From: Ignavibacteriota bacterium
GTDB taxonomy: Bacteria > Bacteroidota > Ignavibacteria > Kapaibacteriales > UBA2268
DNA length: 64,000 bases
Direction of reading: 5' to 3'
NCBI GenBank assembly: GCA_024636855.1
Contig: JAGXGG010000049.1
Location: 20,362 to 84,361, forward strand
The notes below the pieces were generated by a model that was not told the origin of the DNA, searched no databases, and saw only the letters and a list, made by a program, of their open reading frames with translations. The position numbers and the translations under genes are program-made. This document shows positions 1 through 64,000 of this stretch, piece after piece (the first letter of the stretch is position 1; each line of letters starts with the position of its first letter).

Positions 1-899
1 GATGGTCTGAGAGTTTCGATGGAGGAGTAACGTGGACTGTAGGGTATGCACAAAAAGATTTTGCTAGAGGTTTAGCAGATAATATAATATTTGTCGGTGG
101 CACTGCTATCTATGCTTGTAGAAGAATTTATCGATTTGAAGAAGTTAATGAGGATATTAATGCCTTTTATTTTAATAGGGTTGATTCAACTGAGTATTGT
201 TTTAATGGGGATGAAGTTCAATTAAAAACATTAATGTCAGTTGAAAACTATATAGAAGAATCAAATAATAGTTTTACTGGTGAAGGTGTAGAATGGGTTA
301 CAAAAAACAATAAAGAGTCAGATCCGTTGAGTGGATTCTATTTTTTCCCTTCTAAAGTAGAACCAGGTGAAATTGAGATTACAAATATCTTCATGAATAA
401 AGCTAGATATAGTACTAGTGCAGTATTACGAGATACAGTATTTAAAATAAAAGTAAATTCACCAGCCAGTGAATTACCAATAATATCTCAAAGATTGGAT
501 ACTTTATTTACGCAATACGCTACAGTTGATTGGTATAGTGAATTATCAAAACAAATAATTCATTCAGGTCGATATTATATTCCAAAAAATAATGAGAATA
601 TATACGCAAAATATTATGATATAAATGGATGTGAACTTACTAGTGAAATTTTCGAATTTACAAAGTCATCTGTTGAATATAATGAAGAAATTATTAGTTT
701 TGGAGAATCTTATTTTAATCTAAATCCCGAAATTTTACCATATATAATTGATATAGAGATTTTTAATATTAATGGTAAAAGAATTAGTTCATTGACCCCA
801 ACTCTAAAAGTATATTATGGGTATTTAGAGAGTGGTTTCTACATACTTAGGATAACTGCTAATAGAAAAGTATATACATATAAACTCAATTCTCATTAG
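1..899 (+). CDS. BNR/Asp-box repeat secreted protein, C-terminal part (5' end outside window), T9SS-type C-terminal tail
   Basis: Frame 3 is open from nt 3 with no stop before the first ATG at 234, so the gene enters from the left edge. Translation starts WSESFDGGVTWTVGY, an Asp-box (S-x-D-x-G-x-T-W). It has a C-x-G-D-E-V-x-L Ig-like motif as in ORF 46862..49228. The last ~70 aa (..GFYILRITANRKVYTYKL) resemble the other Por-secretion tails here. Confidence 0.6.
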   Translation, partial: WSESFDGGVTWTVGYAQKDFARGLADNIIFVGGTAIYACRRIYRFEEVNEDINAFYFNRVDSTEYCFNGDEVQLKTLMSVENYIEESNNSFTGEGVEWVTKNNKESDPLSGFYFFPSKVEPGEIEITNIFMNKARYSTSAVLRDTVFKIKVNSPASELPIISQRLDTLFTQYATVDWYSELSKQIIHSGRYYIPKNNENIYAKYYDINGCELTSEIFEFTKSSVEYNEEIISFGESYFNLNPEILPYIIDIEIFNINGKRISSLTPTLKVYYGYLESGFYILRITANRKVYTYKLNSH

Positions 900-939
900 C
901 AAACCTCAAAAAGTGAACGGAAGTAGGTAAATACTTTAC

Positions 940-1092
940 CTATCCTTTAATCCTATAACTAGTACTCCTACCGCCAGAATCATCTTGTACTAATATTTCT
1001 TTATCTATCAAATCTTGTATTTTCCGAAGGGTGGTATAAGTTGAGCATTTTTCTATTTTTGCCCATTTGGAAGTAGTCAGTTTTCCCATCAT
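940..1092 (-). pseudogene. 3' remnant of a Fic-family gene (C-terminal winged-helix segment only, 50 codons)
   Basis: Hand translation of the minus strand gives MMGKLTTSKWAKIEKCSTYTTLRKIQDLIDKEILVQDDSGGRSTSYRIKG*. This matches the conserved C-terminal 'SKWAKI..S..TALRDI.DLI.KGIL....GGRSTSY' tail of DUF4172/Fic proteins. Only ~60 nt separate it from the upstream gene, so the Fic core is absent. Confidence 0.5.
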
Positions 1093-1116
1093 TTCATCTT
1101 ATACTTCATTAAAGAA

Positions 1117-1138
1117 ATGCCGGAGCTGAGTCCGGCAT
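1117..1138 (-). terminator. hairpin terminator downstream of the SPFH gene
   Basis: Stem ATGCCGGA (1117-1124) / TCCGGCAT (1131-1138), 15 nt after the stop at 1153. On the minus strand it is followed by TTCTTT. Confidence 0.5.
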
Positions 1139-1152
1139 ATTAACATCAATTA

Positions 1153-1995
1153 TTATTTATTGGGATCAATTAAAAATGGAGTTTGACCATTAGTAATAAT
1201 AATTTTAGTATTTGGTGATTTAGACAGATTATCAAAAGCATCAATACTACGCATCTTGATTATATCTTCAGAAAGACCATCTTTTAGTAGTTTCTGAGCA
1301 TCTCTCTGACCTTCAGCTTCTATTACCTTTCTTTTTGCTTCCTGTTTTTCTTTCTCAAGTACGAATTCCATGGTGCTTACTTCACCCTTAGCTTCGATAA
1401 CTTTTCTCTCTGCCTCAAGCTCTTCCTTCTTTAAAAGGTATTGCATTTGCATAACTTCTTGCTCTGCCTGCAGTCTACCTTCAATTGAATTATAAAGACC
1501 AGCAGGAAGCTTGATAGATTTCATCAAAACAGTTTCAATTGTAATGCTTTTCTCCTGAAGATACTCATTCATCCTGTTTGTAATCTCTTTCTCAATCTCA
1601 GCCCTTTTACCCGAGTGCATATCCTTTGCCATGAATCTGGCACATACATCTGCAGCTGTAGAGCGGAAAACACTACTAATTACGCTTTCATAATTCGGAC
1701 CTAATTTTTGGATAAATTCTTGAACATTGTTAGCCTCTATTTTGTAAAGAATAGAAATATTCGCCTCAATATTAAGCCCTTCTTTACTTGGTAAGCTAAG
1801 ATTGACTTCCATATTCACAGTACGTACTGGTATTCTTTCCATAGATGTAAAAAATGGATTTAAAAAATGAAGTCCTGGAGAGTAAGTATCTTCAGATAAT
1901 TTCCCAAGAGTTTTCTTCACTCCTATCTCACCTGGCTGAACGGTAGTACATGCTGTAAAAAGCACAATAGAAAGAAAAATAATAATAAATCTCAT
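1153..1995 (-). CDS. SPFH/band-7 (prohibitin/HflC-like) lipoprotein
   Basis: Lipobox ..VLFTAC. SPFH core (GEIGVKK.LGK...PGLHF.NPF...ER..VRT). C-terminal coiled coil with a repeated ..RKVIEA.G.. motif. Confidence 0.8.
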   Translation of the reverse strand: MRFIIIFLSIVLFTACTTVQPGEIGVKKTLGKLSEDTYSPGLHFLNPFFTSMERIPVRTVNMEVNLSLPSKEGLNIEANISILYKIEANNVQEFIQKLGPNYESVISSVFRSTAADVCARFMAKDMHSGKRAEIEKEITNRMNEYLQEKSITIETVLMKSIKLPAGLYNSIEGRLQAEQEVMQMQYLLKKEELEAERKVIEAKGEVSTMEFVLEKEKQEAKRKVIEAEGQRDAQKLLKDGLSEDIIKMRSIDAFDNLSKSPNTKIIITNGQTPFLIDPNK

Positions 1996-2214
1996 AACAG
2001 TACCTATATATTTTATTTGATTATTCGATTCATATTTTAATTTATTTTACGCTAATGTAGTTCGACAATCCTTTTTCACCTCAAAAGCAAGTTATTTGAC
2101 CTAATTTATGCGGAGATTAGCTATTTTATTCATCGCATCCTCTCAATTATTATTACAAAATGAGATTATTTCATTAATTTAAATAAATTCATAATCCTAA
2201 AATCATCTAAATAA

Positions 2215-3183
2215 ATGAAAAATCTCAAAGTTCCTTTTATAGTTACATTAACTCTAGTTTTAGCATTCAGCAAAGTTTTATCAAATGATATTTATTCAGT
2301 CTCTAAATTCGTTAGTGTTGATGTTGGTAAAGAGTTGATAGTACAAGATGATGATTATTCTGCTTCTCTTTCCCAATTCGATTTAGAGTTAAGAGTGCAT
2401 AATACAGAGCCAACTTTAGATAATTTGAACAAGTTTACACAAAAGCAGGTTCTGGATTGGTCAGACTCTGAATACCACACACTTGATTCACTAATAAAAG
2501 TGATTTCTGATATAGCCATTGAAAAAGGATTCAACTTCCAACTACCTGACCAAATTGCTTTCATCAAGACAACTATGAATGAGAACAAAGGCGCTGGGGG
2601 ATATACTCGACTCAACTATATTGTACTTAGTGAAGATGTTTTTAAAATGCCAAGTAATAGAATTAAGAATGTTATTGCACATGAGCTTTTTCATGTAATT
2701 TCTAGATATAATCCTGAACTCCGAACTGAACTTTATTCAGTTATTGTTTTCACAACTTGCAATAAGATAGATATAACAACTGACTTGAAGAATTATACAA
2801 TCTCTAATCCTGATGCACCTAATATAGATGCATATATAACACTCAAAGATAAGAATGGTGAACAAGAAAAATGTGCTATGGTGCTATACTCTGACAAAGA
2901 CTATGATGGAGGTATAATGTTTGATTACTTGAAGGTAGGTTTTCTTAAATTATCTTCTAATGATAATAAAAATATGGTGTTATTCACTCAGAATGATGAA
3001 GAAAAAATCTATAATGTAGGCGAAATCACTGGATTTTTCGAACAAATAGGATCCAACACTCAGTACATAATCCATCCAGAAGAAATAGTGGCGTCAAACT
3101 TCGAATTACTATTCGATGACAATCCAACTGTAAATAGTGTAGAAATACTCTCCAATATTGAAGAAATATTAAAGAAAAATTAG
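2215..3183 (+). CDS. secreted hypothetical protein with HExxH zinc-metalloprotease motif
   Basis: N-terminal signal peptide. Single HELFH motif (VIAHELFHVISRYNP). No other family recognised. Confidence 0.4.
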   Translation: MKNLKVPFIVTLTLVLAFSKVLSNDIYSVSKFVSVDVGKELIVQDDDYSASLSQFDLELRVHNTEPTLDNLNKFTQKQVLDWSDSEYHTLDSLIKVISDIAIEKGFNFQLPDQIAFIKTTMNENKGAGGYTRLNYIVLSEDVFKMPSNRIKNVIAHELFHVISRYNPELRTELYSVIVFTTCNKIDITTDLKNYTISNPDAPNIDAYITLKDKNGEQEKCAMVLYSDKDYDGGIMFDYLKVGFLKLSSNDNKNMVLFTQNDEEKIYNVGEITGFFEQIGSNTQYIIHPEEIVASNFELLFDDNPTVNSVEILSNIEEILKKN

Positions 3184-4646
3184 CCTTTATCGTCCAATAC
3201 TTCTTTAAATACTTCCAAGTATCCTTTGGCACATCTTCTAGAAGAGTGATTCTCTGCCATACCGTTTAGGCGAACTTTTTCTATATGGTCTTTAGATTTA
3301 TACAAATCTATTGCTCGGCGAATAGATGCTTCTAATTCATCTCTATTATAGTGGGGGAATGAGATACCATTTCCAGTCCCTTTTTCAGCTGAGTAATTTG
3401 AAATTGTGTCTGCTAAACCGCCTGTTGCTCTTACAATTGGGATAGTCCCATATTTTAGTGCATACATCTGAGTAAGTCCACATGGCTCATATTTAGAAGG
3501 CATTAGCAAGAAATCGGAAGCAGCTATTAATTTGTGAGCTTCTCTATCGCTATAATTAAGTTGCAATATTACATTCTCGGGAAATAGATTTTTAGCTTCT
3601 ATTACCAAATCTTCGTATTTTTCTTGTCCTTCGCCGAGTACTGCCAATATGAACTTATTCGTGTTTAATAGTTTTGAAAGCTTATTTTCTAATATATCTA
3701 GTCCTTTCTGCTCTGTAAGTCTACTAACAAAAGATATAAGTGGAAGAGTACACATTTTTTCTGGTATTCCTGCTCCACGAAGGTATTCTAATTTCAATTC
3801 TTCTTTTATTTCCAAGCTATTCGAATCATATTTTTTACTTAGGTAAGTATCTATAGAAGGATTCCATACTCTGTAATTAACACCGTTGAGTACTCCAGTT
3901 ATATCACGCAACCGGCTGTTAATAGCATCTTGCATACCTTCGCTATAGTATGGTTCTTTTATTTCTTCGGCATAAGTTGGGCTTACAGTTAGTATCCTAT
4001 CTGCATACATAATTCCTGTTTTCATGAAGTTAACTTTTCCTTCATGTTCGAACCAAGAACCAACTTCAAATTCCTTATGCTTTAGTCCCGTAAAATCCAT
4101 TACTCTATATTTATCATATACACCTTGATACGAAAGATTATGTATGGTGAATACAGTCCCAGTATTAGCAAAAAGCGGTTCATTTTTGTATTGAGCTTTT
4201 AGTATTGGCATAATGAATGAAGTATGATAGTCATGGCAATTAACTATATCGGGGCTGAAGTTAATAGCTTTACATAATTCGGGGACAGCTTTACAGAAAA
4301 ATAAAAAACGACGATCATCATCTTCGTCTTCGTTTCTATCTCCATAGACATATTCTTCATCGAAAAACTCATCGTGACCAATTAAAAAAATACGTGCATC
4401 GCTATTAGGGAAGCTGCCGCTATATACTGTAGCTGTCTCCTTACCGAAACCCATAGGAACTTCGAAGGAAATATCAGTTTTTCGTAGTCCATAGGCTGCT
4501 TTATCTATTGACTTATAGCCGGGTAGAACTCCAATAACATCATGTCCCATATCACCCCATTCTATACAGAGGTAAGAAGTAACATCTGCCATTCCACCAC
4601 CTTTGGCAAATGGGTTGATTTCTGCGGCTGCTAATAGTATATTCAT
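3180..4646 (-). CDS. glgA: glycogen (starch) synthase
   Basis: N-terminal AAEINPFAKGGGMADV (K-x-G-G motif). GT5/GT1 fold length of 488 aa. C-terminal EPCGLTQMYALKYGTIPIVRATGGLADT. Confidence 0.92.
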   Translation of the reverse strand: MNILLAAAEINPFAKGGGMADVTSYLCIEWGDMGHDVIGVLPGYKSIDKAAYGLRKTDISFEVPMGFGKETATVYSGSFPNSDARIFLIGHDEFFDEEYVYGDRNEDEDDDRRFLFFCKAVPELCKAINFSPDIVNCHDYHTSFIMPILKAQYKNEPLFANTGTVFTIHNLSYQGVYDKYRVMDFTGLKHKEFEVGSWFEHEGKVNFMKTGIMYADRILTVSPTYAEEIKEPYYSEGMQDAINSRLRDITGVLNGVNYRVWNPSIDTYLSKKYDSNSLEIKEELKLEYLRGAGIPEKMCTLPLISFVSRLTEQKGLDILENKLSKLLNTNKFILAVLGEGQEKYEDLVIEAKNLFPENVILQLNYSDREAHKLIAASDFLLMPSKYEPCGLTQMYALKYGTIPIVRATGGLADTISNYSAEKGTGNGISFPHYNRDELEASIRRAIDLYKSKDHIEKVRLNGMAENHSSRRCAKGYLEVFKEVLDDKG

Positions 4647-4702
4647 ATTAATTTCTTAAATTGTAATCACATTTATATATTCTACAATTATAATATAAAG
4701 CA

Positions 4703-5524
4703 ATGAGCGTTAATAAAAAAATAAAAGAAAAAACAGTTACTACTCTAAGATTACAAGAAATGAAAAATGCAGGAATCAAAATCTCCTGCCTTACCGCTTA
4801 TGACGCTCTAACAGCAAATATATTCGATGAAGCTGGTATTGACTTATTATTAGTTGGTGATTCACTTGGCAATGTATTCCAAGGAGAGGAAACTACTCTT
4901 CCAGTTACATTAGAGCAAACGATATACCACAGCAAAGCCGTAGTAAAAGGTGCTAAAAGAGCATTAGTCGTATCGGATATGCCATTTATGACCTATCAAG
5001 TCTCAGCTAATGAAGCATTCAGAAATGCTGGGCGTTTGATGAAAGAAGCTGGATGTTCTGCAGTGAAGCTAGAGGGAGGTAAGAACGTAACAAAAGCTAT
5101 TAGAAAAATGACTGAAGCCGGAATTCCTGTAATGGGACATTTGGGTTTAACTCCTCAGAGTATCAACAAATTCGGCTCATATAGAGCTAGGGGCAAGGAC
5201 CCGGACGAAGCTCAACATATAATAGATGACGCACAAAGATTGCAAGATGCTGGTGCCTTTTCTGTTGTATTAGAGAAAATCCCTGCTGCATTGGGCAAGA
5301 AAATCACAGAAATGCTAGAGATACCAACAATAGGAATTGGTGCTGGTGCTCATTGTGATGGGCAGATATTAGTTTATACAGATATGATGGGTTTAACTGT
5401 AGATTTCAACCCTAGATTTGTTCGCCAATATGCCGAGTTGAACAAAGTATATACTGAATCCGTAAAACAATATATAACTGATGTACAAACTAATGATTTC
5501 CCAAATGAATCAGAATCTTACTAA
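4703..5524 (+). CDS. panB: 3-methyl-2-oxobutanoate hydroxymethyltransferase
   Basis: CLTAYD...LLVGDSLGNV..G...T..VTL..M.YH..AV ... VKLEGG ... GHLGLTPQS; typical length of 273 aa. Confidence 0.93.
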   Translation: MSVNKKIKEKTVTTLRLQEMKNAGIKISCLTAYDALTANIFDEAGIDLLLVGDSLGNVFQGEETTLPVTLEQTIYHSKAVVKGAKRALVVSDMPFMTYQVSANEAFRNAGRLMKEAGCSAVKLEGGKNVTKAIRKMTEAGIPVMGHLGLTPQSINKFGSYRARGKDPDEAQHIIDDAQRLQDAGAFSVVLEKIPAALGKKITEMLEIPTIGIGAGAHCDGQILVYTDMMGLTVDFNPRFVRQYAELNKVYTESVKQYITDVQTNDFPNESESY

Positions 5525-5921
5525 ATATTTACTAGCAATTGCAGTTATTAGCGCTTTTGCTATTATAAGTGCATGTTCTAATACTGTGCAGAGTTCGAGT
5601 GATTTACGTTTCCCAGAAGAAGATGGGGAAGAGGTTAGCTTCTTTAAACACGTAAAACCGTTTATGCAATATACATGTGCAACTGCTGCTTGCCATGATG
5701 ATTTCACTCAAGCAGGTGGTATAAGCTTAACTGAATACTACACCTATTTCCAATCTTCTAGTATTGGCTTGGTAGTAAGAGGTAATCCGGATGCGTCAAG
5801 ACTAAATCAAATATTAGAAGGTAAAAATATACACCTCTTCAATTACAACCGCGAATTACCTACAAAAAACCAGCAAGAAGGCATGCGCCGCTGGGTACTT
5901 AATGGTGCCCCGAATAACTAG
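5481..5921 (+). CDS. exported lipoprotein with planctomycete-cytochrome-c-like segment and a single C-x4-CH motif
   Basis: Lipobox AIISAC. FFKHVKPFMQYTCATAACHDD..AGGISL resembles the PSCyt1-type F..I.PIL...C..CH....GGL.L pattern, but with CX4CH. The longest ORF overlaps panB by 44 nt, so an internal Met at 5505 is the more likely start. Confidence 0.45.
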   Translation: MYKLMISQMNQNLTKYLLAIAVISAFAIISACSNTVQSSSDLRFPEEDGEEVSFFKHVKPFMQYTCATAACHDDFTQAGGISLTEYYTYFQSSSIGLVVRGNPDASRLNQILEGKNIHLFNYNRELPTKNQQEGMRRWVLNGAPNN

Positions 5922-6010
5922 GTTGTCTTTTATCCTCAGAATCAGGAATAAACGGATTTATAGATTACTCGGATTACTTGCTTTAAGAAGTGTAAAAACG
6001 TATTCCAAAA

Positions 6011-6042
6011 GCCACGTCTATCCTGAACGGAGTGAAGGATCC
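6011..6042 (+). repeat. GTCAYYCTGA-CG-AG-GAAG dispersed intergenic repeat, copy C1
   Basis: gccacgtctatcctgaacggagtgaaggatcc. Related copies in the opposite orientation lie at 15381-15412, 29288-29323 and 34931-34962. Partial 'ttgtcatc' units lie at 6077-6087 and 6091-6101. Confidence 0.6.
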
Positions 6043-6173
6043 AAAAGAACTGCTAAGCAGTTCAATAATAGTAGTAATTTGTCATCTAGTAACTTGTCAT
6101 CCGTTGCTAAATTCAATGGCAATACTTTTATCCTAATCTCAAAAAAATAAATTTTACTTAAAATCTATAACAT

Positions 6174-6208
6174 AAAAAAAGGTCGCTCTCAGTTAAGAAA
6201 GCGACCTT
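6174..6208 (-). terminator. rho-independent terminator of the TBDR/beta-helix operon
   Basis: Stem GGTCGCT (6181-6187) / AGCGACC (6200-6206), with A7 on the plus strand (T7 after the hairpin on the minus strand), 31 nt past the stop at 6239. Confidence 0.75.
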
Positions 6209-6238
6209 ATTCAAATCGTAGTAGCGTATGCTTGGAAT

Positions 6239-9200
6239 TTATTTTACTATTACTTTCTGAGTAAATGTACCATAGTCAGTTGTCATTTGGATAAAGTATG
6301 CACCTGATACCAAGTTATTAGGTGTCCAAGTAATACCCCAGTTACCCTGAGTCATATACTTAGATACTAAACCTTCTAGTTTGTTACCAGTAGCATCATA
6401 TACATCCATAGTTACCATAGTAGATTGAGTTAACTCAAACTCTATGTTTGTTAGCTTTTCAACTGGATTAGGATATAAATTAATATTACTTACTTTATCA
6501 AAGTTTGATAATGCATTGTTATTCCATTTTACTGAAGCTATTACACCAATATTCGGGTTCATTGCACCACTAGTACTCATAACGTTGAACGCATTAAGAG
6601 CAGTCCAATCTACAGCCCAGTTAGTATTTCCAAATGCACCGATATAGTCAGTTTGAGTATGGAAACCATTGTTAGGTAATTGCTTCACACCCGACCATGC
6701 TGGACCTTGTGCTGGACGTGGATCTAAGCCCCAAGAATCTTGCATTCTATCGATTGATGCTAAGTTTGGATTAACTATCTTATTACCATTTACAGAATTA
6801 CTGAGGTAAGTTCTTAATGATTCTAAAGAATATCCTTTTATTATTTTTCCACCAGATTCTGTATCTGGTACATCAGGAGCTATATCATTAAGTGTCGGCA
6901 TTTCTTTACCTGCTATGTTCCACCATATCATGTTTTGAAGGTGTAAATCACCACTTGCTAATCTTGATTCAGAATCCTGTCCATTTTCTAGGTCTTCTAG
7001 GTCTAGACCTTTTTCACTTTGTTCTGTTACGATACCGTTTATATATTTACCACCAGCATTATCTCTAAAGTGAAGTCCCATAGATTTAGTATTGCCAGAG
7101 TTAGCACCAGAACCTATATAAGTTACATTAGCGATTTGAGGTATAGCATATGGCATAGAATCATCAGGCTTATTCCCACCATCGTGTTCACCAGCCATGT
7201 TACCAGTGTTCGGAGCTTGAATAGAGAACCAGAATTGACCCATACCGTTGAAACCTTCATCGTAATCAAATGAATCATCACCGTTAAAAGCAGATACTAA
7301 GTATTTAGTGTTTACATTACCTCCGAACCACTCGAAACCATCGTCTTTGTTGAATATTACTTCAACGAATTCGATAGTAGTACCAGCACCAACTGCACCC
7401 ATAGTAAGACCGTTGATTTCATTTCCTTCACCGATATCTGAACCACCGTGACGGATTGAAACATATTTAACTATTCCAGAGTTATCCATTGGATCATTAC
7501 CACCGTATTTACCTAACTGGTTATTCTCAGGAATACCTTCGATGTTTCTTACTGTCTCAGGATTATTTGTTGGGCCATTACCTAATATAATTAGACCACC
7601 CCAAAGACCTGTTTCTTCCATAGGGAAATCAGTATCATCATAAGGATCATCACCTTCGAATGTGAAGATGATAGGTTGAGAAGGAGTACCTTCTGCATAA
7701 ATTTTACCACCGCGAGCTATGATTAATGCAGAAGCATTTGATTCTTGTCCTGGTTTACCTTGGATGATAGTACCTGGCTCTATCCATAGTTCAGCACCAT
7801 CTTCAACGAATACAAATCTGTCAAGTACATAGATGTTATCGTTTGTAAACCATTTTTTCTCTCCAGCTTTTATCCAATCATCGTTAACAACAACTGTGTT
7901 TGAAGCAACTTGGCGACTTACTTCGAAGAAGTAAAGGGCAGTCCAACGTGCAAACCACATATCACCTGGAGCAAAAGCACCAATATAATCTACATCTTGG
8001 ATAAAACTATCATTCAATTTTAGTGTTTGATTAGTTGCAGCAGCTGAGGATGGAGTAGGAGTAGGATTGAATAACCCGTTTTGTCCTCTATCTATTTTAT
8101 TTAATCCTGGATCAGTAATCCAGTTGTTATTACTAGCATTTGCTAGATAATCACGAGCAGGTTGTAATGAGTATCCTTTTATTACTTTTCCACCAGACTC
8201 TGTATCTGGTACATCAGGAGCTATATCAGTCAAACTAGGATTAGTCTTACTGTTTATATCCCACCAGATATTGCTTTTAAGTGCTAAATCGCCAGTTGCT
8301 AATCTGTTACCAGAATCTTCACCGTTCTCTAAATCTTCTATGTTCAATCCCCAAGTAGTAAAGCCAGTAAAGATTGAGTTATAATATTTACCACCAGCAT
8401 TGTCTCTTAACATTAAGCCTGCTGATTTAACATTACCAGAGTTAGCACCCGAACCGATATAAGTTACATTCGAAATAACAGGTCTAGCATAAGGCTGAGA
8501 GTCATCTGGCTTATTACCACCATCGTGTTCACCACCTTGATTACCTGTGTTTGTTGCTTGCAATGCTAACCAAAACTGTCCTTTACCATTGAATCCTTCA
8601 TCATAATCGAATGCATCATCGCCGTTGAACGCAGATACTAGATATCTAGTATTCACATTACCACCGAACCATTCGAATCCATCATCTTTGTTATATATTA
8701 CTTCTACATATTCGATAGTAGTACCAGCACCAACAGCACCCATAGTAAGACCGTTGATTTCGTTACCTTCACCGATATCTGATCCACCGTGACGGATAGA
8801 TACGTAGCGTAAAACACCTGAATTATCCATAGGGTCATTACCACCGTATTTACCTAATTGGTTATTCTCAGGAATACCTTCGATATTTCTTACTGTTTCA
8901 GGGTTATTAGTAGGAGCGTTACCTAATATTATTAGTCCACCCCATAGTCCAGTTTCTTCCATTGGATAGTCAGTATCATCATAAGGATCATCACCTTCGA
9001 ATGTGAAGATGATTGGTTTGTCTGGAGTTCCTTCTGCATAAATTTTACCACCGCGAGCAATGATTAATGCCGATGCGTTTGATTCTTGTCCTGGTTTACC
9101 TTGTATTACTGTTCCTGGTTCTATCCATAGTTCCGCACCGTCTTCGACGAATACGAATCTGTCTAGAACGTAGATATTATCTGCCGTCATTGTCTTTATT

Positions 9201-9301
9201 TCACCAGCATTTATCCAACTATCTGTTACTGTGATAGTTTCTGCTTGTGATGTGTGTCCTACTATCATCATCGTTATGATCAATTGTAGTAATTTTTGCA
9301 T
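6239..9301 (-). CDS. internally duplicated secreted beta-helix-like protein with T9SS C-terminal sorting domain (TBDR-linked)
   Basis: Signal peptide, then two 447-aa modules (1341-nt period), each with NGLTMGAVGAGTTIE.VEVI.NKDDGFEWFGGNVN and GEHDGGNKPDD motifs. C-terminal LYPNPVEKLTNIEFEL...GAYFIQMTT..GTFTQKVIVK tail. The gap to the upstream TonB-dependent receptor is 39 nt. Confidence 0.7.
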   Translation of the reverse strand: MQKLLQLIITMMIVGHTSQAETITVTDSWINAGEIKTMTADNIYVLDRFVFVEDGAELWIEPGTVIQGKPGQESNASALIIARGGKIYAEGTPDKPIIFTFEGDDPYDDTDYPMEETGLWGGLIILGNAPTNNPETVRNIEGIPENNQLGKYGGNDPMDNSGVLRYVSIRHGGSDIGEGNEINGLTMGAVGAGTTIEYVEVIYNKDDGFEWFGGNVNTRYLVSAFNGDDAFDYDEGFNGKGQFWLALQATNTGNQGGEHDGGNKPDDSQPYARPVISNVTYIGSGANSGNVKSAGLMLRDNAGGKYYNSIFTGFTTWGLNIEDLENGEDSGNRLATGDLALKSNIWWDINSKTNPSLTDIAPDVPDTESGGKVIKGYSLQPARDYLANASNNNWITDPGLNKIDRGQNGLFNPTPTPSSAAATNQTLKLNDSFIQDVDYIGAFAPGDMWFARWTALYFFEVSRQVASNTVVVNDDWIKAGEKKWFTNDNIYVLDRFVFVEDGAELWIEPGTIIQGKPGQESNASALIIARGGKIYAEGTPSQPIIFTFEGDDPYDDTDFPMEETGLWGGLIILGNGPTNNPETVRNIEGIPENNQLGKYGGNDPMDNSGIVKYVSIRHGGSDIGEGNEINGLTMGAVGAGTTIEFVEVIFNKDDGFEWFGGNVNTKYLVSAFNGDDSFDYDEGFNGMGQFWFSIQAPNTGNMAGEHDGGNKPDDSMPYAIPQIANVTYIGSGANSGNTKSMGLHFRDNAGGKYINGIVTEQSEKGLDLEDLENGQDSESRLASGDLHLQNMIWWNIAGKEMPTLNDIAPDVPDTESGGKIIKGYSLESLRTYLSNSVNGNKIVNPNLASIDRMQDSWGLDPRPAQGPAWSGVKQLPNNGFHTQTDYIGAFGNTNWAVDWTALNAFNVMSTSGAMNPNIGVIASVKWNNNALSNFDKVSNINLYPNPVEKLTNIEFELTQSTMVTMDVYDATGNKLEGLVSKYMTQGNWGITWTPNNLVSGAYFIQMTTDYGTFTQKVIVK

Positions 9302-9340
9302 CCTATAAACTCCTAATAAAGTATTATAATAAAAAAATAA

Positions 9341-12205
9341 TTATTCAAAAGTATAAGAGAAGCCCAATGAGAAAATAGTCCCTAAGTCATATTGAGTATT
9401 GAAGTACTCTTGACCTTTGAAACGGTATAGTCTCTCCATACGAGCATCTAATATATTTCTAGCTGAGAACTTGATATTCAAATTCTCGATTAATCTTTGA
9501 CTGAAAGTAAAGTTCAGCATATTTCTTGGTTGTTCGAATACATCCGGCGTACCACCTAAACTTACATCTGATAATCTCTCACCAAATACGTTATAATGAA
9601 GTCCTACATCTGTACCCGATTCATAGTCCACGTATGCTAAATCAATATTTAGTACATAAGGGGATTGACCTTGCAATTGTCTAGTACGTGAAGCATTTGG
9701 ATCATAAGACTGTATCAATTGGTACTCTTGGTCAGATATATCAACTTGCGATTGAACTAGAGTTAAGTTTACCCCTAATTGGAAGTTTTCTAGTTCAGGT
9801 ATGAAACCTAAGTTCTTTCTTGCTTCTAATTCTAATCCGAATAGTTGAGCTGAGGCTACGTTCTTCATTTGTACGTTTCCATTTGCATTTACTATAACAC
9901 GTTCTATTGGATTAGTGAAATCTTTGTAGAAACCACTAACTGAAACAATCTCACCTGGATTCATAAACCATTCCCATCTAACATCGAAATTATCAATAAT
10001 TGATCTTTCTAAGTTAGGATTACCAATAAATGTGAATCCACCAACAAATTCGAAGAAGTCAAAATCTGCCAGCTCTCTGAAAGTAGGTCTTGCTAATGTT
10101 TTACCATAAGCAAGTCTTAAATTTTGATTGTCAGTTAGGCTATATACTGTATTAATAGAGGGTAATAAATCTGCTTCATTGATAGATGCTACAGGTAAAG
10201 TACTATCTCGACTAGTGATTGACATATCAGTAGTTTCTAGTCTAGCTCCACCTATTATTCTGAATCCTTCGACTATCTCTACATCCACCATACCGTAGAA
10301 TGCAGTTATATCTTGAGCACCTGTATAAGCATCTTTAGGTACGAAGCGATCTTGCAAGTAAATACCAAAATAGTTGAAGTTTCCAGTTGAAGCCCATTCT
10401 TTGTACCCCGAGCTATCTGCAACAAATTTATTTACATTTCCATCGAATGTCATTGGTGTTCTATTGTCGTCAATTTCTAATACATATCTATCTTGGTTGA
10501 AAGTTCTAGCAGAGCTTTGATACGCGAAACCCGTTTTGAATTTGAATGCTGTACCTACAGCTTCTGTCAATGGAATCTCTAAATCCATTTTTGCATTATT
10601 AGCCGTTTCAGTCAAATCACGGAAAAAACGAGTTGGCAAATCATAGTGATTCTCATCTACTCTCCAAGTTGTATCGCTACCGTTGATCTGGTCTGTTTCA
10701 TAAGTGAAGAATCTTAAATCAGGTTCGTTTTGTAAAGTATTAGCAGTTGACACATTCCAATCAATCTTAGCATTAGAAATACTAGCAAAGCTGTGTTCAC
10801 CAGATAACTGATAAGATTGTATATTTCTTTCAGTGTATTTAAGTGTACTTGAGCGAACAAGGTCTGTTTCTGGATATGTCTCATCATAATAAGAAAGACT
10901 CTGAGCAACAGATTCACCAGATTGATTGTAAAACAGATTAAACTTCACTCTATCAGTAGCCGTGAAATCATAAGCTACGTTAGCTAATGCTCCCCAGTTT
11001 ACTTCCGAAGTACTCTTAGAATCATTGATTAATTTACTTGATCTTAGTTCATTTGCCTCGCCTGAAGTCAACTCATAAATTGCAAATTGACCATTGTTAT
11101 AGTTATTTGTATTATTACCATAACTTAGACTAGCTAAGTAGCCCAGTGATTTACCGAATAATTGGAATTGATCACCCATATTAAATGACATGCTTCCGTT
11201 CATTGGCGCTGTAGTTTGGTGAGGTGCCATTTCAGAACTGAATTGCTTAGAAAGGTCATCTAACTTAGCAACACCAGCACCATCTGTATCTTTTTTCTTG
11301 CTTCTTATGTCTTGTAGATTTGGAATTGCATCTGCGTTTTTTACTGCGTCTGGTACACTTCTCAATCCATCGTCAAAACCTAACCAATCTGTAGAAGATC
11401 CATTGTAAGTTAATACTTCTTGTCCAGTTACTATAGTGTTTGCTGCTGAACTCAAAGAAAGGTTTGCTCTGAATTTGTCCGGGTAAGACTTAGTTTTTAT
11501 ATCCACTGATCCACCAGTGAAATCACCTGGTTTATCAGGTGTTGCAGTCTTGATTGTTACTATGTTTTCTATCATTCCGGCAGGGAATAAATCAAGGTGA
11601 ACCGACTTTTTATCTGGGTCAGAACTTGGTAGTGTTGTTCCGTTCAATTGTGTGTTAGAATATCTATCACCCAAACCACGAATAAATACGTGTTTACCAC
11701 CAACTACCGAAGCACCAGTTACATTGTTCATTGCTGCGGCTGCATCGCCTGCACCACCACGTGATATTTCCTTAGACCCAATAGCATCAGAGAATGATTG
11801 TGATTTTTGTCTTTCTTTTAGTAATGCTGCACCAGTTTCTTGTACTGCTTTAGCAGTGACTAGCACCTCTTCACTCATACTAGATTCAGTTTTCAATACG
11901 ATATCAATTTTAGTTACTTCATCAGCTTTGACTATTACATCTTTTACTTCAGTTTTAGCATATCCTATGTAAGAGAAAGTAACAGTGTAAGTACCAGGAC
12001 TTATTTTTTTGATGATATAGCTACCATCTACTTTAGTCATAGCACCTAATTTTGTATCTTTGATTTGAACTGTAGCACCTATCATAGCATCGCCATAATC
12101 TTGATCAGTTACAATACCCGAAAGGGTACCCGTTTGTGAGAATAGAGACATTGACATTATTGCCATGGCTCCGAATAGTAAGATTGTCTTAGTCAAGTAG
12201 TTCAT
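9341..12205 (-). CDS. TonB-dependent outer-membrane receptor with N-terminal carboxypeptidase-regulatory-like domain
   Basis: Signal peptide MNYLTKTILLFGAMAIMSMSLFSQ. CarboxypepD_reg-like segment (GTLSGIVTD...GATVQIKDT..GAMT..DGSY.I..I.PGTYTVTFSYIGY). Plug segment (FIRGLGDRYSNTQLNG), long beta-barrel, aromatic-rich C-terminus. Start set at the ATG at 12205, which has GGAG 9 nt upstream; the longest ORF reaches 12220. Confidence 0.88.
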   Translation of the reverse strand: MNYLTKTILLFGAMAIMSMSLFSQTGTLSGIVTDQDYGDAMIGATVQIKDTKLGAMTKVDGSYIIKKISPGTYTVTFSYIGYAKTEVKDVIVKADEVTKIDIVLKTESSMSEEVLVTAKAVQETGAALLKERQKSQSFSDAIGSKEISRGGAGDAAAAMNNVTGASVVGGKHVFIRGLGDRYSNTQLNGTTLPSSDPDKKSVHLDLFPAGMIENIVTIKTATPDKPGDFTGGSVDIKTKSYPDKFRANLSLSSAANTIVTGQEVLTYNGSSTDWLGFDDGLRSVPDAVKNADAIPNLQDIRSKKKDTDGAGVAKLDDLSKQFSSEMAPHQTTAPMNGSMSFNMGDQFQLFGKSLGYLASLSYGNNTNNYNNGQFAIYELTSGEANELRSSKLINDSKSTSEVNWGALANVAYDFTATDRVKFNLFYNQSGESVAQSLSYYDETYPETDLVRSSTLKYTERNIQSYQLSGEHSFASISNAKIDWNVSTANTLQNEPDLRFFTYETDQINGSDTTWRVDENHYDLPTRFFRDLTETANNAKMDLEIPLTEAVGTAFKFKTGFAYQSSARTFNQDRYVLEIDDNRTPMTFDGNVNKFVADSSGYKEWASTGNFNYFGIYLQDRFVPKDAYTGAQDITAFYGMVDVEIVEGFRIIGGARLETTDMSITSRDSTLPVASINEADLLPSINTVYSLTDNQNLRLAYGKTLARPTFRELADFDFFEFVGGFTFIGNPNLERSIIDNFDVRWEWFMNPGEIVSVSGFYKDFTNPIERVIVNANGNVQMKNVASAQLFGLELEARKNLGFIPELENFQLGVNLTLVQSQVDISDQEYQLIQSYDPNASRTRQLQGQSPYVLNIDLAYVDYESGTDVGLHYNVFGERLSDVSLGGTPDVFEQPRNMLNFTFSQRLIENLNIKFSARNILDARMERLYRFKGQEYFNTQYDLGTIFSLGFSYTFE

Positions 12206-12550
12206 TTTAGAGCTCCACATTTATTATTACTTGTTTGACTTGAATTGTTAATTATTTTATTTCTGTATTTAAAAATGGTAGGAAAGCTCACCGCAAAATC
12301 CGCGTTAAGTTGTGAAGCTCCGAATTGCATATTGTTAGAAATTACTCTAGACCAATACTGACGGTTCAGGGTTTGCTTCCCACCATAAAATTTTTGTTTT
12401 TGTAAACCTATTGATATATTGAATACCAGCAGATTTAATTCTGAGATTAAGTTATTCATTCATACTTTTCGAGCTTCACTTGAATTATTTCGTTTTCGTT
12501 TTTTGACACAGTGCAAAGTTGTGATATTAGATTTAAGGTATGTTGAATCT

Positions 12551-12631
12551 TGTGTTAAGATTGTGTTAAATGTGGCTTGGGTTATTAGCTTTGTTTAGCA
12601 TCTGTGAAGCTAATGTTAAGGAAGTGTTAAG
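12551..12631. promoter_or_regulatory. two pairs of 11-bp-phased TGTTAA(G/A) direct repeats upstream of the TBDR operon
   Basis: The TGTTAA core occurs at 12553, 12564, 12614 and 12625, with a weaker TGTTGAA at 12541. The array is bracketed by inverted GAGCTTCAC (12471-12479) / GTGAAGCT (12604-12611). Confidence 0.35.
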
Positions 12632-12840
12632 ATGGGGGAGGGGGTGGTTTAAAACTGAAGATAATAGCTTTTAATTAGTGGTTTGAGGTTTTATAATAAA
12701 TCAGACCAGGGGTTTGATTTGTCTTTCACACAGAGGAAAAGTATTTCTATTTACCACAAGTCATCAGATTAAGACAACAATGGGTTGCAACTTGTTGTTA
12801 CGCATTATATCACCCCGCTGAGGCGATTATGCGCTTTTTT

Positions 12841-12997
12841 AAATATTTCTGATTAGCCCCAGAGGGGCTAAATACCTGTAGCCCATTTATCTCCTATACC
12901 CATCAGCCCCAGAGGGGTTGTATAACATGGGACTAAAGTCCGAAACCGGTTTGTAAATATCATCTGTCCGTCGATTAAAACCGACGGCAATGCAATT
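12841..12997 (+). repeat. composite hairpin-repeat element, locus 1 (modules D, D', B, A)
   Basis: Modules in order. D: CTGATTAGCCCCAGAGGGGCTAAATACCTGTAGCCCAT (12849-12886). D': partial copy (12899-12926). B: ATGGGACTAAAGTCC (12927-12941). A: TCCGTCGATTAAAACCGACGGCAATGCAATT (12967-12997). The same modules occur in the same order, reverse-complemented, at 34745-35035. Module A also occurs at 40055-40086. Confidence 0.75.
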
Positions 12998-13671
12998 TAT
13001 TCATTAAGGTCAATTTCTGACAGTAGTTTGACTTCTGTTATTTCACCTTCATCATCTTCTATTATAGCGACTAATCCATTTTCTTTACTAAAATAATAAT
13101 TTGTTGTGATTGTACTAAAGTTTATTTTCATGGCATATTTTATTTGCATATAATCACCATCTTTTAAGTATGGTGCAAATTTCACATTAAAAAGTACCTC
13201 ACCATAACAAAAACCATCTCGAACTGACACATACTTAGAAGAAGAAGGTATTAGTTCAAAGAACTTTACACTGTGTTTTTTTGTTAGATAATTTGAAATT
13301 GCGATACCTTCTTTAGTCTTAATTAAATATTCTTCATCTTCAGAGACTAACGAATCTGCTTCAAATATTCTTGTTTTTAACCTAAATACCGGCAAATTAA
13401 ATTCTCTACTCCCAATACGAACATCAGAATCCCTAAAGTCAGTTACTTCCCTTTCAGTTTTGTTTTTAAATTGGAGTTCTCCTTCTTCTATACTATAAAC
13501 ATTGTAAGTTTTAATTATACCTACATTAATAGGGAAGTAAACATTCTGATATTCCATAGGGTTATCGACTGGGGTGAGTAAATCTGTTGCTTTGTCATAG
13601 ACAGAACAGGATGTTAATATTACTATTCCGATAATGAATAAAACTGTTTTTATAAGGTTATTATATTTCAT
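12997..13671 (-). CDS. hypothetical lipoprotein
   Basis: Lipobox VILTSC. No recognisable domain. Confidence 0.5.
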   Translation of the reverse strand: MKYNNLIKTVLFIIGIVILTSCSVYDKATDLLTPVDNPMEYQNVYFPINVGIIKTYNVYSIEEGELQFKNKTEREVTDFRDSDVRIGSREFNLPVFRLKTRIFEADSLVSEDEEYLIKTKEGIAISNYLTKKHSVKFFELIPSSSKYVSVRDGFCYGEVLFNVKFAPYLKDGDYMQIKYAMKINFSTITTNYYFSKENGLVAIIEDDEGEITEVKLLSEIDLNE

Positions 13672-13844
13672 TTTTTACTCTCAATTTAAAGCATACTGTT
13701 TTCATTTTAAACACCTCGTCTTGCTCCGCAATCCACCCCTCTTTTAAAAGATGGGAATTTATATTGAATAACTCGATTATCTATTCCTTAATCTAACAAA
13801 TCCCACCCATTCTCACAAATGCAAACTTTTATAAATATTCTTCG

Positions 13845-13852
13845 TATTTTTG
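13845..13852 (+). promoter_or_regulatory. Bacteroidetes-type -7 box (TAnnTTTG) upstream of asnS
   Basis: TATTTTTG, 32 nt upstream of the asnS ATG. Confidence 0.35.
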
Positions 13853-13883
13853 TTTTTTATATATTATCAAAGAATAAGAAAAT

Positions 13884-15236
13884 ATGACTGCACGTTATAA
13901 ATCATATAAATACATAGAAGATTTGCCGAAATACGATGGGCAAGAAATCACCCTAAACGGTTGGGTTTACAACAAAACGGGTAAAGGAAAATTACAATTC
14001 ATCCAACTGCGTGATGGCTCTGGAGTAGCACAATGTGTTGTTTTCCAAGGGAATGTGAGTGAAGAGGATTTCGAAAATGCGAAATCACTTACACAAGAAT
14101 CATCAATTAGTGTAACTGGTACAGTAAAGTCTAATGAGAGAGCACCAGGTGGATTTGAGCTAGATGTTATTTCACTAAAAGTATATCAGATAGCTGATGA
14201 ATATCCTATTAGTCCGAAAGAACACGGAGATGCTTTTTTGATAGAAAACCGTCATTTGTGGTTACGTTCATCACGTCAGCACGCTATCATGCGTGTACGT
14301 TCGGTTATAGTGAAAGCTATTCGTGACTTCTTGGACAATAGTGGTTTCCGTCTTATGGATTCACCTATATTGACTCCGAATGCTTGTGAGGGTACTTCTA
14401 CTTTATTCGAAACTAAGTATTTCGATTTGGGTAATGCTTATCTTTCTCAATCAGGTCAGCTGTATGCAGAAGCTTCAGCTATGGCGTTAGGCAGAACTTA
14501 TACTTTTGGTCCTACTTTTAGAGCTGAGAAATCTAAGACAAGAAAGCACTTAACTGAATTTTGGATGGTTGAACCAGAGGCAGCATTCTTCGATTTGGAA
14601 GATGATATGCAGTTAGCAGAAGACATGACAGTTTATATAGTTAAGCAAGTATTAGCTAACTGTGAAAAAGAATTAGAAACATTAGAAAGAGATTTAGAAC
14701 CTCTTAAGAAAGTAGTTGGTGGTTTCCCTCGTATGTCTTACACTGAGGCAGTTGAATGGTTACACGAAAACAAAATCCCACTTATCCAAAAAGTGGACGG
14801 TGCGGACAAAGAAATACTTCCATTCCCATGGGGCGAAGATTTCGGTACAGTACAAGAAGAAGCACTGATGGAGCAATTCGATCAACCGTGTTTCATCTAT
14901 GACTATCCTACTGAGGTAAAGGCATTCTATATGAAGCGTGATCCTGAGAACCCGAAAGTAGTGAAAGCTATGGATATGTTGGGCCCTGAGAAAGCAGGTG
15001 AACTAATAGGTGGTAGCCAAAGAGAAGACGACCACGATTTACTATTAGAAAGAATACAACACGAAGATTTACCATTGGAAGAATTCCAATGGTATTTGGA
15101 TTTGCGTAAATATGGTAGTGTACCTCACTCTGGTTTCGGTATGGGATTGGAGAGAACGGTTAAGTGGATAACAGGTGCTAAGCACATTCGCGAAACTATC
15201 CCTATGCCACGTACTATTCATAGAATCGTACCTTAA
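13884..15236 (+). CDS. asnS: asparagine--tRNA ligase
   Basis: Class IIb aaRS with N-terminal OB fold. FRAEKSKTRKHLTEFWMVEPE (AsnRS-type motif 2 region). C-terminal GFGMGLER; 450 aa. Confidence 0.92.
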   Translation: MTARYKSYKYIEDLPKYDGQEITLNGWVYNKTGKGKLQFIQLRDGSGVAQCVVFQGNVSEEDFENAKSLTQESSISVTGTVKSNERAPGGFELDVISLKVYQIADEYPISPKEHGDAFLIENRHLWLRSSRQHAIMRVRSVIVKAIRDFLDNSGFRLMDSPILTPNACEGTSTLFETKYFDLGNAYLSQSGQLYAEASAMALGRTYTFGPTFRAEKSKTRKHLTEFWMVEPEAAFFDLEDDMQLAEDMTVYIVKQVLANCEKELETLERDLEPLKKVVGGFPRMSYTEAVEWLHENKIPLIQKVDGADKEILPFPWGEDFGTVQEEALMEQFDQPCFIYDYPTEVKAFYMKRDPENPKVVKAMDMLGPEKAGELIGGSQREDDHDLLLERIQHEDLPLEEFQWYLDLRKYGSVPHSGFGMGLERTVKWITGAKHIRETIPMPRTIHRIVP

Positions 15237-15380
15237 ACAGTTAACGGAAATAGATTTATTTAATAGACCCTGACTTATCAAAGTTGGGGTTTTTTTGTAA
15301 GTTGAATTCTGACTTAGATAAATAGAATGATCCTGTAATTATGTTCTGTATAATGCAATCGGGATTATTTCTCCTAGACT

Positions 15381-15412
15381 CTTCACTTGCTTCGCTTCGT
15401 TCAGAGTGACTT
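15381..15412 (-). repeat. GTCAYYCTGA-type dispersed repeat, copy C2
   Basis: The reverse complement reads aagtcactctgaacgaagcgaagcaagtgaag. Confidence 0.55.
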
Positions 15413-15495
15413 AATCCAATGGGTTAGTACAGATTTTGAGACGTATGCACTTCGGTTTCGTTCTGCGCAATCTATACTTCTCAATACTAACGTAC

Positions 15496-15533
15496 AAAAA
15501 AAGCCGAGAAGGATAATTCCATCTCGGCTTTTA
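15496..15533 (-). terminator. rho-independent terminator of the giant surface-protein gene (bidirectional shape)
   Basis: Stem GCCGAGA (15503-15509) / TCTCGGC (15522-15528), flanked by A7 on the left and T4 on the right. Confidence 0.75.
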
Positions 15534-15558
15534 ATTTTAATTCAAATAATTGATTTTG

Positions 15559-18500
15559 TTATTTTTTAATAACAAATCGATTAGTATGTGATTCCGTTTC
15601 TGTCTCTATAGTATAGAGATAGACTCCAGCAGCTAAATTGAAAGTCTCCATACTGATTGTATAGTCGCCGGCAACTTTCTGTTCTGCATTGACTAATGTA
15701 GCTACAGCTTTACCAGTCAAGTCACGAATAACAATACTTACATTACTAGATTGTTTTAGATTGTAATCTATGTTCAATATACTAGATATCGGATTAGGGT
15801 AAACAGTCGAACTAATAGTTCGTTTGCTCAATCCATCTTCTCTAGCAATACCTGATATTGGATTTTTAATTTCAAATTCAGTACATAGAACAGTTTCACA
15901 GTGGAAACATTCACAATCTAAGAACTCGTAACGTATGCAAAGTTTAACACTCAGCTTACATTTCTCAGCCGAAGTAAATGGTATGTCTAACCTGTAGTCA
16001 GGTAAGAACTCGTCTAGAGAGTCACAATCCTTACTATCCCAAGTAACTGAAGGAGTATTCAATCCAGTAGCACTATTGCCAGCCCAATCGGTTGCGCTTT
16101 GGAATATAGCTCCTGTATTGTAAGTAGTAACTTGACCACCACATTGTTCAGTAATGATAGCACTTATTATAGTAGCTCTAACTCGTTTCAAGTTAGCTCC
16201 ACTTGTATTTATAGCATTACTCATAAAGAAGCTAGTACCTTCAGTCTGACCCGCTTCTAATGGCTTCACGTTGACATCGAAAGGACATTCACAGCCTTCA
16301 TCCTTCTTACAATCAGGGATTACAATACATGTTTCTTCCTTACATACTGCATTACCAGCCGCATCATTCAACTGAACTACAAAGCAAATAGTATCACCGA
16401 CAGAAGCTGTAGTAATAAAATCAGCTAACACTGTAGTCATAGTTGCAGGAGGCAAAGTTGTAGGTGTTATGTTAGAAAAAATTGCATCAGTCGAAATTAA
16501 AGTAATTGTAGTAGAACTAGTTAGATTACTTTGTAATAGCATATTCAGACCATAGATTTGATTACCTTTTTGGTCTAAACCTTTACAATCGACTCTAACT
16601 CTTTCTATAATGAGACACGAATCATCCTTACATTCTGGTATCACTATACATATTTCTTTTTCACATACAGTTCTTTGTTCTTTGTCTTTTAACTCAACTG
16701 TGAAGCAGATAGTATCACCAGCCGAAGCCGTTGTGATGAAATCAGCCAAAATAGTAGTTAATGTACCAGATACCAAGGTGGTTGGTGACAAGTTAAAGAA
16801 ACTTGCATCAACAGAGGTTAAACTAATAGTCGTAGTATAGCCAACATTACTTTGTAACAGTAAATTCAGACCATAGATCTGGTTGCCTTTTTCATCCAAA
16901 CCTTTACATTCTATTTCATATCCTTTATCTATCAGACATGTATCCTTTACCTCTTTCTCTTTTGCAACAACACAAGCATTGTTCGACTCTGTTGATAAAC
17001 AGACACCAGGTAAACCAGCTGGAATAGTTTGTACAGCAAATGAATTGCAAGCTGTGTCATTGACTGCTGTTGCACTAGGTATAGTAGCAGGAACTAATAT
17101 TTCTAAAGTAGCACCAGCTGCAAGTGAAATACCTGAGTTCGCATTTACTTTATAAGAATAAGTAGTTGCAACAGCACCATAGGTACCAGCAAGAGCTCCA
17201 ACAGGATCAGTTATTCCACAGAAACCACCACATTCACTCGAACGAGATGGATTCTTCTGAATACCAAGAGTAGAAGTATTATAAGTAGCAGTAAATCCAG
17301 CAGGAGTACTTGTTATTGCTCCATCAGCAGGATTATAAGGTAAGTCAAACTGACTATTTCTAGGATTATAAGGTGGTAATACGCTAATATCTCCAACCCA
17401 AGGTGCTATGTCAAGCAAGCAAATTTGAGTCAGTGGAGTATTACCAGAGTTTATAACACTTAGTTTATATTCAGCAGTTTGTCCTTGAGGTATATCTGCT
17501 ATATTAGCCCAAGCAGCGCCAGAAATTATTAGTCTGACCTCTTTCTTAGTTTGCAACTGAGCTATGGCATTAACAGTCATATAAGCAACATTAGATGTTA
17601 CTATAGGTGAATTGTCTGCATCGAAATCAAATGTATTCTCATGCTGACCAGCCAATACAGGTGGGTCTTCAGCTAAAGCTACGTCGAATTCAATTAAGAA
17701 GAATTCCACTGAGCCATCACAATTAGCTGGAAGAACTGGGAAGCTCCACAATAGGCTATTGTCACCAACTGATGGTGAGGTTATAGTACCACCTATTTGT
17801 GTAGGAACCGTAGTTGTGAATAAATCACAATTCGGATTGTAAGCATTCACATTATAGTTAAAACTACCATAGAAGTAACTTTCATTTCCTACATAAGTAA
17901 AGCCAGAAGGAAGATTATCAGTTATAGTAGCTAAAGAAGCGTCTAGATTACCTACATTAGCCACAGCCAATCTGTATCTAACTGTATCACCTGGCATAAA
18001 TGGACCATTAGGGTTAATTGCACCATTGTCACACTCACCTGTGAATAGCTTAACAGCTATAACATTAGGTGAAGTAGTATCGACTGAGGTATCTACTTCA
18101 TCAAATAGATGTAGCGTATCTGCATGAACAGCCATAGGGTTGTTTGCTATGTAACCAGGTGTCAATGGAAGACCAGTTTTGAAATTTGTAGCTCTCGCAC
18201 AAACATCCAAATACTCTCTTACAATCGTATTAACTGGTATAGTGTCATAGGTCCATTTTATCCTACAAATATCTGCTGGTAGGGTACTTTCTACTTTTGC
18301 ACCTACTGTGGTATATGTAAATGTAACAGCAGGAACTGTATTACAACTTGACCCATTCCACGTGTAAACCTCTACTGTGACTGGTAGTATAGCTGGGTCA
18401 TTTGGTATATCAGTTTGTATCTTATTAACATCAACATCTCCTGAGAGAGTATCTTCGATTATCACAGGGCCTTGGGCAATAGTCCCAATGTTTCTGTACC

Positions 18501-19473
18501 ATAATCTATATTCACCACAACAGTTTGGTGCGAAAGTCGGGTACCAATATGGGTTATTGTTGAAGTAAATATTATAAGCAAAGTACTTATTAAGAACTCC
18601 TACAGAAACACCTTCACATAGTATTGTTGACACTGTATCAGACCAAACTTTAGGTTCATCATCACAAGCAGTGTGATAAGTTAAATTAGCTATATTTTTA
18701 ACAGTATCACCGACACTGAACGTTGGAGAAGGATATTTCACTCTTATATAAGTACAATACCAAATTGGATAAGGTGAAACGTTTAGTGCAACAGGACCAC
18801 CAGTTAAACCAATCCAAGTACCTGTAGAGGTAACCCCATCAGGTCCAGTCCAACTTCCATTTACATCGATGATTTCTGCTCCAGCAGGTAGTAAATCTTC
18901 TAGAGAATCAATGTATAAGTTTAAACCACCTATATCAGAACCACTAGGAGAAGTAATACAGATTCTATAAACGACTTCGTCATCTATTGCACAACCTGCA
19001 ATTTTTTCTTTTTTCAATTGCCATTTGTTTTCCGGCTTATCAGAAATAACACAAGATGAGTTGGATTTTATCCAAACCCCACCATCTCTATTATCAGTTA
19101 TTTGTGCTTCATTACAAACTTCAACTCCTTCGCATGTGACCCCAGGTTTGAATCTAGCATTTATCTGAACAGTACCCGAACCACTAGGGTTAATTAATCC
19201 AGAAATTGCAAAATTCACAGTATTACCTGAAATTGTCGAAATAGGACCCGATGGCAAAGCACTTAGTACATCTAATGCTGATGGCACTATATCTTCTATG
19301 TAAAGTGTGCCCGGTGCACCCCCAGACCAGTTATAAGTGATAGTATAAGTAAATGGCTGCCCCGATTGAATAGGAGTAGGTGCATTATTGCTTTTACTTA
19401 TGCTATATGTAACTTGCGAATACGCTTCATTGGTGGGTATAACCAGCAATGAGAAGACGGCTAGTAAGTACAT
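15559..19473 (-). CDS. giant Cys-rich surface protein with DUF11-like repeat domains and T9SS C-terminal sorting domain
   Basis: Signal peptide MYLLAVFSLLVIPTNEAYSQ. Repeated '..G.PFTYTITY.N.G..' and 'Y.L.V.N.GN..A....I.D.LP.G' DUF11-like units. 321-nt tandem duplication at 16303-16944. C-terminal VYPNPISSILNIDY...GVYLYTIETE...RFVIKK. The longest ORF (TTG at 19641) adds 56 non-signal-like residues. Confidence 0.7.
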   Translation of the reverse strand: MYLLAVFSLLVIPTNEAYSQVTYSISKSNNAPTPIQSGQPFTYTITYNWSGGAPGTLYIEDIVPSALDVLSALPSGPISTISGNTVNFAISGLINPSGSGTVQINARFKPGVTCEGVEVCNEAQITDNRDGGVWIKSNSSCVISDKPENKWQLKKEKIAGCAIDDEVVYRICITSPSGSDIGGLNLYIDSLEDLLPAGAEIIDVNGSWTGPDGVTSTGTWIGLTGGPVALNVSPYPIWYCTYIRVKYPSPTFSVGDTVKNIANLTYHTACDDEPKVWSDTVSTILCEGVSVGVLNKYFAYNIYFNNNPYWYPTFAPNCCGEYRLWYRNIGTIAQGPVIIEDTLSGDVDVNKIQTDIPNDPAILPVTVEVYTWNGSSCNTVPAVTFTYTTVGAKVESTLPADICRIKWTYDTIPVNTIVREYLDVCARATNFKTGLPLTPGYIANNPMAVHADTLHLFDEVDTSVDTTSPNVIAVKLFTGECDNGAINPNGPFMPGDTVRYRLAVANVGNLDASLATITDNLPSGFTYVGNESYFYGSFNYNVNAYNPNCDLFTTTVPTQIGGTITSPSVGDNSLLWSFPVLPANCDGSVEFFLIEFDVALAEDPPVLAGQHENTFDFDADNSPIVTSNVAYMTVNAIAQLQTKKEVRLIISGAAWANIADIPQGQTAEYKLSVINSGNTPLTQICLLDIAPWVGDISVLPPYNPRNSQFDLPYNPADGAITSTPAGFTATYNTSTLGIQKNPSRSSECGGFCGITDPVGALAGTYGAVATTYSYKVNANSGISLAAGATLEILVPATIPSATAVNDTACNSFAVQTIPAGLPGVCLSTESNNACVVAKEKEVKDTCLIDKGYEIECKGLDEKGNQIYGLNLLLQSNVGYTTTISLTSVDASFFNLSPTTLVSGTLTTILADFITTASAGDTICFTVELKDKEQRTVCEKEICIVIPECKDDSCLIIERVRVDCKGLDQKGNQIYGLNMLLQSNLTSSTTITLISTDAIFSNITPTTLPPATMTTVLADFITTASVGDTICFVVQLNDAAGNAVCKEETCIVIPDCKKDEGCECPFDVNVKPLEAGQTEGTSFFMSNAINTSGANLKRVRATIISAIITEQCGGQVTTYNTGAIFQSATDWAGNSATGLNTPSVTWDSKDCDSLDEFLPDYRLDIPFTSAEKCKLSVKLCIRYEFLDCECFHCETVLCTEFEIKNPISGIAREDGLSKRTISSTVYPNPISSILNIDYNLKQSSNVSIVIRDLTGKAVATLVNAEQKVAGDYTISMETFNLAAGVYLYTIETETESHTNRFVIKK

Positions 19474-19846
19474 AAAGTACTTGAGTTTACTAGGTATTAT
19501 ACCTAAATTGAGTAATTGATTTTTCACGAATACCTCTGCTTTTATAAATAGAATTACTTTTTGTATTGTTTTAATATATAAATAATTTTTAACTTTCAAG
19601 AGAGTAATTAATGAATACAAATTCATATATGTCTTAAACAAACTGACAAGCCGTAGTACTGCTGGGATTTATGAAAAGCAAAAAATTAATAGCAATTAAT
19701 TAAATTGTCTAATAATAACAACTACTATACTTGAATTTCATTAAATAGTATCTATAAGGGCATATTAGTTAGATCGTTTTATATACGTTATAGTATTATT
19801 ATCGGATTTGATAAGTGTTTTTTTCTATACTGAATATGTGATTTGT

Positions 19847-20188
19847 CTAATTGACATACTGCAAATAGTATAACCTAATCAGAAGTAATAAAGGAATGGA
19901 TGAAGTAAATAGTAATATGAGGAATGAGAATTTTCCTTTATCTAGAAGATGATTTTCTTTCAAGAGAATAAGTGACCAAGCAAACATAAGTAGTTCGTAG
20001 ATTATAAGACATACTACTAGAAAGATAGCCAAATATCCCCATTCATACTCAGTCATATCAGCTGTTTGAGGACTCGTTTGTCTGTTGAACTCTATTATAA
20101 TCTCTATCAGTTTGTAAATGCAGACTAGTATAATAGATGAAATATACAGAGTGAGAGCAAATTCCTTAGATTTATACCGTTCTTTCAT
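19847..20188 (-). CDS. small polytopic membrane protein, translationally coupled to the cyclase upstream
   Basis: 3-4 hydrophobic helices. Its ATG lies 1 nt after the cyclase stop codon (TAG-A-ATG). Confidence 0.5.
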   Translation of the reverse strand: MKERYKSKEFALTLYISSIILVCIYKLIEIIIEFNRQTSPQTADMTEYEWGYLAIFLVVCLIIYELLMFAWSLILLKENHLLDKGKFSFLILLFTSSIPLLLLIRLYYLQYVN

Positions 20189-20189
20189 T

Positions 20190-22283
20190 CTACTTTCTGT
20201 GAACCATATATGTAATCATTTTGCCTTTTCCTTTCACTTCCATTGGCGGCAGCTCATCGAATTTGAAATTATGGTTCTGTCCATCTAATTCTCTTTTTAC
20301 ATTAGAAGATATATGAACTAATCCTGGAGTTCCAGTTGACTCCATTCTAGAAGCAGTGTTTACCGAGTCTCCCCATAAGTCGTAGGCGAATTTCATTTCC
20401 CCAATTACACCTGCCACGATTGGCCCAGACTCTATACCTACTCTTGCTTTTATATCGGTATTCATCTTGGCATTTATTTCTTTCAACACAATATGTACAT
20501 CTAAAGAGAAATTTGTAGCTCTAACAGAGTGATCAGAACACGGCTCAGGTACTCCTGCTGCTGCCATATATCCATCACCAATAGTTTTGATTTTCTCTAA
20601 ACCATACTTTACTATTAGACCATCTATTTCGTGGAACACATCATTCAACATCTGTAATACGTCCGATGCTTTTCTATCTTTTGAGTATGCAGTAAACCCA
20701 ACTAAATCTATAAATACAATGCTTGCACACTCTATATCATCAGCGATTAGTCTTTCCTTTTTCTTTAATCTGTTAGCTATTTTCAAAGGGAGAATATTTA
20801 GCAGTAACTTCTCTGATCTTTGTCTTTGTCTAAATACAATGATTGCAATAAATGCAATTCCAATAGCACCACCAATAAATGCCCAACGCTCATTCTTGGC
20901 TTGGGTTATCTCAAGATTCTGGATTTCATTTTCTCTGTTTTTAATCTCTAGTTCTTTGTCTTTTATTTCGTTTTCTCTTATAGCTTCTAAGTTAGCAATT
21001 TGAGATTGAGATTTCTCAGTAAAAACAGAGTCTTTTAGTACGACATACTCTTTGTATAATTCAAGTGATTTTGCATAGTCTCCTTTTAACATATATGAAT
21101 TAGACAAACCCAAAATAAATCTATACCGCGTATATAAATCACCTACTTCTTCTAAAATCTTGATAGCTTGACTATAGCTAGAGATAGATCTTTGTAGATT
21201 TTCTTGTTTGTTCAAACTTACCAAATTGCTAGCTTTCTTAATACCAGCTAGTATAGAGTCTTGCGATAAACTATAGTATAACTCGCCAATATTACCTAGG
21301 TTACTAGCTACTCCCGTTCTACTACCTAATTCTTCGTATATATTTATAGCTTCCTTGTAATTTTCTAATGCTTCTGTAAATTCTGATTGATATTGATGTA
21401 CAATACCTATATTAGTAAGCAGACTTGCAACCCCATATTTATTACCCAAATCATCGAATATATCAACTGATAATTCGAAATTTTGCAGAGCATTTTTAAA
21501 CTCTTCTTGGGCTAAATATACAGAACCTAAATTTGCTAATATTGAAGCTTCACCTATTTTATCTTTTAGCTCTTGTTTTATTTTGAGGGCCTTTTTATAG
21601 TAATCTATCGCTCTTTTAAAATCACTTTGATAATCATAAATCATCCCTATATTACCAAGGTTTGTAGCTATACCACTTTTATTCCCAAGTTTTTCGAACA
21701 TAGATAGCGATCTTTGATAATAATCCAAAGCATTTGCATAATCAGACTGGTTTCTATAGATAAATCCTATATTGCCCAATGTACTTGCTATTCTTTCTTT
21801 GTCTTTTAATCTTTCGAATATATCTAAAGCATTTTCATAATTCTCAATAGCTTTATCATATAATGATTGGTTCTGGTAAACTATACCAATATTTAATAAT
21901 GTCTTTCCAATTTCAAGTTTTAAATCTAATTCATCATAAGTTTCCAGTGCCTTATTAAAGTAGATTTTAGCTTTGGTAAAATCTGATTTTCCTAAAGCAT
22001 AGTTTAGACCTATTGAGACATTATTATTGGCAATGCCTTCCTCCCATTCCAATTCTTGGGCTAGTTTTACCCCTCTTTCTCCATACTTAATACCTTTATC
22101 GGGATTAGTTGCCTGGATACTAGCGGATAATCTAGCCAGAAGGCTCACCTGTGCAGTGTCCTTTTTGGCATTAGGTAAAGCATTGAGCAATGAATCTAAT
22201 TTCTCTTGTCCTTGTTTTTCTGACAAAAGAGATTGAGTAGTAAATGATAAAAAAACTATAAAAAGTAAAATTTTAAATTTCAT
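20190..22283 (-). CDS. TPR-repeat / class III adenylate cyclase, paralogue 1
   Basis: Signal peptide, then ~10 TPR units (..LGNIG.IY..Q.DY..A..YY..AL.I.E.LGDK.G.A..), a coiled coil and one TM helix (WAFIGGAIGIAFIAIIVF). Cyclase domain motifs: FIDLVGFT, KTIGDGYMAAAG, YDLWGDSVNTASRMES. The Lys + Asp pair indicates ATP specificity. Confidence 0.85.
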   Translation of the reverse strand: MKFKILLFIVFLSFTTQSLLSEKQGQEKLDSLLNALPNAKKDTAQVSLLARLSASIQATNPDKGIKYGERGVKLAQELEWEEGIANNNVSIGLNYALGKSDFTKAKIYFNKALETYDELDLKLEIGKTLLNIGIVYQNQSLYDKAIENYENALDIFERLKDKERIASTLGNIGFIYRNQSDYANALDYYQRSLSMFEKLGNKSGIATNLGNIGMIYDYQSDFKRAIDYYKKALKIKQELKDKIGEASILANLGSVYLAQEEFKNALQNFELSVDIFDDLGNKYGVASLLTNIGIVHQYQSEFTEALENYKEAINIYEELGSRTGVASNLGNIGELYYSLSQDSILAGIKKASNLVSLNKQENLQRSISSYSQAIKILEEVGDLYTRYRFILGLSNSYMLKGDYAKSLELYKEYVVLKDSVFTEKSQSQIANLEAIRENEIKDKELEIKNRENEIQNLEITQAKNERWAFIGGAIGIAFIAIIVFRQRQRSEKLLLNILPLKIANRLKKKERLIADDIECASIVFIDLVGFTAYSKDRKASDVLQMLNDVFHEIDGLIVKYGLEKIKTIGDGYMAAAGVPEPCSDHSVRATNFSLDVHIVLKEINAKMNTDIKARVGIESGPIVAGVIGEMKFAYDLWGDSVNTASRMESTGTPGLVHISSNVKRELDGQNHNFKFDELPPMEVKGKGKMITYMVHRK

Positions 22284-22291
22284 TCTTTTCC

Positions 22292-24268
22292 TTATTTAAG
22301 TAGATAAGTTAAAACCTTACCTTTTCCTTTGATTTCTACTTCGCCACGTTCTTTATACTTGATACCATAATCCTTAATCTCTTTTATAAAGGATTCAGTT
22401 ACCTGTATCTCATTTGGTAGGCCTGTACTTTCCATTCTTGATGCCATATTAACAGCATCACCCCATAAATCATAGCTGAATTTACTCTCACCAATTACTC
22501 CCGCTACCACTGGTCCATTATCTATACCAATTCTAAATAAAAGCTTATGGCCATCTGGTGTTACATAATTATGCATCAGGTCCTTTGCCTCTAGTGCAAA
22601 TCTAGCAGTTGCCAAAGCATGGTTGTCATGAGGCTCAGGTAATCCTGCTACAGCCATATAACAATCGCCTATCGGTTTTATTTTCTCTAGACCATGTTTT
22701 AGAGAGAGTATGTCAAATCTAGTGAAAATATCATTCAAAGCTGATACGATTTCCTCGGGTTCGGTACCTTTTGAATAGGTAGTAAAGCCCACTATATCTA
22801 TAAATATAATAGATACTTCATCAAATCTATCGGCTATATTTTTCTCGTTTCTCTTTAATCTTTTTGCGATTTTTTCAGGCATTATATTCAGAAGTAATTT
22901 CTCTGATTTTCGACGTTGCATGAATATAATAACTAGAAGAATCACAACTGCTGCCAAACCTAGAAACAAAGCTGTTTGTTCATTTACTTTTCTAAGTAAT
23001 TCTAAATCTTTTAGTTTTAACTCTTTTTCTTTTATTTCATTTTCTTTTTTTGCTTCTAGGTTGGCTATTTCGGTGGTTTTCTCTACACTGAATATAGAAT
23101 CTTTTAGCTTTGCCCATTCTGTTTGATATATATAGGCATTTTCGTAGTTTCCTATTGACTCATTAGCTTTATCTAATGTACTGTAAACTTCCATCAACTG
23201 TCTTTTATCACCAATTTCAAGAGAGATATCTTTTGACTTTTGAGCATATTCTATTGATTTATTTAGATTATATATTTTATCTAAACTAAAACTGGTATTT
23301 TTCAGTTTTAAATCTTGGATTACACTATCTTGTGATAATATATAGTGTACTGCCGCCAGATTCCCTAAATTCACGGCTATACCACTTTTGCTTCCTATTT
23401 CTTCATTCAACTTTAGAGCTCGATTATAATACTCATAAGCTTTCTCATAATCTAGTGTTTCCCAGTATAATATGCCTATATTCCCAAGGCGAATGGCAAT
23501 ACTTTTTATATTACCTAATTCTTCATCTATTTCTAAGGCTCTTTCGTAATATTCAAGAGCTTTCTCATAATTCTTTAAAAAAGTATAATTCCAAGCAATA
23601 TTACCTAATTGTTTTGATATTTTATCTTTATCGTTTAGTCTTTCATAAATTTCTAAAGATTTTCTGTTGAACTTTAACGCTTTTTCATAGTCTTTCAGAT
23701 ATGTATATACTATACCTATGTTTCCATTTTGTCTGGCTATACTCGCTTCTATACCATCTTTCTCCGCTATTTTTAGTGCTTGTTGATAGTAGTCCAATGC
23801 AGCCGTAAAATTTGACTGATTCATACTAGCAATACCAAGATTTCCTAATTGTTGAGATACTCCACTCTTATCTCCTAATTCTTTGTAAATAGCTAGTGAC
23901 TTACCAAAATAATTAACAGCCTCGTTATTATTACTTTTTATAGAATTGTTTACACCTAAGCTATTGTAAGCCATTGCTTTCCCCTTTTTCCAACCTATCT
24001 TATCGGTTAGTTTGGAAGCTATAATTGCATATTTTATACCTGAATCTGGGTCGATAGTGTAGAAATTCATTGATAATGAACAAAGTATGTTAACTTTGTT
24101 TGTATCATCAATTGCTTTGGGTAATTTAGACTTTAGAGAATCAATAATTTCTGCGCTTTTGTTAGAAGGGACTAAAGGTATTACTATTAACAATAATAAA
24201 ACTAATGAAAGATATAGGGAATTTCTATTTATCACTGTCTTTACCCAACTTTTTATTTCCAATAACAT
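22292..24268 (-). CDS. TPR-repeat / class III adenylate cyclase, paralogue 2
   Basis: Same architecture as paralogue 1. Motifs: FIDIVGFT, KPIGDCYMAVAG, YDLWGDAVNMASRMES. Confidence 0.85.
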   Translation of the reverse strand: MLLEIKSWVKTVINRNSLYLSLVLLLLIVIPLVPSNKSAEIIDSLKSKLPKAIDDTNKVNILCSLSMNFYTIDPDSGIKYAIIASKLTDKIGWKKGKAMAYNSLGVNNSIKSNNNEAVNYFGKSLAIYKELGDKSGVSQQLGNLGIASMNQSNFTAALDYYQQALKIAEKDGIEASIARQNGNIGIVYTYLKDYEKALKFNRKSLEIYERLNDKDKISKQLGNIAWNYTFLKNYEKALEYYERALEIDEELGNIKSIAIRLGNIGILYWETLDYEKAYEYYNRALKLNEEIGSKSGIAVNLGNLAAVHYILSQDSVIQDLKLKNTSFSLDKIYNLNKSIEYAQKSKDISLEIGDKRQLMEVYSTLDKANESIGNYENAYIYQTEWAKLKDSIFSVEKTTEIANLEAKKENEIKEKELKLKDLELLRKVNEQTALFLGLAAVVILLVIIFMQRRKSEKLLLNIMPEKIAKRLKRNEKNIADRFDEVSIIFIDIVGFTTYSKGTEPEEIVSALNDIFTRFDILSLKHGLEKIKPIGDCYMAVAGLPEPHDNHALATARFALEAKDLMHNYVTPDGHKLLFRIGIDNGPVVAGVIGESKFSYDLWGDAVNMASRMESTGLPNEIQVTESFIKEIKDYGIKYKERGEVEIKGKGKVLTYLLK

Positions 24269-26210
24269 GATCTTTGAGTAAATAAGTTTTTACTATACCT
24301 TTACCTTTTATGTTAATTTCGCCTCTTTCTTCGCAAGTTATATTATAACTTTGCAGACTGTTTGCAAAATTCTCAGTAACTTGTATTTCGTTAGGTAGTC
24401 CAGTACTTTCCATTCTAGAAGCAGTATTTACGGCATCACCCCATAAATCATAACTGAACTTACGTTCGCCTATTACTCCAGCAACTACTGGTCCAGCATC
24501 GATTCCTATTCTGAAATGAAGTTTATGCCCATCATTAGTTGTATAATCTTGCATCAATCTTTGAGCCTGAAGAGCAAATTCGGCAGTTGATAATATTGGT
24601 TGTGGGTGTGGTTCAGGTAAACCAGCTGCAGCCATATAACAATCACCAATAGTTTTTATTTTCTCTAGACCATATTCTTTGGTCAAATTATCAAACTTTG
24701 TAAATATTTCGTTAAGTACGGAAACTACTTTCACTGGGTCTGTATCATTGGAGTAGCTTGTAAAGCCGACTATATCCAAAAATATTATTGCAGTATTCTC
24801 AAACCTATCAGCAATTCTTTTTTCGTTATTTTTTAATCTTTTTGCTATTTTAGCAGGTAAGATATTCAGAAGTAATTTCTCTGATTTTCTTCTCTCGAAG
24901 AATACTAACAAGAGCATTATAGCTCCTCCACCGAACCCAAGTATTAATACATATTGCTCATTATACTTACGTGATAATTCTAAATCTCTCAACTTGATTT
25001 CTTTTTCATTTATCTCACCTTGCTTTATCGCCTCTAGTTTAGCTATTTCCTTAGTCTTTTGAACACTAAAAATAGAATCTCTAAGCTCTATCCATTCCCT
25101 TTGATATAAATACGCTTTCTTAAAGTTACCTTTCATTGCATAGGCCTTTTCTAAAAAGCCATAAAACTCTCTGAGCATATCTTTAGAACCAATTGATTCA
25201 GCTATATGAGTAGCTTTTTCAGAGTATTCTATTGATTTTCCCAAGTTATAATCTTTATCCAGAGAGATCGTACTGTTTCTTTCTTTTAGCTTAGTTACTA
25301 TAGAGTCTAGAGTTAGATTGAAATATAATCCACCCAAATTGCCCATTATAGCTGCACTTCCAAATTTATTTCCGATTTCTTCATTTATATTAAGTGCTTT
25401 CTCATAATTGACTAATGCTAATTGATAATCTGAAAGATAATTATAAGTATTTGCCATATTACCGAGGTTTGTCGCTATACCGAATTTATTACCAAATAAC
25501 TCCCATAGTTCAAGTGCTTTACTAAAATTAACTAATGCTTTATCATATTGCTTTGAATCTAGATATGTAGTTCCCATATTACCAAGAATGGTAGCTATTC
25601 CACGTCTGTTATTATTTGTTTCATGTATTTTTAAAGCTTTTTTGTAATATTTTAAAGCACTATCAAAGTTCTTTAGATCACTATATATATTACCAATATT
25701 CCCTTGGTTATCAGCTTCGCCTTCTTTGTCACCTATTATCATATCAATCTTGAGAGCTTTCTGATAGTAATTCAATGCTAGAGAATAGCTTGATAAATTA
25801 TAATAAATATTCCCGATGTTTGTAAAGTTTTTAGCAATCTCTAGTGAGTCTTTACTCTCTTGATTTAGTTTCAAAGATTTTTGGAAGTAATCTAAGGCTT
25901 CATCAAAATTTCCCAACGCATATAAATTCCCACCAATTGAATTATAGGACTTAGCGATACCTTCTTTCCAATCAAGTTTTTTTGCTAAGGTAAGCGATTG
26001 ATTTCCATATTTAACACCTAACTCGGGGTCTATTGAGTTATATTGGAAAGACATCATATGAAGCAAGGATACTTTATTCGTATCTTCAAGAGCAGTTTTT
26101 AATTTTTCTTTCAGTAGTTCTAACTTTGCTTGCTCTCTATTCTGTGATATGAGAGAACACGGAATTATAGCAATAGCTAAACAAAATACTATGAGAAGTG
26201 AATATCTCAA
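24225..26210 (-). CDS. TPR-repeat / class III adenylate cyclase, paralogue 3
   Basis: Same architecture as paralogue 1. Motifs: FLDIVGFT, KTIGDCYMAAAG, YDLWGDAVNTASRMES. Its 3' end overlaps the longest ORF of paralogue 2 by 44 nt. Confidence 0.85.
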   Translation of the reverse strand: MRYSLLIVFCLAIAIIPCSLISQNREQAKLELLKEKLKTALEDTNKVSLLHMMSFQYNSIDPELGVKYGNQSLTLAKKLDWKEGIAKSYNSIGGNLYALGNFDEALDYFQKSLKLNQESKDSLEIAKNFTNIGNIYYNLSSYSLALNYYQKALKIDMIIGDKEGEADNQGNIGNIYSDLKNFDSALKYYKKALKIHETNNNRRGIATILGNMGTTYLDSKQYDKALVNFSKALELWELFGNKFGIATNLGNMANTYNYLSDYQLALVNYEKALNINEEIGNKFGSAAIMGNLGGLYFNLTLDSIVTKLKERNSTISLDKDYNLGKSIEYSEKATHIAESIGSKDMLREFYGFLEKAYAMKGNFKKAYLYQREWIELRDSIFSVQKTKEIAKLEAIKQGEINEKEIKLRDLELSRKYNEQYVLILGFGGGAIMLLLVFFERRKSEKLLLNILPAKIAKRLKNNEKRIADRFENTAIIFLDIVGFTSYSNDTDPVKVVSVLNEIFTKFDNLTKEYGLEKIKTIGDCYMAAAGLPEPHPQPILSTAEFALQAQRLMQDYTTNDGHKLHFRIGIDAGPVVAGVIGERKFSYDLWGDAVNTASRMESTGLPNEIQVTENFANSLQSYNITCEERGEINIKGKGIVKTYLLKDHVIGNKKLGKDSDK

Positions 26211-26393
26211 AGTATTCTCCTATAAGATATAATTCTGAATGAATAAGACATAAGATTTTTTCAGTAATTGGTTTACGTTCAATATACATAATAAGAAATA
26301 ATTAGCAATATTTTAAAATTTCTTCTCCATTTGTCCGCCAAATACAACTATAATTCATATATTGACTTTTTATGATTATTAATAGAGAAAAAA

Positions 26394-27182
26394 ATGAACT
26401 TAGAACTTAAAGGTAAAACTGCATTGGTTTGTGGTGGTACCGATGGTATAGGCAAAGCGTCAGCATTCGAATTGGCCACATTAGGAGCAAACATCGTTCT
26501 TATGGCTCGTTCTGAGGATAAACTAAAGAAAGTAGTAAGCGATTTACCTGCCCATCATTGGCAGAAACATGACTATATAGTTGCTGATTTTTCGAACCCT
26601 GAACAAGTTAGAGATTCAGCTGAAGAGTATATAGTCAAGAATGGTAATATACAAATCCTGGTCAATAACACTGGTGGTCCGCCTGCAGGTGCTCTTCTCA
26701 ATGCCGATGTAGAGTCTTTTTATCGTGGGTTCGATATGCACCTAAAATGTAGTCATTATCTTGTCCAAACATTGTTTGAAGGTATGAAAGATAGCCGCTA
26801 TGGTAGAATAGTAAATATAATATCAACTTCTGTGAAAATCCCAATTTCTGGACTCGGTGTATCCAATACTGTTCGTGGTGCTATGGCTAGTTGGTCAAAA
26901 ACACTAGCAAATGAAATAGCTATGTATGGTATTACTGTGAATAATGTATTACCTGGATTCACTATGACTGGTCGACTGGAAAGCCTAATAGCCAAGAAAG
27001 CGGAAAATCGTGAAATAGGGGAGGGTGAAGTAGAAACTGAAATGCTAGCTACTATCCCAGCAGCTAGATTTGCAGACCCAGAGGAAGTTGCAAATGCCGT
27101 TGCATTCTTAGCTACTCCTGCAGCAGCATATATTAATGGTGTTAATCTACCAGTAGATGGTGGCAGATTGGGGTGCTTATAA
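26394..27182 (+). CDS. short-chain dehydrogenase/reductase (FabG-like)
   Basis: Rossmann motif CGGTDGIGKA, NNTGG motif, 262 aa, C-terminal INGVNLPVDGG. Confidence 0.8.
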   Translation: MNLELKGKTALVCGGTDGIGKASAFELATLGANIVLMARSEDKLKKVVSDLPAHHWQKHDYIVADFSNPEQVRDSAEEYIVKNGNIQILVNNTGGPPAGALLNADVESFYRGFDMHLKCSHYLVQTLFEGMKDSRYGRIVNIISTSVKIPISGLGVSNTVRGAMASWSKTLANEIAMYGITVNNVLPGFTMTGRLESLIAKKAENREIGEGEVETEMLATIPAARFADPEEVANAVAFLATPAAAYINGVNLPVDGGRLGCL

Positions 27183-27258
27183 GAAGTGTAGAGACGTATT
27201 GAATATGTATCAAGAGTCAAACACAATTACAAGATAATTGAGTTTATTAACATTTTCA

Positions 27259-27290
27259 TTTGCATTATATTCATAATTCTCATATATTTG
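27259..27290 (+). promoter_or_regulatory. Bacteroidetes-type promoter (TTTG -33 / TATATTTG -7) of the S24 pair
   Basis: TTTG at 27259-27262, a 20-nt spacer, then TATATTTG at 27283-27290. The longest-ORF start (27288) lies inside the -7 box, which favours the ATG at 27333. Confidence 0.45.
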
Positions 27291-27332
27291 AGACAGCATA
27301 AAGGAAGTTTTCCACAATTCTCAGGTTTTACA

Positions 27333-27761
27333 ATGCAACAATTCGAAGTAATTGGGTTTTTACCAAAATCCGATAGAAAGATTCCGTTCTTTACTATGTC
27401 CGTAGCGGCTGGTATTCCTATTCCTGTCGAGGGGGATGTTGACAGAGAAGTAGATTTGAACGAATTCCTAGTAGAACATCCAGCAGCGACTTTTTTCGTG
27501 AAAGTAAAAGGCGATATGCTCAAATCAGTAGGAATATCTGATAACGATATTCTTATAATAGATACGTCTATTGACCCTACAGATGGCAAGTTCGTCATAG
27601 CTTCTGTTAATGATGATTTGGCAGTTCGGTTCTATCGTGAGATAGATGGTGATAGATTCTTAGAGTCTCACTTAGGTCAGTTTTTACCTTTGGACGAGAA
27701 TAAGTCATTGATAGATTTCCAGATACTCGGAACAGTAACAAAAGTGATTCATTCTCTCTAA
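27333..27761 (+). CDS. UmuD-like S24-fold protein A: catalytic dyad replaced (Ser->Met, Lys->Arg), Ala-Gly cleavage site retained, no HTH domain
   Basis: Aligns gap-free with E. coli UmuD from the cleavage Gly to the Lys. VAA|GIPIP.. matches UmuD VQC|GFPSP. FVKVKGDML matches FVKASGDSM, putting Met at the nucleophile position. DLAVRFY matches EFTVKKL, putting Arg at the general-base position. Confidence 0.75.
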   Translation: MQQFEVIGFLPKSDRKIPFFTMSVAAGIPIPVEGDVDREVDLNEFLVEHPAATFFVKVKGDMLKSVGISDNDILIIDTSIDPTDGKFVIASVNDDLAVRFYREIDGDRFLESHLGQFLPLDENKSLIDFQILGTVTKVIHSL

Positions 27762-27776
27762 AACGGCATAGCAATT

Positions 27777-27805
27777 GTTGGACTCAATCAAACAGTAAGT
27801 CCAAC
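27777..27805 (+). other. 8-bp stem hairpin between the two S24 genes
   Basis: GTTGGACT (27777-27784) / AGTCCAAC (27798-27805) with a 13-nt loop and no T-tract. Confidence 0.4.
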
Positions 27806-27821
27806 GAAATAGAAAAAGAAT

Positions 27822-28250
27822 ATGTATAGACTAAGAGCAGACAAATATGGTAACCCTAAACAAGGGTTCACATTCGAAGCACCGCTATTGCCAGCAAGCA
27901 TACAGCGTGGTTCGGGCATGTTGCAATCAGTAGAGACATCTATTGACTTAGGCAACTTATTGCTCACAGGAAGCAAAGACGTGTATATGGCTCGAGTTAC
28001 TGGCGACAGTATGATAGATGAGAATATATTCACTGGGGATATTCTAATAGTAGATGCCAAAACTGAGCCCAAAGATGGACAGATAGTAGTTGCCTCGCTT
28101 GACGGTGAAATGACAGTAAAGAAACTCCGCCGCAAAGATGGCAAAATATACCTAGTCTCTGCCAACCAAAAATACTTACCAATAGAAATAACTGGATATT
28201 GCAAATTCGAAATACAAGGCGTAGTAAAGCATATTATTCACGAGGTGTAG
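27822..28250 (+). CDS. UmuD-like S24 peptidase B: intact Ser/Lys dyad, no canonical Ala-Gly/Cys-Gly site, no HTH domain
   Basis: VTGDSMIDENIFTGDILIVD, with Lys exactly 37 residues after the Ser (EMTVKKL) as in UmuD. The N-terminal 40 aa contain only YG, QG, RG and SG dipeptides. Confidence 0.8.
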   Translation: MYRLRADKYGNPKQGFTFEAPLLPASIQRGSGMLQSVETSIDLGNLLLTGSKDVYMARVTGDSMIDENIFTGDILIVDAKTEPKDGQIVVASLDGEMTVKKLRRKDGKIYLVSANQKYLPIEITGYCKFEIQGVVKHIIHEV

Positions 28251-28269
28251 GAAATGAGGAAGTATCTAA

Positions 28270-28578
28270 ATGATAACTGACTTATTTACATATTTCGACT
28301 TGATTATCCTATTGCTTATTTTAATAATTAACTTTAAAATAGTTTTAAAAAGAAGTAAAGTAGTCCTTTCTTGGATTACTATCTCCCTCTTTATAATTTC
28401 CTTTCTTTTCATATTCCCATATTTATCTACCGAATTAGAATCACATTTAGTCCATTCTAGAAATGAAGTAGTAGATGGTTTTAACCTATTCTATCTTTGG
28501 TTCAAATGGCCAATATATTGGTTAGTTGGTACTCTAGAGCTGATTTTCATTCTTATGTATAAACCAAAGTCGGATTGA
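28270..28578 (+). CDS. small membrane protein (3 TM), unknown function
   Basis: Hydrophobic helices. Visibly more AT-rich than its neighbours. Confidence 0.45.
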   Translation: MITDLFTYFDLIILLLILIINFKIVLKRSKVVLSWITISLFIISFLFIFPYLSTELESHLVHSRNEVVDGFNLFYLWFKWPIYWLVGTLELIFILMYKPKSD

Positions 28579-28582
28579 AGTA

Positions 28583-29278
28583 TTGAAAATAAAAGAAAAA
28601 ATACTTGACAACCTTGTCCCAATTCTAATTTCCATATTAGCGATTATTACCGTATTACCTATCCTCACTTATAGTATAGAAGATAATTATACGCCTAGCC
28701 TTTTTATTGACATTTTTAGTATGATAATCACTGCATTTTGGTTTTTATTCTTTGCCATTTATGGCATAGTTATATCAATTAAAGATTTAAATAAAGATAG
28801 GGAAGTTTTTAAAAATTCAGTTAGAAATTTAAAATTCTCATTTCCAATTGTTTTAGTTATTGTTGTTGGAAGTTTTTTGTACAAAGAACATGAATTAGAT
28901 AAACATAATGAAATTATTAAACAAAAAAGATATTTGATTATTAAGGAAGAAGAAGCAAGTTTTAATAAAGTAATTGATAGTCTAAAAAATATTGGAAATA
29001 GAGATTCTTTAATCTCAACCTTTTATTTTTCTATCGGTGAGGAGTTTACTCGTTTTGGTTTTCACAAGGAAGGATTTGATAAATTTGACTCAGCACTATA
29101 CCACTATAAATCTAGTGAATATTACAGCAAAATTGCATACTATTTAAAATATAATCTTCATCTAAAAGAAAAAGCATTGAAATATGAAAGGCTTGCTTAT
29201 GAATTGGATACCACTAAAAAATATCTATTGAATATTATCAAAGAATTAGAAAAAGAAATTGAAGAAGAGACGAATTAG
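28583..29278 (+). CDS. membrane protein (3 TM) with helical, TPR-like cytoplasmic tail
   Basis: TTG start 4 nt after the previous stop. Three N-terminal TM helices followed by a K/E-rich helical region. Confidence 0.45.
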   Translation: MKIKEKILDNLVPILISILAIITVLPILTYSIEDNYTPSLFIDIFSMIITAFWFLFFAIYGIVISIKDLNKDREVFKNSVRNLKFSFPIVLVIVVGSFLYKEHELDKHNEIIKQKRYLIIKEEEASFNKVIDSLKNIGNRDSLISTFYFSIGEEFTRFGFHKEGFDKFDSALYHYKSSEYYSKIAYYLKYNLHLKEKALKYERLAYELDTTKKYLLNIIKELEKEIEEETN

Positions 29279-29287
29279 GTTTTTCCT

Positions 29288-29323
29288 CAGTCACTTCATT
29301 CGCTTCACTCTCTCAGAGTGACA
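29288..29323 (-). repeat. GTCAYYCTGA-type dispersed repeat, copy C3
   Basis: The reverse complement reads atgtcactctgagagagtgaagcgaatgaagtgac. The ends are inverted (GTCAC...GTGAC). Confidence 0.55.
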
Positions 29324-29366
29324 TGGTTAAAAACAGCTTGTTAGTATTACTTCCTACACTCCTCAC

Positions 29367-29398
29367 AAAAAAAGCGATAACAAATTAATGCTATCGCT
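29367..29398 (-). terminator. rho-independent terminator of tig
   Basis: Stem AGCGATA (29373-29379) / TATCGCT (29392-29398). A7 on the plus strand gives T7 after the hairpin on the minus strand. Confidence 0.75.
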
Positions 29399-29428
29399 TC
29401 TTTTAGTCTTTCTTCTATTCGCTAAATA

Positions 29429-30703
29429 TTAGTCTTCTATTCTCTCGTGTGTCTCGAAGTCCACTTCGTTGATTATAGCGAAATCTAATACGAAATCAAT
29501 TACTTTCTTAGATAGTATCTTAGTTAAGAAATTCGGGTTTTGAACAAGAATTTTCTTCATTTGTTCTACGTCCTGACCATATCTCTTAGCTTCTTTTTCT
29601 ACTATTGGGTCTATATCGTAATCTTCTAGTTCTATGCTTTCGTTTTCTATGATTTGGTTACGTACTAGTTCCCATTTCACTGATCTTTCTGCATTAGGCT
29701 TTAGTTGAGTTTCTAGCTCATCGTCAGTCATGTTCAACTGCTCTGGGCTCTTCTCATATCTTTTCTTTACGTCTTGTATCATTTGTGTTAATACTTGATT
29801 TACCAATTGCTCTGGAGCAGGTATTTCATTCGAATCAACTAAATTAGCAACAATCTGATTTTCTACTAACTCGCGGCTCTTTCTGTCCCACTCATCTTGC
29901 AAATTGAAGTTAACTTCATCTTTTAGTTCATCGGCTTTAGTTATTCTACCACCAGTTACTCTATCTACGAATTCATCATCTAGAACAGCAGGAGTAAGCT
30001 TCTGGATTTTAGTGATAGTCACTTTGAAATTTTTATCTTTGATAGTAGGGTTAGCATCAGCAGCAGTTGGAGTATAGTCGAAAGAATCACCAACTTTTGT
30101 ATTCAATATGTTCTCTTTCAACTCTGGTAATATGTTCTTATCAGCTAAGTAAACATCAGTTTCGTTTGGTTCGCTTAACTCGCCATCTTCTAATATCTCA
30201 GACATTTCTACTTTTATAACATGATTATCGTCAGTTACTTGTTCTGCATCTTCTAGTTCACCATTTTGAGCTAGAATATAATCTAACTCTTCTTGTACTT
30301 CTTGATCAGTAACAGCGTGTATTGGCTCATCTATAGTTACGCCTTTGTAATCCTTCAGAGTTATTTTTGGTAGAGTTTCGAACTCTATTACATATTTGAT
30401 ACCATTTTCATCTTTGGCAATATCTTTCAATGTAGGAGTACCAAGTACTTGGACATTCTCTTCTTGAGTGTAATTTCTAAATACATCATTCACTATATCT
30501 TGGTCAGCATCTGCTTCTATACCTGGGCCATACATTTTCTTTATCATAGCTATTGGAACTCTACCATTACGGAAACCTTCAAGTTTTACTTTCGGTTGCA
30601 TAGCTTTGTATGCTTTCTCGTAGTGTGGTTGTAGCTCATCTGTAGTCAGAGTGATAGTTAATTCTCTAGTACACTCGTCTATTTGTTTTATCTCTTTTTC
30701 CAA
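29429..30703 (-). CDS. tig: trigger factor
   Basis: N-terminal ribosome-binding region ..LEGFRNGRVPIAMIKKMYG (GFR.GK.P motif), then FKBP-like and C-terminal domains. The longest ORF (30772) begins inside the upstream terminator hairpin. Start therefore placed at the TTG at 30703 (MEKEIKQIDEC..). Confidence 0.88.
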   Translation of the reverse strand: MEKEIKQIDECTRELTITLTTDELQPHYEKAYKAMQPKVKLEGFRNGRVPIAMIKKMYGPGIEADADQDIVNDVFRNYTQEENVQVLGTPTLKDIAKDENGIKYVIEFETLPKITLKDYKGVTIDEPIHAVTDQEVQEELDYILAQNGELEDAEQVTDDNHVIKVEMSEILEDGELSEPNETDVYLADKNILPELKENILNTKVGDSFDYTPTAADANPTIKDKNFKVTITKIQKLTPAVLDDEFVDRVTGGRITKADELKDEVNFNLQDEWDRKSRELVENQIVANLVDSNEIPAPEQLVNQVLTQMIQDVKKRYEKSPEQLNMTDDELETQLKPNAERSVKWELVRNQIIENESIELEDYDIDPIVEKEAKRYGQDVEQMKKILVQNPNFLTKILSKKVIDFVLDFAIINEVDFETHERIED

Positions 30704-30729
30704 GACTTTACCTTTATTGCGATTTTTGT

Positions 30730-30768
30730 TCAAAAATAAAAAGTGCTGCTTTTGTATCAAAGCAGCAC
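30730..30768 (-). terminator. rho-independent terminator of the peroxiredoxin gene
   Basis: Stem GTGCTGCT (30743-30750) / AGCAGCAC (30761-30768). On the minus strand it is followed by TTTTTATTTTT. Confidence 0.75.
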
Positions 30769-30821
30769 GCAAAATTAATCTATTCTTATATAATATACTA
30801 AATTATAAGAAATTTATATAA

Positions 30822-31370
30822 TTATAAAGTTTTATCACCTGGCTTCCAACCGCAAGCAGTTAAACCACCAGTTTGAAGAGCTTGAAGTACTCTAATCGTT
30901 TCTTCTGCACTTCTACCAACATCCATAGGGTGAACTAATGCATATTGCATAACGCCATCTGGATCTATTATATATAGTCCTCTCAATGCACATCCAACTT
31001 CCTCATTATATACTTCATAGTTACGAGCATTTTCGCCAGTGAAGTCTGCTAACAAAGGATAAGGCAAATCTTTCAAATCTTCTTCGTGAGTTCTCCATGC
31101 CAAGTGCGAGTTTCTTGAATCTGTAGAGCATCCTATTACTTCCGCGTTCAATTCTTTGAATTTATCATAGTGATGTCCAAAAGATGCTATTTCAGTTGGG
31201 CATACGAATGTAAAATCAAACGGATAGAAAAAGAATACAACCCATTTACCTTTATAATCTTCTAATGAAATTTCTTTATATGCATTTTCTGGATTTAAAT
31301 TTGAAGAAGGTCCGCCAACAACTGCTTGACCTTTGAAAATTGGGGCTTTTTTTCCTACTAATAGAGACAT
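30822..31370 (-). CDS. typical 2-Cys peroxiredoxin (AhpC/Prx1 family)
   Basis: Peroxidatic Cys in DFTFVCPTEI. Resolving Cys in LTACGWKPGDKTL. 182 aa. Confidence 0.9.
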   Translation of the reverse strand: MSLLVGKKAPIFKGQAVVGGPSSNLNPENAYKEISLEDYKGKWVVFFFYPFDFTFVCPTEIASFGHHYDKFKELNAEVIGCSTDSRNSHLAWRTHEEDLKDLPYPLLADFTGENARNYEVYNEEVGCALRGLYIIDPDGVMQYALVHPMDVGRSAEETIRVLQALQTGGLTACGWKPGDKTL

Positions 31371-31475
31371 ATACTAACCTTTTTGTTTTATTAAATTGTG
31401 AAAATATCAAATATATTTCCCCCTAAAACGAAACTTATAAACTAATAGTGTCTGTTATTATAAATTTTGAATTTG

Positions 31476-31483
31476 TATATTTG
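31476..31483 (+). promoter_or_regulatory. Bacteroidetes-type -7 box upstream of topA
   Basis: TATATTTG, 42 nt upstream of the ATG. Confidence 0.35.
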
Positions 31484-31524
31484 CACCCACGAAAGTTAGA
31501 AAAATAAAAATAATAAGGTTTTAA

Positions 31525-33936
31525 ATGCCAAAATCATTAGTAATAGTCGAGTCTCCTGCTAAAGCAAAAACGATAGAGAAGTACCTCGACGAGATAGATA
31601 AAGGAAAGTTCATAGTAAAATCATCGATTGGTCATATTAGAGATTTGGCAAAAAAAGATATGTCTATAGACATAGAAAATGGATTCGAACCAAGATATGA
31701 GATCAGTCCAGATAAAAAGAAAACTGTAGCCGAACTAAAAAAACTATCTAAGCAAAGCGACACAGTGTGGTTAGCGACGGATGAGGATAGAGAGGGAGAG
31801 GCAATTGCATGGCACTTGCTAGAAGCATTGGACTTGGACGAATCGAAAACTAAGCGAATAGTATTCAACGAGATTACTAAAAAAGCCATCCAAAGGGCAA
31901 TCGAAAATCCACGTACAGTAAATAAAGAATTAGTAAACGCCCAACAAGCTAGAAGAATACTAGACAGATTAGTTGGGTACGAACTATCTCCAGTACTATG
32001 GAAAAAAGTGAAGTACGGACTAAGCGCTGGTAGAGTACAATCAGTTGCTGTTCGTATAATAGTAGAAAGAGAACGCGAAATAGAAAATCATGTACCTGAT
32101 GTTACTTATAAATTAATAGGCGATTTTGTTACTGAGAATGGCGATGAATTCAAGGCAGAGTTAAGAGAGAAATTCGACAAGAAAGAAGATGCTTTGGCTT
32201 ACCTTAATACTGCAGTTGGTAAGCAATTCTTTATAAAAGATTTGAAAATCAAACCTGGTAAGAGATCACCACAAGCTCCTTTTACTACATCTAAATTGCA
32301 ACAAGAAGCCTCAGCTAAACTTGGCTTTTCGGTAAAGCAAACGATGGTAGTAGCTCAGAAGCTATACGAAGCTGGTAAGATTACATATATGAGAACTGAC
32401 TCTACAAACTTATCAGACGATGCTCTTAATGCTGCAGGCAGTTATATCAACTCTAGTTTTGGCGCTAAATATCACGAGAGAAGAACATTCAAAACTAAGT
32501 CCAAAGGTGCACAAGAAGCTCACGAGGCGATTAGACCCACGGATTTGACACAACCGTCAATCAATACAGGTAATAATGGTCAAGACAAGCTATACGAGCT
32601 AATATGGAAACGCACTATGTCATCACAAATGGCAGATGCTGAGTTAGAACGAACAACTGCTGATATTGGATTCGAGAATAATGATACTGATTTCGTTGCA
32701 AAAGGTGAAGTAATCAAGTTTGATGGTTTCCTGAAAGTATATCCTGAAGTCAGAAAAGATGGTAAGATATTGCCAGCAATGGCTAAAGGGCAAAAATTAG
32801 ACGTAAATGAAATAGTTGGACGCGAGACTTTCAGTCGCTCACCTGCTAGATATACAGAGGCAACTCTAGTTCGTACTCTAGAGGAAATGGGTATCGGTCG
32901 TCCATCGACTTATGCCCCTACTATCTCTACTATCCAAAATAGAGAGTACGTAGAAAAAACCGACAAAGATGGTATAGATAGAGAATACACTCAAGTACAA
33001 TTAGTCAACGGTCAAGTAACTGAAGAAAAGCTAACAGAAACTACTGGTCAAGAACGAAACAAGCTATTCCCAACAGATGTAGGGAAAGTAGTAACTGACT
33101 TCCTTGTAAAACACTTCACTGAGATAGTCGATTTCGATTTCACTAAGAACGTGGAAGAAGAGTTTGATTTGATTGCTGATGGGAAGAAAGAGTGGAACAA
33201 AATGATTTCCACATTCTATGTTAAATTCCACGAAACAGTAGAAAAATCAGAAGATATAAGTAAAAAAGATGCAATCAATGCTCGTCTATTAGGTGATGAT
33301 CCCAAATCTGGTCGTCCAGTTTACGCTCGTATTGGTAGATATGGTGCTATGCTCCAAATGGGGGAGAACGAGGACGAAGAAAAGCCACGTTTTGCATCGC
33401 TTATGCCGAACCAAAGTATAGAGACTATTTCACTAGAAGAAGCATTAGAAATGTTCAAGCTGCCGAGAGTAGTAGGGCAAAACGATGATGGTAAAGACGT
33501 GAAAGTAAATATTGGTAGATTCGGTCCTTATGTGCAGATAGATAAAACTTATGCGTCTATCACTCACGAAGAGATATTCACTATCACTCTAGAAGAAGCA
33601 AAACAGAAAGTAATTGACAAAATAGAGCAAAAAAGTAAAAATACTATTCAAGAATTTGATGATGGTATAAAAGTACTGAACGGACGCTATGGCCCGTACG
33701 TAACTGATGGTAAAGTGAATGCGAAAATACCAAAGGACAAAACTCCTGAGACTCTAACTCACGAAGAGTGCAAAGTGCTAATAGCCGAAGCTCCTGCCAA
33801 AAAAGGTAGAGGTGGTCGTACTACTAAAGCTGCCGCTAAAAAGCCAGCTGCGAAGAAAACAGCAGCTAAGAAACCTGCGGCTAAGAAAAAGCCAGCAGCC
33901 AAAAAGAAGCCGGCTGCAAAGAAGAAGGATAGCTAG
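31525..33936 (+). CDS. topA: DNA topoisomerase I with cysteine-free C-terminal repeats and Lys/Ala-rich tail
   Basis: Toprim motifs LVIVESPAKAKTIEKYL and ATDEDREGEAIAWH. Active-site region KITYMRTDS. Three GR(Y/F)G(P/A)Y.. C-terminal repeats without Zn-finger cysteines. Tail AAKKPAAKKTAAKKPAAKKKPAAKKKPAAKKKDS. Confidence 0.93.
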   Translation: MPKSLVIVESPAKAKTIEKYLDEIDKGKFIVKSSIGHIRDLAKKDMSIDIENGFEPRYEISPDKKKTVAELKKLSKQSDTVWLATDEDREGEAIAWHLLEALDLDESKTKRIVFNEITKKAIQRAIENPRTVNKELVNAQQARRILDRLVGYELSPVLWKKVKYGLSAGRVQSVAVRIIVEREREIENHVPDVTYKLIGDFVTENGDEFKAELREKFDKKEDALAYLNTAVGKQFFIKDLKIKPGKRSPQAPFTTSKLQQEASAKLGFSVKQTMVVAQKLYEAGKITYMRTDSTNLSDDALNAAGSYINSSFGAKYHERRTFKTKSKGAQEAHEAIRPTDLTQPSINTGNNGQDKLYELIWKRTMSSQMADAELERTTADIGFENNDTDFVAKGEVIKFDGFLKVYPEVRKDGKILPAMAKGQKLDVNEIVGRETFSRSPARYTEATLVRTLEEMGIGRPSTYAPTISTIQNREYVEKTDKDGIDREYTQVQLVNGQVTEEKLTETTGQERNKLFPTDVGKVVTDFLVKHFTEIVDFDFTKNVEEEFDLIADGKKEWNKMISTFYVKFHETVEKSEDISKKDAINARLLGDDPKSGRPVYARIGRYGAMLQMGENEDEEKPRFASLMPNQSIETISLEEALEMFKLPRVVGQNDDGKDVKVNIGRFGPYVQIDKTYASITHEEIFTITLEEAKQKVIDKIEQKSKNTIQEFDDGIKVLNGRYGPYVTDGKVNAKIPKDKTPETLTHEECKVLIAEAPAKKGRGGRTTKAAAKKPAAKKTAAKKPAAKKKPAAKKKPAAKKKDS

Positions 33937-33962
33937 TAAAGTTTAAAATATATTAATATTTG

Positions 33963-33990
33963 AAAAGGAGCCGTTTGGCTCCTTTTTTTG
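33963..33990. terminator. bidirectional terminator between topA and the convergent membrane-protein gene
   Basis: Stem AAGGAGCC (33965-33972) / GGCTCCTT (33977-33984), followed by a T-run. Confidence 0.75.
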
Positions 33991-34632
33991 TTAATCTGTT
34001 CCCATTACTAATTGGACTATCATTGTACCATATAGTATCGTATTAAATAGAACTGGTAAGCCTATAAACCAGATTTTACTTCTTTGCTCATCTGTATTCA
34101 TCAAAGTAGTTGCCCCCAAATACCTTATATATACCATATAGTAATTATGAATAAGAACAAGTAGTATTAATATAATAGGATCTAATAGATCACCAGTTTT
34201 TGGCATATTACCTGATAACATTGAAGCCAACTTAAAAGCTATTATTAGAATACTCGGTATAGTTCCAGAGTAAAGAAATATTTGTCTCGATTTTTTATAA
34301 TCACCTATTCCCTTTGACCATATAACCCTAAGATTGTATAAAAATCCGCCAAGAAAATATGTAATAAGTCCAATTATTGTTCCTAAAATTAATGCAATAG
34401 CCCAGAAATTTAACCAATCAAAGAGAAATGATAAGCTGTCAAAAGATTGAGCAAAATGACTTCCGCTAAATCTATTATTTGCGCGACTAATTCCAAATCC
34501 TAATCCATAGACAATTAACGCTATTGTAAATATCACTGGTCTACTACTATTTTCAGTGAGATTCTTTGATAGGAATACCTTTGGTTTGAAAAATAAATCG
34601 TACCAAAACTCTACAAAACTATTTTTCTCCAA
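33991..34632 (-). CDS. polytopic membrane protein (Yip1-like)
   Basis: Five predicted TM helices after a short soluble N-terminus. TTG start. The family assignment is tentative. Confidence 0.4.
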   Translation of the reverse strand: MEKNSFVEFWYDLFFKPKVFLSKNLTENSSRPVIFTIALIVYGLGFGISRANNRFSGSHFAQSFDSLSFLFDWLNFWAIALILGTIIGLITYFLGGFLYNLRVIWSKGIGDYKKSRQIFLYSGTIPSILIIAFKLASMLSGNMPKTGDLLDPIILILLVLIHNYYMVYIRYLGATTLMNTDEQRSKIWFIGLPVLFNTILYGTMIVQLVMGTD

Positions 34633-34744
34633 TTCAAAAAATCCTAAAGTTGATTAAAATTGTTTTTATTAATACAGTAAGAAGTAATTATAAAGATAGA
34701 TATTATTACAATCTTTCACAAATACGTTGAATTTAAAAGTCCTA

Positions 34745-35035
34745 ACAAATGTATTGCCGTTGGCTTTAGCCAACGGATAATTTGTATATGACCAACCTAC
34801 GTAGGACTTTAGTCCCATTACGATTCAATTCCTATTGGAGTTGTTGTGTTTGGTCAATCAATAGATGCTACTAATATTGAACTGCTACGGAGTTCTCCTG
34901 GACTCTTTACTTCGGCGATGCTCAGCACAGGCTTTCGCTATGTTCCCTCTGAGTGACGTGCTTGCGTGGGTATTATGGGCTTGGTACTACTTCAGATATT
35001 TAGCCACTCTGTGGCTTATCAGCCATGGAAATAGA
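34745..35035 (-). repeat. composite hairpin-repeat element, locus 2 (modules D, C4, B, A in reverse orientation)
   Basis: The reverse complement carries, in order: CTGATAAGCCACAGAGTGGCTAAATATCTG...CCCAT (D), GTCACTCAGAGGGAAC..GCGAAAGCC (C4), ATGGGACTAAAGTCC (B) and TCCGTTGGCTAAAGCCAACGGCAATACATT (A). The module order is collinear with locus 1. Confidence 0.75.
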
Positions 35036-35046
35036 ATAAAAATATA

Positions 35047-35160
35047 AGTGAAGTGATGTATGATGTTGGGTACTCTGACACAAAGTCATTCAGAACTACT
35101 TTCAAAAAAATAACTGAAATGACCCTGATAGAATACAGAACTAAATATTACAAAGAATAA
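35047..35160 (+). pseudogene. 3' remnant of an AraC-family regulator gene (last ~37 codons)
   Basis: Translation SEVMYDVGYSDTKSFRTTFKKITEMTLIEYRTKYYKE* matches the second HTH of the AraC family (.VGF.D..YF.R.FKK..G.TP.EYR), with the conserved G and P lost. A stop lies immediately upstream and nothing of the rest of the gene remains. Confidence 0.55.
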
Positions 35161-35223
35161 CATAGTATATAGATAATACGTATATTTGCGAGTAGAGCTG
35201 GAAAAATTATATATGAATAATAA

Positions 35224-35727
35224 ATGAAATTGCTTAGATATCTTATCCTTATAGGGATTATTAGTTCCATTTCAATCACTGCACAAGTGAGTGATTTCCA
35301 ACGTGGATTGGAAGCTTTTAATGCTCATAAGTACGAAAAAGCATTCACTAATCTTGAAAAATATGCTCGCGATTCGAATGATTGTATATCCCAATATATA
35401 GTCGGTTATTGCTATGCTGATACTAGTTTATCAATGACTAATGACTCACTGGCTGATTATTTCTTATTACAAGCATCAGAACAGAAATACGGCAGAGCTA
35501 TGGGGATGCTGGCTGTTAGATACTTCGAGAAGCAGAGCTACGATAAGTATTGGACTATTATGGCTTATGTGTGGGCTGAGCTTGCAGCATTCTACGACCC
35601 TATACAAAGCGTTAACTCACGAAGAAAATTCATCAAAGAGTCTCTCGATGAAAGTGAGATACAGAAAGGTAATGAGATAATTGCTGAGAAAAAGAAAATA
35701 TTAAATCAGATAGAAACCTGCATGTGA
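35224..35727 (+). CDS. secreted Sel1/TPR-like repeat protein
   Basis: Signal peptide. Two Sel1-like units (..YIVGYCYA....D...A.YFL.QASEQ.YG.AMGMLAVRYFE). Confidence 0.4.
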   Translation: MKLLRYLILIGIISSISITAQVSDFQRGLEAFNAHKYEKAFTNLEKYARDSNDCISQYIVGYCYADTSLSMTNDSLADYFLLQASEQKYGRAMGMLAVRYFEKQSYDKYWTIMAYVWAELAAFYDPIQSVNSRRKFIKESLDESEIQKGNEIIAEKKKILNQIETCM

Positions 35728-35768
35728 AAAAGGGAAAAACATAATAGCTTTTCCCCTTAACAATATAC

Positions 35769-37085
35769 TTAATTCTCTATTTTGAATATAAACTTACCAT
35801 CACCGTCTGTATCTACTACTATACTACCGTGTTCCTTTATTTCACCTGAGAGTACGTGCATAGACAATGGGTCTGTTATTTTCTTCTGTATAGTTCTCTT
35901 AATTGGACGAGCACCATAATTCACATCATAGCTTATCTCAGCTAACCATTTCAGAGCTTCGTCAGTTATTTCTAACTTCAGATTCTGCTTAGCTAATCTA
36001 TTTGCAAGTATATCGAATTGTAGCTTAGCTATATTAGCAATTTCCTCTTTTAATAATGGTTTGAACAGAACTATTTCGTCTATTCTGTTAAGGAATTCGG
36101 GACGCATAACCTGTTTCATTTTTCCGACTATCTGCTCTCTGGCTTCAGCTAGCAAGTTCTCTCTATTATCAGAGTTCATCCCACTCATCTTACTAATTAG
36201 GAACTCAGTACCCAGATTCGATGTCATTATTATAATCGTATTTTTGAAGTTCACAGTTCTGCCTTTGCTATCAGTCAAGCGGCCATCATCTAGCACTTGT
36301 AGCAATATATTGAACACATCGGGATGAGCTTTCTCTATCTCATCAAGTAGGATAACGCTATATTGCTTACGACGAACATTCTCTGTTAGTTGACCACCCT
36401 CGTCATAGCCCACATAACCCGGAGGTGCTCCTATCAGTCGAGTAACTGAGAATTTATCCATGTACTCACTCATATCCAATCGGATAATCGCGTTCTCATC
36501 ATCGAATAAATACTCCGCTAAAGCCTTCGCTAATTCCGTCTTACCAACGCCAGTAGTACCTATGAAAATGAAAGACCCTATTGGTCTATTCTCATCTTGC
36601 AGGCCTGCTCTAGAGCGACGTATAGAATTAGAGACAGCTGCTACGGCTTCTTCTTGACCTACTACTCTTTCGTGTAGTAAATCTTCCATTTTTAGAAGTT
36701 TTTGCTTCTCACTTTCTATCATCTTAGAGACTGGTATGCCAGTCCACTTGGAGACAATTTCGGCTATATCTTCTTCTGTTACTTGCTCTTTGAGTAGATG
36801 ACTGTTCTTTTGTAGTTCTTCTAGTTCTTCAGTAGCTCTGGTAACTTTAGTCTCTAGCTGATGTATTCTACCGTAGCGGATTTCAGCGACTTTGTCTAGA
36901 TTGCCTTCTCTTTCGTACCTATCGGCTTCGGTTTTCAGTGCATCTATCTGCTCTTTGAATGTACGAATCTCTTGTAGTTTACCTTTCTCAGATTCCCACT
37001 TCGCTTTCAGTATATTTCGTGTTTCTTTTAGATTCGATAGCTCTACTTCTAGTTCTTTTAGTCTATCTTTGGTAGAAGTACTCAT
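35769..37085 (-). CDS. ClpB C-terminal half only (end of M-domain coiled coil + NBD2 + C-terminal small domain)
   Basis: Collinear with E. coli ClpB from about residue 468 to the end. Motifs: AEIVSKWTGIPVSKM, RVVGQEEAV.AVSN.IRRSRAGL, Walker A GTTGVGKTELAKALA, Walker B SVILLDEIEKAHPDVFN.LLQVLDDGRLTD, GARPIKR. An in-frame stop lies 4 codons upstream of the ATG, and only 108 nt separate it from the next gene. Confidence 0.85.
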   Translation of the reverse strand: MSTSTKDRLKELEVELSNLKETRNILKAKWESEKGKLQEIRTFKEQIDALKTEADRYEREGNLDKVAEIRYGRIHQLETKVTRATEELEELQKNSHLLKEQVTEEDIAEIVSKWTGIPVSKMIESEKQKLLKMEDLLHERVVGQEEAVAAVSNSIRRSRAGLQDENRPIGSFIFIGTTGVGKTELAKALAEYLFDDENAIIRLDMSEYMDKFSVTRLIGAPPGYVGYDEGGQLTENVRRKQYSVILLDEIEKAHPDVFNILLQVLDDGRLTDSKGRTVNFKNTIIIMTSNLGTEFLISKMSGMNSDNRENLLAEAREQIVGKMKQVMRPEFLNRIDEIVLFKPLLKEEIANIAKLQFDILANRLAKQNLKLEITDEALKWLAEISYDVNYGARPIKRTIQKKITDPLSMHVLSGEIKEHGSIVVDTDGDGKFIFKIEN

Positions 37086-37152
37086 AGTTATTTCTTCTTA
37101 TTTTAATCTATATTTGTATTCTTAGAGACGTTTTTGAGAATGAATAATTTTG

Positions 37153-37160
37153 CAAAAGTA
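37153..37160 (-). promoter_or_regulatory. possible -7 box (TACTTTTG) upstream of the truncated clpB
   Basis: The reverse complement of caaaagta is TACTTTTG, ~68 nt upstream of the ATG at 37085. Confidence 0.3.
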
Positions 37161-37193
37161 AAAGGCTAACCAATTGTACGGTGCTCCTTTCCT

Positions 37194-38537
37194 TTACTCC
37201 TTTATGAATTTTTTGGTGAAAATCTCACTACCTAATTCAAGTCTAATAAAATAAGTCGCTGGGGCTAAGTTGGAAATATTATAATTAATAGAATAATTCT
37301 GATTTTCTATATTTCCTTCGTCTATTATTCCAATTTCATTTCCTAGTAAATCTATTATGCTTAGTTTTATTGACTCATTTGTTGCAGTGCTGAATTGAAT
37401 ACTAATATTATTAGAGGCAGGGTTGGGAGTCACAGTTAAGTTTAATTGATTGTAATTTGTACCTTCGACTGAAGATGTATTTATGTGACTCGGAAAAAGA
37501 ATTAAAAAACCACCGATATTGGTAATTAATAATTCATTGTTATCAGAAAATGAAGAGTTTTGAAAGCTTCCCTTTGTATATTCATGTATTAAAGTATTAC
37601 TCTTCACATCAAAAATTTTTAGAAATGTAGTGTGTTGATTAGTTACAACTAGTTTACTATCATCCTTACTGAGGTCAATATTTGTAGCTGGTACATAATC
37701 AGCTTCATCGAATATAATTTTGCTGTAAAAATTACGTTCTGTTATGTCATAGAAATTAATCTCACCTCCTCTATGATTCCATGCAATTTTTGACCTATCA
37801 TTCATTACCTGCATATTATTAAATCCTCCAAACTTCTCATTTGTATTAGTAAATGAATATACTGAATCAACTAACTCCTTGGTTTCTCTATTATAGAAAT
37901 GTACAAAGTAATGTCTTTTTCGCCATTGAGGAGGTATATTATCAATTTCATCATTTACATCATCTACTACTACATAAATGATTTCATCGTTTGTACCAAC
38001 ATAATCATAATCATGAATAGTTCTTTTCCATTTATAACCATCTTTCTGGAATTGCTTCACAAAAGAAAGACTATCAACTTTTCTTTTACTTTCTATATCA
38101 TAGAAATAAATCATATTTCCGATGATTGTTGATGATTTTGTATTGATATGAAATGTATTAGCCATGAACTCATTTTTAGATTTTGCTGTTCGTATACGTC
38201 CAATGTTTTCATTCTCTTTTTCAAATCCTTCAATAACTTCTTTTGTTTGCCAATCTAAAAGTTTTGGCGTACTATCTTTAGCAAATACTAGGTATTGTTC
38301 AGTATAATTGTAATCTCCAGCAACTTCAGTAGGAACTGAGAACTCCATTACTCCTTTTTGCACCTCCCAAAACTCAATAGAATTATTCCAAGCTATTACA
38401 TATTTATCATCTGGAGTAAAATCAACATCTCTTGCTCCTGAACTCATAGTCCGATACCAGAGTGTATCTATTTCAATGGCGCTGGCGGGTAAAACTACAG
38501 ATAAAATAGTTAATAAGATTAGTAGTAAGTTCTTCAT
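37194..38537 (-). CDS. secreted beta-propeller-like protein with T9SS C-terminal sorting domain, tandem paralogue 1
   Basis: Signal peptide MKNLLLILLTILSVVLPASA. C-terminal TVTPNPASNNISIQF...TYFIRLELGSEIFTKKFIKE. Confidence 0.65.
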   Translation of the reverse strand: MKNLLLILLTILSVVLPASAIEIDTLWYRTMSSGARDVDFTPDDKYVIAWNNSIEFWEVQKGVMEFSVPTEVAGDYNYTEQYLVFAKDSTPKLLDWQTKEVIEGFEKENENIGRIRTAKSKNEFMANTFHINTKSSTIIGNMIYFYDIESKRKVDSLSFVKQFQKDGYKWKRTIHDYDYVGTNDEIIYVVVDDVNDEIDNIPPQWRKRHYFVHFYNRETKELVDSVYSFTNTNEKFGGFNNMQVMNDRSKIAWNHRGGEINFYDITERNFYSKIIFDEADYVPATNIDLSKDDSKLVVTNQHTTFLKIFDVKSNTLIHEYTKGSFQNSSFSDNNELLITNIGGFLILFPSHINTSSVEGTNYNQLNLTVTPNPASNNISIQFSTATNESIKLSIIDLLGNEIGIIDEGNIENQNYSINYNISNLAPATYFIRLELGSEIFTKKFIKE

Positions 38538-38541
38538 TTCA

Positions 38542-39855
38542 TTACTCCTTTATGAATTTTTTGGTGAAAATCTCACTACCTAATTCAAGTCTAATAAAAT
38601 AAATTGATGGAGGTATGTTGGATATATTATAATCAATAGAATAATTCTGATTTTCTATATTTCCTTCATCTATTATTCCAATTTCATTTCCTAGTAAATC
38701 TATTATGCTTAGTTTTATTGGCTCATTTGTTTCAGTGCTGAATTGAATACTAATAATATTAGAAGCAGGGTTGGGAGTCACAGTTAAGTTTACTCTATTT
38801 TTATTTGTACCTTCGACTGAAGTCTCTACTATATGACTTGGGAATAATAATAAGAAGCTATTTACATGAGCAACAAGAAGTTCCTCATTATTAGAAAAGC
38901 TAATATTATCTTTACCCCCTATGTTTGAATAATAAACTAATTCCTTTGATTGTAAATTATATATCTTTAAATCTTTACCGTGAGTAATTCCAACAATTGA
39001 TTCAAGCCGATTAAACTCAATATCTGAGGCTTCTACAAAATCGTGAGTGTCAAAAACTAGATAATTATAAAACCTTTTCTGTTTTATATTATAAAAATTA
39101 ATTTCTCCTCCTTTTTTGTTCCACGCCAAATTATCTCTGTCATTCAAAACAACCATCTTATCCACGTGGTTGTAATTTTCAAAAGATATTTGAAAAGCAA
39201 ATAAAGAGTCAATTAATTCTTTTGTTTCTCTATTATATATTAAATAACTAAAATTATCAATTTCATTTTTTGAAGGTAGATTAGGTGTTGAAGCATTATT
39301 ATCATTGACCCGAATATAGAAGTATTCGTCGCTGTTACCTAGATAATCATACTCATGAATTGACCTTCCCCATTTCTGGTTGTTTTTTTCACACTCTTTC
39401 ATAATCTCAAAACTATCTAATATCTGCTTCTGATTAATATCCCAAAAATACATTACTTTTGGATAATGTCCTTTTGTTGCCATAAACTCATTTTTTGATT
39501 TTGCTGTTCTTATTCTTCCTAAAAATGTTTCTTGTTTCTCAAATCCCTCGACTACTTCTCTTGTCTTCCAATTAAGCAATTTGGGTGTACTATCTTGAGC
39601 AAAAACAAGATATTCTTCATTGTAGTTATAGTCACCTAATACTTCCGATGTGATAAAGAAATCTCTTACACCCTGTTGCACTTCCCAGAATTCTATACCA
39701 TTTCTCCATAATACTACATATTTATCATCAGGAGTAAAATCTACATCCTGATTACCAGAACCAGTATAGCGATACCAGAGTGTATCTATTTCAATGGCAC
39801 TGGCGGGTACGCTTATTACAATGGTAAGAATTAAGGCTAATATTAAATTTTTCAT
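38542..39855 (-). CDS. secreted beta-propeller-like protein with T9SS C-terminal sorting domain, tandem paralogue 2
   Basis: Start set at MKNLILALILTIVISVPASA (ATG at 39855) by analogy with paralogue 1. The longest ORF (39948) runs into a terminator hairpin. The last 281 nt are nearly identical to 37194-37474. Confidence 0.65.
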   Translation of the reverse strand: MKNLILALILTIVISVPASAIEIDTLWYRYTGSGNQDVDFTPDDKYVVLWRNGIEFWEVQQGVRDFFITSEVLGDYNYNEEYLVFAQDSTPKLLNWKTREVVEGFEKQETFLGRIRTAKSKNEFMATKGHYPKVMYFWDINQKQILDSFEIMKECEKNNQKWGRSIHEYDYLGNSDEYFYIRVNDNNASTPNLPSKNEIDNFSYLIYNRETKELIDSLFAFQISFENYNHVDKMVVLNDRDNLAWNKKGGEINFYNIKQKRFYNYLVFDTHDFVEASDIEFNRLESIVGITHGKDLKIYNLQSKELVYYSNIGGKDNISFSNNEELLVAHVNSFLLLFPSHIVETSVEGTNKNRVNLTVTPNPASNIISIQFSTETNEPIKLSIIDLLGNEIGIIDEGNIENQNYSIDYNISNIPPSIYFIRLELGSEIFTKKFIKE

Positions 39856-39931
39856 GATACATTTTTTAGGACAGTTGATTTTGTTATTGATTAAAGTAAT
39901 GAAATAGAGTAGATTAACCAAGAATAAGCAT

Positions 39932-39966
39932 AAAAAAAGGAGAACCAAATAAATGATTCTCCTTTT
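39932..39966 (-). terminator. rho-independent terminator downstream of miaB
   Basis: Stem AAAGGAGAA (39936-39944) / TTCTCCTTT (39957-39965). A7 on the plus strand gives a T-run after the hairpin on the minus strand. Confidence 0.65.
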
Positions 39967-40009
39967 AAATTAGATTTTAAGTTATTGCTATTTTTCCTCT
40001 TCCCTCTGA

Positions 40010-40090
40010 GATTTGAGAAAGGATATACGTCTTATTTCTAAGAGGGAGCATTTATCCGTTGACTAAAAAGTCAACGGCAATACATTAATA
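40010..40090 (+). repeat. hairpin-repeat element, locus 3 (module A plus a CCCTCT/AGAGGG hairpin)
   Basis: TCCGTTGACTAAAAAGTCAACGGCAATACATT at 40055-40086, preceded by the imperfect hairpin tccctctgaga..tctaagaggga. Confidence 0.65.
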
Positions 40091-40120
40091 TTTCATATCT
40101 TTTAAATATAACAAAAACCA

Positions 40121-41491
40121 CTATTTCTCTATTTCTACAAATAGAGTAGCTGAGTTTGCGCTTACTACTTTTGCTTTTAGTAAATCGCCTTCTTTTTCGC
40201 CGTTGTAAGGAAAGATGCACATTTTGTTTGTGTCGCTTCTTCCTTGCCACATTTCTTCTTTTTTCTTGCTAGGGCCTTCCACTAATATTTCGTGGGTTTT
40301 GCCGATTTCAGCTTCATTTATCTCACCAGCTATTGCACGTTGTTGGAATATAATTTCTTCCAACCGTCTAGTCTTAACTTCTTCTGGTACATCATCAGGA
40401 TACTTCTTCTCGGCTAGTGTATTGCCTCTTTCCGAATATTTGAACATAAATGCACCGTCATATCGTACTTCTTTCATCAAATCTAGTGTCATTTGGTGGT
40501 CTTCTTCGGTCTCTGTGCAATAGCCAGAGATTATATCAGTAGAAAGGCAAACACCAGGGACTGTCTTTCTAATCATAGCTATTCTTTCCATATACTCATC
40601 AGCCGTATAGTCGCGACGCATTTTCTTTAGGATTTTGCTACTTCCTGATTGTACAGGCAAGTGAATGAAATTACAGATATTGTCATATTTCTGATGTGCG
40701 TAGATTAGTTCATCACTCATATCATGCGGATGACTAGTCGAGTATCTTATTCGAAGATAGGGTAGGGCTTGAGCTATTCCCTCTAATAATTTAGGGAAGT
40801 CTTTCTTCGCATTCAAATCATTGTAACTATTTACGTTCTGACCAAGTAGTGTTATCTCTTTTACACCGCTCTCGTATAAACCAATCGATTGTTGCAGTAT
40901 AGAATCGTAGCTGCTAGAACGCTCTCTTCCACGAGTATAAGGGACTACACAGAAAGCACAGAAGTTATTGCAACCTCGCATTATAGAAAGCCAAGCACTT
41001 ACTCCTTCAGTTCTTAGTGGAGTTATATCTTCATAAGTTTCTACTTTACTTAACTCTACTGCTACACCTTGTTCACCTTTTATTGCTTGATTAATTAGCG
41101 ATGGTAATGAGCGATATTCATCGGGTCCTACGACTATGCTAACTAGGTCTCGTTCTCCTATTAGTTTTGTCTTCAAACGTTCGGCCATACAACCAAGGAT
41201 ACCAACAACTAATTTAAACTTCTTCTTTTTATATTGACGAAGATGCGATAATCTATGGAAGATTTTTTGTTCAGCATTGTCACGTATTGAGCATGTATTT
41301 AGCAAGATGACGTCTGCATTGTCAGCTGTATCAGTAATAGCAAAACCATCATTAGCCAAGATAGAAGCAACTACTTCGGAGTCAGCAATATTCATCTGAC
41401 AACCATAAGTTTCTATGTAAACTTTCTTCGCTTTTGGGTTCTTGTTATTAGTCTCAGCTTGCTTTTTTGGACTCATCAAATCTATATACAT
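40121..41491 (-). CDS. miaB: tRNA-i6A37 methylthiotransferase
   Basis: UPF0004 N-domain (IETYGCQMN...NTCSIR), radical-SAM CNNFCAFCVVPYTRGRE, C-terminal TRAM domain. Confidence 0.92.
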   Translation of the reverse strand: MYIDLMSPKKQAETNNKNPKAKKVYIETYGCQMNIADSEVVASILANDGFAITDTADNADVILLNTCSIRDNAEQKIFHRLSHLRQYKKKKFKLVVGILGCMAERLKTKLIGERDLVSIVVGPDEYRSLPSLINQAIKGEQGVAVELSKVETYEDITPLRTEGVSAWLSIMRGCNNFCAFCVVPYTRGRERSSSYDSILQQSIGLYESGVKEITLLGQNVNSYNDLNAKKDFPKLLEGIAQALPYLRIRYSTSHPHDMSDELIYAHQKYDNICNFIHLPVQSGSSKILKKMRRDYTADEYMERIAMIRKTVPGVCLSTDIISGYCTETEEDHQMTLDLMKEVRYDGAFMFKYSERGNTLAEKKYPDDVPEEVKTRRLEEIIFQQRAIAGEINEAEIGKTHEILVEGPSKKKEEMWQGRSDTNKMCIFPYNGEKEGDLLKAKVVSANSATLFVEIEK

Positions 41492-41586
41492 CTCAAATAC
41501 CTTATTTTGCTTGTTTTAGTTTTTTAATTGACTTCTAAGATAAGAATAAATTGACAACAAAGTCAAGTTACCCTTATTAATAACTG

Positions 41587-43593
41587 CTAGTAGTTTATTA
41601 AATAATTTAATTTAGTTTCTAATCTTACATTAGGAAGAAAATTATCTTCCAATTCATCAGCGAATGGAACTGGCGTATCTAATGAACCTACTCTAACAAC
41701 GGGTGCATCAAGATAATCAAATAGATTCTCTGTGATATAAGCTGATAGTTCTGCTATTACACCACCAGTAATTGTGTCTTCTTGTAATAGAAGTACTCTA
41801 TTAGTACTTTTTACCGTTTCTTCTATTATTTCTTTATCGAAAGGAAGTAATGTTCTTAAATCAACAATCTCTACATCTAATCCATTGCGTTCTACCAGCT
41901 CTTTAGCCCAATGAACTCCATAACCATAAGTGATAATACTAGCAGATTTACCTCTGGTAACGTAGCTGCCTTTACCTAGTTCTATGCTATATATATCATC
42001 ATATATTTCTTCTTTTATTTTTCTGTAAAGTGCTTTATGTTCGAAGAAAAGAACCGGATTCTCTTCGTTGATACTCGCCACTAATAGTCCTTTCGCATCT
42101 GTTGGATTAGATGGGTAAACGAGCTTCAACCCAGGTGTTTGGAAGAACCAACCTTCAGTAGATTGAGAATGAAATGGCCCTGCACCTACTCCTGCACCTG
42201 TAGGCATTCTTATAAGCACGTCAGCATTTTGTCCCCAACGGTAGTTAAGCTTGGCTAAGTTGTTTACTATTTGGTTGAATCCGCAAGTAACAAAGTCGGA
42301 GAATTGCATTTCTACTATTGGTTTATATCCCTCTATTGCCATTCCTAGTGCTGCACCAATCACTCCAGATTCTATTATTGGAGTATTGCGAACTCTTTCA
42401 CGACCAAACTTTTCTAGAAAACCTTGTGTTACTTTGAACGCACCACCATACTCAGCTATGTCTTGCCCCATTAGGATGACTTTATCATCATTTTCCATAG
42501 CTTGGTATAAACCATCAGAGATTGCTTCAATGAAGCGCTTCTCTGTTTTCTTTTCAGACTTAGGATTAATTGCTTTATGAGGATTTGATTTATACACATC
42601 TGCATATTCAGCTTCTGTATTAACAGTTATATTTGGTTCATCGAATGCACTTTCTATAGCCTCATCTATATAATCTGCAAACTCTTTTCTTATATATTTT
42701 ATATCATCTTCTGAAATGATTTTAGTTTGGAGTAAATACTCTTCATATCTGACAACTGGGTCTTTTTTCTCCCATTCTACAAATAGTTCTTGAGGTATGT
42801 ACTTAGTCCCAGATGACTCTTCGTGACCTCTCATTCTGAAAGTAATACATTCCAATAAAATTGGTTCTGGATTCTCTCTCATGGAGCTCATAATATCTTT
42901 TACTGTCTCATATACTTCGAGTATATTGTTCCCATCTATTTTCTGAGCTTTTATACCATAGCCAGGACCTTTAGAAACGAAGTCTTTCATTGCGAATTGC
43001 TCAGAGCTAGGAGTAGATAGACCATAACCGTTATTCTCAACTAAAAATAGTACAGGTAATTTCCATACAGCGGCTAAGTTTAGAGCCTCATGAAATTCAC
43101 CTTCACTCGTACCGCCATCACCAGTGAATACTAGTGTTCCTTTGTGTTCAGATTTCAATTTCTTAGCTAAAGATAGCCCATTTGCAATACTTAGTTGCGG
43201 ACCTAGATGCGAAATCATACCTATCACTTTATCTTCTATACTTCCGAAGTGAAACGATCTGTCTCTACCTTTTGTATAGCCATTCGCTTTTCCTTGGAAC
43301 TGAGAAAATAGCTTTTTCAATGGCATATCACGACTTGTAAATACACCCAAATTACGGTGCATAGGCAATATGAACTCATCATCGAGCATAGCCAAAGTAG
43401 AACCAACAGAGATTGCTTCTTGGCCAATTCCAGAGAACCATTTGGATATTCGATTCTGCCGCAATAGCAATATCATCTTTTCCTCTATCATTCTAGGTAA
43501 TAGAATATTGCGATAGAGCATTAACTTTTCATCTTTAGATGTTTTAAATTTATTATAATCAAAGGGTTTGGTACTTGAAGACATAATTTTCAA
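41587..43593 (-). CDS. fused alpha/beta E1 component of a 2-oxoacid (branched-chain/pyruvate-type) dehydrogenase
   Basis: TPP motif GDGGTSEGEFHEALNLAAVWKLPVLFLVENNGYG in the N-terminal half. Transketolase-like pyrimidine-binding and C-terminal domains in the second half. 668 aa. Confidence 0.88.
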   Translation of the reverse strand: MKIMSSSTKPFDYNKFKTSKDEKLMLYRNILLPRMIEEKMILLLRQNRISKWFSGIGQEAISVGSTLAMLDDEFILPMHRNLGVFTSRDMPLKKLFSQFQGKANGYTKGRDRSFHFGSIEDKVIGMISHLGPQLSIANGLSLAKKLKSEHKGTLVFTGDGGTSEGEFHEALNLAAVWKLPVLFLVENNGYGLSTPSSEQFAMKDFVSKGPGYGIKAQKIDGNNILEVYETVKDIMSSMRENPEPILLECITFRMRGHEESSGTKYIPQELFVEWEKKDPVVRYEEYLLQTKIISEDDIKYIRKEFADYIDEAIESAFDEPNITVNTEAEYADVYKSNPHKAINPKSEKKTEKRFIEAISDGLYQAMENDDKVILMGQDIAEYGGAFKVTQGFLEKFGRERVRNTPIIESGVIGAALGMAIEGYKPIVEMQFSDFVTCGFNQIVNNLAKLNYRWGQNADVLIRMPTGAGVGAGPFHSQSTEGWFFQTPGLKLVYPSNPTDAKGLLVASINEENPVLFFEHKALYRKIKEEIYDDIYSIELGKGSYVTRGKSASIITYGYGVHWAKELVERNGLDVEIVDLRTLLPFDKEIIEETVKSTNRVLLLQEDTITGGVIAELSAYITENLFDYLDAPVVRVGSLDTPVPFADELEDNFLPNVRLETKLNYLINY

Positions 43594-43610
43594 AATATTA
43601 CAAAAAAATA

Positions 43611-43632
43611 AAGCATAATCTAAGCATAATCT
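43611..43632. repeat. perfect tandem 11-mer (AAGCATAATCT x2) just upstream of the E1 gene start
   Basis: Positions 43611-43621 and 43622-43632 are identical, 18-39 nt upstream of the ATG at 43593 (minus strand). Confidence 0.6.
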
Positions 43633-43847
43633 TTTTAATTTGAGCTTAGATTTATTTAATTAGGTTGTAGTGTACTTGATTAAAGAGTGTGAATTCGAGT
43701 CTTTCTATGATTAATTGATTTTAATATACATCGATATCAATAGGGGAGTGTATAGAAAAAATAGTAAATAACTGGACATATGTTAGAACGATTCCAAACC
43801 AGTCATTCTTAGTTAATAATTTTATACTTTATATTATTATTGGATAA

Positions 43848-44765
43848 TTAGGAAATAATTAATTCAGACAGTTTCAAAACAGCGTCTACATAAGCGTTAC
43901 TGTGGTTGTAGTGCCATACAGCTTTTCGCTTTTTAGTCTCAGTTTTGCCCCAGCCATTAGAGCTCAGGTAATTGCCAACACTATATATAGCATCTTCTTT
44001 ATCGAATAAATTAACAACATTGTCTCCATTGCCATCAACTGCCCAACTAACATAACTAGATGGCAAGAATTGGGACATACCGAATGCACCAGCCCACGAG
44101 CCTTTTATCTCAGTAATAGGAACTGGAGATAATTTATTTAGTTGCTCTAATGCAACTAATTGTTCCATTGCCCATTTAGTTTTGTATTTTGCTCTGTCCT
44201 TTAATTTTGTAAGATACTTATTCAATTCTTCAGAATCATTATTATATGTTTCTTTTAGTGTTCTTGAATTCATGTCTATAAATATGCTTTGGTCAGCCAG
44301 AGCTGTGCTCAAGAAAACACTAACTATGTTGTTATTTCCTAAATACCCACCGTGGCGAGTTTCCACGTATAATATTGAAGTTATTACTTCTTTGGGAACA
44401 CCATATTTATCTTCTGCTGCTTGTAGTATTGCTAAGTTTTCTTCTAGGAATGTTTTGGATTTGCTTACTGCTCTTGTATTATAGTGGCTACTATAATCGG
44501 CTGCTTTACCTGAACCAATTACATTGATTTTTACGAAGCCTTCATCAAACTTAACATTCTGATCATTTATCAAATTATAGATAAAAGCTGAATCCACACC
44601 TTGTTTGATTAGTTTTTCTGCCACTGGTTGGAATATTTCTGCACTCGACATTTCATTATTCGCTGAAGAATAAGATATGTGTACTGAACCAAGTATGAAA
44701 GCCGAGCAAAGAAGTAGCCCGAACTTAAAACCAGAAACTGATTTATATGTTAGATTAAAATTCAT
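43848..44765 (-). CDS. lytic murein transglycosylase (MltB/SLT_2 family)
   Basis: YGVPKEVITSILYVETRHGGYLG (catalytic Glu) and GSWAGAFGMSQFLPSSY...DGNGD...DAIYSVGNYL..NGW. Confidence 0.85.
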   Translation of the reverse strand: MNFNLTYKSVSGFKFGLLLCSAFILGSVHISYSSANNEMSSAEIFQPVAEKLIKQGVDSAFIYNLINDQNVKFDEGFVKINVIGSGKAADYSSHYNTRAVSKSKTFLEENLAILQAAEDKYGVPKEVITSILYVETRHGGYLGNNNIVSVFLSTALADQSIFIDMNSRTLKETYNNDSEELNKYLTKLKDRAKYKTKWAMEQLVALEQLNKLSPVPITEIKGSWAGAFGMSQFLPSSYVSWAVDGNGDNVVNLFDKEDAIYSVGNYLSSNGWGKTETKKRKAVWHYNHSNAYVDAVLKLSELIIS

Positions 44766-44867
44766 TTTTTTTCCTTTATGCTAAGGGAAACTTAAGAAAT
44801 AAAATTGATTTCTTAAATTATTATTTTCCACTTTACATATAAACACTTAAAGTGGTCATTTTGTTAC

Positions 44868-44896
44868 AAAAAAAAACGCCTCAAATATTGAGACGT
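44868..44896 (-). terminator. rho-independent terminator of dnaA
   Basis: Stem ACGCCTCAA / TTGAGACGT (one mismatch) at 44876-44896. A9 on the plus strand gives a T-run on the minus strand. Confidence 0.6.
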
Positions 44897-44924
44897 TTAT
44901 ATTATACATTTTCACTTTAGTTAA

Positions 44925-46403
44925 CTAGTGTTTTTTTACTTCACTTACTATCTTGTCGTAATCAGATTTTACTTTCTTATCTGTTTCTAGATAATTGTCT
45001 ATCGCTCTACAAGAATGGAGTACAGTAGAATGGTCGCGACCACCGAAGTGAGCACCGATACTCTTTAGTGAAAGATTAGTCAATTTCTTAGATATTTGCA
45101 TACACATTTGACGAGAAAGTGCTATTTCGTGTTTTCTTGATTTAGATTCAATAGCGTCAATTGAAATATTGTAGTAATTAGAAACAGTTTTCTTGATATC
45201 ATCCATCGTGATTTCTCTGTTCTCTAATTTAGCTACACCTGCTACCACTTCTTTGGCTAGTTCTAGGCTTATGTCTTTTTTATCCAGAGTTACTTTTGCT
45301 ATTAATCCTATTAACGAACCTTCTAACTCACGCACACTTGATGTTACATTCTCTGCCATATACTCTAATACATCGTGAGGTAATTCGATACCTTCATTTA
45401 GAGATTTCTTCTGTAGTATTGCCATTCTAGTTTCTAAATCTGGCTTTTGTATATCTACTGACAATCCCCACTGAAAACGAGAGATAAGTCTTTCGTCCAA
45501 TCCTACTAGTTCTTTTGGTGATTTGTCCGAAGCTAAGATGATTTGCTTTCCACTTTGATGCAATGCATTAAAAGTATGGAAGAAGTTATCTTGTGTCTTT
45601 TCTTTACTGCTGAAAAACTGGATATCATCTACGATTAGAACATCTACGCCTCTGTAAAAACTTACAAAATCGTTTACACTATTGTTCTGAATAGAAGTAA
45701 TGAACTCCATTGTGAATCTATCACTCGATGTATATCTGACTTTCATTTTAGGACTCTTCTTAATAACCTCATTTCCAATAGCCTGTATTAGGTGAGTTTT
45801 ACCTAACCCAGTTTTACTATAAATAAATAGAGGATTAAAACTTGTACCACCTGGCTTCTTAGCAATCGCTTCTGCCGCAGAGTATGCAAGCTGATTGTTT
45901 TCACCTACAACAAAGTTTTCGAAATGATAACGTGGGTTTAGACCAGTAGCAAATTCTTCTTTTTTGTTTTGCTCTGCAAAATTGATAGCTCCTTGAGAAC
46001 CAGAATTATTTCTGAAAGCAGGTACTCTTATAGTTCTACTCTCTAGTGTATCATCTGAGTCATTTTTTATCACTACTTCATATTGAAGATTGATTTTACT
46101 ACCCATAACCCTTGTCAGTGAATTTCTCAATAGATCATAGTAATGTTCTTCGATCCACTCATAAAAAAACTGGCTGGGTGCTTGAACAATTAGGTTGTTT
46201 TCTTCAATTCTCAACGGAATAATAGGCTCGAACCATGAGCTAAATGCTTGCTCATTTAGATTGTCTTTTATTATTTCTAGGCACTCATCCCATTTGAGCT
46301 TAGCTTTTTCGTCTCTGTTAGTTGGAGACTTTCTATCTCTCGAAATGTCCTTCGCTGAATCCTTCTCAGGGAATAATGCAAATTTGTCTTTTTGATTTGC
46401 CAC
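44925..46403 (-). CDS. dnaA: chromosomal replication initiator protein DnaA
   Basis: Walker A SKTGLGKTHL, Walker B LIVDDIQF, sensor/box VII region, C-terminal DNA-binding signature FGGRDHSTVLHSCRAI. GTG start with a ~35-aa basic N-terminal extension. Confidence 0.93.
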   Translation of the reverse strand: MANQKDKFALFPEKDSAKDISRDRKSPTNRDEKAKLKWDECLEIIKDNLNEQAFSSWFEPIIPLRIEENNLIVQAPSQFFYEWIEEHYYDLLRNSLTRVMGSKINLQYEVVIKNDSDDTLESRTIRVPAFRNNSGSQGAINFAEQNKKEEFATGLNPRYHFENFVVGENNQLAYSAAEAIAKKPGGTSFNPLFIYSKTGLGKTHLIQAIGNEVIKKSPKMKVRYTSSDRFTMEFITSIQNNSVNDFVSFYRGVDVLIVDDIQFFSSKEKTQDNFFHTFNALHQSGKQIILASDKSPKELVGLDERLISRFQWGLSVDIQKPDLETRMAILQKKSLNEGIELPHDVLEYMAENVTSSVRELEGSLIGLIAKVTLDKKDISLELAKEVVAGVAKLENREITMDDIKKTVSNYYNISIDAIESKSRKHEIALSRQMCMQISKKLTNLSLKSIGAHFGGRDHSTVLHSCRAIDNYLETDKKVKSDYDKIVSEVKKH

Positions 46404-46861
46404 GTATATACCTGCTTCGATTTTTAGTTTGATTAATAATTATTTCGTATCTTTCCTGTTATTCGAAATCAGAATTTTGGGGTAAAAATATTATCTGATT
46501 TGAATTATGACCACAGTTCCAATTTTGTGATTTTTTACATTAAAGGCAAGGAATTTATTTTTGTTTTTTTTTGTTTTTTATTTGCATTTTTCAAAGGTTA
46601 AAAAATTCAATAAGTTATGAGCGTAAACAATAGATTAACACTATCTTAATCACAAATTCACAATAAGCATAAATAAATAATTGAGTTACGTGAGCTAAGC
46701 TCAATCTGTAAAAATGTACAATTTTCCCCCAGTCTGTTGATAAATAGGAGGAAGTAATTTTCAACATCAAAGTTTTCCACAAAAATGTAACCGAATAAGT
46801 TTTCTAAATCTTTTGTAGTTTGTGAAACTTTTTTGGTACTTCATTTGTCTATTGTTAATCT
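46404..46861. other. candidate chromosomal replication origin (oriC)
   Basis: 458-bp non-coding gap next to dnaA. T-rich unwinding-like tract at 46554-46591. DnaA-box-like 9-mer TTTTCCACA at 46773-46781 (8/9 to TTATCCACA), with weaker ATGACCACA at 46507 and TTAATCACA at ~46648. Gene orientation switches exactly here. Confidence 0.5.
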
Positions 46862-49228
46862 ATGAAAATAAAAATTCTATATATAATCTTATTTTTACTC
46901 CCAATTTTAGTTCAATCTCAGTGGTTGAATAAATGGGAGAAAGTAAATATAGCTGGTAGATATTCCCAAGAGGCGTATCTAGATGTGTTCTTTCTTCCTA
47001 GTAATAGGAACTTAGGTTGGATTTGTGGATTTAATAGTCAAGTCTCTTTCACTACTGATGGTGGTGATAATTGGGAAACGGTTAGGGTTGACCCTAATAA
47101 CAATATACAGTTGGAAAGTATTCATTTTACCTCTCCTAATATTGGCTACACTTCTGGAACTAATTCTGAAAACAGTTTAGCAGGTGCAATATACAAATCA
47201 ATAGATGGTGGACGTACATGGGTTGATATCTCCCCAATGCTAAGGCAGTTTTATTCTATTTGGGGGTGTTATTTCTATGATGATAATAGTGGTGTTGCAG
47301 TAGCTGGCTTAGTAGGTTGTGATACTCAGATATTCTTCAAGACTACTAATGGTGGTCAAAGCTGGACACAAAGGCGATATGAGATAAGATCGGGGACAAA
47401 GCTTTCGGATGTTCATATAGATGGAAATACTGGCTACGGTCAAGCAATTTCCTCAGGATATGTCTGGGAAACAACTGATTTTGGTGATAATTGGGAAATA
47501 GATTTTACTACCGGGCCTATAGATTGGGCAGAAGAACTTGCTTATCAGGACTCTTCTTTTATTATACCTATTGCTGAAGGTTGCCAAGGTGACTTTGCAG
47601 GTTATGGTGGTATGCTATTTACTACTGACAAAGGAAAGACTATACAATCTAAAATTCTTGAAAACACTGTAAATATGTACGGTTCTTTTTTGATTAATAA
47701 AACTAGTGGTTGGGTTTGTGGCTTTGATAAATCAGTTTACTTTACTTGCGATGCTGGAAATAATTGGGAAAATTTAAATTGTGGAATTGAAGGCGATTTA
47801 GACGATATATTCTTCATAGATGATACTACTGGTTGGGTAGTTGGTGACGATGTTTACAGAACACGAAATGTAACTGAAGTTAATAAAGTAATTTCAAGAG
47901 ATACTGTTTACATATGCCGAGGGGAAGTAGCTGAACTCAAAATCCAACCTCCCGACAATTTACCAAAGACAGTTTGGACTAATTGTGGTAGAGGGAATTC
48001 GTATTATACGGGTGATGATGGAGAGTATCGTGCTTTTGCCTATGCTAGTCCTTGCGATACTGCATTTATTTATGATTTTCAAGTTATATACTATCCTGAT
48101 TATACACCAGAAATACAGTCTAGTAGTTCTAATTATCTTTGTGAAGGAGATACTATCCGCCTTACAGTAGATACTTTTTATCAGAGCTATTTATGGAACA
48201 CTGGTGATACTACGTCATATTTAGATGTATATGAAAGTGGTAATTATATAGTTCAGACTACAAGTCCAGATGGTTGTATAAAGTTTGATACTACGAATAT
48301 AGTATTCAATCCACCACCTAAACCTAATATTCTTCCTCTTACTAAAAATAACTTCTGTATTGGGGATTCTATTATTTTGCAATCAGAGTTTGATCATCAT
48401 ATTTATAGATGGTACAACAACGCATCTGAGTTAATATCAAATACTAAAACTATAACTGTCAAAGACGAGGGTAATTACAAATTAATAGCTGAATCAGAGT
48501 TTGGATGTATTGATTCATCTTCTTCTTACTTCGTCTCTGTTATCATTGACTCGAATAGACTTTCTATAGAATACACTATTACTAATTCGTTCACTTTTGA
48601 TACACTTACTTTAGGTAAAAAGACATGTCAAAAAGTAAGGATTACAAATACCTCAAATGTTGATTACCAATTGCAACTAATAAAGCTCAGAGACAAATAC
48701 TACTTCGCAGCACCTCCAAGTGATTTGCCAAAGTTAGGGCCTTTCGAAACTGCCGAGTTTGAGATTTGCTTCGAAGGCGACTCGACAGGAAATTTCGAAG
48801 ATATAGTAGAAATACCTGATATTTGTTCACCTCATTTTTTCACAGTTGATGGTGTAGTAGCTCCTTTTAATTTTGAAGCACTTTCTAAATGTGACGTGCC
48901 TTGGACATTCACCTCAATTAGAATAGACAAAAAACATATATTTGAGAGTTCTGCACCTTATCCGAATCCTAGTAATAGCTCATTAGCAATTAGCTATATG
49001 GAGTTTACTCCTAAAGAGAACGTACAAATGAAAGTCTATATATACGATAGCAAAGGAATAAGAGTAGGCGAGCTAGAGCGAAGAATATCTGGTATCGAGT
49101 ATTATTCGAATGGGAAACTGGAAAGGGGAGAGTATATTGCCGAAACTAATTTACCTACTGGTATTTACTTCATTGTAATAGAAGGAAACGATAATACTGA
49201 ATCAAAACCTATTGTTATAACTCGCTAA
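46862..49228 (+). CDS. BNR/Asp-box (Ycf48-like propeller) + Ig-like repeat secreted protein with T9SS C-terminal sorting domain
   Basis: Asp-boxes TTDGGDNWE, SIDGGRTWV, TTNGGQSWT, TTDFGDNWE, TTDKGKT, CDAGNNWE. Repeated C-x-G-(D/E)-x-hydrophobic-x-L Ig-like units. Tail PYPNPSNSSLAISY...GIYFIVIEG. Confidence 0.7.
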   Translation: MKIKILYIILFLLPILVQSQWLNKWEKVNIAGRYSQEAYLDVFFLPSNRNLGWICGFNSQVSFTTDGGDNWETVRVDPNNNIQLESIHFTSPNIGYTSGTNSENSLAGAIYKSIDGGRTWVDISPMLRQFYSIWGCYFYDDNSGVAVAGLVGCDTQIFFKTTNGGQSWTQRRYEIRSGTKLSDVHIDGNTGYGQAISSGYVWETTDFGDNWEIDFTTGPIDWAEELAYQDSSFIIPIAEGCQGDFAGYGGMLFTTDKGKTIQSKILENTVNMYGSFLINKTSGWVCGFDKSVYFTCDAGNNWENLNCGIEGDLDDIFFIDDTTGWVVGDDVYRTRNVTEVNKVISRDTVYICRGEVAELKIQPPDNLPKTVWTNCGRGNSYYTGDDGEYRAFAYASPCDTAFIYDFQVIYYPDYTPEIQSSSSNYLCEGDTIRLTVDTFYQSYLWNTGDTTSYLDVYESGNYIVQTTSPDGCIKFDTTNIVFNPPPKPNILPLTKNNFCIGDSIILQSEFDHHIYRWYNNASELISNTKTITVKDEGNYKLIAESEFGCIDSSSSYFVSVIIDSNRLSIEYTITNSFTFDTLTLGKKTCQKVRITNTSNVDYQLQLIKLRDKYYFAAPPSDLPKLGPFETAEFEICFEGDSTGNFEDIVEIPDICSPHFFTVDGVVAPFNFEALSKCDVPWTFTSIRIDKKHIFESSAPYPNPSNSSLAISYMEFTPKENVQMKVYIYDSKGIRVGELERRISGIEYYSNGKLERGEYIAETNLPTGIYFIVIEGNDNTESKPIVITR

Positions 49229-49245
49229 GTAGTTAAATTTGTTCG

Positions 49246-50358
49246 ATGGAAAATAACTATGATGTAATAATAATATGTTTTGCAAATCCTACTTTTGATG
49301 CTAGGACTATAAACCTTGTCAAAACACTAATTAAATATAAGAGAAAAGTTGCTCTCGTAACACCTGATTACGATGTTATTCCTGATTATATTTCACCTAA
49401 TGATTATTATAAGTGCAAGATAAACTTGGATCAGAAAGTCCGTCACTCTCAGAAAGAATTTACTAAAAGCGTTAAGAAGCTAAAATTATCTGGTAAGTTT
49501 GTGCATGCTGGGGATTTCTATTCTCTTGCTGCCGCCAAGTTTATAAAGATGAAATATAAGGCGAAGTTAATTTATGATTCACGTGAGATATACTCTCAAC
49601 TAAATTCTCTCAAAGATAGAACCTTTGCAAGGAAGTTAATCGAATTTCGTGAGAAGTATTTGGTAACTTACGTAGATAAAATAATGGTAACAGCCGATGT
49701 AGATGCTGCTTATTTAAAAAAGCTTTTTATGCATACTATACCGTATAATATCATAAAAAATCTTCCCCCAAAACAAGAGCTTTTTGAAAGTAATTTTCTT
49801 AGAGATAGATTTAAAATTAGCTCAGAAAAAATTATTCTTCTTTACCAAGGTTGGGTGTTAGAAGGACGTGGTTTGAATGCTTTGATTAGAGCTATGGAAA
49901 GTATAGATTTTGCTGAACTCGTTATAATAGGTGATGGTGAATATCTAAATTCATTGAAAGAATTAGTCAATAAGGAAGGTCTAGAGTCCAAAGTGCACTT
50001 CACAGGCTTAATTCCATATAATGAATTGAGCAATGCTACTATATCTGCTGATATTGGTATTGTTCTATTTGAAGATACTAGTATCTCCTATCAAAATGCT
50101 TTGCCTAATAAGCTATTCGAATTTATACAGTCTGCTTTGCCAGTTATAACTTCTGGTCAGAATACTATGAGAGAAGTTGTAGAAAATGAAAGTATTGGTT
50201 TAACAATAGACAAAGTTGAATCAAGTGACTTACTAAAAGCAATTCAGAAAATGTCTGATGTTACAACGAGAAATAATTTTAAAAAGAATATATTAGAAAT
50301 ACGAGATAAGTTTACATACGAGACACAAGAAATAGAAATCCTAAAGGTTTATAGTTGA
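49246..50358 (+). CDS. GT-B fold glycosyltransferase (GT4-like)
   Basis: LYQGWVLEGRGL..LI.AM....ELVIIGDGEY...L and the C-terminal acceptor/donor motif ..LPNKLFEFIQSALPVITS. Confidence 0.75.
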   Translation: MENNYDVIIICFANPTFDARTINLVKTLIKYKRKVALVTPDYDVIPDYISPNDYYKCKINLDQKVRHSQKEFTKSVKKLKLSGKFVHAGDFYSLAAAKFIKMKYKAKLIYDSREIYSQLNSLKDRTFARKLIEFREKYLVTYVDKIMVTADVDAAYLKKLFMHTIPYNIIKNLPPKQELFESNFLRDRFKISSEKIILLYQGWVLEGRGLNALIRAMESIDFAELVIIGDGEYLNSLKELVNKEGLESKVHFTGLIPYNELSNATISADIGIVLFEDTSISYQNALPNKLFEFIQSALPVITSGQNTMREVVENESIGLTIDKVESSDLLKAIQKMSDVTTRNNFKKNILEIRDKFTYETQEIEILKVYS

Positions 50359-51215
50359 TATATTTACTACTACTGTTGCAACAATTGATAGCTTCGGGAA
50401 CACACATAGTTGCTAAAACTTTAACAGCAGAAATCCCAGCACCAGTTGCATTATTCTATAGAGCACTATTAGTTTCGACATTATACTCGATTGTACTTCT
50501 TTTCAAATGGGATAAATTCAAGAAAGTAGAACCAAAAGATTGGCTTAGATTTATATTAATCGGTATGTTGAATATACCTATTAATCAATTCTTATTCCTA
50601 AGCTCTTTGGAGCTTACACAGGCACCCAATGTTGCTTTTGCTTACTCATTAGTACCAGCGTTTGTGCTGATTATATCTGTTTCTTTTTTCAAAGAAAAGA
50701 CAACGAAACTCAAGTTATTGGGGATAGGAATAGCCGTTATTGGTACAGTCTTACTCCTATTGAACAAAGGATTTGATATTAATAATCTATCAACAAAGGG
50801 AGATATACTCGCATTGATAGCCTCACTTTCTTGGGCATTTTATACGATATTGGGTAAGCAATTAGCTGAAAAATATGGAGCTATATTTACTACAGGTATA
50901 GCTATGGTATTTGGTCTAATATTATATTTACCAGTATTCCATTTTCATCCCGTAACATATTCATTATCAGATATCTCAACAAAAAACTGGTTACAGATAT
51001 TCTATATTGGTGCTATTACCTCAGGTGTTGGATATACTCTTTGGTATTATGCTCTTCAGAAAATAGAAGCATCTAAAGTATCTGTATTCAATAATATACA
51101 ACCAGTATTGACAACAATTTTAGCATATTTTATATTAGATAATGCAATTAATGCTAACTTTGTGGTTGCAGGTGTGTTAATAATTGCTGGAGTTGTAATC
51201 ACTCAACGTGGTTAG
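50355..51215 (+). CDS. EamA/DMT-family transporter
   Basis: Ten TM helices arranged as two EamA repeats. 4-nt overlap with the glycosyltransferase gene. Confidence 0.8.
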   Translation: MIYLLLLLQQLIASGTHIVAKTLTAEIPAPVALFYRALLVSTLYSIVLLFKWDKFKKVEPKDWLRFILIGMLNIPINQFLFLSSLELTQAPNVAFAYSLVPAFVLIISVSFFKEKTTKLKLLGIGIAVIGTVLLLLNKGFDINNLSTKGDILALIASLSWAFYTILGKQLAEKYGAIFTTGIAMVFGLILYLPVFHFHPVTYSLSDISTKNWLQIFYIGAITSGVGYTLWYYALQKIEASKVSVFNNIQPVLTTILAYFILDNAINANFVVAGVLIIAGVVITQRG

Positions 51216-51298
51216 TGTAACTTTTTATATATTTAATTGTATTTACAATTAGAAACTGACAAAAAACAATTTAATTATTTTATATTTAGAGGATTAGA

Positions 51299-54121
51299 AT
51301 GAAATTATTCGCCAAGTTATTACTTTTTGTAGCTTTAATTGCACAGTTTAATGTTACTGCTGAAGAGTTACCAAATGTAAAGTACAGTTCGCTGGACGAA
51401 GTTTTTCCATTGAGAAATGATATCAGAACTGGAAAGTTCGAAAATGGTTTGGAGTATTTTATATTAAAAAATAATAAACCAGAAAATAGAGTTTCACTTA
51501 GAATGCCAGTGAAAATTGGTTCAGTTGATGAGTCTGATATACAGCAAGGTATGGCTCACTTCGTAGAACATATGTGCTTCAATGGTACAGAAGATTTTCC
51601 GAAATCGGAATTGATAAACTATCTAGAAAAAAATGGTGTTAAGTTTGGTGCTCACTTAAACGCATACACTAGTTTCGACGAAACTGTGTATATGCTAGAA
51701 TTACCAGCTGATGATGATAAAGTTTTAGAGACTGGTATCCAAATTTTAGAGAACTGGGCTCACAAAGTAACTTTCGCTGACAAAGATATAGATGACGAGA
51801 GAGGTGTAATAATAGAAGAAGCACGTCTTAGAGGCGGAGTTCAGACTAGAATGTTTGACGCTCACAAAGAAGTTTCATTCTACAACTCTAAATATAAAGA
51901 CAGATTACCAATTGGAGATACTACTTTATTGAGAAGTTCTGGACACGAAGAGTTTAGAAACTTCTACAAAAAATGGTACCGTCCAGACCTAATGGCAGTT
52001 ATTATAGTAGGTGATATAGATGTAGATAAAATGGAAAAGTACGTAAAGAAATACTTTGGTAGCATACCAGTTGCTAAAGGTGCTCCACAACCTGACAAAT
52101 ACAGCTTACCAGAAAATAAAATGCCTTTGACTTCAGTTGCAACTGATAAAGAATTACCTTTCCCTACAGTTTCAATTTCATTTAGAAGACCTGGAGTAGA
52201 AGCAAAAGGTACATACGGAGAATACAGAACTAATATAATCGACCAAATAGCAGGTGGTGCATTGAATGAAAGATTAGCTGAACAAAGCCTTTCTGCTGAT
52301 CCTCCATACCAATTCTCTAGAGCTGGTTATAGCCGTTCTATGGGAGCTGAGGATTTCGATTTAATAGCTGTTGCTAAAGGAACAGAATATAAAAAAGCTA
52401 CTGATGTATTGCTAACAGAGACTATGAGAGCAACAAAGTATGGTATTACAGATTCAGAACTAGCTAGAATGAAAGAAAATATTATTTCTAACTACAAACA
52501 AATGTACTCTGAAAAAAACAACGTAGAATCTAGTGATTTGGGTAATGAGATTGTAAGACATTTCTTAGCTAATGAAGCAGTACCTGGCATTGAGTACGAG
52601 TATGCCTTCGTAAATAAAATACTACCTACAATAACTAAAGAAGACGTAAATACTAGATTGGGTACATATATTGACGATAATAACTATATCGCAACTATTT
52701 CTCTACCTGCATCTGCTGATAATGTGCCAACAAAAGAAGATTTTGCTGCTACTTATAAAGAGATAACATCAAAAAGTATAACAGCATATACAGAAGAAGT
52801 AAATGATGAACCGTTATTTAACAAAGAAGTCACACCTGGTAAAGTTGTAAGCAGAAAAGATTTACCACAAGATGTGAAGATGATTAAGTTATCCAATGGA
52901 GCTAGTGTTTATTTTAAAAATACTAACTTTAAAGATGACGAAATCACTTTAAGAGCATTTAGTAAAGGTGGGTCATCTTTAATCTCTGACAAAGATTTCG
53001 TTTCTGGTAGATTTGCTGATGAGTTGGTAAATAGTTCAGGGATAGCAGATGTTGATATCGTTTCTTTGATGAAAATGATGTCAAGCAAGAACTTTAATGT
53101 GAGCCCTAATATAGGTCAGTTGAATGAGGGATTCAGAGGTTCATCTAATACTGAAGAATTTGAAGAAATGCTTCAATTATTACATTTATACTTTACAGAT
53201 CCAAGAATAGATGAACAGTCATTCCAATCTTGGAGAGCTAAAAGAACAGATGCTTTGATTAACTCTAAGAGAAACCCACAATCAGTACTTAACGATTCAG
53301 TTGGATACATCATGTCGGGTTACCATCCTCGTTCAAAACCACTAACAGAAGAAGACCTAGCTAAAGTAGATATGAACGAAGCAATGAAAGTTTATAAAGC
53401 TAGATTTGCAAATGCTGGTGATTTCAACTTTATATTCACAGGTAATTTGGACAAAGTTAATTTTGAAGAATTAGTAGCTAAATATATAGGTTCACTAAAC
53501 GGCACTAACAAAGCCGAAAATTGGAAAGATGTAGGCGCTAAAATGCCAAAAGGTTCTTTCAACAAAGAATTCAAAAAAGGTATAGACCAAAATAGCCGTG
53601 TTATTATGGCATTTACTTCTGATGATTTTAAATATACCCAATCTAATAGACAACTAATTCAGTCATTAGACAAAGTATTAGGAATCAGATTAAGAGAACA
53701 ACTACGTGAAGAGAAAGGTGGAGTTTACAACGTTAGTGCATTCTCTAGTTTCGATAAATATCCTCATGAAGAAAGTTACATAATTGTTACTTTCGGTTGT
53801 GATCCTAATAGAGTCGAAGAACTAAAAGCTGATACTAAGATGATTGTTGAAGAGTTACAAAGAGATTTGATTTCTGATGAGAATATGCAGAAAATCAAAG
53901 AAACTCAAAGAAGAGATTTTGAGTTAGCTCAGAAAGACAATAATACGTGGAGTGCATGGATATATAACTCACTTTGGTATGGTGAAGATTTAACTAGCAT
54001 AGACAATTACATAAAAGTAGTTGAAAAGCTATCTAAGGAAGATATTAGAAATGCGGCAAAGAAATATCTGAATTACAATAGTTTAAAATCATTTGTTCTT
54101 GCACCAGAAGAAACTAAGTAA
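51299..54121 (+). CDS. secreted M16 (insulinase/pitrilysin) family zinc peptidase
   Basis: Signal peptide. Inverted zinc motif HFVEHMCFNGT (HxxEH). 940 aa with two M16 active/inactive halves. Confidence 0.88.
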   Translation: MKLFAKLLLFVALIAQFNVTAEELPNVKYSSLDEVFPLRNDIRTGKFENGLEYFILKNNKPENRVSLRMPVKIGSVDESDIQQGMAHFVEHMCFNGTEDFPKSELINYLEKNGVKFGAHLNAYTSFDETVYMLELPADDDKVLETGIQILENWAHKVTFADKDIDDERGVIIEEARLRGGVQTRMFDAHKEVSFYNSKYKDRLPIGDTTLLRSSGHEEFRNFYKKWYRPDLMAVIIVGDIDVDKMEKYVKKYFGSIPVAKGAPQPDKYSLPENKMPLTSVATDKELPFPTVSISFRRPGVEAKGTYGEYRTNIIDQIAGGALNERLAEQSLSADPPYQFSRAGYSRSMGAEDFDLIAVAKGTEYKKATDVLLTETMRATKYGITDSELARMKENIISNYKQMYSEKNNVESSDLGNEIVRHFLANEAVPGIEYEYAFVNKILPTITKEDVNTRLGTYIDDNNYIATISLPASADNVPTKEDFAATYKEITSKSITAYTEEVNDEPLFNKEVTPGKVVSRKDLPQDVKMIKLSNGASVYFKNTNFKDDEITLRAFSKGGSSLISDKDFVSGRFADELVNSSGIADVDIVSLMKMMSSKNFNVSPNIGQLNEGFRGSSNTEEFEEMLQLLHLYFTDPRIDEQSFQSWRAKRTDALINSKRNPQSVLNDSVGYIMSGYHPRSKPLTEEDLAKVDMNEAMKVYKARFANAGDFNFIFTGNLDKVNFEELVAKYIGSLNGTNKAENWKDVGAKMPKGSFNKEFKKGIDQNSRVIMAFTSDDFKYTQSNRQLIQSLDKVLGIRLREQLREEKGGVYNVSAFSSFDKYPHEESYIIVTFGCDPNRVEELKADTKMIVEELQRDLISDENMQKIKETQRRDFELAQKDNNTWSAWIYNSLWYGEDLTSIDNYIKVVEKLSKEDIRNAAKKYLNYNSLKSFVLAPEETK

Positions 54122-54155
54122 GAACAAATTACTTTTTTAGATTTCTATTTAAAGC

Positions 54156-54190
54156 CCTCGAACAATTTTTAGTTCGAGGTTTTTTTATTT
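54156..54190 (+). terminator. rho-independent terminator of the M16 peptidase gene
   Basis: Stem CCTCGAAC (54156-54163) / GTTCGAGG (54172-54179), followed by TTTTTTTATTTTTT. Confidence 0.8.
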
Positions 54191-54254
54191 TTTGTATTCT
54201 ATCTTTTCAATTCTTATCTTGTGATTATCTCTCTAATAAACCATTCAAATTATT

Positions 54255-54692
54255 ATGAAATATATAGTTTTATTCCTATTTCTAATCGGAGGAAACTCCG
54301 CAATCTCCATTGAATATTCAGAAAATCATCTTGGATTAGCAGATGAACTAATAGGTATTAGTGAGATGAATGGTGTTGATGTTTCGGCTATAGCTGTAGA
54401 AGTATTAGATTATTTCCAAATCAGTACAGATGTCGAAAACTATCAAGATATAAAGGAAACCTACATTGAGTCATTTAAGAATGATTATCTAATGCAAGTT
54501 CGAGAATTATATGTATCGTATTATTCTGAAGAGGATATCAAAGCCTTGATTCAATTTTACAAATCCGAAATAGGAAAGAAAGTTTTAAAAAATACAGATC
54601 AACTCAGTAATGATATAGTTCTATCAGCAGAGCTATGGACAGAGAAAATATATTCAAAACTGGAAAGTATGGTAGATGAAGAAAGCAAATGA
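54255..54692 (+). CDS. DUF2059-like secreted protein
   Basis: Signal peptide. The ..YSEEDIKALIQFYKSEIGKKVLK.. pattern is typical of DUF2059. Confidence 0.55.
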   Translation: MKYIVLFLFLIGGNSAISIEYSENHLGLADELIGISEMNGVDVSAIAVEVLDYFQISTDVENYQDIKETYIESFKNDYLMQVRELYVSYYSEEDIKALIQFYKSEIGKKVLKNTDQLSNDIVLSAELWTEKIYSKLESMVDEESK

Positions 54693-55778
54693 AATTTTAA
54701 ACAGTATAAATCCACTCAAACTAACGAAAAAAATTAGTCGTCAGAAAGAACTAGTTGGTAAAGCACCTGGTTCTTTGATTTATACAGGTGAAGTGGTTGA
54801 TGTACCTGTCGAATTATCTGTTATCAGGTATAGTGAAAGCCATTATGATAGTTTTATACTAAAAAATGCTGCTGATGCTCATGAAGAAAAGGTGTAGATT
54901 ATATCTCATGGATAAATGTAGACGGAATACACGATGTAGATATAATAAAAACTATAGGTAAGGATTTTGATTTACACTCTCTACTACTCGAAGATATTTT
55001 AAATATTGAGCAAAGACCGAAAATAGAGATATATGGAGATAATCTAGTAGTATTCTTCAAGATGATGTATCTAAGAGATGATAAACTAGACATAGAACCT
55101 ATTAGTTTAGTTTTAGGTCCAAATTATCTGATATCATTTCAAGAGAAAAAGGGCGATATCTTTGATAATGTAAGAGCAAGAATTCAAAATCAAAATGGTA
55201 GAATTAGAAAGAGAGGTTCAGATTATCTCCTTTTTGCACTTATGGATGCTGTTGTAGATAATTACTTTGTAGTAATGGAAGATATAGCTGAAAAACTAGA
55301 GTTACTTGAAGATAAGCTATTCGAAGAAACAGATAATAAGCTTCTATACGAACTACAACAACACAGAAAACAAATTGTAAATATGAGACGATCGGTTTAT
55401 CCACTGCGGGAAGTAGTGAATAAGCTAAATAGAGCTGAGTTTGGGATTATTTCAGAGGATACAGAGCGATTTTTTAGAGACTTATATGATCACACAATAC
55501 AGATTATAGAAACTATTGAGACTTTCAAAGAGACTGTATCATCACTCAAAGATGTGTTTATGACTGGTGTCAGTAATAAGATGAATGAGATAATGAAAGT
55601 ACTGACTCTAATCGCCACTATATTTATACCAATCACCTTCGTAGCAGGAGTATATGGCATGAACTTCGAGTATATGCCGGAACTTAACTGGGAATATGGG
55701 TACGCAAGTGCATGGGGGCTTATGTTACTAATGGGTGGAGCTATGCTGGTTTATTTTAAAAAGAAGAAATGGCTGTAA
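54676..55778 (+). pseudogene. corA: CorA magnesium/cobalt transporter interrupted by a frameshift near 54885-54897
   Basis: The N-terminal 73 codons end at TAG 54895-54897. The CorA sequence continues without a gap in the other frame from 54885 (RKGVDYISWINVDGIHDVDIIKTIGKDFDLHSLLLEDILNIEQRPKIE...) through YGMNFEYMPEL and two C-terminal TM helices. The junction is gaagaaaaggtgtag. Confidence 0.8.
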
Positions 55779-56131
55779 AATATCAATTTCTAGAAGAATA
55801 CTTAGACACACTACCTACTATACAACGTCAAATAGTAAAAGAACTAGATAGATATATCATAACCTCTTCAGATAAATTAAATTTCAAATTCAGTTACGGA
55901 ATACCTTTTTACGAATATATTAAGAATGTCTGCTATATAAATTGTAAGAAAAACGGAATTGTCAATTTAGCTTTTTGGAACGGTAAATATCTGAATGATA
56001 TACCTGGACTTGAATTCGGAGGGCGAGTTATGATAAAAGCATTTACTTACAAGAGATTAGAAGATAAAAACGAAGAATTATTAGTATACACTCTCCAAGA
56101 AGCACTCCGAATTCAACATGAAATTTACTAG
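55769..56131 (+). CDS. DUF1801 (YdhG-like) domain protein
   Basis: 120 aa. The ..LD.LP.IQRQIVKELD.YI......L..KFSYGIPFY.. pattern. Its ATG overlaps the corA stop. Confidence 0.55.
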   Translation: MAVKYQFLEEYLDTLPTIQRQIVKELDRYIITSSDKLNFKFSYGIPFYEYIKNVCYINCKKNGIVNLAFWNGKYLNDIPGLEFGGRVMIKAFTYKRLEDKNEELLVYTLQEALRIQHEIY

Positions 56132-56135
56132 AATC

Positions 56136-56163
56136 TGTAACCAGAATTTCTGATGGCCGTCTA
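56136..56163 (+). promoter_or_regulatory. ECF-sigma-type promoter (TGTAAC-N16-CGTCTA)
   Basis: -35-like TGTAAC at 56136-56141, a 16-nt spacer, then -10-like CGTCTA at 56158-56163, 38 nt upstream of the ATG at 56201. This fits the generic ECF AAC-N16/17-CGT pattern. Confidence 0.5.
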
Positions 56164-56200
56164 AGAACTAAATTCAATCAACAAATCTTAGGTATAAATT

Positions 56201-56548
56201 ATGATACATATTGCTGGAATGTTTATTCCATTTACATTCTTTCTTTTGGTATTTGGAATTGCTTTTACTTTTTTGAGAACGAGGTCAAAAGAGAGATTAG
56301 CACTGATAGATAAAGGAATTGATGCATCTGTCTTTTATGGGGTTAAGAAAAATAAATTAGCATATTGGACACTTAGGTTTGGTGCATTAATGCTCGGTTT
56401 TGGTATAGGTCTTCTTGTAGGTTTTGTAATGGCTGATGCTTACAATGATGATATGTACATGGCGCCCCCTATATTCATTTTTTCTGGTTTATTCTGGATA
56501 ATTGAATTCCTAGTCGAAAGAAAGATAATACAAAAAGACAATAAATAG
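56201..56548 (+). CDS. small membrane protein (DUF6249-like), first gene of the ECF operon
   Basis: Three TM helices. The ..ERLALIDKG.. loop is typical of small membrane proteins encoded next to ECF sigma genes. Confidence 0.5.
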   Translation: MIHIAGMFIPFTFFLLVFGIAFTFLRTRSKERLALIDKGIDASVFYGVKKNKLAYWTLRFGALMLGFGIGLLVGFVMADAYNDDMYMAPPIFIFSGLFWIIEFLVERKIIQKDNK

Positions 56549-56561
56549 GACTTTTAATCAA

Positions 56562-57104
56562 TTGGAGGAAAAAGAACTAATAAGGAGAATAAACTCTGGC
56601 GAAAAGGAGTTATTCAAACATATAATAAACGAATATAATAACTTCGTTTACTCTATATGTGTGAATATACTTCGCAATCCTGAGGATGCTCGTGATGTTT
56701 CGCAAGATACTTTTTACAAAGCATATAAGGCTTTGAAGAGGTATGATGGTACAAAGAGTAAGCTATCTACTTGGCTTTATAAGATTGCTTATAACAAATG
56801 TATAGACTTTATTAGAAAGAAAAATAATTTTCTGAATTTAAAGTCATATTTAAAACAGAAAGAGAGTAAGTTTGACTATCAAGAGCACCATTTTGAAAAT
56901 GAGATAGTTGGAGAATTAATAGCTGAACTTTCTGAAAGTGATTCGGCATTGATTACTTTGTATTATCTAAACGAATTATCAATAAGAGAAATTTCGTTTA
57001 TAATAGATGACAACGAAAACAATATAAAAGTAAGGTTACATAGAATAAGAAAACAGCTAAAAGAATTAGCTAACAAGAAGTATAACAATGAACTTCAGAA
57101 GTGA
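56562..57104 (+). CDS. ECF-family RNA polymerase sigma-70 factor
   Basis: Region 2 (NFVYSICVNILRNPEDARDVSQDTFYKAYKAL..Y......STWLYKIAYNKCIDFIRK) and region 4 (LSIREISFIIDDNENNIKVRLHRIRKQLK). TTG start. Confidence 0.88.
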   Translation: MEEKELIRRINSGEKELFKHIINEYNNFVYSICVNILRNPEDARDVSQDTFYKAYKALKRYDGTKSKLSTWLYKIAYNKCIDFIRKKNNFLNLKSYLKQKESKFDYQEHHFENEIVGELIAELSESDSALITLYYLNELSIREISFIIDDNENNIKVRLHRIRKQLKELANKKYNNELQK

Positions 57105-57436
57105 AAAATATGGATAAAATAGAAGAAATACTAAAAGTAGATTTAGAAAGTAAAGCCGATAATAACTTTACAGATGACACTATGTCTTTTATAAAGAGAA
57201 AAGAACGAACAAAGAGGATAGCTCTCGGAGTTCTTATGCTTATAGTTGCAGCTATTTCATTACCATTTATTCCATTCGAATCTTTAAAAATTCAGAATAT
57301 ACCTTACCTTGATTTATCTATTGTTATTAATAGGAATTATGTATTTATAGCATTTACATTTACTATTATACTTTTCTTCGATACACTTTTCAGAAGTTTC
57401 TTAAATACGAACCAAGCAAGTAGTACAACAAAATAG
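57101..57436 (+). CDS. putative single-pass anti-sigma factor
   Basis: 4-nt overlap with the sigma gene. A short cytoplasmic N-terminus, then TM segments. Confidence 0.5.
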   Translation: MKNMDKIEEILKVDLESKADNNFTDDTMSFIKRKERTKRIALGVLMLIVAAISLPFIPFESLKIQNIPYLDLSIVINRNYVFIAFTFTIILFFDTLFRSFLNTNQASSTTK

Positions 57437-57459
57437 CTTACTAATTCGTATTATGCTAT

Positions 57460-58098
57460 ATGATGAAAAAAATAATAATTATATTTGCGCTATTAATTAG
57501 CACGTGGGCATGTACTAATGCTGACGAAAAACCTAAACATATAGATAAGGAAATAATGAGTAATTCAATTGATACTGCGATATTCGCATCTGGTTGTTTT
57601 TGGTGTACAGAAGCTATTTTCCAAGAACTAAATGGAGTGGAAAAAGTAGAATCTGGTTATATAGGTGGAGAAAAAGCAAATCCTTCGTATGAGGAAGTTT
57701 GTACAGGAAATACAGGTCACGCTGAAGCAACAAGAATATATTACAATCCAGAAATAATTACATTCAAAGAATTACTTGAAGTCTTTTGGAAGACTCATGA
57801 CCCCACAACTTTGAATCGCCAAGGGAATGATGTTGGTACACAATATCGTTCGGGCATATTTTACCTAAATGAAGAACAAAAGAATCTTGCTGAAGAATAC
57901 AAGAAAAAGTTGAACGATGCTGGAATCTATGATAATACAATAGTAACGGAAATCACTGAAGCTAGTGAGTTCTTTGTTGCAGAGAATTATCATCAGAACT
58001 ACTATAATCAAAACGGTAATCAACCCTATTGCAGCTTTGTTATAACTCCCAAAGTAGAGAAATTCAAAAAAGTATTCGAAGATAAGTTGAAAAAATAA
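57460..58098 (+). CDS. msrA: exported (lipoprotein) peptide-methionine (S)-S-oxide reductase
   Basis: Lipobox LLISTWAC. Catalytic GCFWCTE. GY.GG...NPSYE.VC.G.TGH.E.. and HDPT..NRQG.D.G.QYRS. Confidence 0.9.
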   Translation: MMKKIIIIFALLISTWACTNADEKPKHIDKEIMSNSIDTAIFASGCFWCTEAIFQELNGVEKVESGYIGGEKANPSYEEVCTGNTGHAEATRIYYNPEIITFKELLEVFWKTHDPTTLNRQGNDVGTQYRSGIFYLNEEQKNLAEEYKKKLNDAGIYDNTIVTEITEASEFFVAENYHQNYYNQNGNQPYCSFVITPKVEKFKKVFEDKLKK

Positions 58099-58163
58099 TT
58101 TTTGAATATTTCAATCTTTTTTATAATTTATCCTTGTCTTATTTTTAATATATTGAGGTAGTT

Positions 58164-59141
58164 ATGAAAAAGTTTTTTCTAATTCTTATTTCTGTAATAG
58201 TACTAGCTGTTGTTGGCATTATTACTTATGTGTCAACTGCATTGCCAAATGTAGGTGAGCCGGAAAACATAACAATAGATGTTACACCACAAATGCTCGA
58301 AAGAGGTAAATATTTAGCTGAAACAGTTTCTGGTTGTATTGACTGTCACTCTAAAAGAGATTTCTCGAAATGGGCTGGACCTATTAAAAGTGAATCTAAA
58401 GGAGGTGGGGGTGAACTTTTTTCTGAAGATATGGGTTTACCAGGTAATATTTATTCTAAGAATCTTACTCCATTTGCTTTAGGAGATTGGACTGATGGTG
58501 AGATTTATCGAGCTATTACTAGTGGTGTAAGTAAAGATGGGCATGCACTATTTCCTATTATGCCTTATCATAGTTATGGCAAAGTTGAGAAGAAAGATAT
58601 TTTTGCAATTATAGCTTACCTTAGAACATTAGAACCAAATAAGAACACTCCTCCAAAGACAGAATTAAACATACCTATGAACCTGATTGTCAATACAATA
58701 CCTCAAAAAGCTGAGCATAGTTTGAAAGATAATTATGATGACAAAGTTAAGCATGGAGAGTATTTAACTACAATTGCAGCTTGTGCAGATTGTCATACTC
58801 CAATGGAAAAAGGAGAATACATAGAAGGAATGAAATTTGCTGGAGGCATGGAGTTTAAATTTCCAAATGGAGATATTAATCGAACTGCAAATCTTACTCC
58901 TGATAAAAAAACAGGAATTGGTAACTTTTCTGAAGAACAGTTTGTCTCTAAATTCAAGTCTTATGCAGATAGCAATTATGTTATTCGAGATTTAGATGCT
59001 GGTGAAGTCAATACTATGATGCCTTGGTTGGTATATAGAAATATGAAAGAAGATGATTTGAAAGCAATTTATTCATATCTTATGACATTGAAACCTGTCA
59101 AAAACGAAATTAAATTATTTGAGAAGAAAAAGGAAAGTTAG
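58164..59141 (+). CDS. membrane-anchored di-haem c-type cytochrome
   Basis: N-terminal TM anchor. Two CxxCH motifs (CIDCH, CADCH), each followed by a distal Met-Pro region (LFPIMPY, TMMPW). Confidence 0.8.
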   Translation: MKKFFLILISVIVLAVVGIITYVSTALPNVGEPENITIDVTPQMLERGKYLAETVSGCIDCHSKRDFSKWAGPIKSESKGGGGELFSEDMGLPGNIYSKNLTPFALGDWTDGEIYRAITSGVSKDGHALFPIMPYHSYGKVEKKDIFAIIAYLRTLEPNKNTPPKTELNIPMNLIVNTIPQKAEHSLKDNYDDKVKHGEYLTTIAACADCHTPMEKGEYIEGMKFAGGMEFKFPNGDINRTANLTPDKKTGIGNFSEEQFVSKFKSYADSNYVIRDLDAGEVNTMMPWLVYRNMKEDDLKAIYSYLMTLKPVKNEIKLFEKKKES

Positions 59142-59144
59142 AAA

Positions 59145-60119
59145 ATGTATAAATTGTTAGCTTTATTAGTGATGTTGTCTTTTGTAACGGTAACAGCACA
59201 AGAGGACTTAATCGAAAAGAATTTCCCAAAAATTGGTGTGAATGGTAATTACAGAAGCTCTACACCCCAACCACTTAAAATTTTAGATGATTTAGGCGGT
59301 GAAGATAAAGTCTGGGATTATTCTACTCTAACAAATACTCAAGATTTGGAACAAGTCTTCTGGAAACCTATAACTGATGCATCTACTGTGGCTCAGAATA
59401 CATTTCCAACTGCTACTTATTTTCAAACACCATCATATATAACAGCTGTAACTAATTATATTTCTGCTGATCAAAATTCACAAAAACTATTGGGCTACAA
59501 AATAAATACGGACTATTTGAAATTTGATAAACCAGTAAATTACTATCCGTATCCTATGAAGTTTGGTCAAATATATGAGTCAGAATTCTCATACGATTAT
59601 CTTGGAAAAGCTCAGGGTAAATATACTGTAGTATATGATGGCTATGGTAAATTACAATTACCTGATATTACTATTGATAATGTGTTCAGACTAAAGCTTA
59701 CTTTTAGTACTGTCTTCGAAGAAGAACCAAATGACACTATCAAATCTACAGAATTTCAGTTTATCAATCCTGAAACTGGTAGACTTCTATTCACAGTATT
59801 AGAAGTATCTCCTGCTGAGAATCCTGAACAGAAAATATATAATTATCAGTACTTAGTATCTCCGATTATAACATCGGTTAATGAAGATCTAAGTGCTAAG
59901 ACAGAAATCTATCCTAATCCATCTTCTAATTTCATCAGTTTAGATGTACCTAACAGCATAATTTTAGATTATGATATAGTTGATATGAATGGGAGTATAA
60001 TTATAAGTTCTGACTTTGTGAGTACAATAGATATATCGAATTTAGCGGCTGGTACTTATTTCGTGAAAGCTAATTTAGTAAATAATGAAGTAGTCTTGAA
60101 AAAGTTTGTAAAGCAATAA
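59145..60119 (+). CDS. secreted hypothetical protein with T9SS C-terminal sorting domain
   Basis: Signal peptide. Tail EIYPNPSSNFISLDV...AGTYFVKANL..EVVLKKFVKQ. Confidence 0.6.
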   Translation: MYKLLALLVMLSFVTVTAQEDLIEKNFPKIGVNGNYRSSTPQPLKILDDLGGEDKVWDYSTLTNTQDLEQVFWKPITDASTVAQNTFPTATYFQTPSYITAVTNYISADQNSQKLLGYKINTDYLKFDKPVNYYPYPMKFGQIYESEFSYDYLGKAQGKYTVVYDGYGKLQLPDITIDNVFRLKLTFSTVFEEEPNDTIKSTEFQFINPETGRLLFTVLEVSPAENPEQKIYNYQYLVSPIITSVNEDLSAKTEIYPNPSSNFISLDVPNSIILDYDIVDMNGSIIISSDFVSTIDISNLAAGTYFVKANLVNNEVVLKKFVKQ

Positions 60120-60146
60120 TTTAAAGAATAGAATTAGAAAAATATA

Positions 60147-60175
60147 AAGCCGTTTTAGATATACTAGAACGGCTT
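60147..60175. terminator. hairpin between convergent genes
   Basis: Stem AAGCCGTT (60147-60154) / AACGGCTT (60168-60175). Only weak T-tracts on either side. Confidence 0.45.
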
Positions 60176-60188
60176 CTCATTGAAAAAA

Positions 60189-60404
60189 CTATTTTTCTTC
60201 TTGGCTGACTTTGCAAGTCTGAATGCCAAAGATAGTATATAGTGGACAGAAACTAATAAATGAAGTTAGTAGAAAAACTACAGCTAATATTAGTAGTATA
60301 GTACCGAGTAATCCAGAAATAACACCTGTGAAGAAAAGTACAGCTACTATAACTGCAATTATTATTCTTAGTATTCTGTCAGCAGAACCCATATTCTTTT
60401 TCAT
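60189..60404 (-). CDS. DUF2892 (YgaP-like) small membrane protein
   Basis: N.GSADRILRIIIAV... and the C-terminal FCPLYTIFGIQTC motif. 71 aa. Confidence 0.8.
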   Translation of the reverse strand: MKKNMGSADRILRIIIAVIVAVLFFTGVISGLLGTILLILAVVFLLTSFISFCPLYTIFGIQTCKVSQEEK

Positions 60405-60513
60405 AAAAACACCTTTAAAAAAGTTAATTATTATTTAAGAGTATTAACTCTTTAATCTAAGCTTTTAACTAATTAAATACAAATAAATTTAAAAATAAAG
60501 TTAATTTAACGAC

Positions 60514-61095
60514 ATGGAAACTAATACGATAATAGAGATAGTAGGGACAATCCTCAATTTAGCATTTTTAATCTTAGTTATACGAGAGAATATATGGTGT
60601 TGGTTGTTTGGTATACTAGGTTCTTTGGTAAGTATCTATTTATTTATTGAAACTAAACTCTATTCAGAGTCTATACTTTACAGCTACTATGTCATAATGG
60701 GAGTCTATGGTTGGCGTAAATGGTCTTCTAATAATGATGAAAAACCATTAAGGGTCTCTGAAACATCCCTTATAGTCCATGTTGGGTGGATATTGTTTTC
60801 TACTGCATTAGCTATTTCATTAGGCTGGCTATTCAACAATTATACTGATGCAAATAATCCTTACTTTGATGCGTTTACTACGATATTTGCATTTCTAGCC
60901 ACTTACTTTGAAGCAATAAAGCTTAGGTCAGCTTGGTTCTATTGGATTGCTATTAATGGGCTTTCAATATGGTTGTATTTGCAAAGAGGATTAGAGATTT
61001 ATTCAGTACTTATGTTAATTTATTTTATTTTGTCTTTCGTTGGTTTACTGAAATGGCAAAAAAGCTATATTCAATCTAAAATGGAATTATTATGA
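60514..61095 (+). CDS. pnuC: nicotinamide riboside transporter PnuC
   Basis: IEIVGTILNLAFLILVIRENIWCWLFGILGS.V.IYLF....LY.E..LY.YYV.MGVYGW..W pattern. 7 TM helices, 193 aa. Confidence 0.8.
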   Translation: METNTIIEIVGTILNLAFLILVIRENIWCWLFGILGSLVSIYLFIETKLYSESILYSYYVIMGVYGWRKWSSNNDEKPLRVSETSLIVHVGWILFSTALAISLGWLFNNYTDANNPYFDAFTTIFAFLATYFEAIKLRSAWFYWIAINGLSIWLYLQRGLEIYSVLMLIYFILSFVGLLKWQKSYIQSKMELL

Positions 61096-62021
61096 TAAAA
61101 AGAATTTTACTATTTATAACAGCCGGTTTGCTACTAACTTCTTGTATAGAGATTAATGTACACTATATCATAAACCCAGATAAATCTGGTAAAGTTGAGA
61201 CTAGTTATCTTATGCCTGTTGATCCGATGGGCTTTGGTGTTTCACTTGATGACCCAGAAGGTAAAGCAATGGAAGAAATGTACAAAATGTTCGATGAGTA
61301 TCCTGGTGTTAGTACTTGGAACAACATAAAATATGAATTCATCAACGATTCGGCAGATCTTATTATAAGCGCTACTGGATATTTCGATAATTTCAATAGC
61401 TTGAAAGAAAAAGGAATGCTTCCTTATGAAATACAAAAAGAAGGAAAAGACACATATTTTACCTTTAAGACTTACTTAGATTCCGTACACACTGAAGTAG
61501 AAAAATCTGAATTAAAATCCTTAGATGAACTAGGAATAACAGAAAAAGACCTCCAAGACTCGGTTCGCAAGCTGAAAAGAAACTACAAGAAAGGATTGGG
61601 TATGTTCGCCATGATGATGAGTAATATCGAATTCAACACTACTTACGAATTCGCGGGTACTATCTCTACTCCTAATGGTAATAAAATAGGGGATGGTTCT
61701 AAATTCAAAGTTGGTCTAGATGGTATGAAATTCCAAAACTATATGATGGAAGAGATGGACAATGACGAATATTATGAAAGTATAATAAGAGGCGCTTCGC
61801 CTTTCGATGTAGATACTGAGCCATCAGAAAACAAAGAAATGAAAAGAATGGTATTAGAGTTCCTATCTGGTGAGAAAGAAGATATAAGTAAGATCAAAGT
61901 AGATTTCGGCAAACCAAAATTCGACTACAAGAAAGAGCTAAAGAAAGCTAAGAAAGATTGGGATAGCTGGAAGAAGAAAAATGCCAAGTACAAAGAAGAA
62001 AATGATATGAAGAAGTCTTAG
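61092..62021 (+). CDS. hypothetical lipoprotein with Lys-rich tail, translationally coupled to pnuC
   Basis: ATGA start/stop overlap with pnuC. Lipobox LLLTSC. No recognisable domain. Confidence 0.5.
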   Translation: MIKRILLFITAGLLLTSCIEINVHYIINPDKSGKVETSYLMPVDPMGFGVSLDDPEGKAMEEMYKMFDEYPGVSTWNNIKYEFINDSADLIISATGYFDNFNSLKEKGMLPYEIQKEGKDTYFTFKTYLDSVHTEVEKSELKSLDELGITEKDLQDSVRKLKRNYKKGLGMFAMMMSNIEFNTTYEFAGTISTPNGNKIGDGSKFKVGLDGMKFQNYMMEEMDNDEYYESIIRGASPFDVDTEPSENKEMKRMVLEFLSGEKEDISKIKVDFGKPKFDYKKELKKAKKDWDSWKKKNAKYKEENDMKKS

Positions 62022-62126
62022 AAGTGGAGATAATCCAAGTCCAATGGATTATAATTCGGGGACATATATTTTCAACTTTGTTGATAATAATAAAGTTTAT
62101 TCAACGAATAAAGTACAAATAATCAG

Positions 62127-63440
62127 ATGACAAGAGCATTTATATTATTATTTTTTCTGTCTCTATTAATCTCGCTTAACATATATGCAGAGAAGTTGTG
62201 GGTTCAATCAAAACCACCAAAACAATCAAATGAAGGAGTAAATATGTTGATGTGTTTAGACAGCAATAATTGTTTTGCAATAGGTGATATGAATGATAGA
62301 ATAATTCTATATAACTCTACAAATCAAGGGCAAAGTTGGTCAGAGGTACTTGAGAAATATGACAATGAGAATACAGAAATTGTGAATGTGTTTAAATGTT
62401 TTATGACGGAAGTAAATAATTTTTATATTACTTATACTGATAGAGTTGCGCTAGAGTTAAGTAATGATGGTGGTAAAACATTTAGAACAATTTTATTCGG
62501 AGATTTATCTGAGAATGAGAATGATCTTTTCTTTGATATTACATTTTATAAAGATTCTATCTCTGCTGGTATAACAAGAAATGCTTTAGTTTATACTTCA
62601 GATAATTGGGAAACTAATAGTATAGTAACTATTCCCGACTCAATTACTTCAAATGACCCTATATACTTCATAGATTCTAACAATATAGTATTTTCAAGAG
62701 TCGATTATCATAATACCGATTTTATCAAATACGATATAGTTAATAAGGATTGGACTATATGGAGTAGAGGTGAGTTAGTTGATATTAAATATGAAGATTT
62801 CAATTATCTGCAATTCATAAATGACACATTGGGATATGGTTGTGGAGGCAAGTTAAATGGTATTGGTGGGCAATCAAATGATATAATTTGGAAAACTACA
62901 GACAAGGGTAGAACTTGGATAAAACTGATGGATCAGTTGAATTACCCAGGCTTTGGCATGAGGCAATTATCATTTAGGAATGAACTTCATGGGATAGCTG
63001 TAGGTAGTTGGGGCAAAATATTCGAAACAACAGATGGGGGTGAAAGTTGGTTTCAGTATCCAGTGCGAGAAGAAATGGCTAGTTTGGGTACTAGAATAAC
63101 TTGGGCAGGTTCAGTGGCGTTATTTACAACATGGAATAAGGGTATTTTCCGCCTAGAAACAGTTACAGATGTGGAAGAATTAAATTCAGATGAAAAGTTT
63201 AGAGTATTCCAATCAGGCGATAACTTAGAAATTGCTATTAATGATGAATCTTATTCGAATTATAGTTTCAGCTTATACAACAGTTCCGGTCAATCACTGC
63301 TGACTAGAGATATAAAATCAAGTTTTGGCTTCGTCTTCGAACCAGTAGATTTGATAGACCTTACAAATGGGGTCTACTATTACACTATTTCCAAGAATAA
63401 TGGTGCAGAGTTCAATGGGAAGTTAGTGATTGTGAAGTAA
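62127..63440 (+). CDS. BNR/Asp-box (Ycf48-like propeller) secreted protein with T9SS-like C-terminal domain
   Basis: Asp-boxes STNQGQSWS, SNDGGKTF, TTDKGRTWI, TTDGGESWF. C-terminal beta-sandwich tail ..GVYYYTISKNNGAEFNGKLVIVK. Confidence 0.65.
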   Translation: MTRAFILLFFLSLLISLNIYAEKLWVQSKPPKQSNEGVNMLMCLDSNNCFAIGDMNDRIILYNSTNQGQSWSEVLEKYDNENTEIVNVFKCFMTEVNNFYITYTDRVALELSNDGGKTFRTILFGDLSENENDLFFDITFYKDSISAGITRNALVYTSDNWETNSIVTIPDSITSNDPIYFIDSNNIVFSRVDYHNTDFIKYDIVNKDWTIWSRGELVDIKYEDFNYLQFINDTLGYGCGGKLNGIGGQSNDIIWKTTDKGRTWIKLMDQLNYPGFGMRQLSFRNELHGIAVGSWGKIFETTDGGESWFQYPVREEMASLGTRITWAGSVALFTTWNKGIFRLETVTDVEELNSDEKFRVFQSGDNLEIAINDESYSNYSFSLYNSSGQSLLTRDIKSSFGFVFEPVDLIDLTNGVYYYTISKNNGAEFNGKLVIVK

Positions 63441-63512
63441 GTTGGAGTAAGTTTAGGGGGATTTGAGACAGCCACGTCCTTTCAGTCCTCGCTGTGACAG
63501 ATAAAAAACCCG

Positions 63513-64000
63513 TCACCTCATCACCCCAAAATTAACACTGCCATAAGTGCCTACTCGACCACGATTAGTGAAGCCACTGGTGAGGTCATCTCTATAAACT
63601 ATCTCATTTTGAATTTCTGGGATTAAGTAGTTCCTATTGCTAGCTGCCGAGCGGAATAGTATTTTAGCTTTTGGTTTTGCAACACGTTTTATTTCATTCC
63701 ATACTTTTAGCTGAGTTTCTTTATCTTCCCAAAACCAATCAAAATGGTCAAGTAGAATAATATGCGAATAGCTATTGTCCGGACTATTTTTGAGTTGATT
63801 GTAAAATGTATCAGTAACAAGCTTTACTTTCCCAACATTTTGGTGTAGTAACTCAAAGTTTTCTTCATTCAAATAATTAGGGCAAGTTTCCTTAGAGTAT
63901 TGTCCTTTTATATATAAGTACCAGAAGTAGTTTTGAGAAAGTGGAAATTCTTTGAATACAGTTCTTAACGACCCAACTATGAAATCATACATATTATGAT
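63513..64000 (-). CDS. DUF3419/BtaA-like SAM-dependent protein, C-terminal part (5' end outside window)
   Basis: The reading frame stays open to the window edge. HIILLDHFDWFW...VW.EI.RVAKP.AKILFRSA resembles the C-terminal ..LLD..DWM.....LW.EI.R.A.PGARVIFRTA of DUF3419 proteins. Confidence 0.5.
   Translation of the reverse strand, partial: HNMYDFIVGSLRTVFKEFPLSQNYFWYLYIKGQYSKETCPNYLNEENFELLHQNVGKVKLVTDTFYNQLKNSPDNSYSHIILLDHFDWFWEDKETQLKVWNEIKRVAKPKAKILFRSAASNRNYLIPEIQNEIVYRDDLTSGFTNRGRVGTYGSVNFGVMR

Follow-up and report, generated by a model that had tools for sequence, protein, structure and literature searches.

Tandem UmuD-like S24 genes that apparently share out the protease and substrate roles of a self-cleaving dimer

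Introduction

UmuD is the textbook example of one protein acting as protease and as substrate. Its cleavage in cis versus in trans, and the need of Pol V for a dimer, have been debated for decades.

The cryo-EM structure of UmuD2 bound to RecA* revealed an asymmetric dimer with intermolecular cleavage (PMC9926225). The inside protomer provides Ser60 and Lys97, an acidic patch (D91/E93) and a hydrophobic pocket (Y52/F94) that accommodates RecA loop L2; the outside protomer provides F18 and the site region (L21, Q23, F26 and P29), which RecA holds and the inside protomer cuts (PMC9926225). UmuD S60A and a non-cleavable UmuD truncation formed heterodimers in which trans cleavage was efficient (PMC5342242), and engineered UmuD heterodimers are attributed to McDonald et al. 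1998, as cited in PMC9926225. The model of Pol V is likewise asymmetric, with one UmuD' arm inserted into UmuC and the other UmuD' bound to the UmuC tail (PMC12926913). An S24 domain, an Ala-Gly site, a Ser-Lys dyad and a response to RecA* are also found in LexA, phage CI, the non-canonical LexA of Bacteroidetes (PMC8565304) and UmuDAb of Acinetobacter. Self-cleavage in the S24 superfamily is stimulated by RecA* or by high pH.

A preliminary description of the DNA studied here (a stretch of 64 kb, hereafter the window) proposed that two neighbouring UmuD-like genes, which we call A and B, had reciprocally lost the features of enzyme and substrate. Its author knew of no described split S24 system, and our full-text literature search likewise turned up no account of an enzyme/substrate S24 pair, whether tandem or fused. 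Here, we report a computational analysis of these two genes and of their relatives.

Results

Gene A (positions 27333-27761) and gene B (27822-28250) lie on the forward strand in one frame, 60 nt apart, as separate open reading frames with two stop codons between them. Each encodes a UmuD-like S24 protein of 142 aa, substrate-type for A and enzyme-type for B. For both genes, the list of open reading frames, Pfam, NCBIfam, alignments and Foldseek agreed with the initial call of two HTH-less proteins of about 140 aa in tandem. Peptidase_S24 (PF00717) scored 59.7 bits for A and 100 bits for B, against a Pfam gathering threshold of 23.3. Among the NCBIfam models, the UmuD subfamily (NF007621) ranked first and LexA second for both proteins, with NF007621 scores (91.2 for A and 101.2 for B) that stayed below the curated cut-off of 110 bits. 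The two proteins were 32% identical to each other, and the closest solved relative of both was E. coli UmuD/UmuD' (phmmer E ~1e-18). AlphaFold monomers had pLDDT values of 70 (A) and 75 (B), and the best Foldseek matches to both models were 1UMU (UmuD') and 8GMT (RecA-bound UmuD). Model confidence was low for residues 4-39 of A, as expected of a flexible arm. A and B thus fit the layout of UmuD, with an N-terminal arm and a catalytic core, and share the fold, the size and the lack of an HTH with E. coli UmuD/UmuD' (1UMU, 1AY9 and 8GMT); the scissile-bond arm is as in A.

LexA/CI-type repressors, by contrast, have a DNA-binding domain. Pfam found nothing beyond Peptidase_S24 in A or B, so neither protein has a DNA-binding domain of the wHTH or XRE HTH kind, and 142 aa is too short to fit an HTH domain. 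Such domains were present in the genuine LexA relative at locus L024 and the CI-like relative at L074. The view that neither protein is a LexA-type repressor was therefore upheld. We also rejected a reading of the pair as a defence system or phage genes: PADLOC defence profiles matched none of A, B and the two genes downstream, and PHROGs labelled the proteins just 'UmuD-like'.

We then compared residue states. The alignment of A with UmuD residues 15-96 was gap-free. B aligned without gaps only from about Val37, its arm being about two residues shorter, so the gap-free alignment claimed for both proteins stood for A and failed for the arm of B. In A, the site VAA/GIPIP (Ala26-Gly27, codons at 27408-27413) occupies the position of UmuD Cys24-Gly25, Met62 (27516-27518) replaces Ser60 in GDML, and Arg99 (27627-27629) replaces Lys97 in AVRFY. 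The spacings match those of UmuD, with 35 residues from the site Gly to the nucleophile position and 37 from there to the general base. B carries the nucleophile Ser63 (28008-28010) in GDSM and, exactly 37 residues on, Lys100 (28119-28121). The arm of B has a conserved [YF]xFEAP motif at its N-terminus and Arg29-Gly30 (IQR-GSG) where the cleavage site is expected; it contains no Ala-Gly or Cys-Gly. The cleavage site of A, the dyad positions of both proteins and the lack of Ala-Gly or Cys-Gly in the arm of B had been called correctly in the preliminary description. The register was unchanged in a profile-profile alignment of the A and B families. The Ser-Lys dyad thus occurs once per pair, with both residues in B and neither in A, and the scissile Ala-Gly/Cys-Gly also occurs once, in A and not in B.

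Pfam, PDB-sequence and profile alignments, with the catalytic columns placed as had been claimed, put no other Ser or Lys of A in those columns. As alternative catalytic residues in A we considered the conserved polar His49, Thr53, Ser112 and His140 and rejected them, all four being present in UmuD and B as well. A column comparison with the RecA*-bound UmuD dimer gave a matching division: the B family keeps the inside (enzyme) set essentially invariant (Y/F52, S60, M61, G92, E93, V96 and K97), and the A family keeps the outside (substrate) set (P16, F/Y18, V22, A24, G25, P27 and P29). A is degenerate on the enzyme-side contacts, and B on the substrate-side contacts.

Searches with A and B recovered two separate HTH-less families of ~140 aa, with members in Kapaibacteria, Ignavibacteria, Chlorobiota (among them Chloroherpeton MAGs) and unclassified FCB MAGs. 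Chloroherpeton thalassium MAGs have the pair, as do the complete Kapaibacteria chromosomes OY762428.1, OY761611.1, JAVSMQ010000001.1 and OW818654.1. Three HMMs, for A-type, B-type and canonical UmuD sequences, served to class every S24 open reading frame in 261 retrieved loci. The classes separated cleanly, and each was monophyletic in a neighbour-joining tree. Ala-Gly was present in all 81 unique A sequences, with Ser in 22, Lys in 65 (Arg in 16) and both Ser and Lys in 18. All 82 unique B sequences had Ser and Lys, and 14 of them had Ala-Gly. Every one of the 32 unique canonical UmuD sequences had Ala-Gly, Ser and Lys together. Parsimony on the tree required at least 11 changes between Ser and non-Ser and at least seven changes of Lys within A, and at least six changes of Ala-Gly within B; these repeated changes indicate that constraint was relaxed on exactly complementary halves. 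Because the split recurs in about 80 independent homologous pairs, it lies far beyond chance. A and B are apparently paralogous UmuD-type proteins that share out what a self-cleaving dimer does, cutting and being cut, as judged from these conserved residues.

The reciprocal loss was complete only in the clade of the window. The word 'obligate', which had been attached to the pair, does not extend to the rest of the family, in which 18/81 A sequences keep Ser and Lys and 14/82 B sequences keep Ala-Gly, and either protein might act alone in some lineages. The distance from site to core was invariant in the A family. In the B family, the length of the arm varied, with an insertion of 80-90 residues in some members. 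The 81 A sequences were distinct and intact down to ~45% identity, with arm and core both highly conserved (mean column identity 62%), and the A protein of the window was 99% identical to those of Kapaibacterium/Ignavibacteriae MAGs.

In 72 of the 81 unique A loci, B lay directly 3' of A, at a median distance of 32 nt and overlapping it in some cases; the two types are thus neighbours in related genomes too, a point that had been left for checking. Five further loci ended at a contig edge. The other four (L046, L052, L056 and L064) had A without an adjacent B, with one clade unlinked, and the same four assemblies carried a lone B on another contig (CAYXMM01, CBFIFP01, JAUIIX01 and JAJRPT01). 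No genome in the sample examined had A or B alone. The genes that flank the pair varied among lineages with just one recurrent neighbour, RNase HI, which argues that the pair is a self-contained chromosomal module. Neighbour clustering of 50 loci recovered a divergent RNase HI gene upstream in 19 and an AmiA-like gene in 13, a recurrence that looks like synteny and gives no clue to function. We rejected a third gene in the module, as the genes after B were non-homologous and differed by locus.

Within the clade of the window, in which A lacks both catalytic residues, omega ranged from 0.01 to 0.06 in A and from 0.006 to 0.08 in B. Both genes are under strong purifying selection. That the A gene of the window has neither catalytic residue left might suggest a decaying duplicate of B or umuD, a pseudogene in the making. 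That reading is refuted by omega values as low as those of B and by the intact A sequences throughout the family, and we give it practically no weight: A is neither neutral nor sporadic.

Upstream of A, we read Bacteroidota-type promoter-like elements from the sequence of the forward strand (27259-27290): TTTG (27259-27262), 20 nt, and TATATTTG (27283-27290). The elements, which had been pointed out before, are kept in relatives with 88-99% protein identity. By its likeness to the known Bacteroidetes -33/-7 consensus, TTTG-N20-TATATTTG is a putative promoter. A sigma-70 consensus scan over the region gave no excess over shuffles. A conserved 5' leader, AGCATAAAGGAAGTTTTCCACAATTCT (27295-27321, forward strand), follows and contains a palindrome or hairpin, GGAAGTTTTCC (27303-27313). 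The leader is identical between both subclades of the window's clade despite saturated synonymous sites. The palindrome fits GGA-N5-TCC, the motif of the non-canonical LexA of Bacteroidetes (PMC8565304); upstream of A, this pattern was confined to the clade of the window (9/61 loci). The palindrome could be an operator or, equally, an RNA hairpin. SOS operators of the form CTGT-N8-ACAG or CTAA-N5-TTAG were not found upstream of any A, so induction by DNA damage is unsupported. Rfam returned no family match in the window or for six related leaders.

Between the two genes lies a stem-loop (27775-27807, forward strand) with a 10-bp stem and a 13-nt loop, for which RNAfold gave -11.6 kcal/mol; no T-run follows it. 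In the L001/L018/L020 subclade, a hairpin occupies this place too, but its stem differs in sequence. Such a predicted hairpin could unbalance the ratio of A to B. Farther out, an SDR dehydrogenase gene precedes the pair, with three TPR-nucleotide-cyclase paralogues beyond it. Downstream are two poorly conserved hydrophobic open reading frames with no Pfam match, which had been described as membrane-protein genes, and then genes for trigger factor, peroxiredoxin and topoisomerase I.

The absence of umuC and dinB after the pair, as first described, extends to the surroundings: tblastn found no Y-family polymerase gene anywhere in the 64-kb window, nor did we find a third S24 gene there. At the ~80 A/B loci as a whole, umuC was within 6-8 kb in none, versus 18 of ~22 canonical umuD loci. 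E. coli UmuD also differs from A and B in that a single gene product is both enzyme and substrate, and umuC usually adjoins canonical umuD. A and B fall outside the definition of UmuD because one half is missing in each, both score under the family cut-off and no umuC adjoins them. They belong to the S24 superfamily, yet on their residues neither would alone be a self-cleaving S24 peptidase or a UmuD.

A convergent DinB-type gene, in which the UmuC C-terminal domain is absent, lay right after B in two Kapaibacteria/Ignavibacteria loci; among the matches listed, the Kapaibacteria DinB-type query matched sequences across many phyla. The Ignavibacteria locus L024 had a canonical lexA with CTGT-N8-ACAG-type boxes, and CI-like HTH+S24 genes lay 1.2-1.5 kb from A at L074 and at L005/L052, in two lineages. 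The lexA and CI-like genes might suggest that something other than B cuts A, whether an S24 repressor akin to LexA or CI, some other protease, or A itself through non-canonical residues. We consider this improbable. LexA and CI cut themselves intramolecularly (PMC9926225), A has no conserved Ser/Thr/Cys-Lys pair of its own, and linkage to CI-like genes is sporadic whereas linkage to B is near-universal.

We also identified single-chain proteins with two S24 domains. An exhaustive search with the A-family profile gave 12,883 matches at E<=1e-3, and the best 150 of these included at least 15 such proteins of 246-301 aa. In these 15, domain 1 had the [AC]G-FPSP site in 14, Ser in about five, Lys in six and both in two or three. 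Domain 2 started past the site region and had Ser and Lys in all 15. Like A and B, the fused proteins (for example, P0245, P0249 and P0253) thus keep the site in the first unit and the dyad in the second. Unlike them, they are covalent, and each of the two domains belongs to the canonical UmuD class, which indicates a duplication separate from that of A and B. For the three with enough flanking DNA, a UmuC-type gene (IMS+IMS_C+DUF4113) followed immediately; the contigs of these three carried relaxase, Fic or methylase genes and were mobile-element-like. The fused proteins show that one site and one dyad per dimer would suffice for a UmuC-linked accessory, in agreement with the asymmetric Pol V model (PMC12926913). 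By analogy, the tethering of a substrate-type to an enzyme-type domain argues for physical pairing of such domains.

This tethering bears on an alternative in which A and B form no heterodimer, B being a non-cleavable UmuD-like homodimer and A a dead regulatory paralogue, such as a decoy or competitor for RecA*, with an arm kept for binding. We regard this as unlikely. Bacteroidota do have stand-alone S24 genes with both catalytic residues replaced (L021 and L022), the enzyme-side RecA contacts of A are degenerate, and one clade has the two genes apart. However, the Ala-Gly of A, at an invariant spacing, is as strict (81/81) as that of self-cleaving UmuD (32/32), and more variation would be expected of an arm that served only for binding. 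A and B were moreover found together in every genome examined, and the fused proteins join the two types of domain in one chain.

Because the fused relatives adjoin umuC, a distal polymerase partner for A and B stays plausible. The pair may, with a modest likelihood, be an ordinary two-piece Pol V accessory that serves a distal umuC-type polymerase, its split structurally curious but without new function. Such an accessory would be compatible with trans cleavage and opposes only the reading without UmuC. The arm that cleavage would leave on A (G-I-P-I-P-V-x-G-D-V-D-x-x-V-D-L-N) closely resembles that of UmuD', which inserts into UmuC in the Pol V model (PMC12926913), and the reciprocal pattern of the three checked fused proteins occurs directly before umuC. 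On the other side stand the lack of umuC near any A/B locus, the absence of a Kapaibacteria/Ignavibacteria canonical umuD-umuC among the related loci in a scan biased to A-like patterns, and the DinB type of the sole adjacent Y-family genes.

Discussion

Every refuting condition from the preliminary description that could be run favoured its reading. Taking these results together, we infer that A and B probably pair as a heterodimer, A·B, with trans cleavage of A by B. B would be the protease protomer and would contribute Ser63, Lys100 and the face for docking onto the activated RecA filament. A would be the substrate protomer, with its N-terminal arm lying across the active site of B. With RecA* as the most likely platform, the cut in trans would fall between Ala26 and Gly27. 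The product, A'·B, would have one free UmuD'-like arm (GIPIPVEGDVD...) and one permanently intact arm, that of B. This asymmetric product may act like UmuD'/UmuD. In the engineered UmuD heterodimers, too, one subunit is only cut and the other only cuts. Those, however, are laboratory mutants of one gene; A and B are a natural pair that diverged long ago (32% identity) and that selection preserves.

What A'·B does is a guess, since no partner polymerase adjoins the pair in ~80 loci, bar the convergent DinB-type gene in two. A'·B might assist or manage a Y-family polymerase or a replisome component encoded elsewhere, or be a ClpXP-timed switch. More specifically, and tentatively, we suggest that A and B could form a two-gene S24 switch uncoupled from UmuC. 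In such a switch, A'·B, produced upon a RecA* trigger, would control another target, for example DinB/Pol IV, the replisome or, by way of the intact arm of B, its own ClpXP-timed removal, and would be a DNA-damage-responsive polymerase manager of the lineage of Kapaibacteria, Ignavibacteria and Chlorobi. A role without UmuC is to our minds a possibility and not yet a probable one.

In A and B, and independently in the fused proteins, evolution has retained a single active site and a single arm that can be cut for each presumed dimer. This would provide direct comparative evidence that trans cleavage is the physiologically relevant mode and that one cleaved arm is enough. The pair would also offer a ready asymmetric dimer for trapping RecA*-bound intermediates, and it illustrates how a self-acting enzyme may be split into two specialised genes. 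Finally, A and B may point to a DNA-damage module, unlinked to umuC, in a branch of the FCB group that has received little study.

Single-chain proteins and other S24 genes

The complementary pattern of gene A (substrate-type, keeping the scissile site) and gene B (enzyme-type, keeping the Ser/Lys dyad) also occurred within single chains. The best 150 matches of the profile search with the A family included fifteen proteins with two UmuD-type S24 domains each, the first domain carrying the site and the second the dyad (P0243-P0249, P0252, P0253, P0262, P0277, P0288, P0296, P0329 and P0368; loci L263-L266). Our literature search found no description of tandem-S24 single-chain proteins with such a split. 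For the three proteins whose contigs extended far enough, the gene was followed directly on the 3' side by umuC, and the contigs resembled mobile elements.

Other S24 genes were found among the fetched loci. A Bacteroidota S24 domain without the N-terminal arm (L022, 7968-8321, 117 aa; L021, 1142-1570) carried GDAM and VRR, so that both catalytic residues were replaced, and had no cleavage site. This domain has the appearance of a UmuD'-like protein that is dead and already truncated. In L022, its gene adjoined a radical-SAM gene. CI-like repressor genes encoding an XRE-type HTH and an S24 domain lay 1.2-1.5 kb from A in L074 (8115-9105) and L005 (7897-8563, minus strand). Each was broken into two overlapping ORFs, owing either to misassembly or to a frameshift. 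The N-terminal fragment in L005 ended with Ala-Gly. An Ignavibacteria MAG (L024, 7530-9851) contained a canonical lexA, preceded by two CTGT-N8-ACAG-type boxes and followed by a Y-family polymerase gene.

Sequence elements upstream of A and the A-B hairpin

In the window, A is preceded by the leader AGCATAAAGGAAGTTTTCCACAATTCT (27295-27321), which was unchanged between two subclades of the window's clade despite saturated synonymous sites. Inside it lies the palindrome GGAAGTTTTCC (27303-27313), which matches GGA-N5-TCC, the non-canonical LexA motif of Bacteroidetes. One relative, L014, had a mutation in a single arm of this palindrome.

A different element, a G5-G7 run with the core GGGGGGA, was present upstream of A in 40 out of 60 loci, 4-135 nt 5' of the A start (loci among L004-L082, e.g. 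L033, L047, L076 and L077). The background frequency of such runs was 0.18 per kb per strand, and across 50 loci, 29 of the 34 intergenic G/C runs located ≤150 nt 5' of any ORF were upstream of A. The run was absent upstream of A in the window's clade, and it had no counterpart in Rfam. The G5-G7 run is possibly a leader element of an SD-like or regulatory kind. A CU-rich tract 5' of the run often formed a small hairpin with it, and a short uORF sometimes lay on its 3' side.

Between A and B, the window contains a stem-loop with a 10-bp stem and no T-run (27775-27807). The L001/L018/L020 subclade had a hairpin at the equivalent position with a different stem sequence, a difference that is a compensatory replacement. 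This stem-loop might adjust the ratio of B to A or the stability of the mRNA.

Genomic neighbourhood and carriers

Long antisense ORFs on the minus strand cross A (27227-27598, 123 aa) and B (27788-28204, 138 aa) in the window, and a comparable antisense ORF formed a cluster with members in nine loci; these ORFs are probably a by-product of codon composition rather than real genes. Also on the minus strand of the window are three tandem paralogues (20190-26210) encoding TPR repeats and a class III adenylate/guanylate cyclase domain. Directly upstream of A, an RNase HI gene on the opposite strand, divergent from A/B, was found in 19 out of 50 loci (L007, L008 and 17 others); in 13 of the 50, an AmiA-like gene lay on its far side. 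This neighbourhood looks like ancestral synteny.

Many pair-carrying MAGs (among L032-L080 and L193-L246) were labelled 'uncultured Hyphomicrobiales', and other labels included Chloroflexota, Desulfobulbaceae and Patescibacteria. Because the A/B genes and their neighbours in these MAGs resemble those of Kapaibacteria/Ignavibacteria, the labels are probably wrong.
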